Source of the DNA: Tolypothrix carrinoi HA7290-LM1
GTDB taxonomy: Bacteria; Cyanobacteriota; Cyanobacteriia; Cyanobacteriales; Nostocaceae
Reading direction: 5' to 3'
Length of the DNA stretch: 64,000 nt
Assembly: GCA_019358935.1 (NCBI GenBank)
Contig: JAHHIK010000026.1
Location: 14,559-78,558, forward strand
In this document: positions 1-64,000 of the stretch, piece after piece
Position numbering within the stretch: the first letter of the stretch is position 1
How the letters are laid out: every line of letters starts with the position of its first letter
Notes under the pieces: generated by a model
What the model saw: only the letters and a program-made list of their open reading frames with translations
Told to the model about the DNA's origin: nothing
The model's database searches: none
Program-made: the position numbers and the translations under genes

Positions 1-839
1 AATGCCCAAGCCATTGATGTTGATGTCGTTTCATATCCGGCAAGCATCAGGGTTATCAACTGATCGCGCAATTCCCGATCTGTCATCAGTTGATCTTCTT
101 CATCTCGAACTGACATCAACAAGGAGAGAATATCAATTTTCTCTGGATCGGGTTTCTCCCTGCGTTCAGCAATTTCAACATAGAGCAATTCATCAATTTG
201 CTGCCGATCGCGCAGAAATTTTCCCCAAGGACTCCAAGCTCCTAGATCTTTTTGTAAAAACGAGAAAAAGAATAAACTAGACGTGAGTGGAGATTTAAAA
301 GAATCCAACAGCAAGGGCATTAAATGCTTGAGTTGTTCGGATCTTCCTTTGTCATACACGCCGAAGACAGTTTGTAAGATAACTTGTAGCGATATATCCT
401 GTGTGATATTACGAGCCGAGAAGAGTTTGTTTAGTGGTAACTGACTAAGGATTTTTTCGGTCAGATTAGTGATTATCTGACCATAAGCTTGCATCCGTTC
501 TCCATGAAAGGAGGGCATCATAAGTTGTCGCTGTCGTTTGTGGCGATCGCCATCCAGCATTAGAAGTGAATAGTTCCCTACAAAGGGTTGCATAATTTTG
601 TTCAATTCACCAAGAGCGGCAAACTTCTTGCGATCGTTAGTTAGAATTTCTTGAATTGCCTGCGGATGATTCACGAACACCACAGTGTCCCCAAAACCAA
701 CTACCTCAGCAGTGAAAATGTCAGGAAATTCCTGACCTGCTTTTTCCATATATCCTACAGGGTCAGCAACCCACTGGAGCTTTTGAAGAAAAGAGGGGGT
801 TTTAAGAATATTGGGTAGTTGATGTGATTTTTTATGCAT
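1..839 (-). CDS. Cytochrome P450 (CYP110-like), 3' part runs off the window start
   Basis: Not in the ORF track. Manual translation from ATG 839 gives MHKKSHQLPNILKTPSFLQKLQWVADPVGYMEKA...SLLMLDGDRHKRQRQLMMPSFHGERM, a typical cyanobacterial P450 N-terminus and C-helix. It lies directly downstream of the terpene synthase. Confidence 0.9.
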   Translation of the reverse strand, partial: MHKKSHQLPNILKTPSFLQKLQWVADPVGYMEKAGQEFPDIFTAEVVGFGDTVVFVNHPQAIQEILTNDRKKFAALGELNKIMQPFVGNYSLLMLDGDRHKRQRQLMMPSFHGERMQAYGQIITNLTEKILSQLPLNKLFSARNITQDISLQVILQTVFGVYDKGRSEQLKHLMPLLLDSFKSPLTSSLFFFSFLQKDLGAWSPWGKFLRDRQQIDELLYVEIAERREKPDPEKIDILSLLMSVRDEEDQLMTDRELRDQLITLMLAGYETTSTSMAWA

Positions 840-910
840 AATTTTTGCTAATATTTTACCCGCACTTCTGGAATAATACCACTCTGCTTTGGATCTGCAA
901 TATTTAAGAT

Positions 911-945
911 TTCCCTAACCTCTTTGAGAAATGAGGTTAGGGGAA
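911..945. other. Hairpin between terpene synthase and P450
   Basis: Inverted repeat CCCTAACCTC...GAGGTTAGGG. Confidence 0.5.
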
Positions 946-1057
946 AATAAAGTATTCACAGAAAAATATTGGGTTTATCTGTGGTAAACTTTGGTGAAAT
1001 GGTATGACTATTGCTCAAAAAAGCCTGGAAAAATTTTCTGATTGAATTGGAAAAGAC

Positions 1058-2056
1058 TTAACATTTAAGTAGTTCTAAATCTTTTAGTTTTAAACTTTCT
1101 AGCTCTAAATTTTCTCTATTTTGATAGCGAGCAGAGCCAGAAGACCAATCGAGATTACCACGTATCCAGGCGTGCATTACGGATATGTATTTTGCTAGTT
1201 CAGCATCTACCTCTGACCCAAACAATGGAAGAGATTTTTCTAAACTCATCATTGTTCTTACATCTTGATCGTGCATATTAGCAGTTATGTGAAGCGCTTG
1301 TTCAATAGGCATTTCCTGATGATGATGCAAAACTAATATTAGATTGTGAACATCAGAATTTGCCTTTTCCCTGGATAGCGAAAAAATATCGTTACACCAA
1401 GTAATAATGTTAACTGTCATTAGTTTGAACTTGAGCACAATATCGTGCTTTCGTAAAAAATCTGGAATCATCAACTGATTACACAATTCACTCACTGTAA
1501 TGAAAAGATTTACCCCTACACTTGACCTACGTATTTTAAGATAAGTGTCTAGATCGGGCACAATTCCTTGTACGCGGCAAATAGCTTCTTGAACACATCC
1601 GTGGAAGTAATCTTCAAAACACCAAACTAAGTGATCGAAAGATTGTAAGCTTGATATTTCCAGTGTCCGCTGTCGTAAGTCTCTTAAAGCATAACAATGG
1701 AGTATATCCTTGCTCGTAGGTTCTGACCCATTTAATATTTCCAGAAATCTCTTGTGATGAGACTTTAGCAATTCAGGTTGTTTTTTTAATTCTGACAGAT
1801 CGCATTGGTCATCCCAAATAAAGACCCAACTCAACCAGTCATTTCCAATCTTCAGTTCTTCAAGTTGGCAGTTGGGGTATGCACCTGCGGCTAGTAAAAA
1901 AAACTTGGACTTGCGAAAACGCTGATAAACTGATTCATTGTGTAAGAGGTTGAAGCGACGCAGCCATTCCATTGAATAATCTTCCAAAACATCAGCATAC
2001 TTGTTTATTTGCGATGGAAATGGGCAGTATAATTCAGGCAGAATGAATTCGTTCAT
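1058..2056 (-). CDS. Class I (sesqui)terpene synthase
   Basis: DDQCD (DDxxD), NDIFSLSRE (NSE motif) and WSSGSARY (WxxxxxRY). Likely start is ATG 2056 (MNEFILPELYCPF) rather than 2236. Confidence 0.92.
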   Translation of the reverse strand: MNEFILPELYCPFPSQINKYADVLEDYSMEWLRRFNLLHNESVYQRFRKSKFFLLAAGAYPNCQLEELKIGNDWLSWVFIWDDQCDLSELKKQPELLKSHHKRFLEILNGSEPTSKDILHCYALRDLRQRTLEISSLQSFDHLVWCFEDYFHGCVQEAICRVQGIVPDLDTYLKIRRSSVGVNLFITVSELCNQLMIPDFLRKHDIVLKFKLMTVNIITWCNDIFSLSREKANSDVHNLILVLHHHQEMPIEQALHITANMHDQDVRTMMSLEKSLPLFGSEVDAELAKYISVMHAWIRGNLDWSSGSARYQNRENLELESLKLKDLELLKC

Positions 2057-3302
2057 AAAAACTCCAGGAATCAAAGGTAAACACACCAGAAAGGGAAACA
2101 CAATAAATTGACTTCTTGTTAATGCTTGGCAGATAACAGTTCGCTCTTTACAATTGAAAATCCCAAAAACTGGTATTATCAATTGTGGATCTCCAAAATT
2201 GAAACCCTGGCAACGCACCATCTTCCTTAGCCACAACAGAAGTTCACAAAAACTGAACCTAATTTGAAGAAATCTTTGTTCATATCTGCGAAACTCATTA
2301 CAATAAAGAAACGCAGAGAAGACAAACTAATCTTTTTAGGTTTATGCTTTTGTATTGTCAAATTTTCGGTAATAGAATAGGGCTAACTATTACCTCTTGT
2401 TCTCACTGAATGCGAGAATTTGTTTTATATTTATTGCCCAATATTTCAATGATTCAATTTTGACCTAAATCAACTACACCGCATTTTGTGAGCGCGTAAA
2501 ACTGAGCGTTTATGCTGCTAAATGTGGTGTTTGAATGTCAAAAGTTCATTGGTTTAATTCTAATGTTTTTATTAAAAATCGTATCCGTAATTAAGCTTAA
2601 TTGTAAAGATAATTTCACATATAAAGATACATCGTTACATTAAAGACATATACTGAAACATAGTACTTGATATAAAGTATTACAGTTTTTCTCAGAATCA
2701 CTGCTGTTTGTTTCAGAAGAAAAGTGCGATCGCCAAAATTTTTTTGACTGAAAAAGCCTGATTTCAAATAGTTACGGCTGTTTACAACAATTGAAAACGC
2801 CAATTTTCAAGTTTACTTAACTTTACAATTTTATGTTAAACAAATCACAATCTAAATTAGTATATTTTCCAAAATGTCAAAATTTCCTGACATAACCGCC
2901 GAAGAAAATGTTTTGTCATTTAGCAAAATCAGAAAATCTCTAACCGAAAATTTACAAATTATCTATCTATTTGTAGATGCGAAGGTATGTAACAGTCTTA
3001 AGTAATAAATTGAACATCAAGCAAATATGAGAATAAAAACAAGCAAAGATAATCCTAATTGATGATGACAAATTAACCCAGCTTGATGTATTGCATTAAC
3101 TACAAGCTAAAGAAAGAGCGTAGACGCTGCATCGGTGAGGCAGTCGCAGACAAGCGCGGTTTCCGTCGCTTAACCAGAATGCGCGATCGCTCTTTCAAAT
3201 CGTTAGATAGTGAAAATTGGTGTGGGTTTGGGAAAACTGAGTGAACAGGACAACCTTTAAGTTGCTTTGGTTCTTAGTTGCACTCAACACTCAGGTATAA
3301 AC

Positions 3303-6300
3303 ATGACAAACATCAATATTTCTCTTCCTGGCTATCGCATCCAAGGTGAGTTTATCTACTCCGGCAATAGAACTTTAGTTTATCGCGGGTTGCGGGAGTG
3401 CGATCGCCAACCTGTCATCATCAAACTGCTGAATAGCGAATATCCCAGTTTCAGCGAACTGGTGCAATTCCGCAACCAATATACTATTGCCAAAAATCTT
3501 AATATTCCTGGTATCGTCAAAGCCTACAACTTAGAAACCTACCGCAACAGCTATGCACTGGTGATGGAGGATTTTGGCGGTATTTCCCTCAAGGAGTGGA
3601 AAGTAGGGAAATCTGATTCTTTAAGTGAATTTTTGCACATAGCGATTCAAATTGTCTCTGCTTTAGAAGGACTGCATCGCGATCGCATTATTCATAAAGA
3701 CATCAAACCCGCGAATATTTTGATTAACACCTCTACAGGTGAAGTTAAACTGATCGACTTTAGCATAGCCTCCCTTTTGCCTAGAGAATTTCCAGAAATT
3801 CAAAATCCTAACATTCTCGAAGGTACTCTGGCTTATCTTTCTCCTGAACAAACCGGACGGATGAACCGAGGTATTGATTACCGCAGCGATTTTTATTCGC
3901 TTGGTGTCACTTTTTTTGAACTCCTCACCGGACAGTTACCATTTACTTCTAACGATCCGATGGAGTTAGTTCACTTTCATATTGCCAAGCTTGCACCTTT
4001 AGTTGAAGACTTGAATGCTTCAATTCCGCACATTTTGTCTTTAATCGTCAACAAGCTGATGGCGAAAAATGCCGAAGACCGCTATCAAAGTGCTTTCGGG
4101 TTAAAGTATGATTTGCAAGTATGCTTAAAGCAGTGCCAAGAGACTGGAAATATTGCCAACTTCGAGTTAGGAATGCGGGATGTATGCGATCGCTTCGTCA
4201 TTCCCGAAAAACTCTATGGTCGTGACAAAGAAGTCGCCACCTTATTAGCAGCATTTGACCGAGTATGTAGGGGCGAAATTACTCCACCCGGAGAAAATTT
4301 TGCAGAAATCTCAAATCACGCCACATGCTTCAACGGAGGTTCCCAAATCGAACTAATGCTAATAGCAGGATCTTCTGGTATTGGCAAAACTGTTGTTGTT
4401 AACGAAGTCCACAAACCCATCGTTAAACAGCGGGGTTACTTCATCAAAGGTAAATTTGACCAATTCCAACGTAACATTCCCTTTTTTGGATTTGTCCAAG
4501 CTTTTCAAGATTTAATTGAACAATTGCTAGGTGAAAATAATACCCAAATCGCCGCCTGGAAAACTAAAATTCTGACAGCATTAGGCGAAAATAGTCAAGT
4601 AATCATTGATGTTATCCCCGAACTCGAACGCATCATTGGCAAGCAATCGACTGTTCCGGAATTATCGGCAAGTGCAGCACAAAATCGGTTTAATTTGCTG
4701 TTCCAAAAGTTTATCCAAGTCTTCACCACACCAGAACATCCCTTAGTCATTTTTCTGGATGATTTGCAATGGGCAGATTTGGCTTCTTTCAAATTAATTC
4801 AACTATTAATGAGTCAAGCAGAAAAAGGTTATTTGCTGTTAATTGGTGCTTACCGAGATAATGAGGTTACTGCAACACATCGTTTAATGTTGACATTAGA
4901 TGAAATCAGTACAACTCAAGCAATAATCAACACCATTACTTTAACGCCTCTTCAACCTAGCGATTTAAATCATCTGATTGCTGACACCTTCAAATGTTCA
5001 TCAGAACTTACACAACCCCTCACAGAACTAGTCTATCAAAAAACCAAAGGTAATCCATTTTTTAGCAATCAATTTCTGAAATTATTGCATGAAGACAGAA
5101 TTATCAACTTTAACTTTGATGAAGGTTATTGGCAGTGTGATATAGCTCAAGTAAAAACCTTAGCTTTCAACGATGATGTAGTTGAGTTTATGGCGCTTCA
5201 GTTACAGAAGTTGCCAAACAGCACTCAAGAAATTTTGAAACTTGCCGCTTGTATTGGCAACCAATTTGACTTAGCCACTTTAGCAAGTGTGTCTGAAAAA
5301 TCTCAGGTAGAAGCGGCAACTGATTTATGGAAAGCATTGCAAGAAGGGTTAGTTTTCCCTACTAGCAAAGTTTACAAATTTTTTCAAGATGATAATCAAG
5401 ATACCAAATTACCAATTACCAATGACCAATTAGCAAATTATAAATTCCTTCATGACCGAGTGCAGCAAGCTGCTTATTTGCTCATTCCGTCAGACTGCAA
5501 ACAAGAAACTCACCTAAAAATTGGGCAATTATTGTTGAAAAATACTTTAGAAGCAGAACGAGAAGAGAGAATTTTTGAGATTGTTAATCAGTTGAATTAC
5601 GCGGTGGAAATAATCACCGTTCAGTCAGAAAAAGATGAACTGGCAAAGTTGAATTTGATAGCAGGACTTAAAGCTAAAGCTTCTACTGCCAATGCTGCTG
5701 CTGTTGAGTATTTGATTCTGGGAATAAAACTGCTTTCTGTTAATAGTTGGGAAACGAACTACGACTTAAGTCTAGCACTACATGAAACAGCAGCAGAAGC
5801 GGCATTCCTCAGCGGCGACTTTGAGCAGATGAAGCAATTATCACAAGTTGTGCTGCAACAAGCGAAGAACCTGTTAGATAAAGTGAAAGTTTATGAAATC
5901 CAAATCGTTGCTTGTATAGTCCAAAGTCAACAACTAGAAGCAATTCAAATAGGGCTATCTATTCTGAAGTTGTTAGGAATCGAACTACCAGATAAACCAT
6001 TAGAATCAGATTTTACACAGGCATTAGAGGAAGTTACAACCAGTTTGCAAGGTAAAGAAATTGAGGAGTTAATTGAATTACCTCCGATGATTGAACTTAA
6101 TTGCAAAGCAGCGCTACGGCTTTTATCAAGTATGTACCCTGCTGCCCAGCAAGCTGTTCCTGAACTGATGCTACTGATTACATTTAAGATGGTCTATTTA
6201 TCAGTTAAATATGGAAATGCTCCTGAGTCTAGTTTTGCTTATATCAGCTACGGGATGCTTCTTTGCGAAATTTTCGGAGACATAAATTCCGGCTATAGGT

Positions 6301-8747
6301 TTGGCAAACTTGCTCTTTTGCTATCAGATAGATTAAATATCAAAGCATTGAAAGCTAAGGTAATTGCTATGTTTGCTAGCTTTATGCATCATTTGCAAGA
6401 GCATTTAAGCTTGAATTTATCCCGTTGTGTTGAAGTCTATAAGAGCGCACATGAAGCCGGAGATTTAGAATTTGCTGGCTATTCTATCTGTCAATATGGT
6501 TTCCATTTATTATGGGCTGGTAAGGAACTTGAGATGGTAGAAAAAGAAATGGCTACCTATAATCAGGTACTCAGTTCCATTAAACTACAGGCAGCCCAAA
6601 CTTACCACAAAATTCATTGGCAAACAGTTCTTAACTTGCTCTTAAAGGCGGAGAATCACTTTTGTTTAATTGGTACTGCCTACAATGAAAAATTCATGAT
6701 TCCCGTACATCAAAGTGCCAACGATTTTGTTGCGCTTGGCTTTCTTTATATTTGTAAGCTAACACTAGCTTATCTGTTTTGCGAATATCAAGAAGCCGAG
6801 AAAAATCTAGAATTTGCAAATAAATATTTTACTGCTGTGAAGGGATTTATCTGTATCCCTATATTTCATTTGTATGATTCTCTAACTAGATTGGCAGTTT
6901 TCAATAATGTTTCCCATTCTCAGCAAAATAGCGCCCTTAGCAAAGTACAATTCAATCAAGATAAATTGAAAAAATGGGCGGATCGTGCCCCGATGAACTA
7001 CTTACATAAATATTATTTAGTTGAGGCAGAACGACATCGGGTTTTAGGTGAATATGTTCAAGCGATGGAAATGTACGATCGCGCAATTTCCCTCGCTCGC
7101 ATGAATGAATACGTCAACGAAGAAGCTTTAGCCAACGAACTCACTGCTAAATTCTACCTAGAATGGGGCAAAGAGAAAATCGCCCAAGTCTATCTTATCG
7201 ATGCCTACTATGCTTATGCTCGTTGGGGAGCAAAAGCCAAAATTAACGACTTAGAAAAACGCTATCCACAATTTCTCTCCCCCATTCTCAATCGAGAAAA
7301 AATCAGCCGCAAGGACGATGCAAGTATTTGCAAACTAACAACTGGAACCGTCACTGCTAGCAGCACAAGTGGTTCATCTCTTTTAGATATGGCAACAGTG
7401 ATGAAAGCATATCAAGCTCTTTCTAGCGAAATTGAACTTGATAAGTTAATCTTCACTTTGATGCAAGTAGTAATTGAAAATTCTGGAGCCGAAAGAGGTG
7501 CTTTGCTCAGATTGCAATCGGATAATTTAGTTGTGGAAGCCACCGGAAATATCGACCGGGAAAAAATTGTTATTACTGATAATCATCAGATTCCTCACAC
7601 CGTTATCAACTATGTACAACGCACTCAGCAAACTATAGTTATCAACGATATTGCAGTTGAAACAAAATTTGCTAATGACCCTTACATAATCGAGCATCAA
7701 CCCAAGAGTGTTTTGTGTACTCCCATCCTGAATCAAGGCAAACTAATCAGCATTCTCTATTTAGAGAATAATTTGACGAAGAAAGCATTTACAAGCGATC
7801 GCATTCAAATTATCAACTTACTTTGCTCCCAAGCTGCTATCTGTTTAGAAAATGCTCGTCTTTATCAGCAGTCTCAAGAATCCCTGGAAAATCTGAAGCA
7901 AATGCAACTTCAACTAGTGCAAAGTGAGAAAATGTCTGCTTTGGGTAACTTAGTTGCAGGTGTAGCACACGAAATCAATAACCCGATTGGCTTCATATCG
8001 GGTAACTTGCAACCTGCTGTTGATTACGTGCAGGATTTGTTTAACTTGATTGACCTTTATCAAGAGCATTATCCCACCCCTGTAGCTGCAATTGAGTCAG
8101 AAATCGAAATTATTGACCTAGAATATCTGCGCTCAGATTTACCCAAACTCCTAACTACAATGAAAGAGGGAGTTAAGCGTATTCGTCATATCAGCGCTAG
8201 CTTGCGAACCTTTTCTCGTGCTGATAGCGATCGCCCAGTTTCTTGTAATATCCATGATGGCATCGACAGCACTATTTTGATTCTCAAACATCGCATAAAA
8301 GCTAACGAAACTCGTCCCGCGATTGAAGTAGTAACAAATTATGGTAATTTGCCTTCAATAGAATGCTACCCCGGACAACTCAATCAGGTATTTATGAATT
8401 TGTTAGCTAATGCTATTGATGCTTTAGAAGAGTTTAATATCGGGCGTAGTTTTAGTGAAATTAAAGCAAATCCCAATCAAATTACAATTAAAACCAGTTT
8501 AAATCAAGATAAAAATCATGTCTTGATTTTTATTAAAGATAATGGTTTGGGAATGTCAGATGAAGTCAAGCAAAAAGTTTTTGACCATTTATTTACTACG
8601 AAACCTGTAGGACAAGGGACAGGATTAGGGTTAGCGATCGCAAAGTCTATCGTTGTCGAAAAACACGGTGGAACCTTAGAGGTAAAGTCATCACCGAAAG
8701 AAGGTGCCGAGTTTGCAATTACAATTCCCATACAGGATAAGAATTGA
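3303..8747 (+). CDS. Multidomain Ser/Thr kinase - AAA ATPase - GAF - histidine kinase
   Basis: HKDIKPAN/DFS kinase motifs, Walker A GSSGIGKT, Walker B LVIFLDD, GAF region, H-box VAHEINNP and HATPase DNGLG/GTGLGL. Start is 3303 (ATG) or 3267. Confidence 0.93.
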   Translation: MTNINISLPGYRIQGEFIYSGNRTLVYRGLRECDRQPVIIKLLNSEYPSFSELVQFRNQYTIAKNLNIPGIVKAYNLETYRNSYALVMEDFGGISLKEWKVGKSDSLSEFLHIAIQIVSALEGLHRDRIIHKDIKPANILINTSTGEVKLIDFSIASLLPREFPEIQNPNILEGTLAYLSPEQTGRMNRGIDYRSDFYSLGVTFFELLTGQLPFTSNDPMELVHFHIAKLAPLVEDLNASIPHILSLIVNKLMAKNAEDRYQSAFGLKYDLQVCLKQCQETGNIANFELGMRDVCDRFVIPEKLYGRDKEVATLLAAFDRVCRGEITPPGENFAEISNHATCFNGGSQIELMLIAGSSGIGKTVVVNEVHKPIVKQRGYFIKGKFDQFQRNIPFFGFVQAFQDLIEQLLGENNTQIAAWKTKILTALGENSQVIIDVIPELERIIGKQSTVPELSASAAQNRFNLLFQKFIQVFTTPEHPLVIFLDDLQWADLASFKLIQLLMSQAEKGYLLLIGAYRDNEVTATHRLMLTLDEISTTQAIINTITLTPLQPSDLNHLIADTFKCSSELTQPLTELVYQKTKGNPFFSNQFLKLLHEDRIINFNFDEGYWQCDIAQVKTLAFNDDVVEFMALQLQKLPNSTQEILKLAACIGNQFDLATLASVSEKSQVEAATDLWKALQEGLVFPTSKVYKFFQDDNQDTKLPITNDQLANYKFLHDRVQQAAYLLIPSDCKQETHLKIGQLLLKNTLEAEREERIFEIVNQLNYAVEIITVQSEKDELAKLNLIAGLKAKASTANAAAVEYLILGIKLLSVNSWETNYDLSLALHETAAEAAFLSGDFEQMKQLSQVVLQQAKNLLDKVKVYEIQIVACIVQSQQLEAIQIGLSILKLLGIELPDKPLESDFTQALEEVTTSLQGKEIEELIELPPMIELNCKAALRLLSSMYPAAQQAVPELMLLITFKMVYLSVKYGNAPESSFAYISYGMLLCEIFGDINSGYRFGKLALLLSDRLNIKALKAKVIAMFASFMHHLQEHLSLNLSRCVEVYKSAHEAGDLEFAGYSICQYGFHLLWAGKELEMVEKEMATYNQVLSSIKLQAAQTYHKIHWQTVLNLLLKAENHFCLIGTAYNEKFMIPVHQSANDFVALGFLYICKLTLAYLFCEYQEAEKNLEFANKYFTAVKGFICIPIFHLYDSLTRLAVFNNVSHSQQNSALSKVQFNQDKLKKWADRAPMNYLHKYYLVEAERHRVLGEYVQAMEMYDRAISLARMNEYVNEEALANELTAKFYLEWGKEKIAQVYLIDAYYAYARWGAKAKINDLEKRYPQFLSPILNREKISRKDDASICKLTTGTVTASSTSGSSLLDMATVMKAYQALSSEIELDKLIFTLMQVVIENSGAERGALLRLQSDNLVVEATGNIDREKIVITDNHQIPHTVINYVQRTQQTIVINDIAVETKFANDPYIIEHQPKSVLCTPILNQGKLISILYLENNLTKKAFTSDRIQIINLLCSQAAICLENARLYQQSQESLENLKQMQLQLVQSEKMSALGNLVAGVAHEINNPIGFISGNLQPAVDYVQDLFNLIDLYQEHYPTPVAAIESEIEIIDLEYLRSDLPKLLTTMKEGVKRIRHISASLRTFSRADSDRPVSCNIHDGIDSTILILKHRIKANETRPAIEVVTNYGNLPSIECYPGQLNQVFMNLLANAIDALEEFNIGRSFSEIKANPNQITIKTSLNQDKNHVLIFIKDNGLGMSDEVKQKVFDHLFTTKPVGQGTGLGLAIAKSIVVEKHGGTLEVKSSPKEGAEFAITIPIQDKN

Positions 8748-8804
8748 GAATTGGGAATTGGTAATGGGTAATGGGTAATTGGTAATTGGTAATGGGGAAT
8801 TGGG
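8746..8804. repeat. STRR heptamer tandem array
   Basis: GGTAAT(G/T)G and GGGAATT repeats. Confidence 0.85.
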
Positions 8805-9170
8805 ATGACAAGACCAGATTTTGAAAAATTGGAAGTTTATAGATTAGCTGAGAAACTTGCCAATCAAATTTGGCATATAGTTCAACAATGGGACTACTTT
8901 GCTAAAGATACTATTGGCAAGCAAATTGTCCGCGCTGCTGATAGCGTCTGTGCCAACATAGCAGAGGGGCGAGGACGTTATAATTATCAAGATAATCGGC
9001 GTTTTCTAAAAATTGCCAGAGGTTCTTTGTATGAAACAATCAACTGGCTGAGACTAGCTTACGCTCGCAAGTTATTGACCGATGAACAGGTAAGCAAGTT
9101 TAAACCAATCCTTGACGAACTACCACCTAAGTTAAACGCTTACCTAAATTCTATAGGAAATAGGGAATAG
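8805..9170 (+). CDS. Four-helix-bundle protein (23S rRNA IVS/S23 family)
   Basis: FEKLEVY...QIVRAADSVCANIAEGRGR...FLKIARGSLYE signature. Confidence 0.9.
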   Translation: MTRPDFEKLEVYRLAEKLANQIWHIVQQWDYFAKDTIGKQIVRAADSVCANIAEGRGRYNYQDNRRFLKIARGSLYETINWLRLAYARKLLTDEQVSKFKPILDELPPKLNAYLNSIGNRE

Positions 9171-9392
9171 GGAATTGGGAATTGGGAATGGGGAATTGGT
9201 AATTGGGAATGGGGAATTGGTAATTGGGAATAGGGAATAGGGAATTGGTAATAGGGAATAGGGAATTGAGAATTGGTAATTGGTAATTGGTAATTGAGAA
9301 TTGGTAATTGGTAATAGTGATGTGCGTTTTTTCCATTACCCATTACCCATTACCCATTACCAATTCCCCATTACCCATTCCCCATTCCCCAT
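9156..9392. repeat. Two opposed STRR heptamer arrays between convergent genes
   Basis: GGGAAT(A/T/G) and GGTAATT array, followed by the complementary CCCATTA/CCCATTC array. Confidence 0.9.
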
Positions 9393-10955
9393 TTACAACT
9401 TTTCTGGCTGCTCGGAATTAACAGCACTTACCTGAGCTTTAACAACCATTCCTGGTTGCAAAAATGGAGTATTAGCAACGGAATTGTTAGCCAAGGTAAA
9501 CAAGGGATTTGACAAAATACCCGCGATAGAAGTCGCGATTAAAGTTACTATCAAACCTACTTGCAAAGGTCTAAATCCAGGCAAATTCCAACGCACTTCG
9601 GGATAATTCTTCACCGCGTCGGACATTTCTTGAGGTTCTTTGACTACCATCATTTTGACTACGCGAATGTAGTAGTAGATGGAAACAACGCTGGTAACTA
9701 AACCTAGCAAGACTAGCCAATAAAGCCCAGCTTGCCAACCAGCCCAGAAGATGTAAATTTTGCCAAAGAATCCCGCTAGCGGTGGAATCCCACCCAAGGA
9801 AAGCAAGGAAATACTTAATCCCAAAGTCAGCAGTGCATCTTTTTGATACAAGCCTGAGTATTCGGCGATCTGGTCGGTTCCCGTCCGCAGCGAGAAGAGA
9901 ATCACGCAAGTAAAGCCGCACAAGTTCATAAACAGGTAAACCAGCATGTAAAAAATCATACTGGAATATCCCGCTTGCGTGCCAGAAATCAAGCCAATCA
10001 TCACAAACCCAGCTTGGGCAATAGATGAATAAGCTAGCATCCGTTTCATGCTGGTTTGGGCAAGGGCAACTACGTTACCCAAAATCATACTCAGAACTGC
10101 GAGGGCAATGAAGACGAATCTCCACTCGTTCACAGCTAGGGGGAAGACTGTTGTTAGCAAGCGGATGGCTAAGGCAAATCCGGCGGCTTTGGAACCGACA
10201 GATAAAAAGGCAATCACAGGTGTGGGAGCGCCTTCGTAAACGTCTGGTGTCCACTGGTGGAAGGGCGCGGCGGAGATTTTGAAGCCAATACCTGCGATCG
10301 CGAAAACCAGCGAAATCACCAAACCTAAAGATTGACCAAGGTTTGCTGTGGCAATACCCGACGCGATCGCATTAAATTCTGTTTGTCCGCCCGATAACCC
10401 ATACAGCAGCGAAACACCATACAAAAATACTGCTGTACTTGAGGCACCAATCAACAGGTATTTTAGCGCCGCTTCATTAGAGCGAGTGTCACGCTTGGTA
10501 TAACCTGTGAGCAAATAAGAGGAGATACTCAGGGTTTCTAAGGAGATGAAAGTCATCACCAACTCATTTGCCCCAGAGAGAAACATCCCTCCTAGGGTAG
10601 CTGTGAGCAAAATAGCGATGAATTCTGCTAAAGCGGTGCCACTCTGCTCAACGTAGCGAATAGACATCAGAATGGTAACGATCGCAGACAAAGCAATGAT
10701 CCCGCGAAAGACGATGCTCAGATCGTCGCCGTTAAAGCCACCGCTAAACGAGATGGGATTGACATTATCCCATTGAAAATAGAGGGCGACGATGGAGCTA
10801 AATAAACCTGCGATCGCCAGATATCCAATCCAGCGTGCGGATGTACGCCCCAAAATCAAATCAACAATCAAAACCGTCATCAGGGTGATAATCACAATCC
10901 CCTCTGGCAGTATTGTTCCAGCGTTTAACGCTGATGCAAGATTAGCAAAATCCAT
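9393..10955 (-). CDS. ndhB: NAD(P)H-quinone oxidoreductase subunit 2 (NdhB/NuoN)
   Basis: [60 protein letters not shown]. Confidence 0.97.
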
Positions 10956-11131
10956 GATATGTATAGGTTTTGGCGATTAGACATTCAGGCTAACTCTGTT
11001 CACTCTAGCAATTTTCGCGCCTGAAGTTGCATAAAAAATAGTAGCTTGTCGTTACTACATACCACTATTGTGCTGTCTAATTAAATTATGTTGAAATTTA
11101 CCTTTGGTAATTCAAAAATAAAAATAACAAT

Positions 11132-11164
11132 AAGCAGTTCAGTTATCTGCTGAACTGCTTGTTT
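11132..11164. terminator. Probable terminator hairpin downstream of rbp
   Basis: AGCAGTTCAG-ttatctg-CTGAACTGCT inverted repeat with A/T flanks. Confidence 0.6.
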
Positions 11165-11243
11165 TAGACTAAATTAGGCTTGACAAAAGCATCTAAATGC
11201 TTTCAGCAATATTTGCTACGTTTGCTCTTATTGACTTGAAGAC

Positions 11244-11543
11244 TTAATAGCGTCTGTTGCCTCTGTCGTAATTGCCACCGCCGCCACGAGAACTTTTCTC
11301 CTCGCGTGGTCTTGCTTTGTTAACTTTCATTGCGCGCCCCATCCATTCTGCACCATCCAAAGCTGCGATCGCAGCGTCTTCTGCCGCTGATGATTCCATT
11401 TCTACGAAACCAAAGCCGCGTGCGCGACCTGTTTCTCTATCTGTGGGTAATTGAACCCGGCTAACGGTGCCGTATTCTGAAAATACTTTACTGAGGTCGT
11501 CTTCTGTGACGCTGTAGGACAGGTTCCCTACGTAAATTGACAT
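11244..11543 (-). CDS. RRM RNA-binding protein with Gly-rich tail (Rbp family)
   Basis: MSIYVGNLSY (RNP2), RGFGFVEM (RNP1). Start is ATG 11543. Confidence 0.95.
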   Translation of the reverse strand: MSIYVGNLSYSVTEDDLSKVFSEYGTVSRVQLPTDRETGRARGFGFVEMESSAAEDAAIAALDGAEWMGRAMKVNKARPREEKSSRGGGGNYDRGNRRY

Positions 11544-11547
11544 GAAA

Positions 11548-11630
11548 TTCTCCAAAATCCATTGATGCAGATATGTTCATTCGGAGAGGCGCCTGCAATT
11601 ATTACTAAAAACAAGATCCGTATCGCCGAA
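11548..11630 (-). promoter_or_regulatory. Conserved rbp 5'-UTR boxes of cold-inducible rbp genes
   Basis: The minus strand shows TTCGGCGA (11623-11630), TCTTGTTTTTAGT (11604-11616), TCTCCGAA (11580-11587) and RBS TTTGGAGA, which can pair with TCTCCGAA. Confidence 0.8.
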
Positions 11631-11767
11631 CTCACTTCATTTCGATTTTATCCTAACATAAGTTCTTTACAAGAAAGGGTATATCTGCCCATTTATGTTA
11701 ATTTTTAGTAAAATGTATTACACGTCACTAAATTTATAATTTTTTTATATTATTCACTCGCTCAAAA

Positions 11768-12777
11768 TCACGTTTGCTGTTGAAATTCCTCTGGATCGAT
11801 TCCCCAATTTACCCAACAAATCGCTTCACGGGCTGATTGTGTATCAGGTGGAACACGCAAAGCATGAATAAATCCCGTAAAGAGTGCAAGTCATTTTTAA
11901 TAAATAAATTGGCTCGTTGTCAACATCGGCATTGATTTTTAATAAAGTGTATTCACCCCAAGCATCTAATTCTATTGCTTGTAACTCCCTGGCTATTCGG
12001 TCATAACCAATACCTTGAATTAGCACTCGGCGCAGTTCGGCATTATTTTCTGATAAAAGCCATTGAGATTCCCAGGAGTGTGGGTGGATTTTACCATATT
12101 TTTCCGGTAAAGTTACACCGTGATGAGAGTAGAGAGCATAACCATCGGCAAATTCTATTGCGGGTTTACATAAGTGCATGAAGGCGATTTTGGTTGTCGA
12201 AGAGAAGATGAAGAGGGCGATCGCATACAATACAAGTCTTTTTATAAAATAAAATCCAGCCACAAAATTTAGCTAGAGATTGATAAATAAGCCATTCTCT
12301 TTGATTATGATTACAATGCAAAACAGAAATACAGAAGTCAAAAGTACTACCATAACAAGCTAACAATTCCGGCTTTAAACAATTAAGAACCAATTCCGTA
12401 TCAAACTCTTTGTCCAGTTGCCTGTCCAATTGGCTTGCGATAAAATTTAATTGAGTTTCTAACTGACTGCTTGTTTGATTTAGCAATTTTGTCAAAAGTT
12501 TGGCATCTACCTGATTATTTATTTGGGTATGGATATCTACCCATAATTCTGTACAAAGTTGCTCCCTTATTTGATGATAAGGATGATTTAAGGCAGCGTA
12601 AGGACTATCACAACAAATAATTTTTGGTTCATCTAAGCCAATATAAGTATAAGCATCGTTCAATGCTTCCGCAGCTTTATGTCTGTCAATTCGCTTACTT
12701 GAAAGTGCAATCTTACGCCATTTATCGCAATAAACTGGAATTAAAGCTTCTTGTTCCGACGTAAGTTTCTCAATCAT
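11768..12777 (-). pseudogene. DUF6745-like protein split by two +1 frameshifts
   Basis: The reading MIEKLTSEQEALIPVY...NRLHA shifts near 12172 into KPAIEFADG...NAELRRVLIQGIGY...LLKMTC, then shifts again near 11880 into TGFIHALRVPPDTQSAREAICWVNWGIDPEEFQQQT* (stop 11768). Confidence 0.82.
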
Positions 12778-12857
12778 TATTACTCTGAAAATACCTCTAC
12801 TTTATTTTCTCCTTACCAGGTGGAACCTGGGAGCGAGGCTAAACGACTAAAAATGTT

Positions 12858-13150
12858 TCAATCAGCCACATAACGCCAGCCTTCAGGCTCATATTCTCTT
12901 TGAATTCGCACCATCCAGTTACCTTGGGGAATCGAAATTGGCTTATGTTCCTCATGTGCCAGTAACGCCTTATCTGAAAACACACGCAGATAAAGGATGT
13001 CATCTTTTTGTGACAATTCCGCCTCACCTTCAGTAATGCGGTGTTTGTGTCCGGTGACTTCACCTTCCGCCAAAATCAAGTGAGGTATCTTTTGTCCTTC
13101 GACTTGCGGTACAGGCAGTAAAATAACATCACCTTGTCGAATCGGTTGCA
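12858..13150 (-). CDS. Conserved small His-rich hypothetical protein, usual partner of DUF6745 genes
   Basis: MQPIRQGDV...GEVTGHKH...HEEH...QREYEP. ATG at 13150 is preceded by AGGGA. Confidence 0.85.
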
Positions 13151-13235
13151 TAGATTTCCCTCTATAAATGTAGGTAAAATCCCACTTTGCTCTTGCTCTC
13201 AAATTTGATTTAATTTTGGCACAATCTCTGAGGAG

Positions 13236-13500
13236 TGGGGAATGGGTAATGGGTAATGGGTAATGGGGAATGGGGAATGGGTAATGGGGAATGGGTAATG
13301 GGGAATGGGTAATGGGGAATGGGTAATGGGTAATGGGGAATGGGTAATGGGGAATGGGTAATGGGTAATAGAAAGAAAGAATTGTCCCCCTGTCCCCCTT
13401 GTCCCCCTTGTCCCCCTTGTCCCCCCCTCCCCCACTCCCCCTGTCCCCCTTGTCCCCCTTGTCCCCCCCTCCCCCACTCCCCCACTCCCCCTCCCCCCCT
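13236..13500. repeat. STRR heptamer array plus 9-mer (TGTCCCCCT) array
   Basis: GG(G/T)AATG tandem array to about 13370, then TGTCCCC(C/T) and CCCCACTC repeats. Confidence 0.9.
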
Positions 13501-13767
13501 CAAGAACTCTCCTTTTCAAAACTGTAGTCGCCAATTATGCAAGATATAAGTTAATGATTGAGATAACACTAAATTTACACTTCTGCTTTCCCTAGCTATC
13601 CTCAAGAAAGGACTATCCTACGGGAAGGGCTACGCTAAGAAGAGCGAATTTGCAGGGATTTTATCTTGAACGGACAGTTTGTGTGAGGATTAAATCACAT
13701 CCACATCAAGCTCAGTAATGTTAATTTGACTGTCTAGCTTTACAGCTATTATTTTTTTGAAATTTCC

Positions 13768-16449
13768 ATGTCAACTCTCGTCATCGTCGAATCTCCAACC
13801 AAAGCTCGTACCATTCGCAATTACCTGCCGAAGGACTATCGAGTGGAAGCGTCTATGGGTCATGTACGTGACCTTCCCCAGTCGGCTACAGATATTCCCG
13901 CTACTGTCAAAGGGGAAAAATGGGCGCAACTGGGGGTAAATGTAGATGCCGACTTTGAACCGCTGTATATCGTCCCCAAAGACAAAAAGAAAATTGTCAC
14001 CCAGCTCAAAGATGCCATGAAAGGCGTAACTGAACTGATTCTGGCAACGGACGAAGACCGGGAAGGTGAAAGCATAAGTTGGCATTTATATCAACTGCTC
14101 AAGCCGAAAATTCCGACCAAGCGGATGGTATTTCACGAAATTACCTCAGACGCGATTAAAAAAGCGTTGAAAAACTGCCGCAATATTGACGATCGCTTGG
14201 TTCGCGCCCAAGAAACGCGGCGAATTTTAGATCGGCTGGTGGGTTATACGCTGTCGCCGTTGCTGTGGAAAAAAATCGCTTGGGGATTATCTGCGGGACG
14301 GGTGCAGTCGGTAGCAGTGCGGCTTTTGGTGAAACGGGAACGCCAACGCCGCGCTTTCCGTGAAGGTACATATTGGGATTTGAAGGCTTACTTGCAGCAT
14401 CAAAAGGCTGCTTTCACCTCGCAGTTAGTGACGCTGGGAAAAACCAAAGTAGCAACTGGTAGTGATTTTGATGCAGCGACAGGGCAAATTATTGCTGGGC
14501 GCAAAGTCGTGCTGCTTTCAGAACAAGAAGCTTCAGCGCTCAAAGAACGCCTGACAGGTAAACCCTGGAGTGTGACAGACATTGAGGAACGCCCGGTAAC
14601 ACGCAAACCCGCGCCACCGTTTACCACCTCGACGCTGCAACAAGAATCTAACCGGAAACTGCGCCTTTCTGCGCGGGATACAATGCGAATTGCTCAGAAG
14701 TTGTACGAGCAGGGGTATATTACCTACATGCGTACAGATTCGGTGCATTTGTCAGATCAAGCAATTTCAGCTGCCCGTGATTGTGTTGAAAAGCTTTACG
14801 GCAAATCATATCTCAGCCCCCAACCCAGGCAATACACCACCAAATCCAAAGGCGCACAAGAAGCACACGAAGCCATACGTCCGGCGGGTAGCAGCTTCCG
14901 CACGCCGCAAGAAACTGGCTTAGGCGGTCGAGAACTCGCACTGTATGACTTGATTTGGAAGCGCACCGTAGCCTGTCAAATGGCTGATTCTCGCCAAACT
15001 CAAATTACCGTACAGTTGCAAGTTGAGGATGCGGGTTTTCGTTCTTCTGGTAAGCGAATTGATTTTCCCGGTTTTTTACGCGCTTACGTTGAAGGTTCAG
15101 ACGATCCCGATGCGGCGTTGGAAGACCAAGAAGTAATTTTACCACCGATGAAAGTCGGAGATCATCCAAATTGTACGAACTTAGAGGCGATCGCTCACGA
15201 AACTCAACCACCAGCTAGATACACTGAAGCTACCTTGGTGAAAACTTTAGAAAGTGAAGGTATCGGTCGTCCCAGTACTTACGCCAGCATTATCGGCACA
15301 ATTATTGATAAAGGTTACGCCCAATTGGTGAATAATGCTCTCATACCCACATTCACCGCTTTTGCTGTCACCGACTTGCTAGAAAAACACTTTCCCGACA
15401 TCGTAGATCCCAGCTTTACTTCCAAAATGGAGCAAACTTTAGATGATATTGCTACCGGCGAAGCTAAATGGCTACCCTATCTGCGGGAATTTTATTTGGG
15501 AGACAAAGGTCTAGAAACGCTGGTTAGAGAACAAGACAGCCAAATTGATGCTACCAAAGCTAGAACGGTAGAACTAGAAAATCTCGATGCTAAAGTCCGC
15601 ATTGGTAAATACGGTCCTTACATCGAAGTCGAAAATGGTAACGGTGTTGTTACTGCTTCAATTCCCAAAGACCTCACCCCCGCTGACCTCGACCCGAAAA
15701 AGGTAGAAGTTCTACTGCGACAAAAAACTGAAGGTCCCGACCAAGTAGGGCGTCATCCAGAAACTGGCGAACCGATTTATGTGAAAATTGGCGCTTACGG
15801 TCCTTACGTTCAGTTGGGTGACAAGACGGAAGAAAACCCCAAACCCAAACAAGCTTCTTTACCTAAAGGTGTTACTCCAGAAAATGTCACTCTGGAGATG
15901 GCTGTTGGTCTTTTAGCGCTACCCCGGACATTAGGAGTTCATCCGGTTACAGGTGGCAAAATTCAAACAAGTTTAGGACGTTTTGGTCCTTATGTTGTTC
16001 ATGACCAAGGTAAAGAAGGTAAAGATTATCGCTCTTTAAAAGCTAGCGATAATGTCTTAACAATTTCTTTAGAAAGGGCTTTGGAATTGTTATCTGAACC
16101 GAAAAAAGGACGCAGCAGCACTAATAGTAAATCTAAAGCTGCTTTACGCGAATTGGGCGCACATCCAGAAGACGGCGAACCAGTCAATATCTACGATGGT
16201 CCTTATGGACCTTACATCAAACACGCGAAAACAAACGTGAGTATCCCCGAAGGTCAATCGGTAGAAAATGTAACGCTTTCCGCAGCATTGGAGTTGTTAG
16301 CAAGTAAAGCATCGTCGGCAAAATCCACACGTAAGACAACGAGTAAAACTACAACCAAAACCACGCCCAAATCAACCACTACTAAAGCTAAGTCAACGGC
16401 TAAGTCGTCTACCACAACTGCGAAAAAACAAGGGCGAAAGGGAGAATAG
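13768..16449 (+). CDS. topA: DNA topoisomerase I
   Basis: [46 protein letters not shown] and C-terminal GRFGPY repeats. Confidence 0.98.
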
Positions 16450-16561
16450 GGAACTTGGTAATTGGGAACGTGCGAATTGCGAATTGCGAATTGGTAATTG
16501 GACAAAACCATTACCCATTCCCCATTCCCCATTCCCCATTCCCCATTCCCCATTCCCCATT
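16445..16561. repeat. STRR arrays after topA
   Basis: GCGAATT/GGTAATT repeats, then CCCATTC repeats. Confidence 0.85.
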
Positions 16562-16794
16562 TTCTATTTGCTTGTGACACAATACCTTTCTTTGGTATGA
16601 TGCAAGTCTATAGGTTGCTAATGTGATACTGTAGTAAGTATGGGAGATCGCAACACAAAATTTGACCAATGGCTTATGCCTACAATAAAGTGATGTGTAT
16701 CAAGCCAGTTTCAAGCCAGAGGTGCGAAATAACGCTAGTTTCTGCTTAACTGTGAATCAATTATTAAGGTAGTATCTCAGGAGCGCTCAGTCAA

Positions 16795-16932
16795 ATGGAC
16801 TATATAGATAACATACTGGAGAAGCTGAAAGAATTGGCACGCAAGCTGATTGAAGCCCTGCTAGGTCCAGAGGCTGAGGCAGAACCGGAACTAATTCCGA
16901 TTCCTGTAAATGACCGATCGCGCCGTCGCTAA
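16795..16932 (+). CDS. Small 45-aa hypothetical protein
   Basis: [50 protein letters not shown] lies upstream, and the stop is 10 nt before the probable aroQ start. It is below the ORF-track cutoff. Confidence 0.78.
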
Positions 16933-16942
16933 AAGCTCAAAA

Positions 16943-17407
16943 GTGGTTGTATTGACATTAGAATATTTAAGCGTTCTGGTACTACACGGACCAAACCTAA
17001 ATCTACTAGGACAGCGAGAACCAGGAATTTATGGTTCACTCAGTTTGGCGGAAATTAATCGCCTGTTAGAAGAAGAAGGAAAAAAACTACAGGCGAATGT
17101 TTCTTGCTTGCAGTCAAATCATGAAGGAGTTTTGGTAGATGCGATTCATGGCGCGTTAGGGCAACATCAAGGAATTTTAATTAACGCCGGGGCGTATACT
17201 CATACAAGTGTGGCATTGCGAGATGCGATCGCCGCTGTGAATTTACCAACAGTAGAAGTACATTTAAGTAACATCTACCGTAGGGAAGAATTTCGGCATC
17301 ATTCATATATAGCACCAGTGGCGATCGGGCAAATAAGTGGTTTTGGTGTCCAAAGCTATTTATTAGGTTTACAAGCGTTGGTACATCATTTAAGAAATAA
17401 AACTTAA
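16943..17407 (+). CDS. aroQ: Type II 3-dehydroquinate dehydratase
   Basis: [54 protein letters not shown]. Start uncertain (GTG 16943 or a nearby TTG). Confidence 0.96.
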
Positions 17408-17454
17408 AATTTCAGACTATTGAATATGGGCGGGGGAAAGAGTGCCCCTACTTT

Positions 17455-18369
17455 ATGCGCTATTCTCTGGAAAGTCGGTTTAGAGGTACAATAATCGGGG
17501 CGTTTGTTGGGGATTTAGCCTTCGGTAGTTTTGATGTGCCGAAAAATTGGCATGAAATTGCGCTTTTAGGTGTGGAAAGTTTAATAACGACTTCGCAACT
17601 GAATTTAGATGATTGGATTTGCCGTCAAAAAGCAGAATTTCCTCATTTAGATAGTAGTTGCGTTTCCTTAAAAGCGATTATTGCTACTTTGCCAGTGGCG
17701 CTGTTTTACTTTGACAATACAGTTAAGCTAAGACAAAACTTGAGTCAGGCGATCGCAATCTGGGATCAAGATTTAGTAGTGCGCGATGGTACACTAGCAG
17801 TAGGCTATGCGATCGCTCAATGCTTAACTGAAAAACTAGATATAAAAACCCTCATACCTCAAACAATTGACTTTATTGGCGAAACGCCAACTGCTTTACC
17901 ACAAACTTTATTAAAAGTCAATAATTTATTACTTCAGGGTGCTGGATTAGAAAGAGTACAAGGGGCGTTAAGCCGAGAAGAAAAGCTAAGTAAAGCTGTT
18001 GCTATGGCGTTTTACTGCTTTCTTAGTACCTTAGAAGACTTCCGTTTGTCAATTTTGCGGGCTACTAACAACAGCGATGCACTGCCCGCTACAGGTGCAA
18101 TTACTGGTGCTTTATCAGGGGCTTACAACAGCATCACGGGCATTCCCGTAAGTTGGCAGATGAAGTTATCTTCAGCAAATTCGACAACATCAAGAGCGAG
18201 CAACCGCAAGCAGATGATAGAATTAGCTGATGGACTGGTGGCTGTCTGGTCAGGAGCGTATGACCTTGCCTCATATCCAGAGGATTTACAAAAACAGGGA
18301 CATGCAATGTCTGACAAACAGGGTACGCTATGCGTCAGTGCAGCTCCTCGCGTCATTCGGTTGCGTTAA
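17455..18369 (+). CDS. ADP-ribosylglycohydrolase family protein (degenerate acidic motifs)
   Basis: SRFRGTIIGAFVGD N-terminus and TGAITGALSGAYNS...IPVSW C-terminal motif. Confidence 0.75.
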   Translation: MRYSLESRFRGTIIGAFVGDLAFGSFDVPKNWHEIALLGVESLITTSQLNLDDWICRQKAEFPHLDSSCVSLKAIIATLPVALFYFDNTVKLRQNLSQAIAIWDQDLVVRDGTLAVGYAIAQCLTEKLDIKTLIPQTIDFIGETPTALPQTLLKVNNLLLQGAGLERVQGALSREEKLSKAVAMAFYCFLSTLEDFRLSILRATNNSDALPATGAITGALSGAYNSITGIPVSWQMKLSSANSTTSRASNRKQMIELADGLVAVWSGAYDLASYPEDLQKQGHAMSDKQGTLCVSAAPRVIRLR

Positions 18370-18378
18370 TCATCAGAA

Positions 18379-18511
18379 TTGGGAATTGGGAAAAAGGTAA
18401 TGGGTAATAGGTAATGGGTAATGGGTAATAGGTAATAGGTAATAGGTAATGGGGAAGATATCGCTCCCCCTCTCCCACTCCCCCCCCTGCCCCCCCTGCC
18501 CCCCCTGCCCT
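18379..18511. repeat. STRR and 10-mer arrays
   Basis: GGTAAT(G/A) tandem array and CCCCCCCTGC repeats. Confidence 0.85.
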
Positions 18512-18722
18512 CTTCAATTTCCCCAACCGGAAAATTTTAGTGATATTTTATATAGGTACTGTACGGGAAACGCTAAAGCTTATTCTTTAGATAGCTATTG
18601 TGGCAAATCAACTTAAATTTGAGTATCGCGAGTGAAGTTTCTATGGATAGAAAAGTGCGATCGCATGAATGTCAGGGTATCTTGTTTTAAGCTATCAAAG
18701 TAAGTAACTGCGGTCATAGGTA

Positions 18723-21326
18723 ATGAAAACGCAGCCATTTCTTCAATCAATGACCGATAAATTGACCCACTGGCAACGACGTTACAAGACGCTACTAAAT
18801 AAACGACACTTGCTTGGAAGAACAGGTGTCATCAATGATTTTCTGCCGGATTTATCTGAAACAAGCGATTCAGGCGATCGGCAAAAACTAAGAGTTTCCA
18901 GATCGATGGCGGCGTATAAAACTAATAGAGGCACTTGTGTAAGCAGATTGGGCTATATTCACCAACGCACCCCGGTTATTTTTGCGATCGCATTAGTGTC
19001 CCTCACAGGCGTGATGGGGCATAAATTATACAACACAACAAAGCTGAAAGCAGGGACTATCGCACCACTAACGATGAAAGCTCCCTACTCAGCTAACATT
19101 GAAGATAAGAAAAAAACCGAGCAAGAGCGCAAAGCCGCTACTAAAAGTTCCTTATCAGTGTTAATGGTCGATGCACAAGTTAACGAAAAAATTCGTCAAG
19201 ATTTGCAACGATTTTTGGATACGGGTAACGAAATTCGTGCAACTGCCGGGTATTTTCCTTTTTTTGACACTTTAGTTTTACCTGTTTCTACCCAGCGTTA
19301 TCTGCGTTCTTGTTCTAATTCTGAATGGCAAACGCTGCTAAAAGCCGTAGGGAATACGAACGTGCAGCCGAAGTTCGCACTCAAAACTCAAAAGCAAAGC
19401 AGTAAAATTGCCGTCATTAAAACGGCTATAGAAGTGCAAAAAGATACAATTTTTCTACAGACTGCCGGCGGAAAACTTGATAATATTTCCCAAAAACCTG
19501 ACTTTGCTCAAGCAGTGGCGGAATTAGAAACTTACCGTTTGACGACTTCACAGCAAAACTTGTCCTCACTCACCGCTCAAATCTCCCAAGCCCGCCAAGC
19601 ATACGCTCAAGCAAACGCCAAACTGTTACAGCTTAAGGCTGTTAACCCGAAAACAGTATATAATGACACTTTTATTTTGAACTTGTCAGATGAGGACTGG
19701 GGAAAAACAGAAACGGGAATTCAACAAAGTGCAGAGCGGATTCTCGCCCAAGGTATCCCACTAGGACTGCCGCCAAATATCTTACAAGATGCCGTGAGGC
19801 TACAAGTGCAGACATCAGTACCACAAGAAGCCGAGTCTTTAGCAAGAAAACTTTTGCTGATTGTACTCAAACCGAATCTTAAGAAAGATGAAGAACTAAG
19901 CAAACAAAGTGGGGCACAAGCTGCTGCTGGTGTGAAACCTGTGATGGTGTCGATGCGGCAAGGTGAGGTAATTGTCAAAAAAGGAGAGACGATTACTGCT
20001 TGGGACTTTGAGGTGCTAGAGCATTATCATTTAGTACGGCGGGAGATTAACTGGCTGGGTTTGACGAAGCTGGGAGGCTTTGTTAGCGTATATATTGGCA
20101 TTTTTGCTTTGGTGGAACGGCGAATTAAAACAAAAATGCGGCAACGCGATCGCCTGTTAATATTGTTGCTGACTATAAGTGTGCCCGGAGTGCTAATAGG
20201 TACACCTTATACTACTTGGAGCGCCATTGGTTTATTGTTGGGTAGCTTCTACGGAGCTAATTTAGGTATAACAGTTATCGGATTGCTGGCTTTACATTTA
20301 CCATTTAGCTTGGAAATTAGTAGGACTGTGCTTTGGAGTGGTGCTGCTGGGGGAATACTTGGTAGTTGTATCGCCAAACGTTTGCGATCGCGTGAGGAAC
20401 TTGCACTTCTTAGCGTCGGTGTTGCCTTAACTCAAGGTGGCGTTTATCTGATATTCAAGCTGTTAGTCGGTGCAGCATTTGGTTCAGGCTGGTATATCGT
20501 ACTTAGAGAAGCCGGGTTCTTTGCTTTATCCGGCTTAGTTTGGAGTGTTGTTGCCTTGGGCTTGAGTCCTTATTTAGAAAAACTTTTTGATTTAGTCACC
20601 CCGATTCGTTTAGCAGAACTGGCGAATCCGAACCGTTCTTTGTTAAAACAACTCGCGACAAAAACTCCTGGGACTTTTCAGCATACCTTGTTTGTGGCTA
20701 CTCTTGCCGAAGCTGCTGCCAAACACCTTAAATGCAATGTCGAATTGGTGAGAGCCGGCACATTATACCATGATATTGGGAAAATGCATGACCCTTTGGG
20801 ATTTATTGAAAATCAAATGGGGGGACCAAATAAACACGACACGGAAATAAACGATCCTTGGAAAAGTGCGAAAATTATCAAAAAGCACGTCAGTGAAGGA
20901 TTGGCGATGGCGCGAAAACACAGCTTACCTACAGCGATTCAAGCTTTTATTCCCGAACATCAGGGAACAATGCTAATCGCTTATTTTTATCATCAAGCGC
21001 AGCAAATGGCAAAAGAAAATCCAAATTTAACAGTGAACGAAGCGGATTTTCGCTACGATGGACCGATTCCCCAGTCGCGGGAAACAGCAATTGTGATGTT
21101 AGCAGACTCTTGCGAAGCAGCGCTGCGATCGCTTAAAGATGTTACTCCAGAACAAGCTTTAGCGATGGTTAACAACATCCTCCGTGCGAGATGGCAAGAT
21201 AATCAACTGCTAGATTCAGGTTTAACACGAGAGGAAATGTCACAAATTGCCGAAATTTTTGTCGAAGTTTGGCAGCAATTTCATCATAAACGCATTGCTT
21301 ATCCTAAGTTCAAGCCTTGCAATTAA
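18723..21326 (+). CDS. 7TM-HD (HDIG) phosphohydrolase, PgpH-like cyclic-dinucleotide phosphodiesterase family
   Basis: PGTFQHT, LYHDIGK, FIENQ, EHQGT, FRYDGPIPQSRETAIVMLADSCEAA, plus a multi-TM segment. Confidence 0.92.
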   Translation: MKTQPFLQSMTDKLTHWQRRYKTLLNKRHLLGRTGVINDFLPDLSETSDSGDRQKLRVSRSMAAYKTNRGTCVSRLGYIHQRTPVIFAIALVSLTGVMGHKLYNTTKLKAGTIAPLTMKAPYSANIEDKKKTEQERKAATKSSLSVLMVDAQVNEKIRQDLQRFLDTGNEIRATAGYFPFFDTLVLPVSTQRYLRSCSNSEWQTLLKAVGNTNVQPKFALKTQKQSSKIAVIKTAIEVQKDTIFLQTAGGKLDNISQKPDFAQAVAELETYRLTTSQQNLSSLTAQISQARQAYAQANAKLLQLKAVNPKTVYNDTFILNLSDEDWGKTETGIQQSAERILAQGIPLGLPPNILQDAVRLQVQTSVPQEAESLARKLLLIVLKPNLKKDEELSKQSGAQAAAGVKPVMVSMRQGEVIVKKGETITAWDFEVLEHYHLVRREINWLGLTKLGGFVSVYIGIFALVERRIKTKMRQRDRLLILLLTISVPGVLIGTPYTTWSAIGLLLGSFYGANLGITVIGLLALHLPFSLEISRTVLWSGAAGGILGSCIAKRLRSREELALLSVGVALTQGGVYLIFKLLVGAAFGSGWYIVLREAGFFALSGLVWSVVALGLSPYLEKLFDLVTPIRLAELANPNRSLLKQLATKTPGTFQHTLFVATLAEAAAKHLKCNVELVRAGTLYHDIGKMHDPLGFIENQMGGPNKHDTEINDPWKSAKIIKKHVSEGLAMARKHSLPTAIQAFIPEHQGTMLIAYFYHQAQQMAKENPNLTVNEADFRYDGPIPQSRETAIVMLADSCEAALRSLKDVTPEQALAMVNNILRARWQDNQLLDSGLTREEMSQIAEIFVEVWQQFHHKRIAYPKFKPCN

Positions 21327-21814
21327 AAGTGACGATATTTACATTTTTGTTGTAAATGTCTATTAAAAATTAGAAGAATGCTTTCTTAATATCAGTAGTT
21401 AACAAGATAATGACACAAATTTTAGCATAATTTGGGTATTGTCTTGCTTATCTAAAATAGAATTTTCAGATTTAATGTATAAATAACAACTATAAAGTTT
21501 TATCTATAACTGAAAAATTCATGCGGACATAATTGAGAATTTATAATTATTTTCAGATGGGGATTTAAATCCCACCCAATTAAAACTACTTTATTAGGCA
21601 CCGGGTACAAACCCATTTTTAATTATGAATTATGAATTAATAATTATTAATTAAGTTGAATACCTATAGTATGACTGAGAGTACTGATGCTGGCTAGAAT
21701 GGCAGGATATAAATATAAAGGATGTCTATTAACCGGCAATTTCAAAAAAACCATTGAAGCTGGATCTCGGTGTGCAAACCATTTTAGTAGCAGTAAATAC
21801 TTGGAAAATATACT

Positions 21815-22981
21815 ATGTTTAGTGATAAAAAAGACATTATGAATAAATCAGCATATATTCTCAGTCTAGGAATAGGTTGGTTTCCCAAAACACCCGGAGG
21901 TTTAGAAAGGTATATTTATGAACTAACTAAACAATTAGCAGCAAATGAAGACAAGGTAGAATTATGTGGTGTCGGATTACCAGAAGCTGAAGAAAATTTG
22001 CCGATAAAGTTGACTAACCTAGCTTCTCCAGATAGTCCAATTTGGCAACGTCTGTGGTCTATTCGCACTAACTTTGAAAAAACGAGAGTAGACACACCAG
22101 ATGCAATTAATTTACATTTTGCATTGTATAGCTATCCGATTTTGAATCTTTTGCCAAAAGAAGTGCCAATTACTTTTAACTTTCATGGACCTTGGGCATC
22201 TGAAAGTCAGGAGGAAGGAGTTAATAAAGTAACCGCGTTTCTCAAGCACTGGCTGATAGAAAAAAGAGTTTATGAACGCTGCGATCGCTTCATAGTTCTC
22301 AGCAAAGCATTTGGCAATATCTTACATCAACAATATCAAGTACCAAATGATAAAATTAACGTAATTCCTGGTGGAGTTGATATTAATCGGTTTCAACCAA
22401 ATCTATCACCTAAAGAGGCTCGTAGCAAGTTAAATTGGCCCCAAGATCGCCCAGTAATATTTACATCCCGTCGTTTAGTAAATCGAATGGGGCTTGACAA
22501 ATTGTTGATAGCGATCGCTACAATAAAACCGAGAATTCCTGACGTTTGGCTGGCAATTGGTGGTCGTGGACCATTAGAAGCTGCACTAAAACAACAAACG
22601 GCAGAATTGGGACTCGACGACCACGTTCAATTCTTAGGCTTTTTACCTGATGAAGAATTACCAATAGCTTATCAAGCTGCCGATTTGAGTGTAATGCCCA
22701 GTCAATCTTTTGAAGGATTTGGATTAGCAATAGTCGAATCTTTAGCTTGTGGTACTCCAGTTGTGTGTACTCCGGTTGGGGGAATGCCAGAAATTTTAGA
22801 ACCATTCTCACCACATTTAATTACTGACTCTATCGAAGTGTCAGCTATTGCCGAAAAATTAGAAGAAGTATTACTAAGAAAATTGCCAGTACCTTCACGA
22901 GAAGACTGTCGTCAATACGCTGTTACACAGTTCGACTGGCAGAAAATTGCAACTCAGGTGCGCTCGATTCTTTTAGCCTAA
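21815..22981 (+). CDS. GT4 glycosyltransferase
   Basis: GGLERY, EGFGLAIVESLACGTPVV. Confidence 0.93.
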   Translation: MFSDKKDIMNKSAYILSLGIGWFPKTPGGLERYIYELTKQLAANEDKVELCGVGLPEAEENLPIKLTNLASPDSPIWQRLWSIRTNFEKTRVDTPDAINLHFALYSYPILNLLPKEVPITFNFHGPWASESQEEGVNKVTAFLKHWLIEKRVYERCDRFIVLSKAFGNILHQQYQVPNDKINVIPGGVDINRFQPNLSPKEARSKLNWPQDRPVIFTSRRLVNRMGLDKLLIAIATIKPRIPDVWLAIGGRGPLEAALKQQTAELGLDDHVQFLGFLPDEELPIAYQAADLSVMPSQSFEGFGLAIVESLACGTPVVCTPVGGMPEILEPFSPHLITDSIEVSAIAEKLEEVLLRKLPVPSREDCRQYAVTQFDWQKIATQVRSILLA

Positions 22982-22991
22982 ATAAGTATAC

Positions 22992-24137
22992 ATGAAAATT
23001 CTCTTTTTAGACCAAAGTGGTAAACCGGGTGGCGCAGAATTATGCTTGATAGATATTGCTAAACCTTATAGCGATCGCTGTCTGGTAGGCTTATTTGCAG
23101 ATGGTTCATTCAAGAATTTACTACAGCAGAATAAAATTCCCGTGCAAGTTTTAGCAACTCAAGCAATACAAGTTCGCAAAGAAAGCAGCTTGGCACAAGG
23201 TTTAGGAAGTTTAGGACAACTTGCGCCGATAATTACTAAAGTAGTTAAAATTGCGCGTGAATACGATCTAATTTATGCGAATACACAAAAAGCGTTAGTT
23301 GTGGGTGCGATCGCTAGTTTTCTCAGCCGTCGTCCTTTGGTATATCATTTGCATGATATTCTTTCAAAGGAGCATTTTAGTAAAACTAACCGTCGCATTG
23401 CTGTAACTTGCGCCAATCTTGCATCATTAGTAATTGCCAATTCTCAAGCTAGTAAAACAGCTTTTGTGAAAGCAGGTGGACGCGCAAAGCTCACGGAAAT
23501 AGTTTACAACGGCTTTGACTCGAAAAATTATCAAATTTCTGAGTCTGATGTTAAGCAATTACGGCAAGAATTAAGTTTAGAAGGACAATTTGCAGTCGGA
23601 CATTTTAGCCGTCTTGCACCTTGGAAAGGACAGCATATTTTAATTGAAGCACTTGCTAAATGTCCTCAAGAAGTCACAGTGCTTTTAGTTGGTGATGCAC
23701 TGTTTGGCGAGCAAGATTATGTTGATAGTTTACATCATCAGGTAACAAATTTAGGATTGGAAAAGAGAGTCAAATTTTTAGGATTTCGTTCAGATATTCC
23801 TCAATTAATGTCAGCTTGTGACTTGGTAGCACATACCTCTATTTCTCCAGAACCTTTTGGTAGAGTGATTGTTGAAGCGATGCTATGTGGAACACCTGTA
23901 GTTGCAGCCGCATCTGGGGGTGCAATTGAATTAGTAGAACACGATATTAATGGTTTTTTGGCAACACCAGGAAAACCTCAAGAACTTGCACAAATAATTA
24001 CCGCTTGTCTTCAAGAACCAGAAAAGACAGCGGCTATAGCTAATAATGCGCGAATTACTGCAAGTCAGCGGTTTGATGTGGCAATTATTAATCAGCAAAT
24101 TGCGGAACTACTTGAGCGTTATTTTGAATGTAAATAA
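22992..24137 (+). CDS. GT4 glycosyltransferase
   Basis: GGAELCL, PWKGQH, EPFGRVIVEAMLCG. Confidence 0.93.
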   Translation: MKILFLDQSGKPGGAELCLIDIAKPYSDRCLVGLFADGSFKNLLQQNKIPVQVLATQAIQVRKESSLAQGLGSLGQLAPIITKVVKIAREYDLIYANTQKALVVGAIASFLSRRPLVYHLHDILSKEHFSKTNRRIAVTCANLASLVIANSQASKTAFVKAGGRAKLTEIVYNGFDSKNYQISESDVKQLRQELSLEGQFAVGHFSRLAPWKGQHILIEALAKCPQEVTVLLVGDALFGEQDYVDSLHHQVTNLGLEKRVKFLGFRSDIPQLMSACDLVAHTSISPEPFGRVIVEAMLCGTPVVAAASGGAIELVEHDINGFLATPGKPQELAQIITACLQEPEKTAAIANNARITASQRFDVAIINQQIAELLERYFECK

Positions 24138-24148
24138 ACGCTCTAAAT

Positions 24149-24302
24149 GTAGTAAGCGGCTCTAGCCCTTGAAAGCGTTGGAATTGAGCGGTGAGCCAGC
24201 GCGGTCTTGGGGGTTTCCACGCCAGATGCTTCAAGTCTTTTGACCGAACGCACTGGCTCCCCATGAGCGACTGGCTCTCCCGTTGGGTAAACCGCTCACT
24301 AC
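24149..24302. repeat. Nested small dispersed repeats
   Basis: Outer GTAGTAAGCGG...CCGCTCACTAC. Inner GGTGAGCCAGCG...GCGACTGGCTCTCCCGTTGGG ends are shared with the insertion in mscS. Confidence 0.75.
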
Positions 24303-24306
24303 GTAA

Positions 24307-24681
24307 TTACAAACCAACTAATTCACGAGCTTCAAAATCGTTGAGTTGTTGAACTATGGCTAATCTCGCTTCTAATTTAGCTACACTAAACTGGTTGCGG
24401 AGATATTCTAAATGAGCGATCGCATTTTGTTTTTCTGCGGTTAATCTAATCAGGGTATCGATTGACTTTTGATATTCCTGATTCACCAATAGTACTTCAA
24501 AGCGACGTGCTTTGCGTTGAGCATCATTCTTCAAATCAGATTCAAAAGCAGAAACGCGATCGGCATTGCCTTCAAATCGGTTAATTTGGTGCTGAACTGC
24601 CATCAACTGAGAGTCTACTTCATTCACTCGTTGGGCAGCTTGAGCGATCGCAGATGGATAATGACTCAGTTGCAACATCAA
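24307..24681 (-). CDS. Hypothetical coiled-coil protein
   Basis: 124-aa ORF (LSHYPSAIAQ...LKNDAQRKARRF) with a GAGG RBS. Confidence 0.8.
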   Translation of the reverse strand: MMLQLSHYPSAIAQAAQRVNEVDSQLMAVQHQINRFEGNADRVSAFESDLKNDAQRKARRFEVLLVNQEYQKSIDTLIRLTAEKQNAIAHLEYLRNQFSVAKLEARLAIVQQLNDFEARELVGL

Positions 24682-24735
24682 AATAATTTACCTCTAACAA
24701 ATCTTAATAAACAAAGCTCCGAAACTGTGCCTTAA

Positions 24736-24999
24736 CTAGGCTACTTCCCTCAGTTGAGACGGAACACTCACCTCACCAATATTCAGTGATAGCTGTTCAG
24801 CATGAGACACTACAGCTTGCTCTAATACTTGAACTTCGATATTCACACTCACTAAATAACTGCCAGTATCTGCACCAACCGCTTCCGCAATTAACTTAGC
24901 AATGTCCGGACGTTTCGCAGTCAGCGGATCGCGTAGAATACAACGATCCCAGTCGTGCTTGGCAGTCGGATTGAGGCTGAGAATATAGTGTTTAATCAT
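24736..24999 (-). CDS. Hypothetical protein
   Basis: 87-aa ORF, co-oriented with 24307-24681. Confidence 0.8.
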   Translation of the reverse strand: MIKHYILSLNPTAKHDWDRCILRDPLTAKRPDIAKLIAEAVGADTGSYLVSVNIEVQVLEQAVVSHAEQLSLNIGEVSVPSQLREVA

Positions 25000-25087
25000 A
25001 AAACAAACCCTTGAATCATATTTCTGTGAAGGCTGTCACACAGCCTTGATCGCACTTCACCAGGCTTGGACGCTATATATATATTAT

Positions 25088-25101
25088 AGTACTTATGTAC
25101 T
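25088..25101. promoter_or_regulatory. LexA (SOS) box
   Basis: AGTACTTATGTACT matches the cyanobacterial consensus RGTAC-NNN-DGTWCB and overlaps a minus-strand TATAAT (25083-25088). Confidence 0.8.
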
Positions 25102-25284
25102 GTTTTGCCCACAAGCAAACAGCGAGTTTCCTCTCTGAAGCTGCGTTCATTCGCTAATACGGTTGGGAGGATGCGAAAACAACATCATGAAACAACTAGC
25201 TGAAGATAGTTGTTTTCACTGACTAAATAAGTAAAAAGATAGATATATGTATATCTATCTTTTGGCAGATGAGGTTTATTTAGC

Positions 25285-25767
25285 ATGATTTCCCCTTGGC
25301 AAAGTCCGCTTCCTCTGGAAGAACACAAAACCAGCCGTGTCGTTGTCTACTTTTACAGCGACAGATTAAGCTTATGGATTCCGATAGTGTTTTTCCAGTT
25401 GATAGAGGCGATCGCGCTTCATCATAAAGGACTTTTCAACGGGGTAGAATTTTTTATTTTCTCACCTGATTTAGACCCTTGCAGTTGGGAAGAGGGGGGG
25501 ATGGGGAGAGGGGGGGATGGGGAGAGGGGGAGCAGGGGGAGCAGGGGGAGCAGGGGGAGCAGGGGGAGCAGGGGGAGCAGGGGGAGCAGGGGGAGCAGGG
25601 GGAGCAGGGGGAGCAGGGGGAGCAGGGGGAGCAGGAGGAGCAGGGGGAGCAGGGGGAGAGGGGGAGTTAAAATTACCAATGCCCCATGCCCAATGCCCAA
25701 TGCCCCATGCCCAATAACTAATTCACCTTGTCATCAAACTGAGATTTCAGTAATTGAGCATCATTGA
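25285..25767 (+). CDS. Hypothetical protein whose C-terminus runs through repeat arrays
   Basis: GAGG RBS, about 70 aa of plausible sequence, then (GSR)n encoded by the 9-mer array. Confidence 0.5.
25493..25716. repeat. About 14 copies of the 9-mer GGGGGAGCA plus STRR CCC(A/C)ATG
   Basis: Direct reading of 25526-25656 and 25676-25716. Confidence 0.92.
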
Positions 25768-27595
25768 CCCAAATCGCTTGTTGAGGCAAAGGAATAGAAA
25801 CTCCCGCTTGGTCAAAGGCGATTTTCAAACGACGGCGAAATTCTCGCGCTACATCCCATTGCTTGAGGGGCTGTGTTTTAATCCATACACGAATTATCAA
25901 ACCGCGATCGCCAAAATTATCTACACCCAAAACTTTCGGCGTTTCGACAATTTGCTCTTGCCATAGCGGATCTAGATCCATCTTGAAGGCAATATCTTCA
26001 ATTAATTCCAAAGCCTTGTCAATATTGGTTTGATAGCTAACCGGGATATTTAAGTCTGCGCGTGACCACCGACTAGAAAGATTGGCAACAATTTTAATTT
26101 CGCTATTGGGAATTGTAATTAAGCGTCCTTCTGCATCGCGTACCTGAGTCATCCGCAGATTCAGATTTTCTACTAAACCGCCAACTTCTCCCACATTAAT
26201 CACATCGCCTAAAGCGTACTGGTCTTCCAGGATAATCAGAAAGCCGTTAATTGCGTCTTTAATTAAACTTTGCGAGGCAAGGGACAGTGCCACACCAACT
26301 AAACTGGCACCAGCAAGCAAGGGAATAACATCTATTCCCAATATGGTCAGAGTTAATAAAGTACCAACTACGAGCAAAGCAAAGGTAGCAATACTTTTAG
26401 TTACACCAGAAATCGTAGAAACTCGTAACTGTAGCCGTTCGGTAGTTTCCGGAGTTAGTAAAGTACTGCTGTTGATTAAAGCAGAGGCGAAGCGGTCAGT
26501 TAAAGCATAGGTAAGACGCACTGCCACATAAGTTAACAGCAGCACAATACCTACTTGCAAAGGAATTTTCGCAGCTCTGAGAATTGCGATTTGCAGCGAT
26601 CGCGTGTAGGGAAATAGACCAAGGATGAAAAAACTGCCCCCTCCCCAAATCATTGCTTGCCCTAGCTGAAACAGTCGCCGCTTTGCTTCTTGAATATGTC
26701 GATTTTGCTGTCGATTCAGCTGTACCGTAATCGGTTTGGTCGCAGGTGAAGCTGGGGGAGTTGGCTGTACTGAGTTTCTAGATCGGCATTGCCACCTATA
26801 CATCCCCCAACTGATGACAATCATCCCCAGTGCGACTGCGCCAGCAATTTTACTTTGGTAAATTAAAAACTCAGTTTTTCGCTCTTCTTTCGCCTGTGGT
26901 AATTTTTGCAGCAACAATTGCTTAAGTTCTTCAGCCAAACTTTCGGGGTCTTGTTGTCTGATGTTGGCATCCTCTTGTGTTACCGTCATCAGATAATTGC
27001 CATTGACGCGAATAATTGGTGAACCGTTTGCAGCGTGATCTATCTGCACTTTCAGCTTCGCATCAGGCGTTTGAAAGTAGTTTTGGCTAATTGTATCTAC
27101 AGCTTGTTGAATATCTTCTAAACGCTGTGGAAGATTTGCCCTTGTATCCGCTATCTGAAATAAACGCCGACCATCCAAATAAATTGAGTCATTGACAATT
27201 GTTTTGTCTGAGTCATAAATCTTCAATTTGGGTGATTGCAGATCGGGCAAAAACGGTATTTGCGCCGTAGCTTTTGAGACATCAAAATTAGTGACAACCA
27301 TAAAGGTGGCGATCGCCCCAATTGCAACCCAAATTAATTTTTGAAGGTGAGTCCAGCGCCGTGCGCGGGTTCCCAAGGCAGCGCGTTGCGGGGGTTCCCC
27401 CCGTTGTAGCGACTGCCGCCGCGTTGAGGAGCCAGTGCGTTGCGTATTTTCCCAAGGCACGTTTTCGGGGGAAGCTTCCCCCGAAAAGCTGCCGCCCCGT
27501 TGTAGCACCTGGCGTGCGACTGGCTCTCCCGTTGGGCGCTTAGATAGTAGAATCCGCATGGCGTAACCTGGCATAGCCAAAAATTTATAGCGCAC
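25718..27595 (-). CDS. Small-conductance mechanosensitive channel (MscS family)
   Basis: SQSLIKDAINGFLIILEDQYALGDVI, GLVENLNLRMTQVRDAEGRLITIPNSEI. Likely GTG start at 27595, 8 nt after GGAGG. Confidence 0.92.
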   Translation of the reverse strand: MRYKFLAMPGYAMRILLSKRPTGEPVARQVLQRGGSFSGEASPENVPWENTQRTGSSTRRQSLQRGEPPQRAALGTRARRWTHLQKLIWVAIGAIATFMVVTNFDVSKATAQIPFLPDLQSPKLKIYDSDKTIVNDSIYLDGRRLFQIADTRANLPQRLEDIQQAVDTISQNYFQTPDAKLKVQIDHAANGSPIIRVNGNYLMTVTQEDANIRQQDPESLAEELKQLLLQKLPQAKEERKTEFLIYQSKIAGAVALGMIVISWGMYRWQCRSRNSVQPTPPASPATKPITVQLNRQQNRHIQEAKRRLFQLGQAMIWGGGSFFILGLFPYTRSLQIAILRAAKIPLQVGIVLLLTYVAVRLTYALTDRFASALINSSTLLTPETTERLQLRVSTISGVTKSIATFALLVVGTLLTLTILGIDVIPLLAGASLVGVALSLASQSLIKDAINGFLIILEDQYALGDVINVGEVGGLVENLNLRMTQVRDAEGRLITIPNSEIKIVANLSSRWSRADLNIPVSYQTNIDKALELIEDIAFKMDLDPLWQEQIVETPKVLGVDNFGDRGLIIRVWIKTQPLKQWDVAREFRRRLKIAFDQAGVSIPLPQQAIWVNDAQLLKSQFDDKVN

Positions 27596-27748
27596 GCTCA
27601 ACACCTCCTTAAGCTAAACCTACAGCCATCGTGCAAAATCAGTCTGGGTAAATGTACCTGTCTAAAGTTTAGTTTTGACAAATCTTTATAATCTAAAAGC
27701 TTAAATTTTATATATTTCATCTATCCCAAGACAGATGACGCAAAAATT

Positions 27749-27945
27749 GTGGGCATGGGGCATTGGGCATTGGGGAGGCAGTGCGGTCTTGGGGTCTCCC
27801 CAAGTGGAGCATCTGCCGTCATCGGGCATTGGTAATTTTAACTCCCCCTCTCCCCCTGCTCCCTGCAAGAGTGCCCCCTGCTCCCTGCAAGAGTGCCCCA
27901 TGCCCCATGCCCCATGCCCCATGCCCAATGCCCCATGCCCAATTT
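27749..27945. repeat. STRR arrays flanking a dispersed repeat
   Basis: GGGCATT/G, then GGCAGTGCGGTCTTGGGG...GAGCATCTGCCGT, then CCCCATG. Confidence 0.8.
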
Positions 27946-28095
27946 CTTGATGAAACATAAAGTTAAGGCAAAGAAAAAGTAAATAAAGTTGACATTATTG
28001 CTCTCAAACGTCAAGCTAGTGCAAAGAAGCCTTGATTAGTTGCTTAAAATTAACTAAGCATAGCTATTCATGGAATACTCTATTAAAGTACGTAG

Positions 28096-29412
<1,317 letters not shown>

Positions 29413-29464
29413 GTAGAGATGTTCCGGCGGAACGTCTATACTTAGTCTAAATATATTATTTCTG

Positions 29465-29492
29465 GGATAGGTAAATTACCTATCCTTTTTTA
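29465..29492 (+). terminator. Rho-independent terminator after ahcY
   Basis: GGATAGGT-aaatt-ACCTATCC followed by T7. Confidence 0.8.
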
Positions 29493-29718
29493 ATATTTGT
29501 AGTGAGGTGAGCGCTGTTAGCGCTCACTACGAATGTTATATCAGTATATATCCCGAACAAATATAAAAAGTCGATAAACCAGTGTTTTTATATTGACGAT
29601 AAAAGAATAATTATGCCAAGTTGTAGAAGTTTCTGAAAGTAAAGCAAATCAGCTTTTTTACAGAAATTTCGATTAATGGGCATGAGTTTATATCAATAAA
29701 AACCGGGGTTTTTCTTTC

Positions 29719-30168
29719 ATGAAAATCAAAAAATTACTAGGAACATTTTTGCTATCCAATATAGCGATCGCACTTTTTTTATCTGCCAATCCAGCAATGG
29801 CAGCAACTGTTAGCGCAAATCATCACTCCACCTCTTCAATCTTGCTAGCTGACATTAAAACCAAATACGTCAAAGATGCTGACGAAAATCTCGACTCTGC
29901 TTTAGAAGCAATGAACAATGCGGCTGATGCTGAAAGCGATGCAGATGCAGTGCAGTATTTCGACACAGCAATGGAACATTTAAAAAATGCCGCTACTGCT
30001 TTGAAAAAAGGAGGAATGCTTGATAATGCAAAAAAAATAGAAAATGCCATACAAGCTTTAAACGATGCTGTTGAAACTGATTCCGAAAAACAACAAGATA
30101 AACTGATTGAAATCGCAATAGATTCTCTCAATCAAGTAGATGAGGCTCTTAAGGCAGTTTTGAATTAA
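29719..30168 (+). CDS. Secreted acidic helical hypothetical protein
   Basis: Signal peptide MKIKKLLGTFLL...PAMA, with an internal two-fold helical repeat. Confidence 0.8.
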   Translation: MKIKKLLGTFLLSNIAIALFLSANPAMAATVSANHHSTSSILLADIKTKYVKDADENLDSALEAMNNAADAESDADAVQYFDTAMEHLKNAATALKKGGMLDNAKKIENAIQALNDAVETDSEKQQDKLIEIAIDSLNQVDEALKAVLN

Positions 30169-30278
30169 AACTTAAAAGTGATAAATCAGGATTTAGCATC
30201 ACTCATAATTTATAAATATTCAACATCTAGGGGCACGCTTTCAAGCCTGCCCCTATTGCTTGGAATACACTTTTAAAC

Positions 30279-30530
30279 AGGACTTACGCAAAAATTCTCT
30301 CTTTTCCTCATTCCTCTGTGAACTCTGCGTCGCGCCAGTCGCTACAACGGGGGGAACCCCCGCAACGCGCTGGCTTCTCTGCGGTTCGTTTTTTCACTCG
30401 TAAATTGGCTGTGCCTTGTTACGCAATTCTTGTGGGCTGCTGCCTCATCCGATCTGACCGGAGGCAACCTCTTTCCTTCGTGTTCTTCGTGTCTTTGCGG
30501 TTCGTTTTTTCATGACTTTGCGTAAGTCAT
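30279..30530. mobile_element. MITE-like element with GGACTTACGCA terminal inverted repeats
   Basis: AGGACTTACGCA...TGCGTAAGTCAT, containing a nested dispersed repeat at 30332-30374. Confidence 0.7.
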
Positions 30531-30613
30531 ATTTTTGTGAAAAACACTGTAATTCCGTAATTCGGAAAACAAGCTTGTATAAATTTAAAGGTAGAACATA
30601 TGAGAAAGCAAAT

Positions 30614-32692
30614 ATGACCGAACAAACAACTCAAATACCCAACTTATACGCTTTATTGATTGGTATTGACTACTATCTACCAGGTCAATTACCGGATGGA
30701 GGTTATTATGCGAGCCTTGGAGGATGTGTACGCGATATTAAACGGGTAGAGGATTACCTCAAAAAGACGCAGAAGCCGAAGCAAATCTTTAAGCTGACAT
30801 CTTCTAATACCGGTGCTACGGAACCACCCGAACCTAAAGAGCAATTGCCTACTTACGAAAATATCGTTGCGAAGTTTCACGCAATTACTGAGATAGCCCA
30901 AAAAGACGACCAAGTTTATATTCATTATTCTGGTCATGGGGGGCGTGCAAAGACAATCTATCCAGAATTGAAGGGTGCGGGACAACCTGATGAAGCGCTT
31001 GTACCGATGGATATTGTCAAAACAAATGAACGCTATCTCCGAGACGTTGAAATTGCAACACTCCTGAAAAAGATGGTGAATAAGGGGTTAGTTGTCACAG
31101 TGGTGTTTGATAGCTGTCACTCTGGAGGTACTACACGAGGGGATACGGCAATTCGAGGACTGGAAGGAGAACCGGACACGACATCACGACCTACAGACAG
31201 CTTAGTGGCATCGCGTGAGGAATTAATTAATAACTGGCTTGAGATTACAGGGGGAACAGCTCGCAAAGCTAATGCAGGTGATTGGCTTCCGGAATCGCGA
31301 GATTATGTTTTGTTAGCAGCTTGTCGCCCTTCGGAGTATGCTTTTGAGTCTGTATTCAATGGTAAGGAGAGTAATGGAGCGCTTACTTACTGGATGCTAG
31401 ATACTTTAGCTAACCCAAGTCCAGACTTGACATATAAGTCACTTTACGATCGCGTTTACGCCAAAGTCCAAAGTCAATTTCAAACCCAAACACCGATGCT
31501 ATTTGGCGAGGGTGAACGTCAAGTTTTTGGCAGAAGTTACACAAATGTACATTATACAGTAAATGTTCTCAAAGTAGATACTGCTAGAAATCGGGTGCTA
31601 TTAGATGCAGGTATAGCACAGGGACTGGGTGAAGGGGCAAGATTTGCTATTTATGCACCAGGTACAACAGATTTTAGCGAGAAAAACAAGCCGTTAGCGA
31701 TCGCCCAAGTTTCAGCAGATATTACTCCCGGTGACGCTTGGGCTGTGATTGACCCAAATTCGCTGCGTGGAAATATTCAGCAAGCATCTCCGGCAATTAT
31801 GTTATCAGCTGCGATCGCACTTGTGCGGCGAGTTCGTCTGTTTGAGAAACAAGACGATAGCACGAAATTGATGAAAAGTCAAACGGATGCACTCACAGCA
31901 GTCAAAGCTGCAATTCCGAGAACTGGCAAAGGTTGGGTAGAGTTAGCAAATGAAGGTGAACACTATCAAGTTGCGATTAATACTTCGGGCGAGTATGAAA
32001 TATGCGATCGCAACGGTACGCCATTTCCCAATTTACGACCAGCGTTGTTAGTAGGCGATCGTGATGCTGCGGAAAACGTAGTTAAGCGCTTAGTTCATCT
32101 TACTAAATACCAGGCTGCCCAAGAACTGGAAAATCTTTCAGTTTTAACCAACAAGTTGGTAGTTCAGTTAACTGACAAAAACAAAAAGCCATTAGCTGAG
32201 CCTACTAAACAAACATTGCAAACTGAAGAAAATACATTTTTATATATCAAGAATGAGTCTAACCAAGACTTGAATGTTGTCGTCATGGATCTTCAGTCAG
32301 ATTGGGCTATTTCTCAACTTGACATATTAGAAGATGGGGCACCTTTTGTCACTTTTAACCCGAAGCAAGAAGAATTGATTCGCTTAAGTTTCAAACTGCC
32401 AGAGGGGTATAAAGAAGGTAAAGACATCTTAAAGGTATTTGCGACAGTTGGACCTGCTAAGTTTCGCTGGCTAGAATTACCGTCCTTGGACAAACCGATT
32501 AAAGCAAGAAAAGCAGCATTCGATGAATATGACGAGAATACACCCAGAGGTGGTGGCGATCCACTTGACAAACTTTTGTCAGCTATTAGTGCCGATCCTG
32601 ATGAGATACCTCCTACCCGTGAAGCACAATTTATGAGTTCAAATCGCGGCTGGACGACAAAAACTGTGACAATCACTGTGAAAGCGGTTTAA
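30614..32692 (+). CDS. Caspase-like (peptidase C14) protein with long C-terminal extension
   Basis: YALLIGIDYY, LGGCVRD, catalytic HYSGHG and DSCHSG. The ORF-track start at 30512 lies inside the MITE, so ATG 30614 is preferred. Confidence 0.9.
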   Translation: MTEQTTQIPNLYALLIGIDYYLPGQLPDGGYYASLGGCVRDIKRVEDYLKKTQKPKQIFKLTSSNTGATEPPEPKEQLPTYENIVAKFHAITEIAQKDDQVYIHYSGHGGRAKTIYPELKGAGQPDEALVPMDIVKTNERYLRDVEIATLLKKMVNKGLVVTVVFDSCHSGGTTRGDTAIRGLEGEPDTTSRPTDSLVASREELINNWLEITGGTARKANAGDWLPESRDYVLLAACRPSEYAFESVFNGKESNGALTYWMLDTLANPSPDLTYKSLYDRVYAKVQSQFQTQTPMLFGEGERQVFGRSYTNVHYTVNVLKVDTARNRVLLDAGIAQGLGEGARFAIYAPGTTDFSEKNKPLAIAQVSADITPGDAWAVIDPNSLRGNIQQASPAIMLSAAIALVRRVRLFEKQDDSTKLMKSQTDALTAVKAAIPRTGKGWVELANEGEHYQVAINTSGEYEICDRNGTPFPNLRPALLVGDRDAAENVVKRLVHLTKYQAAQELENLSVLTNKLVVQLTDKNKKPLAEPTKQTLQTEENTFLYIKNESNQDLNVVVMDLQSDWAISQLDILEDGAPFVTFNPKQEELIRLSFKLPEGYKEGKDILKVFATVGPAKFRWLELPSLDKPIKARKAAFDEYDENTPRGGGDPLDKLLSAISADPDEIPPTREAQFMSSNRGWTTKTVTITVKAV

Positions 32693-32717
32693 TCCCAAGT
32701 GCGTACAAAGCCTGCCC

Positions 32718-32774
32718 AGAAACCCGGTTTCTTGAAGAAACCGGGTTTCTGAAGTTTGAAGAAACCCGGTTTCT
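32718..32774. repeat. Palindromic AGAAACC(C/G)GGTTTCT repeat, 3 copies
   Basis: The same unit occurs twice at 48477-48509. Confidence 0.8.
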
Positions 32775-32780
32775 GAAGAT

Positions 32781-33650
32781 TCAAGCCGCACAAAAAATAG
32801 GGGCAGGCTTGAAACCTACCCCTACTTGTGGTATAATCCGCCCAACTGCGGCGGCTACGAGTCTTAAGCTATCAACTAAATCCACCATGTCTTCTAAAGA
32901 CAGCGCTTGACGGGCATCAGAAACGGATTTTTCCGGTTCTGGGTGACACTCGATAATTAACCCATCTGCGCCACAAGCTACCGCAGCTTTCGCCATAGCT
33001 GCTACCAATTCGCGTTTGCCTACGGCGTGGGATGGATCTACAATTACAGGTAAGTGAGTAATTTGCTTGAGAGCCGCTACAGCCGCTAAATCCAAGACGT
33101 TGCGGGTGTAATCATCAAAGCTGCGAATACCTCTTTCGCACAGTACCACATTTGGGTTGCCGTGACTTAAAATATATTCGGCTGCCATAACGAATTCTTC
33201 AATTGTCGCGGCTAAACCACGCTTGAGGAGTATCGGCTTACCGGCTTGTCCTAAAGCTTTGAGCAAGTCGAAGTTTTGCATGTTGCGGCTACCAACTTGC
33301 AGCATATCAGCATGGGTGGCGATCGCTTCAATTTGCGAGATTGACATAACTTCGGTGACAACTGGGATATTGTAACGCGATCGCACTCTTGCCAAAATTT
33401 CCAGTCCTTCTTCTCCCATTCCCTGAAAGGCGTAGGGTGACGTTCGCGGCTTGTAAACACCGCCACGCAAAGCTTGTACGGGCGCAGCAGATAGCTTTTG
33501 GGCGACTGTTTCCATTTGCTCTAAGCTTTCCACCGTGCAAGGTCCACCGATAATCACCAGTTCTTTACCGCCAAAAGCGACTTTTTCAGAGACATTGACG
33601 ATTGTTTGGTGGTGAAGATGAGATTGTGAAGCAAGTTTGGCATTAATCAT
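32781..33650 (-). CDS. aroF: 3-deoxy-7-phosphoheptulonate (DAHP) synthase, type I-beta
   Basis: GGPCTVES, RGGVYKPRTSPYAFQG, QVGSRNMQNF, LCERGIRSF, VDPSH, IECHPEPEKSVSD. RBS is AAGGAG. Confidence 0.96.
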   Translation of the reverse strand: MINAKLASQSHLHHQTIVNVSEKVAFGGKELVIIGGPCTVESLEQMETVAQKLSAAPVQALRGGVYKPRTSPYAFQGMGEEGLEILARVRSRYNIPVVTEVMSISQIEAIATHADMLQVGSRNMQNFDLLKALGQAGKPILLKRGLAATIEEFVMAAEYILSHGNPNVVLCERGIRSFDDYTRNVLDLAAVAALKQITHLPVIVDPSHAVGKRELVAAMAKAAVACGADGLIIECHPEPEKSVSDARQALSLEDMVDLVDSLRLVAAAVGRIIPQVGVGFKPAPIFCAA

Positions 33651-33671
33651 CGGTTCGATTCTCCTTACAAT

Positions 33672-33701
33672 AAAAAAGCCCAGAACTTTTAAGTTCCGGG
33701 C
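33672..33701 (-). terminator. Attenuator terminator 2 (proximal to aroF)
   Basis: mRNA GCCCGGAAC-uuaaaa-GUUCUGGGC-UUUUUU, ending about 21 nt before the aroF start. Confidence 0.9.
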
Positions 33702-33728
33702 GCGTTCGATACATCAGCATGACGCTAT

Positions 33729-33791
33729 TCACCCGGAGCTTGCCCCGCGCCAAAAGTAAAAACCATAAAACCAGCTACCGAAATGAGTCAT
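33729..33791 (-). CDS. Aromatic amino acid leader peptide 2 (MTHFGSWFYGFYFWRGASSG)
   Basis: 20 codons with 4 Phe, 2 Tyr and 2 Trp. AGGAG RBS at 33804-33808. The 3' end is complementary to the 5' arm of terminator 2. Confidence 0.87.
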   Translation of the reverse strand: MTHFGSWFYGFYFWRGASSG

Positions 33792-33808
33792 CACGCTGAA
33801 AATCTCCT

Positions 33809-33843
33809 AAAAAAACAAAAACCGCAGAGTTCGCTCTGCGGTT
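33809..33843 (-). terminator. Attenuator terminator 1 (distal)
   Basis: mRNA AACCGCAGAG-cgaa-CUCUGCGGUU followed by a U-rich tract. Confidence 0.9.
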
Positions 33844-33873
33844 CACCGGGCTGTTTCCACTGGGAAACTTGAC

Positions 33874-33930
33874 TCACCCCCGGTGAACCACCCTAAACCA
33901 AAAATAAAAGTAGGAATTACTGCTTAACAT
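33874..33930 (-). CDS. Aromatic amino acid leader peptide 1 (MLSSNSYFYFWFRVVHRG)
   Basis: 18 codons with six consecutive aromatic codons YFYFWF. The 3' part forms an 11-bp helix overlapping terminator 1. Confidence 0.85.
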   Translation of the reverse strand: MLSSNSYFYFWFRVVHRG

Positions 33931-33979
33931 TTGCGCGGTGCTTTGTTGTGAAATTTCATGTAAAACTACATTAACAAAG

Positions 33980-34009
33980 AACTTATCACAGCACTTCTAA
34001 CCTTGTCAA
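33980..34009 (-). promoter_or_regulatory. Probable sigma70-type promoter for the aroF leader
   Basis: TTGACA (34009-34004), 18 nt spacer, TAAGTT (33985-33980). Confidence 0.6.
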
Positions 34010-34044
34010 GGCTCCCACCAGACCAAAAAAGAGTTAGAAGTTAG

Positions 34045-34142
34045 GTAGAGACGTTCCACACCGAACGTCTGTACAAAAGGCGCGGAGTTAGGAGTTGTAG
34101 AGACGTTCCACACCGAACGTCTCTACAAAAGGCGCGGAGTTA
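34045..34142. repeat. Tandem duplicate of the palindromic GTAGAGACGTTC...GAACGTCTCTAC repeat
   Basis: Two ~52-nt copies here, with related single copies at about 29413-29441 and 43327-43356. Confidence 0.8.
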
Positions 34143-34263
34143 TAAGTTATAAGTTGTAAATTATAAATTATGATTGCGACTCCCCACTCCTCCACTCCCC
34201 CACTAAGAGCACTCCTCCACTCCCCCACTCCCCACTAAGAGCACTCCCACCTTAAGTTTGATT

Positions 34264-34806
34264 ATGCCTAGTTCCAAAATATTAGCCGTGCCTTTAAATT
34301 ATCAAGGAGTTTACCCTTGCCCAGTCTGTCGTGTTGGTAAAATTCGCGACATGCATTTAATGGAGGCTATGTCTTGTGACTTCTGTCATGAGATTTTTAC
34401 CGTCAATCTAGAACAACAGCAACTGAAGATGCCTTCTCGTCAACCACCGCTGACTTGGCGTTGGAATGGCTTTAATTGGACAGAAACTCAGTTGGAAGGT
34501 GTGGAATTGGGTTGGGGTTATGCCCTAGGTGCCGTTGCTTTTGTGCTTTTTCCGACTATTATCATCGGCATAGTCGCTTACAATTTTCCTTTAGATCCAC
34601 ATGCTCCGATTACTTGGTTGCCTTCTATCTGGACTTGCTTAACCTTTTTGCTGCATTTCTCAATTATTGTTTGGCTGTTGATTGAGATTTATCAGGTTCC
34701 TCTTGGTGCGTATTGGAGAGGTATCGTCCGATGGAGAGAAGTCCGAGCGACGGTTACGAGCGCTCGGAACTTCCAAAGAAATAGCGTTATCAGAAACGGG
34801 GAATAG
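34264..34806 (+). CDS. Hypothetical membrane protein with N-terminal Cys4 zinc ribbon
   Basis: CPVC...CDFC followed by two hydrophobic helices. Confidence 0.8.
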   Translation: MPSSKILAVPLNYQGVYPCPVCRVGKIRDMHLMEAMSCDFCHEIFTVNLEQQQLKMPSRQPPLTWRWNGFNWTETQLEGVELGWGYALGAVAFVLFPTIIIGIVAYNFPLDPHAPITWLPSIWTCLTFLLHFSIIVWLLIEIYQVPLGAYWRGIVRWREVRATVTSARNFQRNSVIRNGE

Positions 34807-34916
34807 GAAATAAGGAATAGAAAATGGGAAATAACCCTCTGTTTGTACCAGTCGCTAGTATTATTTCTTATGCATTAAAGAAAATTATGTCACTGCGTCA
34901 GGTAGCATACAAGTAT

Positions 34917-35036
34917 GTTTTGTTGGGCAGAAAACTACTGCCGCTTGCGTGAGATATCAAGAAGCGTCAAGTTGCTAAAAATCTCACGGATGGCGGTAAA
35001 AAATGGCGGAATATACCGTTATCTACCCAACAAAAC
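34917..35036 (+). ncRNA. Candidate structured RNA or 5' leader (three-way junction)
   Basis: Four nested or branched helices, starting 8 nt after a TAGCAT -10-like box. See findings. Confidence 0.5.
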
Positions 35037-35113
35037 CTAAATTTGCGCTCAAATTAAGCAAATAAAGGGTTGCATCACTTCACTATTAACTTGATTTTCC
35101 ACCAAAACGTCTT

Positions 35114-35761
35114 ATGAGCGAGCTGGAGCGGTACTATAGAGTCTTGGAATTAGAACCCGGAGCAACACTGGAGGAAGTAAACCAAGCTTACAAAGATTTG
35201 GTTTTTGTGTGGCATCCCGATCGCATTCCCTTAGATAATCTCCGCTTGCAACAAAAAGCACAAGATAAGCTGAAAGCAATTAATGAAGCTCGTGATAAAT
35301 TGCGCTCTTTTAAGGCAAAGTATCAAGTTTCACAAACTTCATCACCTTCTCAACCAAAAAAGTCTTCCGAACCAACTCAGCAACCACCAAAGAAAAGCTC
35401 AGACTTGAGTGGCAAAGACTACAGTCGGGCAAATTTGAGCAACAAAGATTTATCTGGCAGAAACCTGAGTTACTCTAACTTGAATGGTGCTAATCTCAGC
35501 GATACTTTTATGCACAAAGTTAATCTTAGAGGCGCAGATTTGTCGGAAGCAAATTTGTTTCGGGCAAACTTACTTTTAGCCGATCTTCGAGAAGCTAATT
35601 TGCGGAATGCGAACTTGATTGGAGCGGATCTCAGTGGAGCAGATTTGCGCGGAGCCGACTTTACAGGAGCAAGAATTCGCTCCGGCGATCGCCTGCTTGT
35701 AAAACTAATTGGTGCTAATTTGTCTGGCGCAATTATGCCTGATGGCACAATTCATGCCTAA
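35114..35761 (+). CDS. DnaJ-domain plus pentapeptide repeat protein
   Basis: J-domain WHPD and A(D/N)Lxx repeats. Confidence 0.93.
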   Translation: MSELERYYRVLELEPGATLEEVNQAYKDLVFVWHPDRIPLDNLRLQQKAQDKLKAINEARDKLRSFKAKYQVSQTSSPSQPKKSSEPTQQPPKKSSDLSGKDYSRANLSNKDLSGRNLSYSNLNGANLSDTFMHKVNLRGADLSEANLFRANLLLADLREANLRNANLIGADLSGADLRGADFTGARIRSGDRLLVKLIGANLSGAIMPDGTIHA

Positions 35762-35955
35762 TTAACGTCACGTTTGTGACATTTAGGCTTTCATCTATTA
35801 CGTATTTTAACTTGTTACGAAGTTACATTTATTCAACAAATAGCAATAACAACTTGTATTCTCTCGTTGAAATTCGATCTATGAAACTTTCTTTGAATGT
35901 ACTGATTAATTAACTATTAACACTTAATTAAAACGGGTTTATATAAGTCATAAAA

Positions 35956-36525
35956 ATGAGCACAGATTTTTCATTGACCTCTTTCCCAAAGCTAGAGACA
36001 GAACGTCTTTTTCTACATCAAGAAACCCCAAAGGATGCTGAAGCCGTCTTTGCTGTGTTTTCTGACCCAAAAGTGACTCAATTTCATGACCTTGATACTT
36101 TCACTCTTATCGAGGAGGCATTTGGTGTCATTGAGCGACGGACTAAACGATTTGAAATGGGACGTGGAATACGATGGGGAATTACGCGCAAGCAAGACAA
36201 TACCTTAATTGGTTCCTGTGGCTTTACATGGGATCAACAAGCAATGGGTGCTGATATGGGTTATGAACTTGCCAGCACCTATTGGAGACAAGGCATTATG
36301 ACGGAGGCATTGCAAAGTATTCTCCAATTCGCGTTTGATGAGATGCGCTTGCGCTTTGTTACTGCCGAAGTCATGTTGGATAATATTGCTTCTAAGAAAC
36401 TATTGTCTAAGTTAGGCTTTCAGAGTCGGGGTGTGCTGAAACAGCATGGATTTTGGAAGGGACAGCATCATGATTTGGAGCAATTTGTACTAACCTTTTC
36501 TGAGAATTATTATCATTATAATTGA
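35956..36525 (+). CDS. GNAT acetyltransferase (RimJ/RimL family)
   Basis: FPKLETERL, LIGSCG, YWRQGIMTEAL, NIASKKLLSKLGF. Confidence 0.9.
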   Translation: MSTDFSLTSFPKLETERLFLHQETPKDAEAVFAVFSDPKVTQFHDLDTFTLIEEAFGVIERRTKRFEMGRGIRWGITRKQDNTLIGSCGFTWDQQAMGADMGYELASTYWRQGIMTEALQSILQFAFDEMRLRFVTAEVMLDNIASKKLLSKLGFQSRGVLKQHGFWKGQHHDLEQFVLTFSENYYHYN

Positions 36526-36603
36526 GATTTATATCTTGGCAGCGCCTTTTTTTTAATCTATTTATATCTTTGTCTTTTTCCAGAAAGAAATTATAGGAGC
36601 TTG

Positions 36604-36709
36604 TATAGCAGTTTGTTTAGGATTCGCGAAAAAACAAGATACCCGACTTCTTATAGAAGTCGGGTATCTGAAGATTATCTATTTTTATAAATGAAATAAA
36701 ATTGCTATA
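36604..36709. mobile_element. MITE-like element with internal palindrome
   Basis: TATAGCA...TGCTATA ends, with internal AGATACCCGACTTCT-tat-AGAAGTCGGGTATCT. Confidence 0.6.
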
Positions 36710-36780
36710 TCAATTTATTTTGTGACCAAACCAAGGCGAACATCCTTTCTTTGGTCATCACCATACAACGCTTAAGATAA

Positions 36781-36942
36781 AACTGGGTGATGATTAAGAT
36801 TACAGACAACGGTTTTAGAATTTCCAGAAAATCAAGCAAAGATATTTGAAACTTTTTTCACCACCAAACCTATCGGAATTAATACAAATTTAGGCTGATC
36901 GATTAGTTACCCAATTATAGTAGAAAAACACGGCGCTATTTT
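36781..36942 (+). pseudogene. Histidine-kinase HATPase remnant
   Basis: NWVMIKITDNG, then a frameshift, then QAKIFETFFTTKPIGINTNLG*SISYPIIVEKHG. Confidence 0.78.
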
Positions 36943-37244
36943 TAAGCATAGCAAATCTGATATTGGCACATAGTACAACAAAAGCGATCGCATACGCCAA
37001 TTCCCGCACCAATCTCTAAGCGCGACATCTGCGGAAATTCCCTACTAGCTATTAGTCACAGTTTCTAGTTTTGCCATATCTACGCTTGTATATCCAGAGG
37101 TTTACATCGCGTTAGTTGCAAATTAAACCAATATGCCTTAGGGCAGAAAAAGCGATTATTTTCATTCTCTGATGTAAGTTGTATTGTCATTCATGACCTG
37201 CAATATGAGAAACTTGGCAATATTACCTAAAAATCAAATTTAAG

Positions 37245-37730
37245 ATGAGCAGCACAATTTCTGATATTACAGTCAAAACCATCAACGGTGAGGAAAAGCG
37301 ACTAAAGGAGTACGCTGGTAAGGTACTCCTAATTGTCAATGTCGCTTCTATGTGTGGTTATACCCCCCAATACGAAGGATTAGAAAAGTTAAACCAAATG
37401 TATCGAGATGCAGGGTTACGTATCCTCGCGTTCCCCTGTAATGATTTTGGTGAGCAGGAACCAGGAAGCAATGAAGAAATTGCCCAATTCTGCACAAGCA
37501 ACTATGGCGTTACTTTTGAGTTATTTGATAAAGTTCATGCTAAAGGTTCGCAGCAGCACCCACTTTATGCGCGACTCACTAATGCTGTAGAGCCAACCGG
37601 ACCGATTTCTTGGAACTTTGAAAAATTTTTAGTCAACAAACAAGGTGAGGTAGTAGCTCGATTTAAAAGTAGTGTAAAGCCATATTCACCAGATTTAATT
37701 GCCACTCTAGAAGGAGAATTAGCAAAATAA
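37245..37730 (+). CDS. Glutathione peroxidase family peroxidase
   Basis: VNVASMCGYTPQY, AFPCNDFGEQEPG, WNFEKFLV. Confidence 0.95.
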   Translation: MSSTISDITVKTINGEEKRLKEYAGKVLLIVNVASMCGYTPQYEGLEKLNQMYRDAGLRILAFPCNDFGEQEPGSNEEIAQFCTSNYGVTFELFDKVHAKGSQQHPLYARLTNAVEPTGPISWNFEKFLVNKQGEVVARFKSSVKPYSPDLIATLEGELAK

Positions 37731-37877
37731 TTGGGTAATGGGTAATGGGTAATGGGTAGTGGGTAGTGGGTAATGGGTAGGAGTACTTTTTTACAACGCT
37801 CCAACTCACAACTCACAACGCTCCACCTAACAAATAACAACTAACAATTAACAAATTCGATAATTTCTACCTAAAGT

Positions 37878-38705
37878 ATGATGAATATTGCAATCATTGG
37901 TTGTGGTTATGTAGGTTATGCGATCGCTCGATATTGGCAACAAAATTCATATGACGTTGTCACTGCCACTACAACTACTCAGTCGCGTGTTCCAGCACTG
38001 AAATCAGTAGCCCAAAAGGTTGTAGTAGTCTCAGGAAATGACCCAGAAGCTCTACAATCGGTATTGCAAAATCAAGATGTTGTACTGCTGAGTATTGGTG
38101 CAAAAAGTGCCAATGTCTACGAAGAAACTTATCTCCACACCGCCAGAAATTTAGTTTCCGTCTTGCGGCAGATTCCTAGTGTACGTCATCTGATATATAC
38201 AGGAAGTTATGCAGTTTACGGTGACAGAAACGGTGCTTGGGTTTCGGAAGAAACACCTGTTACACCTGCCAATTCCAATGGAGAAATTCTCAGTCAAACT
38301 GAGGATGTGCTGCTATCAGCAGAAAGCGAAAATCTCCGGGTTTGTATTTTACGATTGGGGGGAATTTATGGACCAGATAGGGAATTGGTAAAAATATTTG
38401 GTCGAGCTGCTGGTACAACCCGTCCCGGCGATGGTAATGATGTAACTAACTGGATTCACCTTGATGATATCGTTGGTGCAATTGAGTTTGTCCGTCAACA
38501 CAACTTACAAGGTATTTATAACTTGGTTGATGACGCACATCTTCAAAGTCGAGAATTGCTTGACACTTTGTTTGCCAAACACAATTTACCTCAAGTGATG
38601 TGGGATTCTTCCCAAACAAGTAATCGCCCATATAATGCTAAAGTGTCGAATCAAAAGATAAAAGATGCCGGATATGAATTGATTCATCCAAAAATGATTT
38701 TTTAG
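37878..38705 (+). CDS. Atypical SDR / NAD-dependent epimerase family protein
   Basis: IIGCGYVG, ILRLGGIYGP, NWIHLDDI. Confidence 0.9.
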   Translation: MMNIAIIGCGYVGYAIARYWQQNSYDVVTATTTTQSRVPALKSVAQKVVVVSGNDPEALQSVLQNQDVVLLSIGAKSANVYEETYLHTARNLVSVLRQIPSVRHLIYTGSYAVYGDRNGAWVSEETPVTPANSNGEILSQTEDVLLSAESENLRVCILRLGGIYGPDRELVKIFGRAAGTTRPGDGNDVTNWIHLDDIVGAIEFVRQHNLQGIYNLVDDAHLQSRELLDTLFAKHNLPQVMWDSSQTSNRPYNAKVSNQKIKDAGYELIHPKMIF

Positions 38706-38728
38706 TAGATATTAAATTAAGGTTGGGT

Positions 38729-39661
38729 ATGCAACAATTATCTTCAACAACAGCATCTCCCACCCAATTTTACACTTGGGAGAATTACCGCTGCGCTTAC
38801 GAAGTTTATCAGCCAATTAATGCAACACCAGAAGGTATTCCCCTGCTTTTAATTCATCCTATCGGTGTTGGGTTATCACGGCAGTTTTGGCAGCGATTTT
38901 GCCGCGAATGGTATAATAAAGGTCATCGCAATATAATTTACAATCCTGATTTACTCGGATGCGGTGAAAGTGATAAACCTCATGTGGCTTACACTCCTAG
39001 TGATTGGGCAAAGCAGTTGCAACACTTTTTACAAACAGTGGTGCAAAAACCTGTAATTTTAGTGGTGCAAGGTGCTTTATTTCCTGTTGCTATAGAATTG
39101 GTTAAAACAGAAGTAAATTTAATTGCTGGACTTGTGCTTTCTGGTCCTCCAGCTTGGGCTGTAATTACGAAACAATCACCCAAATGGCAGCAAAAATTAA
39201 CTTGGAATTTGTTAGATTCGCCTTTTGGTAATCTATTTTATCGATATGCGCGACGTAAAGAATTTTTACGTTCTTTCTCAATTCGCCAACTTTTTGCTAA
39301 GAGCGATGCTGTGGATGAAGAATGGTTAAATACTTTAATTGCAGGTGCAGAAAATACCCAAACTCGTTATGCGGTGTTTTCTTTTTTAGCTGGATTTTGG
39401 CGACAAGATTATAGTAACGCGATCGCTTCCATCAAACAACCAACTTTGGTAGTTGTCGGCGAAACTGCTTCCAGCATCAGCCAAGCAGGTAAAAATGAAT
39501 CACCACAAGAACGCTTGGCTGACTATCTCGCAGTTTTACCTCAAGGTCAGGGAATCAAAATCACTGGACGAAATGTCCCACCATATGAGTCTACCGCTGA
39601 ATTTGTCAAAGATATAACCCCATTTATCGATGAAGTTTCTCAAAGCGTGAAAATATCTTAA
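38729..39661 (+). CDS. Alpha/beta-fold hydrolase-like protein
   Basis: LLLIHPIGVG, PDLLGCGESDKP, PTLVVVG. The nucleophile elbow is atypical (VQGA). Confidence 0.85.
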   Translation: MQQLSSTTASPTQFYTWENYRCAYEVYQPINATPEGIPLLLIHPIGVGLSRQFWQRFCREWYNKGHRNIIYNPDLLGCGESDKPHVAYTPSDWAKQLQHFLQTVVQKPVILVVQGALFPVAIELVKTEVNLIAGLVLSGPPAWAVITKQSPKWQQKLTWNLLDSPFGNLFYRYARRKEFLRSFSIRQLFAKSDAVDEEWLNTLIAGAENTQTRYAVFSFLAGFWRQDYSNAIASIKQPTLVVVGETASSISQAGKNESPQERLADYLAVLPQGQGIKITGRNVPPYESTAEFVKDITPFIDEVSQSVKIS

Positions 39662-39727
39662 TTTCATTGAATTTCGCTTTTTAACCTAGTTTTTTTGCAA
39701 AACTGGGTTTTTCGCACGCTTGACATG

Positions 39728-39742
39728 TCATAATCATTATGA
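39728..39742. promoter_or_regulatory. PerR/Fur-type operator inside the Prx-Grx promoter
   Basis: Perfect 7-1-7 palindrome TCATAAT-C-ATTATGA between TTGACA (39720-39725) and TACGCT (39744-39749). Confidence 0.72.
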
Positions 39743-39781
39743 GTACGCTTAATGTGAACTGCTATTTAAGGAGCCAAATTC

Positions 39782-40516
39782 ATGTTGTCTAATAAAGAAG
39801 GACAAAAAGTACCACAAGTTACTTTCCGGACTCGTCAGAACAACGAGTGGGTGGATGTAACCACCGATGAACTGTTTGCTAATAAGACAGTGGTTGTCTT
39901 TTCGTTACCAGGTGCTTTTACACCGACTTGTTCATCTACGCATTTGCCTGGTTACAACCAAATGGCAAAAGTCTTTAAGGAAAATGGTGTAGATAGCATC
40001 ATTTGTATTTCCGTAAATGACGCCTTTGTGATGAACGAATGGGCAAAAGACCAAGAGTCAGGTAATGTAATATTAATTCCCGATGGCAACGGTGAATTCA
40101 CTGAAGGCATGGGAATGCTAGTAGATAAAGCAGATTTAGGTTTTGGTAAGCGATCGTGGCGCTATTCTATGCTAGTGAAGAATGGCGTAGTTGAAAAAAT
40201 GTTTATTGAGCCAGACGAACCTGGAGATCCCTTTAAAGTGTCGGATGCAGAGACAATGCTCAATTACATCAACCCCGGAGCGGCAAAGCCCAAAGCTGTT
40301 TCTTTGTTTACAAAAGTGGGTTGTCCTTTCTGCGCTCGTGCTAAGGATATGCTGAAGCAGAATGATATTGATTACGAAGAAATCGTTTTAGGTAAAGGTG
40401 CTTCCACACGCTCTTTAAGAGCGGTTACAGGTGCGACAACAGTTCCCCAAGTATTTATTGATGGTAAGTTAATTGGCGGTTCTGAGGCGTTAGAAGCTTA
40501 TTTAACAGTAAAATAA
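39782..40516 (+). CDS. Hybrid peroxiredoxin (Prx5)-glutaredoxin
   Basis: [23 protein letters not shown], and Grx CPFC...TVPQVFI. Confidence 0.95.
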
Positions 40517-40609
40517 GCCCCCTACTCTACAAGAGTAGGACTATACGAACGAAGCCCACGCAGGTGGGCTAAAATTTTTCTAGCCCGCGTAGGCGGGCTT
40601 GGTAGGCAC

Positions 40610-40834
40610 AACGCTACACCTATTCGCAATGTTGCCGGCAAAGGTAGAAGAGGAAGCGTCAGTGATGATTTGGCAATGACTATGTTAGACAATGTTTATG
40701 TCATCGCTTTCTTTCCCCCCGAAAAAATGTCTTCAGTGGCAAATTATATTAGACCTATTCTGAATAAGTTAGGGGGGACGTGTTTTATTTCCGATGCGGT
40801 GGAATTGCTAACAACTAGATGCGTTGGTAGTTAA
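40610..40834 (+). pseudogene. 5'-truncated P-II-like protein remnant
   Basis: Open frame IRNVAGKGRRGSVSDDLAMTMLDNVYVIAF...IRPILNKLGGTCFISDAVEL*. No upstream start, and it begins right after repeat hairpins at 40552-40600. Confidence 0.6.
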
Positions 40835-41847
40835 TTTAAGGTTTTGTCGGCAACGGGTGATTTGTGAATCTGTAATTGTTCCCCGTTTGAGAGATGTGTC
40901 CACAACAGCGGCATACAGGCTTTGCAGATTGCTTCGACATGACGATGATCGGTTCCACAGCAACCTCCCAACACGTTTAAATTCTTCAATTTATCTCTCA
41001 AATCCCGGTATTGATTGCCGAGTTCAAGAGGATTGCCGTCATCTAATTCCGTTGCCTCATTCAGTTCTGCATGACTCTTACTAGAAGCATTGGCTCGGAT
41101 GCCGCGAATTCTGTCTAACCACGGTTCACCAATTTTTAGCACACTTGCGAAGTGAGTTGGATGGGCACAATTAATCATGTAATAGGCAGGTGCATAGTCT
41201 GTGGCGACATCGACTTGGGCGATCGCCTCCCCCAAAGTTTGTTTTGTTGGCAATCTGCCATCGGTTTCAACTGTAAACGAGATCACCACAGGCATCCCGG
41301 CTGATTTGGCTGCACGGGCAATACCAATCGCTTCTTCGACATAATTCATGGTGATCGCGGTTACTAGGTCTGCATCGGCATCATGAAATGTTTCAATTTG
41401 CGGTCGGTGATACTGCTGTGCCTCATCAGAGGTCATCAAGTCAGCAGGATTATAGCCATCACCACGAGGTCCAAGACACCCACTAATTACCATCCTGGTT
41501 TTCTCAGTCTCGTATTTATTCCGAATGTCATGCAGTAGTGCGATCGCCCTACGGTTCATATGAGCTAAGGTTTCACGGTCATAACCAAGTTTTGTGCCCC
41601 AATCTAAATTTGCACGCCAGGTTGCACTCTCTAGAATAAGTCCGACTTCATAATCTCTGGCAAGAATGGCATAGGTGCGGAAGTACTTCTCAAGAGCCTT
41701 ATACCCTGCGTCATACTTTAACAAATCAAACGCCGCGAACTCAGGTAACTCCAGTTTTTCACGAAAGATCAGCGTGGTTTCAATCCCACCATCAGTAACA
41801 AACAAATCACTCGATAATTGTGGCAAATTGTTTCTGTATCGTGCCAT
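40831..41847 (-). CDS. Homocysteine S-methyltransferase family protein
   Basis: TDGGIETTL, GPRGDGY, MINCAHP, GGCCGTD. Confidence 0.93.
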   Translation of the reverse strand: MARYRNNLPQLSSDLFVTDGGIETTLIFREKLELPEFAAFDLLKYDAGYKALEKYFRTYAILARDYEVGLILESATWRANLDWGTKLGYDRETLAHMNRRAIALLHDIRNKYETEKTRMVISGCLGPRGDGYNPADLMTSDEAQQYHRPQIETFHDADADLVTAITMNYVEEAIGIARAAKSAGMPVVISFTVETDGRLPTKQTLGEAIAQVDVATDYAPAYYMINCAHPTHFASVLKIGEPWLDRIRGIRANASSKSHAELNEATELDDGNPLELGNQYRDLRDKLKNLNVLGGCCGTDHRHVEAICKACMPLLWTHLSNGEQLQIHKSPVADKTLN

Positions 41848-41925
41848 TTTTAGTCTTCCTGTTAGTTGATAAGGTTGACGCTCGCCCCAGATGTAGATGT
41901 CGCATTGGAGATTTTTCTTGGTTCT

Positions 41926-42225
41926 TTACCATGCCTGCAAACCACCATCTAGGTGCGCCACATTTTGATAGCCCCTGACTACTGTTTGACATAAGACTTC
42001 TTGCACTCCCAAAGGGAAAAGGGGAGGCAGTGCGGACCAGACCAGCCCCCGACGGGCGCGGTCTAGAGCGATCGATGGGGGACTGGCTCTAGAGTTGGGT
42101 CTTGGTGTCGGACTTACGCGAGAGCATCTGCCGTGAAAGGGTAGGAAAAAAGCTCTCTCACTTCGGGTGCAAAAAAGAATGAGTGCAAGAGGTCTATACA
42201 TTTGAGTCGCATCAGTTGCCAACAT
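41926..42225 (-). pseudogene. Degraded rhodanese-domain remnant interrupted by repeats
   Basis: ILFC...R and GYQNVAHLDGGLQAW* motifs separated by a GGCAGTGCGG...GAGCATCTGCCGT repeat insertion. Confidence 0.6.
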
Positions 42226-42632
42226 AGCGCTTTGCTTCTCTAATTAAATGCAAGCAAAATCAACTTATGCAATGCCTGAGATACGAATGAGCGCAAAAAC
42301 GGCAACAAACTCTTATTCCTTCTTTTTCGGAGACGCTCCTGGGCGAAAATGTCCTTCTCTTCTCCTGTCACCAGACGCTGCGCGAACGAGACGCTTGTAT
42401 ACTAAAGGCTCCTTCATGTGCGAACGTAAGGGCGAACCTGGTTCGTTATTCCGTGAGGGAGTGCCGTAAGTCTTATGAGATATGCCTCCCGGAGTTTGGC
42501 GTAATCGTAGGGTTAGCCTAACTTAAATTAAGTGTTAATCTCCTCTGGATGATCCGCGAGATATTGATAAAAAAATTTATATTTAGAGAGATTTCAGTGT
42601 AGAGAAGTTGTATTGCGACATCTTGACAAGCC

Positions 42633-42685
42633 TTGACTTAAACCTTTCATTCTGGTAATCTGAAAAATACCAATCGGTCGGATAT
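42633..42685 (+). promoter_or_regulatory. tetR promoter and candidate operator
   Basis: TTGACT-17-TAATCT followed by CAATCGGTC (42671-42679). The reverse complement GACCGATTG occurs at 43399-43407 before the GST gene. Confidence 0.6.
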
Positions 42686-42690
42686 GTTTC

Positions 42691-43284
42691 ATGGCTAAAG
42701 GCGAAGAAACTAAAGAAAAAATTTTGCAACAAGCTGCGGAACTGTTTAATCAACAGGGGTATGCTGGTTCGTCGATTTCTGACATCATGCGGGTGACAGG
42801 ATTGCAGAAAGGGGGAATTTACAATCACTTCAAAAGCAAAGATGAGTTAGCGTTATTGGCTTTTGATTATGCGATCGCTCAAATCAAACAGCATTATCGA
42901 GTTGCATTGCGAAGCAAACGTCATGCAATAGAACGCTTGCAAGCAATTATTGACGTATTTCGCAGCTTTGTAGATAATCCTATCATCAAAGGAGGATGTC
43001 CGCTGTTGAATACGGCAGTTGAGAGTGATGATACTCATCCTCAGTTGCGCGATCGCACTCAACAAGCGATGAATTCTTGGCGGGATATGATTTGCCTAAT
43101 TATCCAAAAAGGCATTGAAAAAGGCGAAATTCGCCCAGAAGTTAACGCTGATGAAGTTGCAACTATCATTATTTCCACACTTGAAGGAGCTGTAATGATG
43201 ACCAAGTTATACCAAGATTCGATTCACATGGAAAGAGTCATCAAGCATTTGAATAATTACATTGAAACCGACTTGCAAATATAA
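42691..43284 (+). CDS. TetR/AcrR family regulator
   Basis: ILQQAAELFNQQGY...KGGIYNHFKSKDEL, GGCPLLN. Confidence 0.95.
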   Translation: MAKGEETKEKILQQAAELFNQQGYAGSSISDIMRVTGLQKGGIYNHFKSKDELALLAFDYAIAQIKQHYRVALRSKRHAIERLQAIIDVFRSFVDNPIIKGGCPLLNTAVESDDTHPQLRDRTQQAMNSWRDMICLIIQKGIEKGEIRPEVNADEVATIIISTLEGAVMMTKLYQDSIHMERVIKHLNNYIETDLQI

Positions 43285-43435
43285 ATAACCTGTAATTTTA
43301 TTCTACCTAAATTTTGTTCAATATTTGTAGAGACGTTCCGGACCGAACGTCTCTACCAGAAATTAGAAATTGAATATCTAATATTTTTCTTTTTTACAGA
43401 CCGATTGTACTGAAAGCCTAACCCCCAAAAATCAA

Positions 43436-44191
43436 ATGCAACAAAAACCTTTCCGTTTAATCACAATTCCCGTCAGTCATTATTGCGAAAAAGCACGTTG
43501 GGCATTGACAAAACTAAAAGTTCCTTACGTCGAAGAAGCGCACATGCCGCCATTTTATCGACTTGCAACTAATCGTGTTGGCGGAAAATCTACTCCGGTT
43601 TTGGTGACGGAATCCGGCGTTTTTACCGATTCAACTGATATTTTACAATATCTAGATAAAATTGTCCCAGACAACGCCAAACTTTACCCCATAGACTTTG
43701 AATTGCGCCGACAAGTAGAAGAACTAGAAGATTTATTTGATGAGCAACTAGGACCAGCTACACGTCGTTGGGGTTACTTTTATACGATAAATGATTCCAA
43801 GTTTATCAAAAAAAGATGGACTCAGGGCGTTCCTTTTTTTGAAGAGGCATTATTTCCTGTCGTTTATCCTTTAATGCGTCCGCTTGTTCGCAAAGCTTTT
43901 AATATTAATTCCGAATCTGCTACACAAGCTTATGAACAAATTAACAGCGTTTTTGAGAAAGTAAATGAGTTGTTAGCAGATGGACGTAGTTATTTAGTTG
44001 GAGATAACTTTTCAGCCGCAGATATCACTTTTGCCGCGCTTGCTGCACCCGTGATATCGCCACCAGAACACCCGATAAAGCCGCGTCCTTTACAAGAGCT
44101 GCCCGATTCGTTTGCATCAAAAATTAGTGCCTTTAGAGAAACTCCAGCGGGTGCTTATGTGTTGCGTTTGTATCGCGATAGAAACAGTTAA
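43436..44191 (+). CDS. Glutathione S-transferase family protein
   Basis: SHYCEKARWAL, TPVL...DSTDIL, YLVGDNFSAADITFA. Confidence 0.92.
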   Translation: MQQKPFRLITIPVSHYCEKARWALTKLKVPYVEEAHMPPFYRLATNRVGGKSTPVLVTESGVFTDSTDILQYLDKIVPDNAKLYPIDFELRRQVEELEDLFDEQLGPATRRWGYFYTINDSKFIKKRWTQGVPFFEEALFPVVYPLMRPLVRKAFNINSESATQAYEQINSVFEKVNELLADGRSYLVGDNFSAADITFAALAAPVISPPEHPIKPRPLQELPDSFASKISAFRETPAGAYVLRLYRDRNS

Positions 44192-44218
44192 TTTTATTGT
44201 TTGAAATTGGAGGAATTC

Positions 44219-44252
44219 ATGATGTTGAAGTTTTATTATAATCCGCGATCGC
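44219..44252 (+). pseudogene. 5' stub of a probable second GST-like gene
   Basis: GGAGG RBS plus MMLKFYYNPRS, ending at a HIP1 site. Confidence 0.5.
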
Positions 44253-44372
44253 TATCGGCTGATATTTGAGCCAGCAAATGAACCAATACCCACCAAACCA
44301 GATGGTGGACTTGACTGGAAAAACGTGACTGCCGTTAAAATAATAGGCGTGGAGGATACCCATGAATCATGA
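44253..44372 (+). pseudogene. C-terminal remnant of a HigB-type toxin
   Basis: YRLIFEPANEPIPTKPDGGLDWKNVTAVKIIGVEDTHES*, overlapping the higA start. There is an in-frame stop at 44226 and no start codon. Confidence 0.82.
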
Positions 44373-45468
44373 GATCCAAAATCAGTACACGCCAGACTAC
44401 GTTTCTCCTCCAGGGGAGACTCTTCAAGAAATCCTTGAAGAGCGCGAGATGTCGCAGACAGAACTGGCGGAACGGACGGGTAGACCAAAAAAAACGATTA
44501 ACGAAATCATCAATGGTAAAGCAGCAATTACTCCAGAAACAGCATTACAACTAGAGAGAGTATTAGGTATCCCAGCTACTTTTTGGAACAACCGCGAACG
44601 ACAATACCAGGAAGCTTTAGCAAGAAAAGAAGAAGAAGAACGATTGCGTCTTCAAGTAACATGGCTCGACGATATTCCCGTTAAAGCCATGATTAAGTCT
44701 GGATGGATTCAGTGCTATCAAGACAAAGTTGAGCAACTGCGGGAAGTGCTGAATTTTTTCGCCGTCGCTTCCCCTGAACAATGGCAGGGAATATGGCGCA
44801 GCAGCCACGTATACTTTCGGAAATCTCAAGCATTTGAAAGTGACTTTGGTGATGTTGCTGCTTGGCTGCGTCGGGGAGAAATCGAAGCAGCTAAGATTCC
44901 TTGTGCAATCTATAATGCAAACAAATTTAGGGAGGTACTGCAACATATCCGTACTTTGAGTATGGAATTACCAGAGATTTTCCAGCCGGAAGTGGTGCGG
45001 TTGTGTGCTGAAGCTGGTGTGGCTGTGGTTTTTGTACCACAACTTCCCAAAACAAGAACTAGTGGAGCGACTCATTGGTTAAATCCTGACAAAGCGCTGA
45101 TTCAAATCAGCTTGCGCTACAAAACTAACGACCATCTGTGGTTTGCCTTTTTCCACGAAGCTGGTCATATTTTGCTGCATGGTAAGCGTGATTTCTTCCT
45201 TGAGGGGAAAGGTGTTGCATCTGTCGAGGATCGGGACAAGGAGCAAGAGGCAAACAAATTCGCAGAGGACATCCTTATTCCTCCTGCTGAGTTAAAGCGA
45301 TTTCTGGCATCAGGTAAACAACAAAGCAAAGCAGGTATTTTGGAGTTTGCAGCCCAAATCAGCATCGCTCCCGGAATTGTAGTTGGTAGACTTCAACACG
45401 ATGGAGTTTTACAAAACAGTCATTGTAATGACCTGAAACAACGATTTGAGTGGGCATCTGATGAATAA
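44362..45468 (+). CDS. higA: HigA-family antitoxin (Xre HTH) fused to an ImmA/IrrE M78 peptidase domain
   Basis: SPPGETL...MSQTELAER...INEIINGKAAITPETALQLE, and FFHEAGH (HExxH)...EQEANKFA. Confidence 0.92.
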   Translation: MNHEIQNQYTPDYVSPPGETLQEILEEREMSQTELAERTGRPKKTINEIINGKAAITPETALQLERVLGIPATFWNNRERQYQEALARKEEEERLRLQVTWLDDIPVKAMIKSGWIQCYQDKVEQLREVLNFFAVASPEQWQGIWRSSHVYFRKSQAFESDFGDVAAWLRRGEIEAAKIPCAIYNANKFREVLQHIRTLSMELPEIFQPEVVRLCAEAGVAVVFVPQLPKTRTSGATHWLNPDKALIQISLRYKTNDHLWFAFFHEAGHILLHGKRDFFLEGKGVASVEDRDKEQEANKFAEDILIPPAELKRFLASGKQQSKAGILEFAAQISIAPGIVVGRLQHDGVLQNSHCNDLKQRFEWASDE

Positions 45469-45702
45469 CTAATTTAATTATTCAATAGCTAAAAAGTATA
45501 GACATTCATGTCATTGGAAACTGAAAACAAAAAAATCTTTAGTTGAAAGGTGAGTTACACTAAAGCTTAACCGAACTTATCTCTACTATCCTTTTCAGCC
45601 AAAATGCTTGCCCTATAAAGAATAATTTATTACTCATATACATACATTCCCAGCAATTTATCTTTAACTAAATTAACTAAAATAGGAATTAAAAATTTAA
45701 CT

Positions 45703-47052
45703 ATGCAACAACAACCGATACAAGTGATTGGAGGTGGACTAGCGGGAACAGAAGCAGCGTGGCAAATAGCCTGTGCGGGAGTCCCGGTGATTTTTTGGGA
45801 AATGCGACCAAAACGCTTTAGTCCGGCACATCATACAGAACATTTAGCAGAGTTGGTGTGTAGTAATTCCTTTGGGGCAATGGCAAGCGATCGCGCTGCC
45901 GGTCTTTTGCATGAAGAATTGCGTCAACTCAATTCTATAGTCATTTCCAAAGCTGATGAACACGCCGTTCCCGCAGGTGGTGCGCTAGCTGTAGATAGAG
46001 GACAATTTAGCCAAGATTTAACCGAAACTTTAGCGAAACATCCTTTAATTGAATTTCGTCGCGGTGAAGTTACAGCGATTCCGGAGGGAATTGTCGTCTT
46101 AGCAACCGGTCCATTAACCAGTCCCGACTTAGCAGAAGATTTGCGACGCTTCAGCGGAATGGAATATCTCAGCTTTTTTGATGCCGCTAGCCCCATCATT
46201 GTGGGAGAATCGATTAATCGCGATATTGCTTTTATGGCATCGCGTTACGATAAAGGGGAAGCTGCTTACTTGAATTGCCCGATGAATAAAGAACAGTATT
46301 TGCGGTTTTGGGAAGAACTCCGCAAAGCTGAACAAACAGAATTAAAAGATTTTGAACGGGAAACGGCGAAGTTTTTTGAGGCTTGTTTGCCCATTGAAGA
46401 ACAGGCACGACGGGGTGAAGATACCATGCGTTACGGTCCGCTGAAGCCAGTAGGATTGAACCCCCCCTCTATCCCCCCCGCTTGCGGGGGGGACGAAAGG
46501 GGGGGTGGAGAACGTCCTTACGCGGTGGTGCAGTTGCGGCAAGAAGATAAAGCAGGTCAACTTTGGAATATGGTAGGATTTCAAACTAATCTGCGTTGGG
46601 GCGAACAAAAGCGCGTATTTCAGCTAATTCCCGGTTTGGAAAATGCCGAGTTTGTCCGTTTGGGTGTGATGCACCGCAACACGTTTATTAATGCACCGCA
46701 GTTGATGTCTGCAAGTTTGCAATTTAAACAGCGTCCAACATTACTTGCAGCAGGGCAGTTGATTGGTACTGAGGGCTATACAGCAGCATCTGCCGGTGGT
46801 TGGCTGGCGGGAACGAATGCAGCGCGGTTAGCGTTGGGTAAAGAAGCGTTGACGCTACCCAATACAACGATGATGGGGGCGTTGTTTGAGTTTATAAGTT
46901 CCGCTTCGCCAAAGCATTTTCAACCGATGCCGCCGAATTTTGGTATTCTACCAGAATTGGGTGAGAAAGTCAAGAGTAAACCAGAGCGTTACGGGCGTTA
47001 TCGCGATCGCTCTTTAGCTGACCTGGCTAGTTGGAAAGCTCATCAGTTATAG
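45703..47052 (+). CDS. trmFO: tRNA (uracil-54) methyltransferase TrmFO (Gid)
   Basis: [50 protein letters not shown]. Confidence 0.97.
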
Positions 47053-47242
47053 GGCAATGGGTAATCGGTAATGGGTAATCGGTAATGGGTAATAGGTAAT
47101 AGGTAATCGGTAATGGAATCGGATAAATTCTTCCTTGTCCCCCTTGTCCCCCTTGTCCTCCTTGTCCCCCCTGTCCCCCCTGTCCCCCTCTCCCCCCTGT
47201 CCCCCCTGTCCCCCTTGTCCCCCCTGCCCCCCCTCTCCCCTC
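47052..47242. repeat. STRR plus 9-mer arrays
   Basis: GGTAAT(G/C/A) and TGTCCCCC(T) tandem repeats. Confidence 0.88.
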
Positions 47243-47306
47243 CATTGATACGGTGAGTCGGATTTTGGGAATACTCTTCATGGTGTTTGTGATTATCAAA
47301 AACAAC

Positions 47307-48476
47307 ATGAAAGTGCGATCGCTTCCAAAAAATCTGGTATTTTGCGGCATTTTATGTATATTCTTCGGATTAATGCCAGTATATGCAGCACCGACTGCAA
47401 ACATTGACACTTTGCGTATTCAGCAACAACAAGTTAAACAACAGCGTCAAAATGTTGTCAAAGAACGCGATCGCTTAACAAATCTTCAACAATCAGCACA
47501 ACAACGTCTCACTGGTTTAAAGCAAAATCTGCAAACCACTGACAGTCACATTACTGACAGCGAGTTGCGGTTAAAAGTTGCTAGTGAACGTCTTCAGGAA
47601 TTGCAAGCTGATTTAGGTGTAGCTGAACAGAATTATCAAAATAGACAAACAGCGACGATTGGGAGATTGCGCTTTCTGCAACGTTCCCCAGCATCTGTTG
47701 GATGGGCAGTTTTACTACAAAGTCAAAATATCAGCGATTTTCTTGACCGTCGTCGGCAATTAAAGTTAGTTTATCAAGCTGACCAGAAAATTTTAGCAAA
47801 ACTCACTCAACAAGCAAACCAGATAAACAAGCAGAAAACCGAAGTAGAAGAGCAAAAAAATGAAATTGCTTTGATTCATCAGCAGTTGCTAGCACAAAAA
47901 GCCGATTATCAAGGACAAGCAGAGTTACAGTCAGATTTGATTTTACGCTTAAATAGCGATCGCCTAGCTTTAGAAGCCGCGCAAAATCAACTTGATAAAG
48001 ATTCTCAAGCTTTAAGTGTTTTAATTCAACAAAAGATAGCCGAAGCGCAAAATAAAACTAACAGCCGCAACAGCATTCTTCTTCGGGGAACTGGTATAAT
48101 GGCTTTTCCTAGTGATGCTTCTACTAGCAGTCCTTTTGGTTGGCGAATGCATCCTGTTTTAGGATATCGCCGCTTTCATGCAGGTTTAGACTTTGCCGCT
48201 AGCTATGGCAGTACAATTCGCGCCGCAGATTCGGGAACGGTGATTATGGCTGGGTGGTATGGTGGTTATGGCAACGCACTCATTATCGACCACGGCAAAG
48301 GTATTACTACATTGTACGGTCATACGAGCCAATTGTTCGTTTCCGAAGGGCAAACAGTGCAGCGAGGACAAGCGATCGCTGCTGTTGGTTCCACCGGTTT
48401 ATCTACTGGTCCTCACCTCCACTTTGAAGTCCGCAGAGACGGTACACCCGTAGATCCCGCGAATTTTCTTTCTTAG
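47307..48476 (+). CDS. Coiled-coil plus M23 peptidase (EnvC/NlpD-like)
   Basis: Signal peptide, long coiled coil, HAGLD, YGH, STGPHLHFEVR. Confidence 0.93.
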   Translation: MKVRSLPKNLVFCGILCIFFGLMPVYAAPTANIDTLRIQQQQVKQQRQNVVKERDRLTNLQQSAQQRLTGLKQNLQTTDSHITDSELRLKVASERLQELQADLGVAEQNYQNRQTATIGRLRFLQRSPASVGWAVLLQSQNISDFLDRRRQLKLVYQADQKILAKLTQQANQINKQKTEVEEQKNEIALIHQQLLAQKADYQGQAELQSDLILRLNSDRLALEAAQNQLDKDSQALSVLIQQKIAEAQNKTNSRNSILLRGTGIMAFPSDASTSSPFGWRMHPVLGYRRFHAGLDFAASYGSTIRAADSGTVIMAGWYGGYGNALIIDHGKGITTLYGHTSQLFVSEGQTVQRGQAIAAVGSTGLSTGPHLHFEVRRDGTPVDPANFLS

Positions 48477-48543
48477 AGAAACCGGGTTTCTTAGAGAAAC
48501 CCGGTTTCTGTGCCAAAAGATATGTTATACTAGAGATAAATAT

Positions 48544-48616
48544 GGGCGCGTGGCTCAGTGGATAGAGCAACAGATTCCGGTTCTGTGGGTCGGGGGTTCA
48601 AATCCCTCCGCGCTCG
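48544..48616 (+). tRNA. tRNA-Arg(CCG)
   Basis: Acceptor GGGCGCG/CGCGCTC, D arm GCTC...GAGC, anticodon arm ACAGA-TTCCGGT-TCTGT, T loop GTTCAAATC. Confidence 0.96.
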
Positions 48617-48711
48617 TTATTTTTACAGCAATTAGAGCGATGCGCTCCGTCAACGCCTTCTCTTTTCTATAAGAGACTGCGCCAACGGCGATCGCCCTAA
48701 AAGCCGAATGT

Positions 48712-50349
48712 TTAGTGAAGGTCAAAAGTAACTTTGTACTTCTTGCCCGATTGAGGAACGTTGCGATTAACTAAATCTGAGACTGTCTTGGTATTTTCAA
48801 TTATTTCCAAACCCACAGGAGAAAAAGTGTCTTTATTGAAGATACTGGGTGATAGTAAAGGATTATTCAGCGCCTCAGAAAAGGCATCAATTCCAATTAA
48901 GCGTGCTACTAGGGGAGGGATAGTTGAATTTTTCCGCACCTCCTCGGCGTAGATTCCCACATAAAACTCAATATTATCAACATGACCATATAATTCTTTG
49001 AGTTTCTCTTGAGCAAATTCATCGCCGGTAATTTGCTCAAACTTGGTTACTCTGGGGAAACCGCACAATTCCCGATAATCGTTATAGCTTGCCAATTGCA
49101 ATTGCCGTCCCAATCTGATAGAGGGTAACTCAGTTAACTCAACCAATATATCAGGGGTGTTGAATAAACCAATTCTTGTACCTGGTTGGGAACAAGTTTC
49201 CTCCATCAATGCTCCCAAACCTTGATCGATGAACATCTTATTGTTCCACAAAGATGCAGCAATATGAGTTGGTTGACCGTTATAGTTAAAGGTATCCGGG
49301 ATTGCACTATGCCAGCGATAAACAAAATCAAATTCAATTGTCATCCAATTGGGACGATACCAACTTTCCTTCGTAAAAGCTTCCGGATCGGCAAACAACT
49401 TAAAGTGATAGGGAGTTATGTGGTTAATGTACTCTTCCATGATGATTTTGAGAATAATCGCCATGAGAATATTTCTTGAGGTTTGGAAGAGACGTTCATC
49501 ATCCCAATCTGGATAATTGCTTGCTAATTCATCACAAAGACGATTATGTTCCCGGATACATAGAGTATTGAGCATGACATAGCCAATTTGCACATTTGCT
49601 CGTTCTACTCCCATCGCAAACAAATATTGTTTTTTATCTGCGGACAGTCTTTTTTCATCATTGATGGGTTCATAAAGACCGTCAAATTGAGGGTCAACTA
49701 TACCCTGCGCTGCATCGGCATAATAAAACAAGGGATATTCTTCTTCTACACCATCTTGGCGCTTGAGTTTCTGAGTTTTGAATTTACCTCCTTGAAAGGT
49801 TCTTAAAAGATGTGTTCGTTTTCTGGTTAAACCATAAACATTACACAAATCAATTTCATGGTTGGAAGTATTTTTTAATTTCTTGTGGTTATTGTGATCG
49901 ATACGGAGAAAACTATCGGTAAACCACTGCACCCAATAGGGAAACAGCATAGTCGATTTAGGAGAATAAATCGTTTTACCATCTCTTTTACGGAATAAAA
50001 CAGCCAGGTCTTCAACTTTGGGTAGATTGCCCTCAGAGTTTAACTTTGGATCGGGTGGTAAATGTCGTCCGATATAAGTGCGATCGTTGAGTGATTCCCA
50101 GGAAGTGTAAGTATCAGTTTTCTTAGGAATTTTAGTATCAGGAATATACTCATCTAGAGTCATCATACTGTAGGGATTAGGACGAGTAGGAATTTTGTAG
50201 ATGAGACTATTGATCAGAGTTTTATTAACTTTATGTTTCAGAAATTCATTACTTTGGACAATTTCCCAAATCCCTTTAAAGTTCGTTAAAACGAATGTCT
50301 GAAGTTTGTTATCTAACCCGTCTTTAGATGTGTCTCTTTTGGCAGCCAT
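48712..50349 (-). CDS. Cyclooxygenase-like heme peroxidase / fatty-acid dioxygenase
   Basis: QWFTD, HEIDLCNVYG, REHNRLCD, WDDERLFQTSR, EFDFVYRWH (catalytic Tyr and proximal His), SYNDYR. Confidence 0.92.
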   Translation of the reverse strand: MAAKRDTSKDGLDNKLQTFVLTNFKGIWEIVQSNEFLKHKVNKTLINSLIYKIPTRPNPYSMMTLDEYIPDTKIPKKTDTYTSWESLNDRTYIGRHLPPDPKLNSEGNLPKVEDLAVLFRKRDGKTIYSPKSTMLFPYWVQWFTDSFLRIDHNNHKKLKNTSNHEIDLCNVYGLTRKRTHLLRTFQGGKFKTQKLKRQDGVEEEYPLFYYADAAQGIVDPQFDGLYEPINDEKRLSADKKQYLFAMGVERANVQIGYVMLNTLCIREHNRLCDELASNYPDWDDERLFQTSRNILMAIILKIIMEEYINHITPYHFKLFADPEAFTKESWYRPNWMTIEFDFVYRWHSAIPDTFNYNGQPTHIAASLWNNKMFIDQGLGALMEETCSQPGTRIGLFNTPDILVELTELPSIRLGRQLQLASYNDYRELCGFPRVTKFEQITGDEFAQEKLKELYGHVDNIEFYVGIYAEEVRKNSTIPPLVARLIGIDAFSEALNNPLLSPSIFNKDTFSPVGLEIIENTKTVSDLVNRNVPQSGKKYKVTFDLH

Positions 50350-50539
50350 TATTTTTTTACCTTTCTTTTTTCAAATTTTGTGTTGAACGCAAGCTAAATT
50401 TCTCTGCTTCAATTGCCCAAGTCATTCAAGCAATAGAATACTTTTTGTACTAAGGCTACTGACTTATCTGCATTGAGAAAACAAAGTGTACAAAAAAATC
50501 GTTTATTGAACTGCTTTCTCTAAATTAACTGTGAAGAGT

Positions 50540-51721
50540 TCAGACAGTTGGTTCCTGATATTTAACTCCTCGTTTTTCATGACGGGAATCAGCAACGATA
50601 GGATAAACGATGCTGCGTAACCGATTGATGGCACCGATAGGACGATGCACTGCTAGACCATTCCCAGGAGAAAAACGGAGATTTTCCCCAAAGTCATCTT
50701 CTTTAGGAGAGTGAACGTTCTGATGCTTAACTGTCAAACGACCAACTGTAAAGAAGGGTGCTTCCTCTTCATTCCAAGGAATGGTGGTATCATCAATCGA
50801 CATCTCTGGGCTAGTTTGAAATTGGATTTGAAAGTCCCAACTGTATTCAGCATCAGGCTTTGCTAGCGCTTGAATGATATCCTCTCGGTAGTAGTTGTCC
50901 TCTTTCCCTTCCTCTTTGGCACGCTGAAGCTCACTTTCTGGTCTGGACTCTAAAGGAAGTTGTTGATGAGGTGGTTGACTGGAAACCGGAGTAAATCCAT
51001 ATTTAATCACAGCCGGATATTCCACAGGAACTCGACCTGGTTTGTTGGGATCAAAATCAGGTTTCAGTCCCAAAGAATACGCTGAAGCACTCCAATAGCG
51101 TTCTATAAGCAAAGTCTTGGGAAACCGTTTGAAACTGGTTTCTAGAAGTGAGATTTCGTAGGGATGCAACTTTTTCCATAAAAGTATGAACGGTATAAGA
51201 AATGGAGACAGCTTTGCTCGATAAACCTGCAAAAAAAAGCCGTAGAAGTCTTTGATGGTTCTAATAAAAAAGAGTTCGGTATTGTGGACAATAATATCTT
51301 GGGTTTTTAGCTCGTGACTTTGCGGTAGTCGTTCTCCTTCTACCCCCATCACTTTTATAGCCATCGAGCGCGTATCTCCTTTATAATCATTCTCTACTGA
51401 AAAAGCGCCACTAGCAAATCTTAGCCAGACCGGATATTGTTTCGGTTTGGCAAATAAACCTTGTTTTAGGGAAATGGCAGAAAGTTGAGCTTCAGTTAAT
51501 GAGGTGCGTTTGCTCAATTCCTGCTTAATTGCTGCTTCATCAAAGTCAAAGATTTCTAAAGTTCCTTGAACAGCAGCGTGGGTTTTTGAGTGAGTATCTC
51601 TCTTTGCAGTTTTTTTCTTTTCACCTCCGTAAAGATTATCCATGTTCTTTTTGACTAGCTCACTCATGAGAGCGCAATATTTGCTTTCCTCTTTTTCTGG
51701 GTATTCGGTAAATAGTTTCAT
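50540..51721 (-). CDS. Catalase-related heme protein (hydroperoxide lyase / allene oxide synthase type)
   Basis: RDTHSKTH (distal His), WLRFA, DTRSMAIK, HRPIGAINRLRSIVY (proximal Tyr). Confidence 0.88.
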   Translation of the reverse strand: MKLFTEYPEKEESKYCALMSELVKKNMDNLYGGEKKKTAKRDTHSKTHAAVQGTLEIFDFDEAAIKQELSKRTSLTEAQLSAISLKQGLFAKPKQYPVWLRFASGAFSVENDYKGDTRSMAIKVMGVEGERLPQSHELKTQDIIVHNTELFFIRTIKDFYGFFLQVYRAKLSPFLIPFILLWKKLHPYEISLLETSFKRFPKTLLIERYWSASAYSLGLKPDFDPNKPGRVPVEYPAVIKYGFTPVSSQPPHQQLPLESRPESELQRAKEEGKEDNYYREDIIQALAKPDAEYSWDFQIQFQTSPEMSIDDTTIPWNEEEAPFFTVGRLTVKHQNVHSPKEDDFGENLRFSPGNGLAVHRPIGAINRLRSIVYPIVADSRHEKRGVKYQEPTV

Positions 51722-52007
51722 TTTGTTTTAAGTAGGATTAATTAATTGAGTTTATTCAAAGTTGCGTAGGCGTAGCCCGCCCTAGGCATCGCTTGAAAGC
51801 GGTTATTGTCCATTCATTCTCCAGGATTTTGTTAAAATTCCAGAAGTTTTGTTGACATAAGAGCGGTATTGTGAATAGCGTACACGGTTTCCTCAGCTTG
51901 TCCTCATACATCGTATTAATAGCAGATGTTTATTAAAAGTCAAAAAAGTCAAAATAATTTTTTACTTTTAGGTAAAAGACTCAGAAGCGATTCTCAAAAA
52001 CGACACG

Positions 52008-52943
52008 CTACGCGATCGCATCTGGTGACAATACCTTGAGTAATGGCGGAATGTAGCCTGTTGATAAGTCATGATCGGTGATGCTGTTTATCCCTTGTTC
52101 GCGTAGGTCTTTGATTATATCAATAAAGATTTCTTGCCATTTTTGCCACAAGTTTAACTTTTCAAAATCTAAGATTTCGCCATCTTGCGTTAAATATTTA
52201 ATTTGCCCAACATGATAAAACAAGAAAAGCGGTGCCCAAGTGGGAATTTTGGTCACTACATCATTGTTATTCACAAATCGGAATGTCTTAGATTTGAGTT
52301 GAGAATTATATAACTTTGCAAACTTCAAATCTCCAACTCGAGGTTGTCCATAGGTATAAACTCCACTTACTTCAAAGGGAAATTTGTCTAAGAAGATACA
52401 GCTAGCTGCGGCTAATACTGCTACAGCACCGCCTAAACTGTGTCCGGTAAACCACAGTGATTTAGGCGAATCCTTCATTTCTTTTTGGATGATGGCTTTA
52501 ATGCCTTCACCTTCCATCCTTCCTTGAGGATCTTTATAGGGTTGCCAAATATCATTTAAATACCTACAAAAACCCGTATGCAGGCAGATATGGTAATTGT
52601 CGGAAAAATCTTTATTCTTTAGCCGATTGAAGTTAATTTGCCAGTCAGATAATTCTTCACTTCCCCGAAAAGCGACGATAACTTTCTCTGTATCTGCCAC
52701 CAGAATTGCTTGGGCACTTTTGTTATTGAAGCAGTAAACGCGATCGCTATCAAATCCCTTAGCCGATGCTTCTTGCTTGACTCGCGATCGCCAGTCATCG
52801 TTATTTTCATCTTTACCTCCCAACTTTTCTACTTTTGCCCTTCTGTAACTTTCTACACAAAGTTGAGCTAACAGGTAAGCATTGTTAGCATCATAATTTG
52901 ATGCTTGGGAATTAAACGATGCAAAGGAAATAATATCATTCAC
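52008..52943 (-). CDS. Class 3 lipase
   Basis: VAFRGS, HTGF, TGHSLGGA, YTYGQPRVG, RFVNNNDVV. Confidence 0.93.
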   Translation of the reverse strand: MNDIISFASFNSQASNYDANNAYLLAQLCVESYRRAKVEKLGGKDENNDDWRSRVKQEASAKGFDSDRVYCFNNKSAQAILVADTEKVIVAFRGSEELSDWQINFNRLKNKDFSDNYHICLHTGFCRYLNDIWQPYKDPQGRMEGEGIKAIIQKEMKDSPKSLWFTGHSLGGAVAVLAAASCIFLDKFPFEVSGVYTYGQPRVGDLKFAKLYNSQLKSKTFRFVNNNDVVTKIPTWAPLFLFYHVGQIKYLTQDGEILDFEKLNLWQKWQEIFIDIIKDLREQGINSITDHDLSTGYIPPLLKVLSPDAIA

Positions 52944-52986
52944 AGCAAAACACCTAAAACATTTGAAATACTAGTATCGATGAAGA

Positions 52987-53151
52987 TATAGTAATCCTAA
53001 ATCATTGGTGAGAAAACAGTATAGTCATTAAGTTGGGCTAAGTCAAAAACTTTACAATGAATGGATAACTCGAATAATGCGTCGTATTTAGTCGCAAATA
53101 TTACTTTAACTCTCCTTTAGTATTTTCTCACCGATGATTCCGGATGCTATA
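52987..53151. mobile_element. MITE-like element
   Basis: Imperfect TIRs TATAGTAATCCTAAATCATTGGTGAGAAAA and TTTTCTCACCGATGATTCCGGATGCTATA. Confidence 0.7.
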
Positions 53152-53546
53152 GCTAAATCAACTTAAATTCTGTTGAATTGCTATTTGCTCAGACGAGCAA
53201 TAAAAAGAAAGATTCAGAACGTAGAAGTAAGCTTGTCTGAATGCAATTATAGAATCGACGTTTAAAAACGTGGGATTCAAACAAGGATGCTTTATACCTC
53301 GCTCTGCGCCTCTTCGGTATAATTATTATTTTTAAGTTGGCTTTATACTCATAATTTAAGTTTTTCTTAATACTTTTTTATCAGTGTCTCTGCCTTTATT
53401 TGTCTTTATTACTGTATATAATCAGTTAGAATTACTACCTAATTTAGGTTACTTTACTGATATATAGCTTCTCTCGACAATGTACGAAATGTTAAAATTG
53501 CAACTTACAATAAATTAATGGATGGAATAAAAAACAGGAGAAAATC

Positions 53547-55055
53547 ATGACAGAAGGGTCACAACAAAAACGGGTAGTAGTTGTAGGTGCAGGTTGGGCT
53601 GGTAATGGTGCAACCTACCACTTAGCCAAACAAGGTTACGATGTGACGCTTCTCGAAGCTGGTGCTAATCTTGGTGGACTGGTAGCGGGTTGGAAAACAG
53701 CAGGGGGACAATCTGTAGAAGCGGGTGTTCATGGCTTTTGGTATCCTTACAGAAATATATTTTCTCTTATTAACGATCTTGGAATAAATCCCTTTACAAC
53801 TTGGACTCGTTCATCTCAATATTCGCCTTTTGGGTTAGAAGTTGAATCACCAATATTTCAGGATTTACCGCGACTTCCTACCCCTCTCGGAACATTTTTA
53901 TATACACAATTTAAACGTTTACCATTAATTGATAGAATTAGCGCTTTACCTTTACTTTACGCCTTAATTGACTTTGATAATTCCGATGAAGCTTGGCGAC
54001 GTTATGACTTTGTGACAGCGCGGGAATTATTCAAAGATTTTGGAGTTTCAGCGCGGCTTTATCGTGACTCTTTTGAACCGATGTTGTTGGTAGGTTTATT
54101 TGCCCCAGGTGAACAATGTTCAGCCGCTGCAACTTTGGGAATGCTGTACTTTTTTATTCTCGCCCATCAACCAGATTTTGATGTCGTTTGGTGTCGGGGA
54201 ACAGTTGGAGAAAAGATATTTCGCCCTTGGGTAGAACAAATTGAAAAAGCTGGCGCGAAGAAGTTAACAAATCGCCGCGTTACCGACATAATAGTTGATA
54301 ATAATCGGGCAACAGGTGTTGTTTGCGGTGATGAAGTGTTTGATGCCGATGCGGTAATTTTTGCAGTTGGTATCACCGGGATGAAGAAAATCGTATCAAA
54401 TAGCCATAGCTTACAAAGCCGTCAAGAATTTATAAATTTGAGCAACTTAGGGGCAATTGACGTTTTAGCAACTCGGTTGTGGTTTGACCGGAAAATTGAA
54501 ATTCCGCGTCCTTCTAATGCTTGCTTTGGCTTTGATGCAACTACCGGATGGACATTTTTTAATTTGAATGAACTACATGATGAATATAAAAATGAACCAG
54601 GGACAGTAATTGAAGCAGATTTTTATCACGCCAATCAATTTTTAAATTTAAGCGATGAAGAAATTGTACAGAGAGTTCAACGCGATTTAGCAACTTGCAT
54701 TCCCCAATTTCGTCAAGCCAAAGTGATTGATAGTAGCGTAATTCGTTTAGCAAACGCAGTATCTCACTTTGCACCCGGTAGCTATCGCTATATGTTGCCA
54801 GCTTCGACAAGTTATGATAATGTATTTATGAGCGGTGATTGGATTGTTAACCGTCACGGTTCATGGTCGCAAGAAAAGGCTTATGTGACAGGTTTAGAAG
54901 CGGCGAATTTAGTAGTTGATTATTTAAAGCAGGGTAAACCTGCCGAGATTTTACCTGTAGAACCTGATGAAGCACATATTCAAGTTGCCAGAGGTGTTAA
55001 TAAAACAGTGCGTGACTTGGGTAAGTCTATTTTGCCTGATTTTTGGTTGCCGTGA
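53547..55055 (+). CDS. FAD-dependent oxidoreductase (amine oxidase / carotenoid desaturase-like)
   Basis: VVGAGWAG, EAGVHGFW, SGDW...SWSQEKAYVTGLEAAN. Confidence 0.88.
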   Translation: MTEGSQQKRVVVVGAGWAGNGATYHLAKQGYDVTLLEAGANLGGLVAGWKTAGGQSVEAGVHGFWYPYRNIFSLINDLGINPFTTWTRSSQYSPFGLEVESPIFQDLPRLPTPLGTFLYTQFKRLPLIDRISALPLLYALIDFDNSDEAWRRYDFVTARELFKDFGVSARLYRDSFEPMLLVGLFAPGEQCSAAATLGMLYFFILAHQPDFDVVWCRGTVGEKIFRPWVEQIEKAGAKKLTNRRVTDIIVDNNRATGVVCGDEVFDADAVIFAVGITGMKKIVSNSHSLQSRQEFINLSNLGAIDVLATRLWFDRKIEIPRPSNACFGFDATTGWTFFNLNELHDEYKNEPGTVIEADFYHANQFLNLSDEEIVQRVQRDLATCIPQFRQAKVIDSSVIRLANAVSHFAPGSYRYMLPASTSYDNVFMSGDWIVNRHGSWSQEKAYVTGLEAANLVVDYLKQGKPAEILPVEPDEAHIQVARGVNKTVRDLGKSILPDFWLP

Positions 55056-55155
55056 TTAAAAAAGTAAGCGATCGCCTTTTTTATGGAGACAAACCAGAAA
55101 CACTCACCTTTTCTATACTTATGTAGCGCTTAGGGCTTAATCGAAATATATTTAC

Positions 55156-55689
55156 TTATGGGGAAAAGTCAGATAAAGAAGTATCATCTACGTTAACTGC
55201 CTTATCACGACCACTTGCTTCACCTATGATTCTACTTGCAGACCGTAAAGCCTCTAAAGTAGACTCTGTAAATTTTTTATGCTTCAGAGTAAATAACAAA
55301 GTTTTGTCTGTACAAGTATGATTTTGGTTATTGGTAGCACATATTACGGGCTGTCCATTCAATGTACCTCCAATAAAACCATTTAGATAACCATGATCGT
55401 ATATTCTTTGAAATCTTTGAGATACTACCTCACATCGTTGCTGAGTAGACAATTTCTTAGTATCAAAACTACTGTAAATCCAACGAATAAATCCTATTCT
55501 TCTCCCATTTTGGCTACGAACAAAGGTTGTGGGTATAATTTTTCCCTTGTACTCGCTAGTACCACAGTAAAAGGTGCTGCCTTCGGCATAGCTTGGTTGA
55601 ATAGGGATTGTAGTTAATGTGGTTAGTGTAACTAAACCAAATCTTTTTACTGTTGTTATTAAAACTTGATTTGATAACTTTATATTCAT
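55156..55689 (-). CDS. COP23-domain secreted protein
   Basis: Signal peptide, FYCG...PTT, QQRCEVVSQRFQ, NGQPVICA...C...LLFTL. Confidence 0.85.
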   Translation of the reverse strand: MNIKLSNQVLITTVKRFGLVTLTTLTTIPIQPSYAEGSTFYCGTSEYKGKIIPTTFVRSQNGRRIGFIRWIYSSFDTKKLSTQQRCEVVSQRFQRIYDHGYLNGFIGGTLNGQPVICATNNQNHTCTDKTLLFTLKHKKFTESTLEALRSASRIIGEASGRDKAVNVDDTSLSDFSP

Positions 55690-55743
55690 AAATAGTTTGA
55701 AAAAAAGTAAATATCGTTATCAATGGCTTTCAAACTTTATGCC

Positions 55744-56346
55744 CTATTTGAAACTTTCTGGTACACCCATTGTGGACAAACCAGCGATCGCTCGTAAATT
55801 TTGGCAGCGAATCAACTCACTAAAATTTAAACCAGAACGTCCTTCAATTTTCGCTACCGTCTCAATTGCAGTTAACAGATGTTCTGCGGCTTCAGTTTCT
55901 GAGTAACCGCGACGCAGTGCGATTCTAATTGCCGCTGTATCTGCGTTTAACTCTGATTCTTGGGAATTATTAGTGCGCCAAATTCTAATTAAGGCGATCG
56001 CACTTAATCCCCCAGCGACAACTACACCTACCACATCTTGTTGCGCTGATTCCACGAATCCGCCTAAAATACCCGCCACTACCACACCTTGATAAATGTC
56101 GGGTTTAAACCACTTTACCCCGGTTAACCAGCTAATTGTCCGCAACAGCAGCAAATCGCGTTGCGGCTGCTTTAGGCGACGCCACAAATCAAAGTTAATA
56201 TATACTGGTCGCTCCTGATTCCAAGGTAAGGGAAAAGAAGCATCAATCACCTTTGACTGTTCTGGCTTGCTGACGAGTTTCACCGTCATTCTACCAGAAG
56301 CCGGCATCACATCTAACAAACGACGAATTTCAACATTAGGCTCCAT
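55744..56346 (-). CDS. DUF3318 family protein
   Basis: EIRRLLDVMPASGRM, QRDLLLL, ELIRCQNLRAIA. Confidence 0.85.
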   Translation of the reverse strand: MEPNVEIRRLLDVMPASGRMTVKLVSKPEQSKVIDASFPLPWNQERPVYINFDLWRRLKQPQRDLLLLRTISWLTGVKWFKPDIYQGVVVAGILGGFVESAQQDVVGVVVAGGLSAIALIRIWRTNNSQESELNADTAAIRIALRRGYSETEAAEHLLTAIETVAKIEGRSGLNFSELIRCQNLRAIAGLSTMGVPESFK

Positions 56347-56395
56347 AATTAATATTATTAGGCATAATGAGCAGTAAAATTAGAATTTTTGCTAC

Positions 56396-56653
56396 ATGGA
56401 AGCTTTTGCTCTTATCCCACCTGAATGGACAAATCAGGGAATTCATGCTCATAAGTTTTGCTGTCCTAAATGCGGCGCAAGTAGCTTAGAAGCCGAAAAA
56501 GTTTGGATTAATCGGCGATCGCCTGTCCTTACAGAACAACGTCGCCGCAAATGGCAGGAATTTTACAATTGTAACTGCGGTTGTGTGTGGTGGGCTTGGA
56601 GTAGCGATCGCCCTCCAACAAATTTATCCAAACAAGATAATAATCTCACATAA
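56396..56653 (+). CDS. Small Cys-rich hypothetical protein
   Basis: FCCPKC...WQEFYNCNCG...WWAWSSDRP. Confidence 0.8.
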   Translation: MEAFALIPPEWTNQGIHAHKFCCPKCGASSLEAEKVWINRRSPVLTEQRRRKWQEFYNCNCGCVWWAWSSDRPPTNLSKQDNNLT

Positions 56654-56752
56654 CCAAATTTTCAACAAACAAAAGCCAGCAGAGGCGGGCTAATATTAAT
56701 TTACCTTACTATGAAGCCCGCTAGTCATGGCATTGTTTGTGTAGCTTCATTC

Positions 56753-58480
56753 TTAAAAACTGAAAGTGGTACGCACTGTACCTACATAAATAGTGTCATT
56801 CCTATCATTATGCTCAGGACTCAAAATCACCAATAAACCGGGAGTAACAGAAATATTGTCGTTCAGTTGCAGCCTGTAGAGACCTTCTAAATGGTAAGAG
56901 GTATCTGAATCTCTTAGCCCTCTACCACCAGCAATATTGGCATCGTTGCTAGTGGTTTTAGGTGGTTGACCAAAGATAAAACCAAGCAGATTACCTTTTC
57001 TACCAAAGTCTTGCAAAGCGAGGCTAGCACCCCAGTAGTTGAATGTCGCATCATCACCTTCGTTGGCAATTACGTTAAACCCGGTAGGTCCATTTCCGTC
57101 GAACCTAGTTGTGCCAGTATTTTGCGCTTCGGCTTCAGTGTAACCATACCAACCACCAATTAGCAACTTAGAGGTGAGTTTAAAAGAAGCTTCTACACCG
57201 TAGTGATTAGCAGAAGTTGCAACATTACCAAAGGGATTATTGGCAATGCTGCTGCCTGTGGCTTCAAACTGGTTCACGCCACCAGCACTATTTTGATAAG
57301 TACGTGCGTAGGTTAGACCGACATTAAAAGCTTTAGTGGGTTGGAAACCTATCTGAGCTAAAGCTGCATAGTTACCATCAAAAAGACCATTTCTATCCAA
57401 AGGACTCTTAGCTGTATTATTACGTCCGCCAGCTAAATAAGCAACAGAGGCAGTTAAAGCTCCATTAGCGTTAAAGCTGATAGTTGCACCTGCACCACCC
57501 TGACCTTGACGGTAAATAGGACTGAAGCGACCATAACGGGAAATAGCACCCTGACCAGTGCTAGCAAAGGGGGAGCTGAAGGTGTTGATGTTTTCCCAAA
57601 ATTCACCATTGTTTGCATCAACCTTGACACGTATTGCCTCACTTAGGTTGAAAGCATAGTTGATTTTATCTACTTCGACACTGTTACTAGTGTTGTTGTC
57701 AAATGTCAAACGGGTCATGTTAGTACCCGTGGAAGCTTCACCAAAATTACCATTGTTGGCAAGGACATTCCCTGCTTGCAAACGAATTTGTAACTGGTCT
57801 TTGCCAGAGAAACTGCTGAGTAAGTTCAAACGAATCCGGTCAGAGAAAGTCGTGTTGCTGTCTAAGTCGCGGTCTGCTGCGTTTGGATTATTTCTCAGTG
57901 TAGCAGCGCTTATTGCTCCGTTATCGCCGAAAGAATCAGACAAAGCGAAAATTGCTTCGCCAATCAACTTGGTAGTAGTGGAAAACTGATTTGCTTGCAT
58001 CTCGGCGCTTCTGGCTTCTAGCCCATCTACACGACCGCGCAGAGTTGCCAATTCAGCGGAAAACTCTTCTTGCAAATACTGTAAGCTAGCGAAGTCTTCT
58101 TTAGTCACCAAATCGGCGGTAGCTGTCGCAATCAATTCGTTAACGCGGTCTAAACAGGCATTCAAACCAGCCGCAAATTCATAACGGGTTAATGCACGGT
58201 TGCCGCGATAAGTGCCGTTTGGGTATCCAGCGATACAGCCATAGCGCTCAACTAGAGATTGTAATGCTTGGAATGCCCAATCTGTAGGCTGCACATCAGA
58301 AAACTGAGATACCGATGTTACCTGACCCATGCTGTCAGTTTGGGACAACTGAGAAACAGAAGTCACTTCTTCATTGACTTGTGCTCCTAAGGCACTGTTT
58401 GTGGCACAAAAGGTGGCAACAAAAACTAGTGGACTTAGTTTAAAAACGTTCCAGAATAATTTTGTCAAGGTTTTTCTCAT
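56753..58480 (-). CDS. SLH-OprB cyanobacterial porin
   Basis: VTSVSQFSDVQPTDWAFQALQSLVERYGCIAGYP, NQFSTTTKL, C-terminal RTTFSF. Start is ATG 58480 or TTG 58468. Confidence 0.95.
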   Translation of the reverse strand: MRKTLTKLFWNVFKLSPLVFVATFCATNSALGAQVNEEVTSVSQLSQTDSMGQVTSVSQFSDVQPTDWAFQALQSLVERYGCIAGYPNGTYRGNRALTRYEFAAGLNACLDRVNELIATATADLVTKEDFASLQYLQEEFSAELATLRGRVDGLEARSAEMQANQFSTTTKLIGEAIFALSDSFGDNGAISAATLRNNPNAADRDLDSNTTFSDRIRLNLLSSFSGKDQLQIRLQAGNVLANNGNFGEASTGTNMTRLTFDNNTSNSVEVDKINYAFNLSEAIRVKVDANNGEFWENINTFSSPFASTGQGAISRYGRFSPIYRQGQGGAGATISFNANGALTASVAYLAGGRNNTAKSPLDRNGLFDGNYAALAQIGFQPTKAFNVGLTYARTYQNSAGGVNQFEATGSSIANNPFGNVATSANHYGVEASFKLTSKLLIGGWYGYTEAEAQNTGTTRFDGNGPTGFNVIANEGDDATFNYWGASLALQDFGRKGNLLGFIFGQPPKTTSNDANIAGGRGLRDSDTSYHLEGLYRLQLNDNISVTPGLLVILSPEHNDRNDTIYVGTVRTTFSF

Positions 58481-58612
58481 TCACACCTAAATTAACTTTT
58501 ATCATAATAAAGTTTTAAATCGTTATAATTCCACATTACTTATCTGACTATGCAAAAGCCCGCTTACAGGCGGGCTAAGGTTTATCTAAATTGTTATTAG
58601 CTCTGGGCAGTT

Positions 58613-60343
58613 TTAGAAACTGAAAGTAGTACGCAACGTACCTACATAAATAGTGTCATTCCTATCATTATGCTCGGGACTCAAAATCACCAATAAACCG
58701 GGAGTAATAGCAATGTTGTCGTTGAGTCGGAACTTGTAAAGACCTTCTAAATGGTAAGAGGTATCTGTATCTCTTAGCCCTCTACCATTAGAAGTCACAT
58801 TGGCATCATTGCTGGTAGTTCTGGGTGGTTGACCAAAGATAAAACCAAGCACGCTACCCTTTGTACCAATATCTTGCAAACCGAGGCTAGCACCCCAGTA
58901 GTTGAATGTTGCACTATCACCGCTTGTAACGGTTATAGGAACACCGGTGACGGTTGAGTTAGCAGTGTTCTGCGCTTCAGCATCAGTGTAACCATACCAA
59001 CCATTAAGTAGCAACTTAGGGGTGAGTCTAAAAGAAGCTTCTACACCGTAATGATTAGCTGTGGTGGCAACATTACCAAAGGGGTTATTGGCAATGCTGC
59101 TGCCTGTGAATTCAAACAAGCTCACCCCACCACCAGTCACACCATTAACAGTACTAACGCCATTTTGATAAGTACGTGCGTAGGTTAGACCGACATTAAA
59201 AGCTTTAGTGGGTTGGAAACCTATCTGAGCTAAAGCTGCATAGTTACCATCAAAAAGACCATCTCTATCCAAAGGACTCTTAGCTGTATTATTACGTCCG
59301 CCAGCCAGATAACCCACAGAGGCACTTAAAGGTCCATTGGCGTTAAAGCTGATAGTTGCACCTGCACCACCCTGACCTTGACGGTAGATGGGGCTGAAGC
59401 GACCATAACGAGAGATAGCACCCTGACTAGTGCTGGCAAACAAGGGGCTGAAGCTGTTGATGTTTTCCCAAAATTCACCATTGTTTGCATCAACCTTGAC
59501 ACGTATTGCGTCACTTAGGTTAAAAGCATAGTTGATTTTCTCTGCCTGGACACTATTACCAGTGTCGTTCTCAAATATTAAACGGGCCATGTTAGTACCC
59601 GTTGAAGCGTTACCGATGTTAGGACTGTTGTTGGCAAGGATATTCCCTACTTGCAAACGAATTTGTAACTGGTCTTTGCCGGTGAAGCTGCTGAGTAAGT
59701 TCAAACGAACCCGCTCAGATAAAGTCGTGTTGCTTTCTAAATCGCGGTCTGGAGCATTTGGATCGCTTCTGAGTGTAGCAGCGCTTATTGCTGCGTTATC
59801 ACCGAAAGAATCAGACAAAACGAAAATCGCTTCCCCAACTAACTTTGTGGTAGTTGAAAATTGATTCGCTTCCAACTCGGCGCTTCTGGCTTCTAGAGCA
59901 TCTACACGACCGCGCAGAGTTGCCAATTCAGCGGAAAACTCTTCTCGCAAGCGCTGTAAGGTCGCTAAGTCTTCTTTTGTCACCAAATCGGCGGTAGCTG
60001 TGGCAATCAATTCGTTAACGCGGTCTAAACAAGCATTCAAACCAGCCGCAAATTCATAACGAGTCATTGCCCGGTTGCCGCGATAAGTGCCGTTTGGGTA
60101 TCCAGCGATACAGCCATAGCGCTCAACTAGAGATTGTAATGCTTGGAATGCCCAGTCTGTAGGCTGCACATCAGAAAACTGAGATACCGATGTTACCTGA
60201 CTCATGCTGTCAGTTTGAGACAACTCGGTAACAGAAGTCACTTCTTCATTGACTTGTGCTCCTAAGGCACTGTTTGCTGCACAAAAGGTGGCAACAAAAA
60301 CTAGTGGACTTAGTTTAAAAACGTTCCAGAATAATTTTGTCAA
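58613..60343 (-). CDS. SLH-OprB cyanobacterial porin (recent paralog of 56753-58480)
   Basis: Same motifs, with a TTG start after AAGGAG. Confidence 0.95.
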   Translation of the reverse strand: MTKLFWNVFKLSPLVFVATFCAANSALGAQVNEEVTSVTELSQTDSMSQVTSVSQFSDVQPTDWAFQALQSLVERYGCIAGYPNGTYRGNRAMTRYEFAAGLNACLDRVNELIATATADLVTKEDLATLQRLREEFSAELATLRGRVDALEARSAELEANQFSTTTKLVGEAIFVLSDSFGDNAAISAATLRSDPNAPDRDLESNTTLSERVRLNLLSSFTGKDQLQIRLQVGNILANNSPNIGNASTGTNMARLIFENDTGNSVQAEKINYAFNLSDAIRVKVDANNGEFWENINSFSPLFASTSQGAISRYGRFSPIYRQGQGGAGATISFNANGPLSASVGYLAGGRNNTAKSPLDRDGLFDGNYAALAQIGFQPTKAFNVGLTYARTYQNGVSTVNGVTGGGVSLFEFTGSSIANNPFGNVATTANHYGVEASFRLTPKLLLNGWYGYTDAEAQNTANSTVTGVPITVTSGDSATFNYWGASLGLQDIGTKGSVLGFIFGQPPRTTSNDANVTSNGRGLRDTDTSYHLEGLYKFRLNDNIAITPGLLVILSPEHNDRNDTIYVGTLRTTFSF

Positions 60344-60497
60344 AGTTTTTCTCCTTCACACCTAAATTAACTTTTAGCATAATAAAGTTTTAAATCGTTA
60401 TAATTCCACATTACTTATCTGACTATGCAAAAGCCCGCCTGTAAGCGGGCTAAGGTTTATCAAAATTGCTATTAGCTATTAATATCTGTGGGAAGTT

Positions 60498-62249
60498 TTA
60501 GAAAGTGAAGGTGGTGCGGAGCGTACCAACATAGGTAGTGTCGTTGTTGTCATTACCCTCTGGGCTGAAAATCACCAACACGCCGGGAGTAATAGCAATG
60601 TTGTCGTTGAGTTGCAGCTTGTAGAGACCCTCTAAATGATAGGTTGTGTCTCTATCTTCAATTACATCGCTGCTAGTCACTGTAGGCGGTTGACCAAATA
60701 GTATACCGAGGGTGCTGCCTTGTCTGCCAAAGTCCTGGAGAGCCAGAGAAGCAGCCCAGTAGAAGATATCTGCATTAGCACCGACAAATGGACCAGCTTC
60801 AGCTTCTGCGGTTGTATAACCTGCCCAACCTGCAAGAGTGAACTTAGAACTGGGACGTATAAGCGCTTCTATGCCGTAATTATTAGCGCTAGTAGCAAAG
60901 TTACCGAAGGGGCGATTGGCATTAAAATTACCCGTGGAACTAAAGAGATTGACACCACCTTCACTATTTTGATAGGTGCGTGCGTAGGTTGCAGCAATAG
61001 TGAACGCTGGGCTGGGTTTAAAAGCTAGTTGACCAAAAGCAGAATAAGAACCATTGATGATACCGCGACCTAAATCTGGGTTCTCACCTGTATTTGCTTG
61101 GTAGCCAACAGTTGCAGTAATAGGTCCTCTAGGAGCTAATATTATAGTTATACCTGCACCCTCAGCAGCCTGACGATAGATGGGGCTGAATCGTCCATAG
61201 CGGGAGATAGCACCATTACCGCTGCTTGAAAGGGCAGGGTTGACGGTATCTACGAAGTCGAAGAACTCACTTCTGGCAGCGGAAATATTCACACGCACCG
61301 CACTGCTTAGGTTGAACTGATAGAACAAGTCATCGATTTGAACGGCGTTACCTTCATCTCCGTCAAACCCAAGCCGAGTCAAGTTAGTACCCGTTCTACT
61401 TGTATCAAATGGGCTAATATTTCTAGCTTGCAAACGGACTCGCAAGCGGTCTGTGCCAGTGAAGCTAGTATCAAAGTTCAGACGTACCCGGTCTGCAAAG
61501 ACAGTGTTACCTGCTGTGTCTCTTGTTGAGTTTGTATAGTTGGCTGTACCATAAGCGTCTCTGATGGCATTTGCTTGTGCAGTCGTAAAACCAGGATTCA
61601 ACTGCTGTATTCTTGCACTTATAGCCGCTGGACTAGCTAAGTTAGCTGGTGAGAAATCACCTTGATTAAATCCGTAAGGAAGTACTCGCTCCTCTGTAAA
61701 AACGTCAGCCACATTGAAGATGACTTCCCCATTCAACTTGGTGGTAGTTGAAAATTGATTCGCTTCCAATTCAGCGGTTCTGGCTTCTAGCGCATCTACA
61801 CGACCGCGCAGAGTTGCCAATTCAGCGGAAAACTCTTCTTGCAAGCGCTGTAAGGTCGCTAAGTCTTCTTTTGTCACCAAGTCGGCGGTAGCTGTGGCAA
61901 TCAATTCGTTAACGCGGTCTAAACAAGCATTCAAACCAGCCGCAAATTCATAACGGGTCATTGCACGGTTGCCGCGATAAGTGCCGTTTGGGTATCCGGC
62001 AATACAGCCGTAGCGCTCAACCAGAGATTGTAATGCTTGGAATGCCCAATCTGTCGGCTGCACATCAGAAAACTGAGATACCGATGTTACCTGACCGATG
62101 CTGTTAGCTTCTTGGGACAATTGGGAAACAGAAGTTGTCTGTTCTTGTTCAGCTTTGACTTGTGCTGAATTGGCACTGTTTGCCGCTAAAAATGAGGCAG
62201 CAACAACTAATGGACTTAGTTTAAAAACGTTCCACAGAGGTTTTTTCAT
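60498..62249 (-). CDS. SLH-OprB cyanobacterial porin (more divergent, with insertion)
   Basis: Same motifs. Start is ATG 62249 or GTG 62264. Confidence 0.95.
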   Translation of the reverse strand: MKKPLWNVFKLSPLVVAASFLAANSANSAQVKAEQEQTTSVSQLSQEANSIGQVTSVSQFSDVQPTDWAFQALQSLVERYGCIAGYPNGTYRGNRAMTRYEFAAGLNACLDRVNELIATATADLVTKEDLATLQRLQEEFSAELATLRGRVDALEARTAELEANQFSTTTKLNGEVIFNVADVFTEERVLPYGFNQGDFSPANLASPAAISARIQQLNPGFTTAQANAIRDAYGTANYTNSTRDTAGNTVFADRVRLNFDTSFTGTDRLRVRLQARNISPFDTSRTGTNLTRLGFDGDEGNAVQIDDLFYQFNLSSAVRVNISAARSEFFDFVDTVNPALSSSGNGAISRYGRFSPIYRQAAEGAGITIILAPRGPITATVGYQANTGENPDLGRGIINGSYSAFGQLAFKPSPAFTIAATYARTYQNSEGGVNLFSSTGNFNANRPFGNFATSANNYGIEALIRPSSKFTLAGWAGYTTAEAEAGPFVGANADIFYWAASLALQDFGRQGSTLGILFGQPPTVTSSDVIEDRDTTYHLEGLYKLQLNDNIAITPGVLVIFSPEGNDNNDTTYVGTLRTTFTF

Positions 62250-62910
62250 TTTTTTGACTTTCACTCACACCTATTGATTTAATCGGGGAAAATTCCGATA
62301 AACATTTTACAGTAATAGTAGCAGATATTATGATTAATATTCAATTTTAGATATGTAATTTCCTCCTTCATGTTGTTGACTGCTTCTCCAAGAAGTCAAA
62401 AGTAAAACTGTTCTAAGGTTAAGGTTAGGTAAAATTGATATCTTGCGCCAATGACAACAACTGCCTTCAGATAAAAATCATTGCTCAATAGCGCAATGTT
62501 TAGGCATCATTTTTGCTCATTGACTGAAATAAAAGCTGCACCAACAATCTTTTTATAGTTACGGAGCGAGGATATTTACGCTCCTCGAGAATTTCATAGA
62601 TAATGGTTGTGTCTACTGTCAAGTGAAGTAACTATATTAAGAGGCAAAATTTTTCCAAAATTCCTCTAAAAATACCCATAGCTAATATAGTTATCAGACC
62701 GATTACGATAACTTAAAGTTTATTGAATTTTTTGGTAACTTTATTTATGTATTTAAGATTTATCGTTTGTTTCGTGAGTTAGTGCTTTAGTACTTACTCT
62801 TGATTTTTGAGCGGAAGCAATATTATCTCATGAGGAGCGGAATCGCCAAGGAGCGATCGCACCCAAAAATCCCACAGACAAAATATTCGTTCTCGTTGTT
62901 TCATAAGGAA

Positions 62911-63037
62911 CGGACTTACGCCAAATCATCATAAAACTAACTCCTCCAGACGCACAGATAATTAAGAGCGAATGAAGGCACTTCAAACTGAGCGTGAAAC
63001 ACGAAGTAATTATTTAATATAGTGTTGTGTAAGTCCT
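62911..63037. mobile_element. MITE-like element, GGACTTAC TIR family
   Basis: GGACTTACGC...GTGTAAGTCC. Confidence 0.6.
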
Positions 63038-63111
63038 CACCAGGAAACTCTCATTGTCTATTTAACCAGAGTGCCTGTAGTATAAACAAGTCAACTAGCA
63101 CACATTTGACA

Positions 63112-63723
63112 CTATTTTTTTGTCGCTTGATTGGGAAAACATAGAACAATCCGGCGTTTGTAGCGTAACATTTTTCCTTCTTCCTCAAACTGCTGTAGCA
63201 GCCGCGTGACTGTCACCCGTGTTGTATTTAAAACTTCGGCAATTTCTTGGTGGGTAATATTCAAGTCAATCAGCTTGCCTTGTTCTACCTCACGACCAAA
63301 CTTTTGACTCAACCAAACCAAAAATTGCCACAAACGTAGAGAAATTGGCTTACGATGTACTATACTTAACAATTCCTCTGCTTGTTGAATGTGGCATAAT
63401 AAAGCATTCAAATCTTCGTGCCAAAGATGAGGTGGTATAATGCTTACCTCTACACTTGTCAAACATTCAATTTGGTAAGGTTTGACTGTGGATAAAGGAT
63501 AACCAACTAAATCCCCAGGTCCCCAATAACCCAGAGTGATGAATGTTCCATCTTCACTCCAGGTTAAGGTACGAATTGTTCCCCGCTCAATCCGCCAAAG
63601 TACGTCATTGCGTTGGGGAATTATTTCTCGACGGTTAAATAACCTCTGGGGCAGTTGTTCATTTGCAGTAGTTAAGGGATTGTTAGATATAGGATTTGGT
63701 GTATTAATCGACGAATATGTCAT
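63112..63723 (-). CDS. Crp/Fnr family transcriptional regulator (CysR-like)
   Basis: LWRIERG...TLGYWGPGD, and HTH ITHQEIAEVLNTTRVTVTRLL. ATG 63723 is preferred. Confidence 0.92.
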   Translation of the reverse strand: MTYSSINTPNPISNNPLTTANEQLPQRLFNRREIIPQRNDVLWRIERGTIRTLTWSEDGTFITLGYWGPGDLVGYPLSTVKPYQIECLTSVEVSIIPPHLWHEDLNALLCHIQQAEELLSIVHRKPISLRLWQFLVWLSQKFGREVEQGKLIDLNITHQEIAEVLNTTRVTVTRLLQQFEEEGKMLRYKRRIVLCFPNQATKK

Positions 63724-64000
63724 GGAAGTTATCTCGCTTAATAGAAGTTGTTTGGTAGATTTAAAAATTATCAAGGAATGCAAAACGCAATCTATGCAAG
63801 GCAAATGCTTGCTAGAGTGCCAGTCCAGTAGAAAGTATTGACAAATTAACTAGATGATGAAGCAGGTAGAATCGCTAAATGTTCTGGTGTAATGTGCGAC
63901 ATACGAGCAAGAACATGAAGATTGTGAACAACAGCCATTCTTCGGAGGTCAAAAAGATTTTTGCGTAGTCCAAGATAACGAGCTTTGTCTCCTTGCCACT

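What the first reader, a model, noticed from the sequence alone, without database searches (positions are those of the whole stretch)
33672..34009. Tandem Phe/Tyr/Trp-sensing leader-peptide attenuators upstream of DAHP synthase in a cyanobacterium
Seen on the minus strand, in order: (1) a promoter-like TTGACA-18-TAAGTT; (2) leader 1 (33930-33874), MLSSNS-YFYFWF-RVVHRG*, whose 3' segment GGUUCACCGGG (33889-33879) pairs perfectly over 11 bp with CCCGGUGAACC (33850-33840), overlapping the base of terminator 1 (AACCGCAGAG/CUCUGCGGUU plus U tract) by 4 nt; (3) an AGGAG RBS and leader 2 (33791-33729), MTH-FGSWFYGFYFW-RGASSG*, whose 3' end AAGCUCCGGG (33741-33732) pairs with one mismatch to CCCGGAACUU (33700-33691), the 5' arm of terminator 2; (4) the aroF RBS. 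Established: this is the geometry of trp/phe/his-type ribosome-mediated attenuation, where a ribosome stalled on control codons frees the antiterminator and one reaching the stop masks it. Inference: two attenuators in series, each reading all three aromatic aminoacyl-tRNAs, gate the first step of the shikimate pathway with a multiplied dynamic range. I am not aware of classical attenuation, or a tandem three-amino-acid version, being described for cyanobacteria. Both ORFs are below annotation cutoffs.
Basis: partly seen in the sequence, partly recalled or inferred. Interest (0 to 1): 0.95.

Follow-up and report, generated by a model that had tools for sequence, protein, structure and literature searches.

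The report
Tandem aromatic attenuators before DAHP synthase
Two tiny reading frames packed with Phe, Tyr and Trp codons, each wired to a switchable transcription stop signal, sit in series before a regulator-less copy of the first enzyme of aromatic amino-acid synthesis in many cyanobacteria, which looks like the textbook ribosome-sensing switch, doubled, in a group where I found no report of it.

Summary
Both mini-ORFs, antiterminators and terminators are at the stated places. Both leaders recur in 133 of 145 related loci. Starts are in frame, the Trp-to-stop distance is fixed, and changes are synonymous or Phe/Tyr swaps. All four switch helices show compensatory changes.

The regulated gene is one of three DAHP synthases in the genome and the only one lacking the feedback domain. 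Under one rule, 186 of 193 loci of this short clade carry a unit, against 0 of 74 long forms. The rule finds only these two leaders among 11,678 mini-ORF/gene pairings in the genome.

Best reading: ribosome-mediated transcription attenuation standing in for allosteric feedback (0.82). Termination, translation, three-amino-acid sensing and multiplication are inferred, not measured.

Precedents exist for aroF attenuators (Corynebacterium, Acholeplasma) and tandem attenuators (Salmonella mgtCBR). I found no cyanobacterial report, and a 2016 paper says reliable data are lacking. This scan already noted the same element in other genomes.

The parts
33980..34009 (-). sigma70-type promoter candidate: -35 TTGACA (34009-34004), extended -10 TG (33988-33987), -10 TAAGTT (33985-33980)
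   Evidence: same arrangement in 135 of 140 homologous loci vs 53 of 2800 shuffles; start site not mapped
33874..33930 (-). leader ORF 1, 18 codons; control codons Y-F-Y-F-W-F at 33912-33895
   Evidence: in-frame ATG in 139 of 140 loci vs 3 and 1 in the other frames, Trp-to-stop 8 codons in 134 of 140
33838..33891 (-). antiterminator 1: 33891-33879 paired with 33850-33838 (13 bp), enclosing a small inner hairpin
   Evidence: 6 of 13 pairs with changes on both sides, 0/500 shuffles reach the covariation score
33809..33844 (-). intrinsic terminator 1: 11-bp hairpin 33844-33819 plus U tract
   Evidence: 97% of cells paired, 4 of 9 pairs compensatory
33804..33808 (-). AGGAG, possible ribosome-binding site of leader 2
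   Evidence: only 78 of 137 homologues have an SD-like word there
33729..33791 (-). leader ORF 2, 20 codons (alternative GTG start at 33794); control codons W-F-Y-G-F-Y-F-W at 33773-33750
   Evidence: last Trp-to-stop 7 codons in 122 of 132 loci, all three stop codons used, length changes in whole codons
33691..33741 (-). antiterminator 2: 33741-33731 paired with 33701-33691 (10 bp, one mismatch)
   Evidence: 4 of 10 pairs with changes on both sides, 16 such cells vs 4.4 shuffled
33672..33701 (-). intrinsic terminator 2: 10-bp hairpin 33701-33678 plus U6
   Evidence: 4 of 9 pairs compensatory
33661..33666 (-). AAGGAG ribosome-binding site of the DAHP synthase gene
32781..33650 (-). type I-beta DAHP synthase, 289 aa, lacking the N-terminal ferredoxin-like regulatory domain PF18152
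   Evidence: TIGR01361 370 bits vs cut-off 268; PF00793 without PF18152, whereas both other copies in the genome have PF18152; best PDB sequence matches 1vs1 and 1zco

Best explanation
This is a pair of ribosome-mediated transcription attenuators in series. They control an accessory DAHP synthase that has no allosteric feedback domain. When Phe-, Tyr- and Trp-tRNAs are charged, a ribosome following RNA polymerase reaches each leader's stop codon and covers the 5' strand of the antiterminator. The terminator then forms and transcription stops near 33812, or for escaping polymerases near 33672. When the ribosome stalls on the aromatic codons, that strand stays free, pairs with the terminator's 5' arm before the 3' arm is made, and polymerase reads on. 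Two read-throughs are needed, so the extra enzyme is made only under marked shortage. Shown: sequence anatomy, conservation, covariation, association with the regulator-less clade. Inferred: translation of the leaders, termination in vivo, which amino acids count, and how the two units combine.
For: Both leaders in 133 of 145 unique loci; substitutions at control positions are synonymous or Phe/Tyr swaps; Trp-to-stop distance fixed. Compensatory changes in both mutually exclusive helices of each unit. Footprint-masked folding, unit 1: antiterminator probability 0.89 and terminator 0.24 with the ribosome at Trp, against 0.00 and 0.91 at the stop (medians of 138 loci). Unit 2: antiterminator formed before the terminator's 3' arm is made in 126 of 127 loci when stalled at Trp and 0 of 127 at the stop. 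One rule finds a unit in 186 of 193 short-clade loci and 0 of 74 long forms, and only these two leaders in the genome. The product of the regulated gene makes the precursor of exactly the amino acids encoded (established pathway knowledge).
Against: No transcript end, start site or ribosome footprint was observed (one search gave contigs only). At equilibrium terminator 2 beats antiterminator 2 even with a stalled ribosome (median 0.90; window 0.99), so unit 2 needs kinetic trapping. With a +16 footprint edge at Trp, unit 1 is ambiguous (terminator 0.73, antiterminator 0.66). No conserved pause signal or protector hairpin rose above shuffles. Leader 1 has no SD. Some relatives have a premature stop, lost stop, lost start or insertion in one leader, or only one unit. 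In Synechococcus only 22% of transcription units end at canonical intrinsic terminators (PMC12642595). The loci are dominated by Nostoc and Microcoleus and are not independent.
Confidence: 0.82

Rival explanations
1. Arrest-peptide variant: the nascent FYFW-type peptide binds a free aromatic amino acid in the ribosome tunnel (TnaC-like, recalled) and holds the ribosome at or near the stop codon, where it masks the antiterminator. The output has the same sign, but the signal is free amino acid, not uncharged tRNA.
For: Trp is the anchor residue at a fixed distance from the stop (the Trp was used to anchor that count). Without a protector hairpin, termination depends on the ribosome dwelling at the stop.
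Against: Control positions swap freely between Phe and Tyr, and the residues after Trp vary widely or are fixed by RNA pairing. The two leaders have different C-termini. The fixed spacing is also what footprint geometry requires.
Confidence: 0.07
2. The hairpins act after transcription: as processing or stability ends, or as a general translation-speed sensor, not as amino-acid-specific terminators.
For: Intrinsic termination explains a minority of cyanobacterial transcript ends. Phe codons in leader 1 are 345 of 352 UUU against 75% genome-wide, so the U-rich sequence itself may matter.
Against: Both hairpins have canonical U tracts and neither structure covers the aroF SD. The aromatic identity is kept across Tyr/Phe/Trp codons, and the target is the aromatic pathway entry enzyme.
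Confidence: 0.07
3. The peptides or the released leader RNAs act in trans, and the arrangement is not a cis switch.
For: The peptides are well conserved.
Against: Strong model matches lie only at this gene, one per genome. The covarying antiterminators overlap the terminators. A leader 1 remains in front of a decayed gene in G034.
Confidence: 0.03
4. Chance arrangement of U-rich sequence read as Phe/Tyr codons beside ordinary terminators.
For: U-rich DNA gives aromatic clusters easily: 166 of 11,678 mini-ORFs.
Against: Only 2 pass the full rule; in-frame ATG in 139 of 140 loci; covariation in four helices.
Confidence: 0.01

Closest known systems
Corynebacterium glutamicum aroR-aroF attenuator (Neshat et al. 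2014, as summarised in PMC11802643; passages read)
   Same: Leader peptide with Phe/Tyr codons ahead of a DAHP synthase gene; ribosome stalling raises transcription.
   Different: Single leader with Phe-Tyr-Phe and no Trp; responds to Phe but not Tyr; its AroF is also feedback-inhibited; Actinobacteria. No sequence comparison was made.
uORFC-13-1 motif of Acholeplasma (Brewer et al. 2021, PMC8632094; passages read)
   Same: Predicted uORF with Phe codon(s) and an intrinsic terminator, found only upstream of aroF.
   Different: Single unit, 24 representatives, Acholeplasma and environmental sequences, Phe only as described; a prediction.
E. coli trpL, pheL and pheST leader attenuators (passages of PMC11802643; PMC3641672 section 11)
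   Same: Control codons, then an antiterminator strand at the end of the ORF, then a terminator sharing a strand with it.
   Different: One unit and one amino acid each; they have a 1:2 pause/protector hairpin (recalled), not supported here. No Rfam match to Trp, His, Leu or Thr leaders or any other family.
Salmonella mgtCBR mgtM/mgtP tandem attenuators (PMC3641672; abstract and section 11 read)
   Same: Two short ORFs in one leader, each controlling transcription into the coding region.
   Different: Two different signals (ATP, proline), no intrinsic terminators, additive effect. Here both units read the same three amino acids and each has its own intrinsic terminator.
Type I-beta DAHP synthases without a regulatory domain (PDB 1vs1, 1zco)
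   Same: Catalytic barrel only, 262-276 aa, best sequence matches.
   Different: Their organisms (Aeropyrum, Pyrococcus) and lack of feedback inhibition are recalled, not checked; no leader control known to me.

Membership tests
Classical ribosome-mediated transcription attenuator (trp/phe/his type) | Short leader ORF enriched in codons for the pathway's end products | tested here: met
   YFYFWF and WFYGFYFW clusters conserved; frame and stop conserved
Classical ribosome-mediated transcription attenuator (trp/phe/his type) | Intrinsic terminator between leader and structural gene | tested here: met
   (by sequence and covariation; termination itself not observed)
Classical ribosome-mediated transcription attenuator (trp/phe/his type) | Antiterminator mutually exclusive with the terminator, free when the ribosome is on control codons and masked at the stop | tested here: met
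   (computational; unit 2 only in the co-transcriptional model)
Classical ribosome-mediated transcription attenuator (trp/phe/his type) | 1:2 pause/protector hairpin synchronising polymerase and ribosome (present in trpL; not required of every attenuator) | tested here: inconclusive
   candidate local hairpins exist (95% and 72% of cells paired) but show no covariation beyond shuffles for unit 1 and weak for unit 2; stability and pause motif not above shuffles
Classical ribosome-mediated transcription attenuator (trp/phe/his type) | Leader is translated and termination responds to charged-tRNA level | not testable with these tools
   only assembled contigs of RNA runs were available
Rfam leader families (Trp, His, Leu, Thr leaders) or any Rfam family | Match to the family covariance model | tested here: not met
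   0 matches at E<=1 in window 33000-35000; 0 at gathering score in 5 related loci
Type I-beta DAHP synthase (TIGR01361) | Score above the curated cut-off; KPRT substrate motif (motif recalled) | tested here: met
   370 vs 267.75 bits; KPRT in the sequence
Feedback-regulated type I-beta DAHP synthase | N-terminal ferredoxin-like domain PF18152 | tested here: not met
   absent here, present in both other copies in the genome

The most novel reading that the evidence does not exclude
An old lineage of DAHP synthase in the phylum Cyanobacteriota lost its allosteric domain and is governed instead by a doubled leader-peptide attenuator. The two units may descend from one duplication, both read Phe-, Tyr- and Trp-tRNA charging, and they multiply into a steep response. 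Because the untranslated state is predicted to read through, the switch can only work if ribosome and polymerase are tightly coupled or a non-canonical pause holds polymerase. It would therefore be direct evidence, and a ready reporter, for functional transcription-translation coupling in Rho-less cyanobacteria.
Probability: 0.5. Interest if true: 0.85.

Novelty: new variant of a known kind. Interest (0 to 1): 0.7.

Why it matters
A 2016 paper from a group that surveyed attenuation states there are no reliable data on it in cyanobacteria (PMC4833913). A 2025 preprint finds canonical termination explains a minority of cyanobacterial operons (PMC12642595). A conserved, covarying attenuator in this phylum would fill that gap. 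It gives a 340-nt element with which to test whether transcription and translation are coupled in these Rho-less bacteria. It shows a swap of regulatory level within one enzyme family: paralogs with the feedback domain have no leader, and the one without it has two. It also offers a native aromatic-amino-acid sensor, and a natively domain-less DAHP synthase, for cyanobacterial metabolic engineering. The basic mechanism is textbook, which caps the score.

Tried and rejected
1. A short Trp-rich ORF further upstream in 12 loci looked like a third leader. It is the antisense reading of the start of the divergent neighbouring gene and is not found by a six-frame pattern search of this genome. Rejected.

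2. A local hairpin over the leader 1 stop: 95% of cells paired but no change on both sides, 240 of 500 shuffles reach its score. A 1:2 protector for leader 2: 72% paired, covariation score reached by 8 of 500 shuffles, the other four measures unremarkable. Neither is more stable than shuffles. Not supported.

3. Elemental pause motif after the stops: 19 of 43 and 31 of 46 diverse loci against 51% and 44% in shuffles. Not supported for unit 1, inconclusive for unit 2.

4. RNA data. The one run search (on L092) returned assembled contigs only. In the 4 runs laid, contigs cover the leader. Leader contigs were deeper than those crossing terminator 2 in three runs (1373 vs 105, 300 vs 32, 19.5 vs 3.7 for the contig just beyond), while one run had a single contig of depth 8.2 across the region. 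The deepest contig also spans terminator 1. Contig depth cannot show ends or rank parts of a gene, so I do not count this as evidence.

5. Script errors. The masking measures were unspecific and the unit-2 rows had an off-by-one anchor. They were replaced (unit 1; unit 2; 10 loci skipped by the pattern).

6. Other attenuators in this genome (His, Leu, Thr/Ile, Ile/Leu/Val, tandem Trp): none passed the rule. The models found no second strong site. Of 12 weak model-1 hits in the phylum sample, the 8 inspected showed no aromatic leader unit; several are plain terminator hairpins.

7. No leader unit before the DAHP synthases of the G084 class (30 loci scanned). No match in plasmids. None of 5 leader-2 peptides is in the protein collection. 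No conserved downstream operon partner.

8. The Genome Biology 2003 paper on redundant trp/aro genes in heterocystous cyanobacteria is not held. Neshat 2014 and Lopatovskaya 2010 were not read; they are cited only through other papers. No supplements were opened, so tables of predicted attenuators or small ORFs there could hold this element.

Full report
Observation. Antiterminator 1 is longer than stated, 13 bp, and takes 7 nt of terminator 1. Antiterminator 2 takes the whole 5' arm of terminator 2. Rfam has no match. In the whole genome, 11,678 mini-ORF/gene pairings gave 166 with an aromatic cluster, 5 with a terminator as well, and 2 with an antiterminator as well; those 2 are these leaders.

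The gene. The downstream ORF (33650-32781, 289 aa) is a type I-beta DAHP synthase. It lacks the N-terminal ferredoxin-like domain PF18152, which both other copies in this genome carry; one of those follows a trpD-like gene. That this domain mediates feedback inhibition is recalled knowledge. The short form is a separate clade (99/97 support), found in 45 of 61 genomes of the family sample and 50 of 301 of the phylum sample. All 45 have at least one further match. It has no conserved downstream partner.

Conservation of the leaders. Of 164 short-form loci, 148 were unique and 145 had at least 600 nt upstream. Of these 133 had both leaders, 7 only the first, 4 only the second and 1 neither. Inspection of 11 of the 12 exceptions showed four true single-unit loci (L148, L152 unit 1; L146, L151 unit 2). 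The rest had a lost stop, lost start, premature stop, insertion or broken gene. For leader 1 an ATG lies in frame in 139 of 140 loci against 3 and 1 in the other frames; this is partly by construction, since leaders were called from ORFs. The Trp-to-stop distance is 8 codons in 134 of 140 and, for leader 2, 7 codons in 122 of 132. Control positions change synonymously or between Phe and Tyr, and lengths change by whole codons. The promoter is conserved in 135 of 140 against 53 of 2800 shuffles. These loci are rich in Nostoc and Microcoleus and are not independent. One uniform rule (aromatic mini-ORF, terminator, antiterminator) found at least one unit in 186 of 193 short-clade loci, two in 158 (L264 counted twice through two frames), and none in 74 long forms; 17 short and 4 long loci were dropped for too little upstream DNA.

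Structure. On 43 and 46 diverse sequences, all four helices show changes on both sides: antiterminator 1, 27 cells against 6.7 shuffled; terminator 1, 12 against 2.2; antiterminator 2, 16 against 4.4; terminator 2, 25 against 7.2. No shuffle of 500 reached the covariation score for any of them. The tool warns that relatedness alone can beat shuffles, but slid registers fall to 10-60% paired. In six sequences one A-to-G change in the shared strand of unit 1 is kept as a wobble in the antiterminator and compensated in the terminator. Folding with a ribosome footprint masked gives the expected switch. Unit 1: antiterminator 0.89 at Trp, 0.00 at the stop; terminator 0.24 and 0.91 (138 loci, +13 edge; ambiguous at +16). 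Unit 2: the antiterminator forms before the terminator's 3' arm exists in 126 of 127 loci at Trp and 0 of 127 at the stop, but at equilibrium the terminator wins, so unit 2 needs kinetic trapping. Without a ribosome the antiterminator is predicted to form in both units. Candidate protector hairpins and pause motifs did not rise clearly above controls.

Range. Covariance models of the two units gave 21 and 20 strong hits in 151 genomes, all at this gene, apart from one leader in front of a decayed copy. In another class of the phylum (class of G072; from recalled GTDB structure probably the non-photosynthetic Vampirovibrionia), 7 of 30 loci examined are short-form and all 7 have an aromatic leader ORF. 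Five match model 1 at E 3e-11 or better and three look tandem by eye. They group with the photosynthetic short clade (98 SH-aLRT in a quick tree); descent versus transfer was not tested. Model 2 also matches unit 1 in two of them (E 2e-7, 4e-6) and one peptide mixes features of both, which hints, weakly, that the two units arose by duplication. None was found in 30 loci of the G084 class.

Mechanism. The best reading is two ribosome-mediated transcription attenuators in series. Fast translation masks the antiterminator strand and lets the terminator form; stalling on aromatic codons frees it. Two read-throughs are needed to make an enzyme that has no feedback domain, so transcriptional control plausibly replaces allostery. 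Not shown: translation, termination, which amino acids count, and whether the units multiply. RNA runs offered contigs only and are not evidence either way.

Comparison with what is known. The mechanism is classical. Attenuators before DAHP synthase are described for C. glutamicum (PMC11802643, passages) and predicted for Acholeplasma (PMC8632094, passages) and Shewanella (PMC2659441, passages). Putative attenuators before aro-tyrA operons of other phyla are tabulated in PMC1173090 (passages). Tandem attenuators are known from Salmonella mgtCBR, for two different signals (PMC3641672, abstract and section 11). For cyanobacteria, PMC4833913 states that reliable data on attenuation are lacking (passages). 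PMC3766115 places amino-acid attenuator motifs mainly in gamma-proteobacteria (passages). PMC12642595, PMC11848123, PMC7693272 and PMC12525003 had no hit for 'attenuat'; PMC7858274 (passages) covers coupling and runaway transcription. Ten searches showed no description of this element. The library lacks most subscription journals and I opened no supplements. Earlier notes of this scan describe the same element in other genomes; they are not independent support, but they supplied the C. glutamicum lead and the pointer to non-photosynthetic relatives, both checked here.

Verdict. A real, conserved element; a new variant of a known kind. Confidence in tandem ribosome-mediated attenuation 0.82; interest 0.7.

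Noticed in passing
window 34031-34248: Tandem repeats between the promoter and the divergent gene: a 52-nt unit with an internal palindrome (2.2 copies), a 7-nt AGTTATA array and ACTCCCC arrays. Similar short repeats expand between terminator 2 and the gene in many relatives.
   Followed up: partly
window 32718-32785: Repeated palindromic unit AGAAACCCGGTTTCT right after the DAHP synthase stop, between convergent genes; possible bidirectional terminator or repeat element.
   Followed up: no
window 34258-34806 (+): Divergent 182-aa gene with two CxxC motifs and hydrophobic stretches, no Pfam or NCBIfam match; lies next to the leader in several Nostocales relatives.
   Followed up: partly
window 30512-32692 (+): 726-aa convergent protein with a caspase-like SGHG/DSCHSG motif pair (family recalled); no NCBIfam match, Pfam not run.
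   Followed up: no
L122 and L140, leader 1: Natural premature stops 3 codons after the Trp, with all helices intact; the ribosome would no longer mask the antiterminator, predicting a constitutive unit 1.
   Followed up: partly
L012 and L158, leader 2: Leader 2 is interrupted by an insertion: a transposase-like ORF end in L012 (inferred), a tandem repeat in L158.
   Followed up: partly
L201 (G034:C49:74007-74140): Promoter and leader 1 survive in front of a deleted, decayed DAHP synthase fragment.
   Followed up: partly
L268 and L269: More distant short DAHP synthases with different aromatic leaders and a CCGCA-type terminator that the models and the rule miss; possibly a third, divergent unit type.
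   Followed up: partly
L167:101-1408: trpD-like gene with a long Gly-Gln-Gly and Ser-Pro repeat insertion in frame, directly upstream of a long-form DAHP synthase.
   Followed up: no
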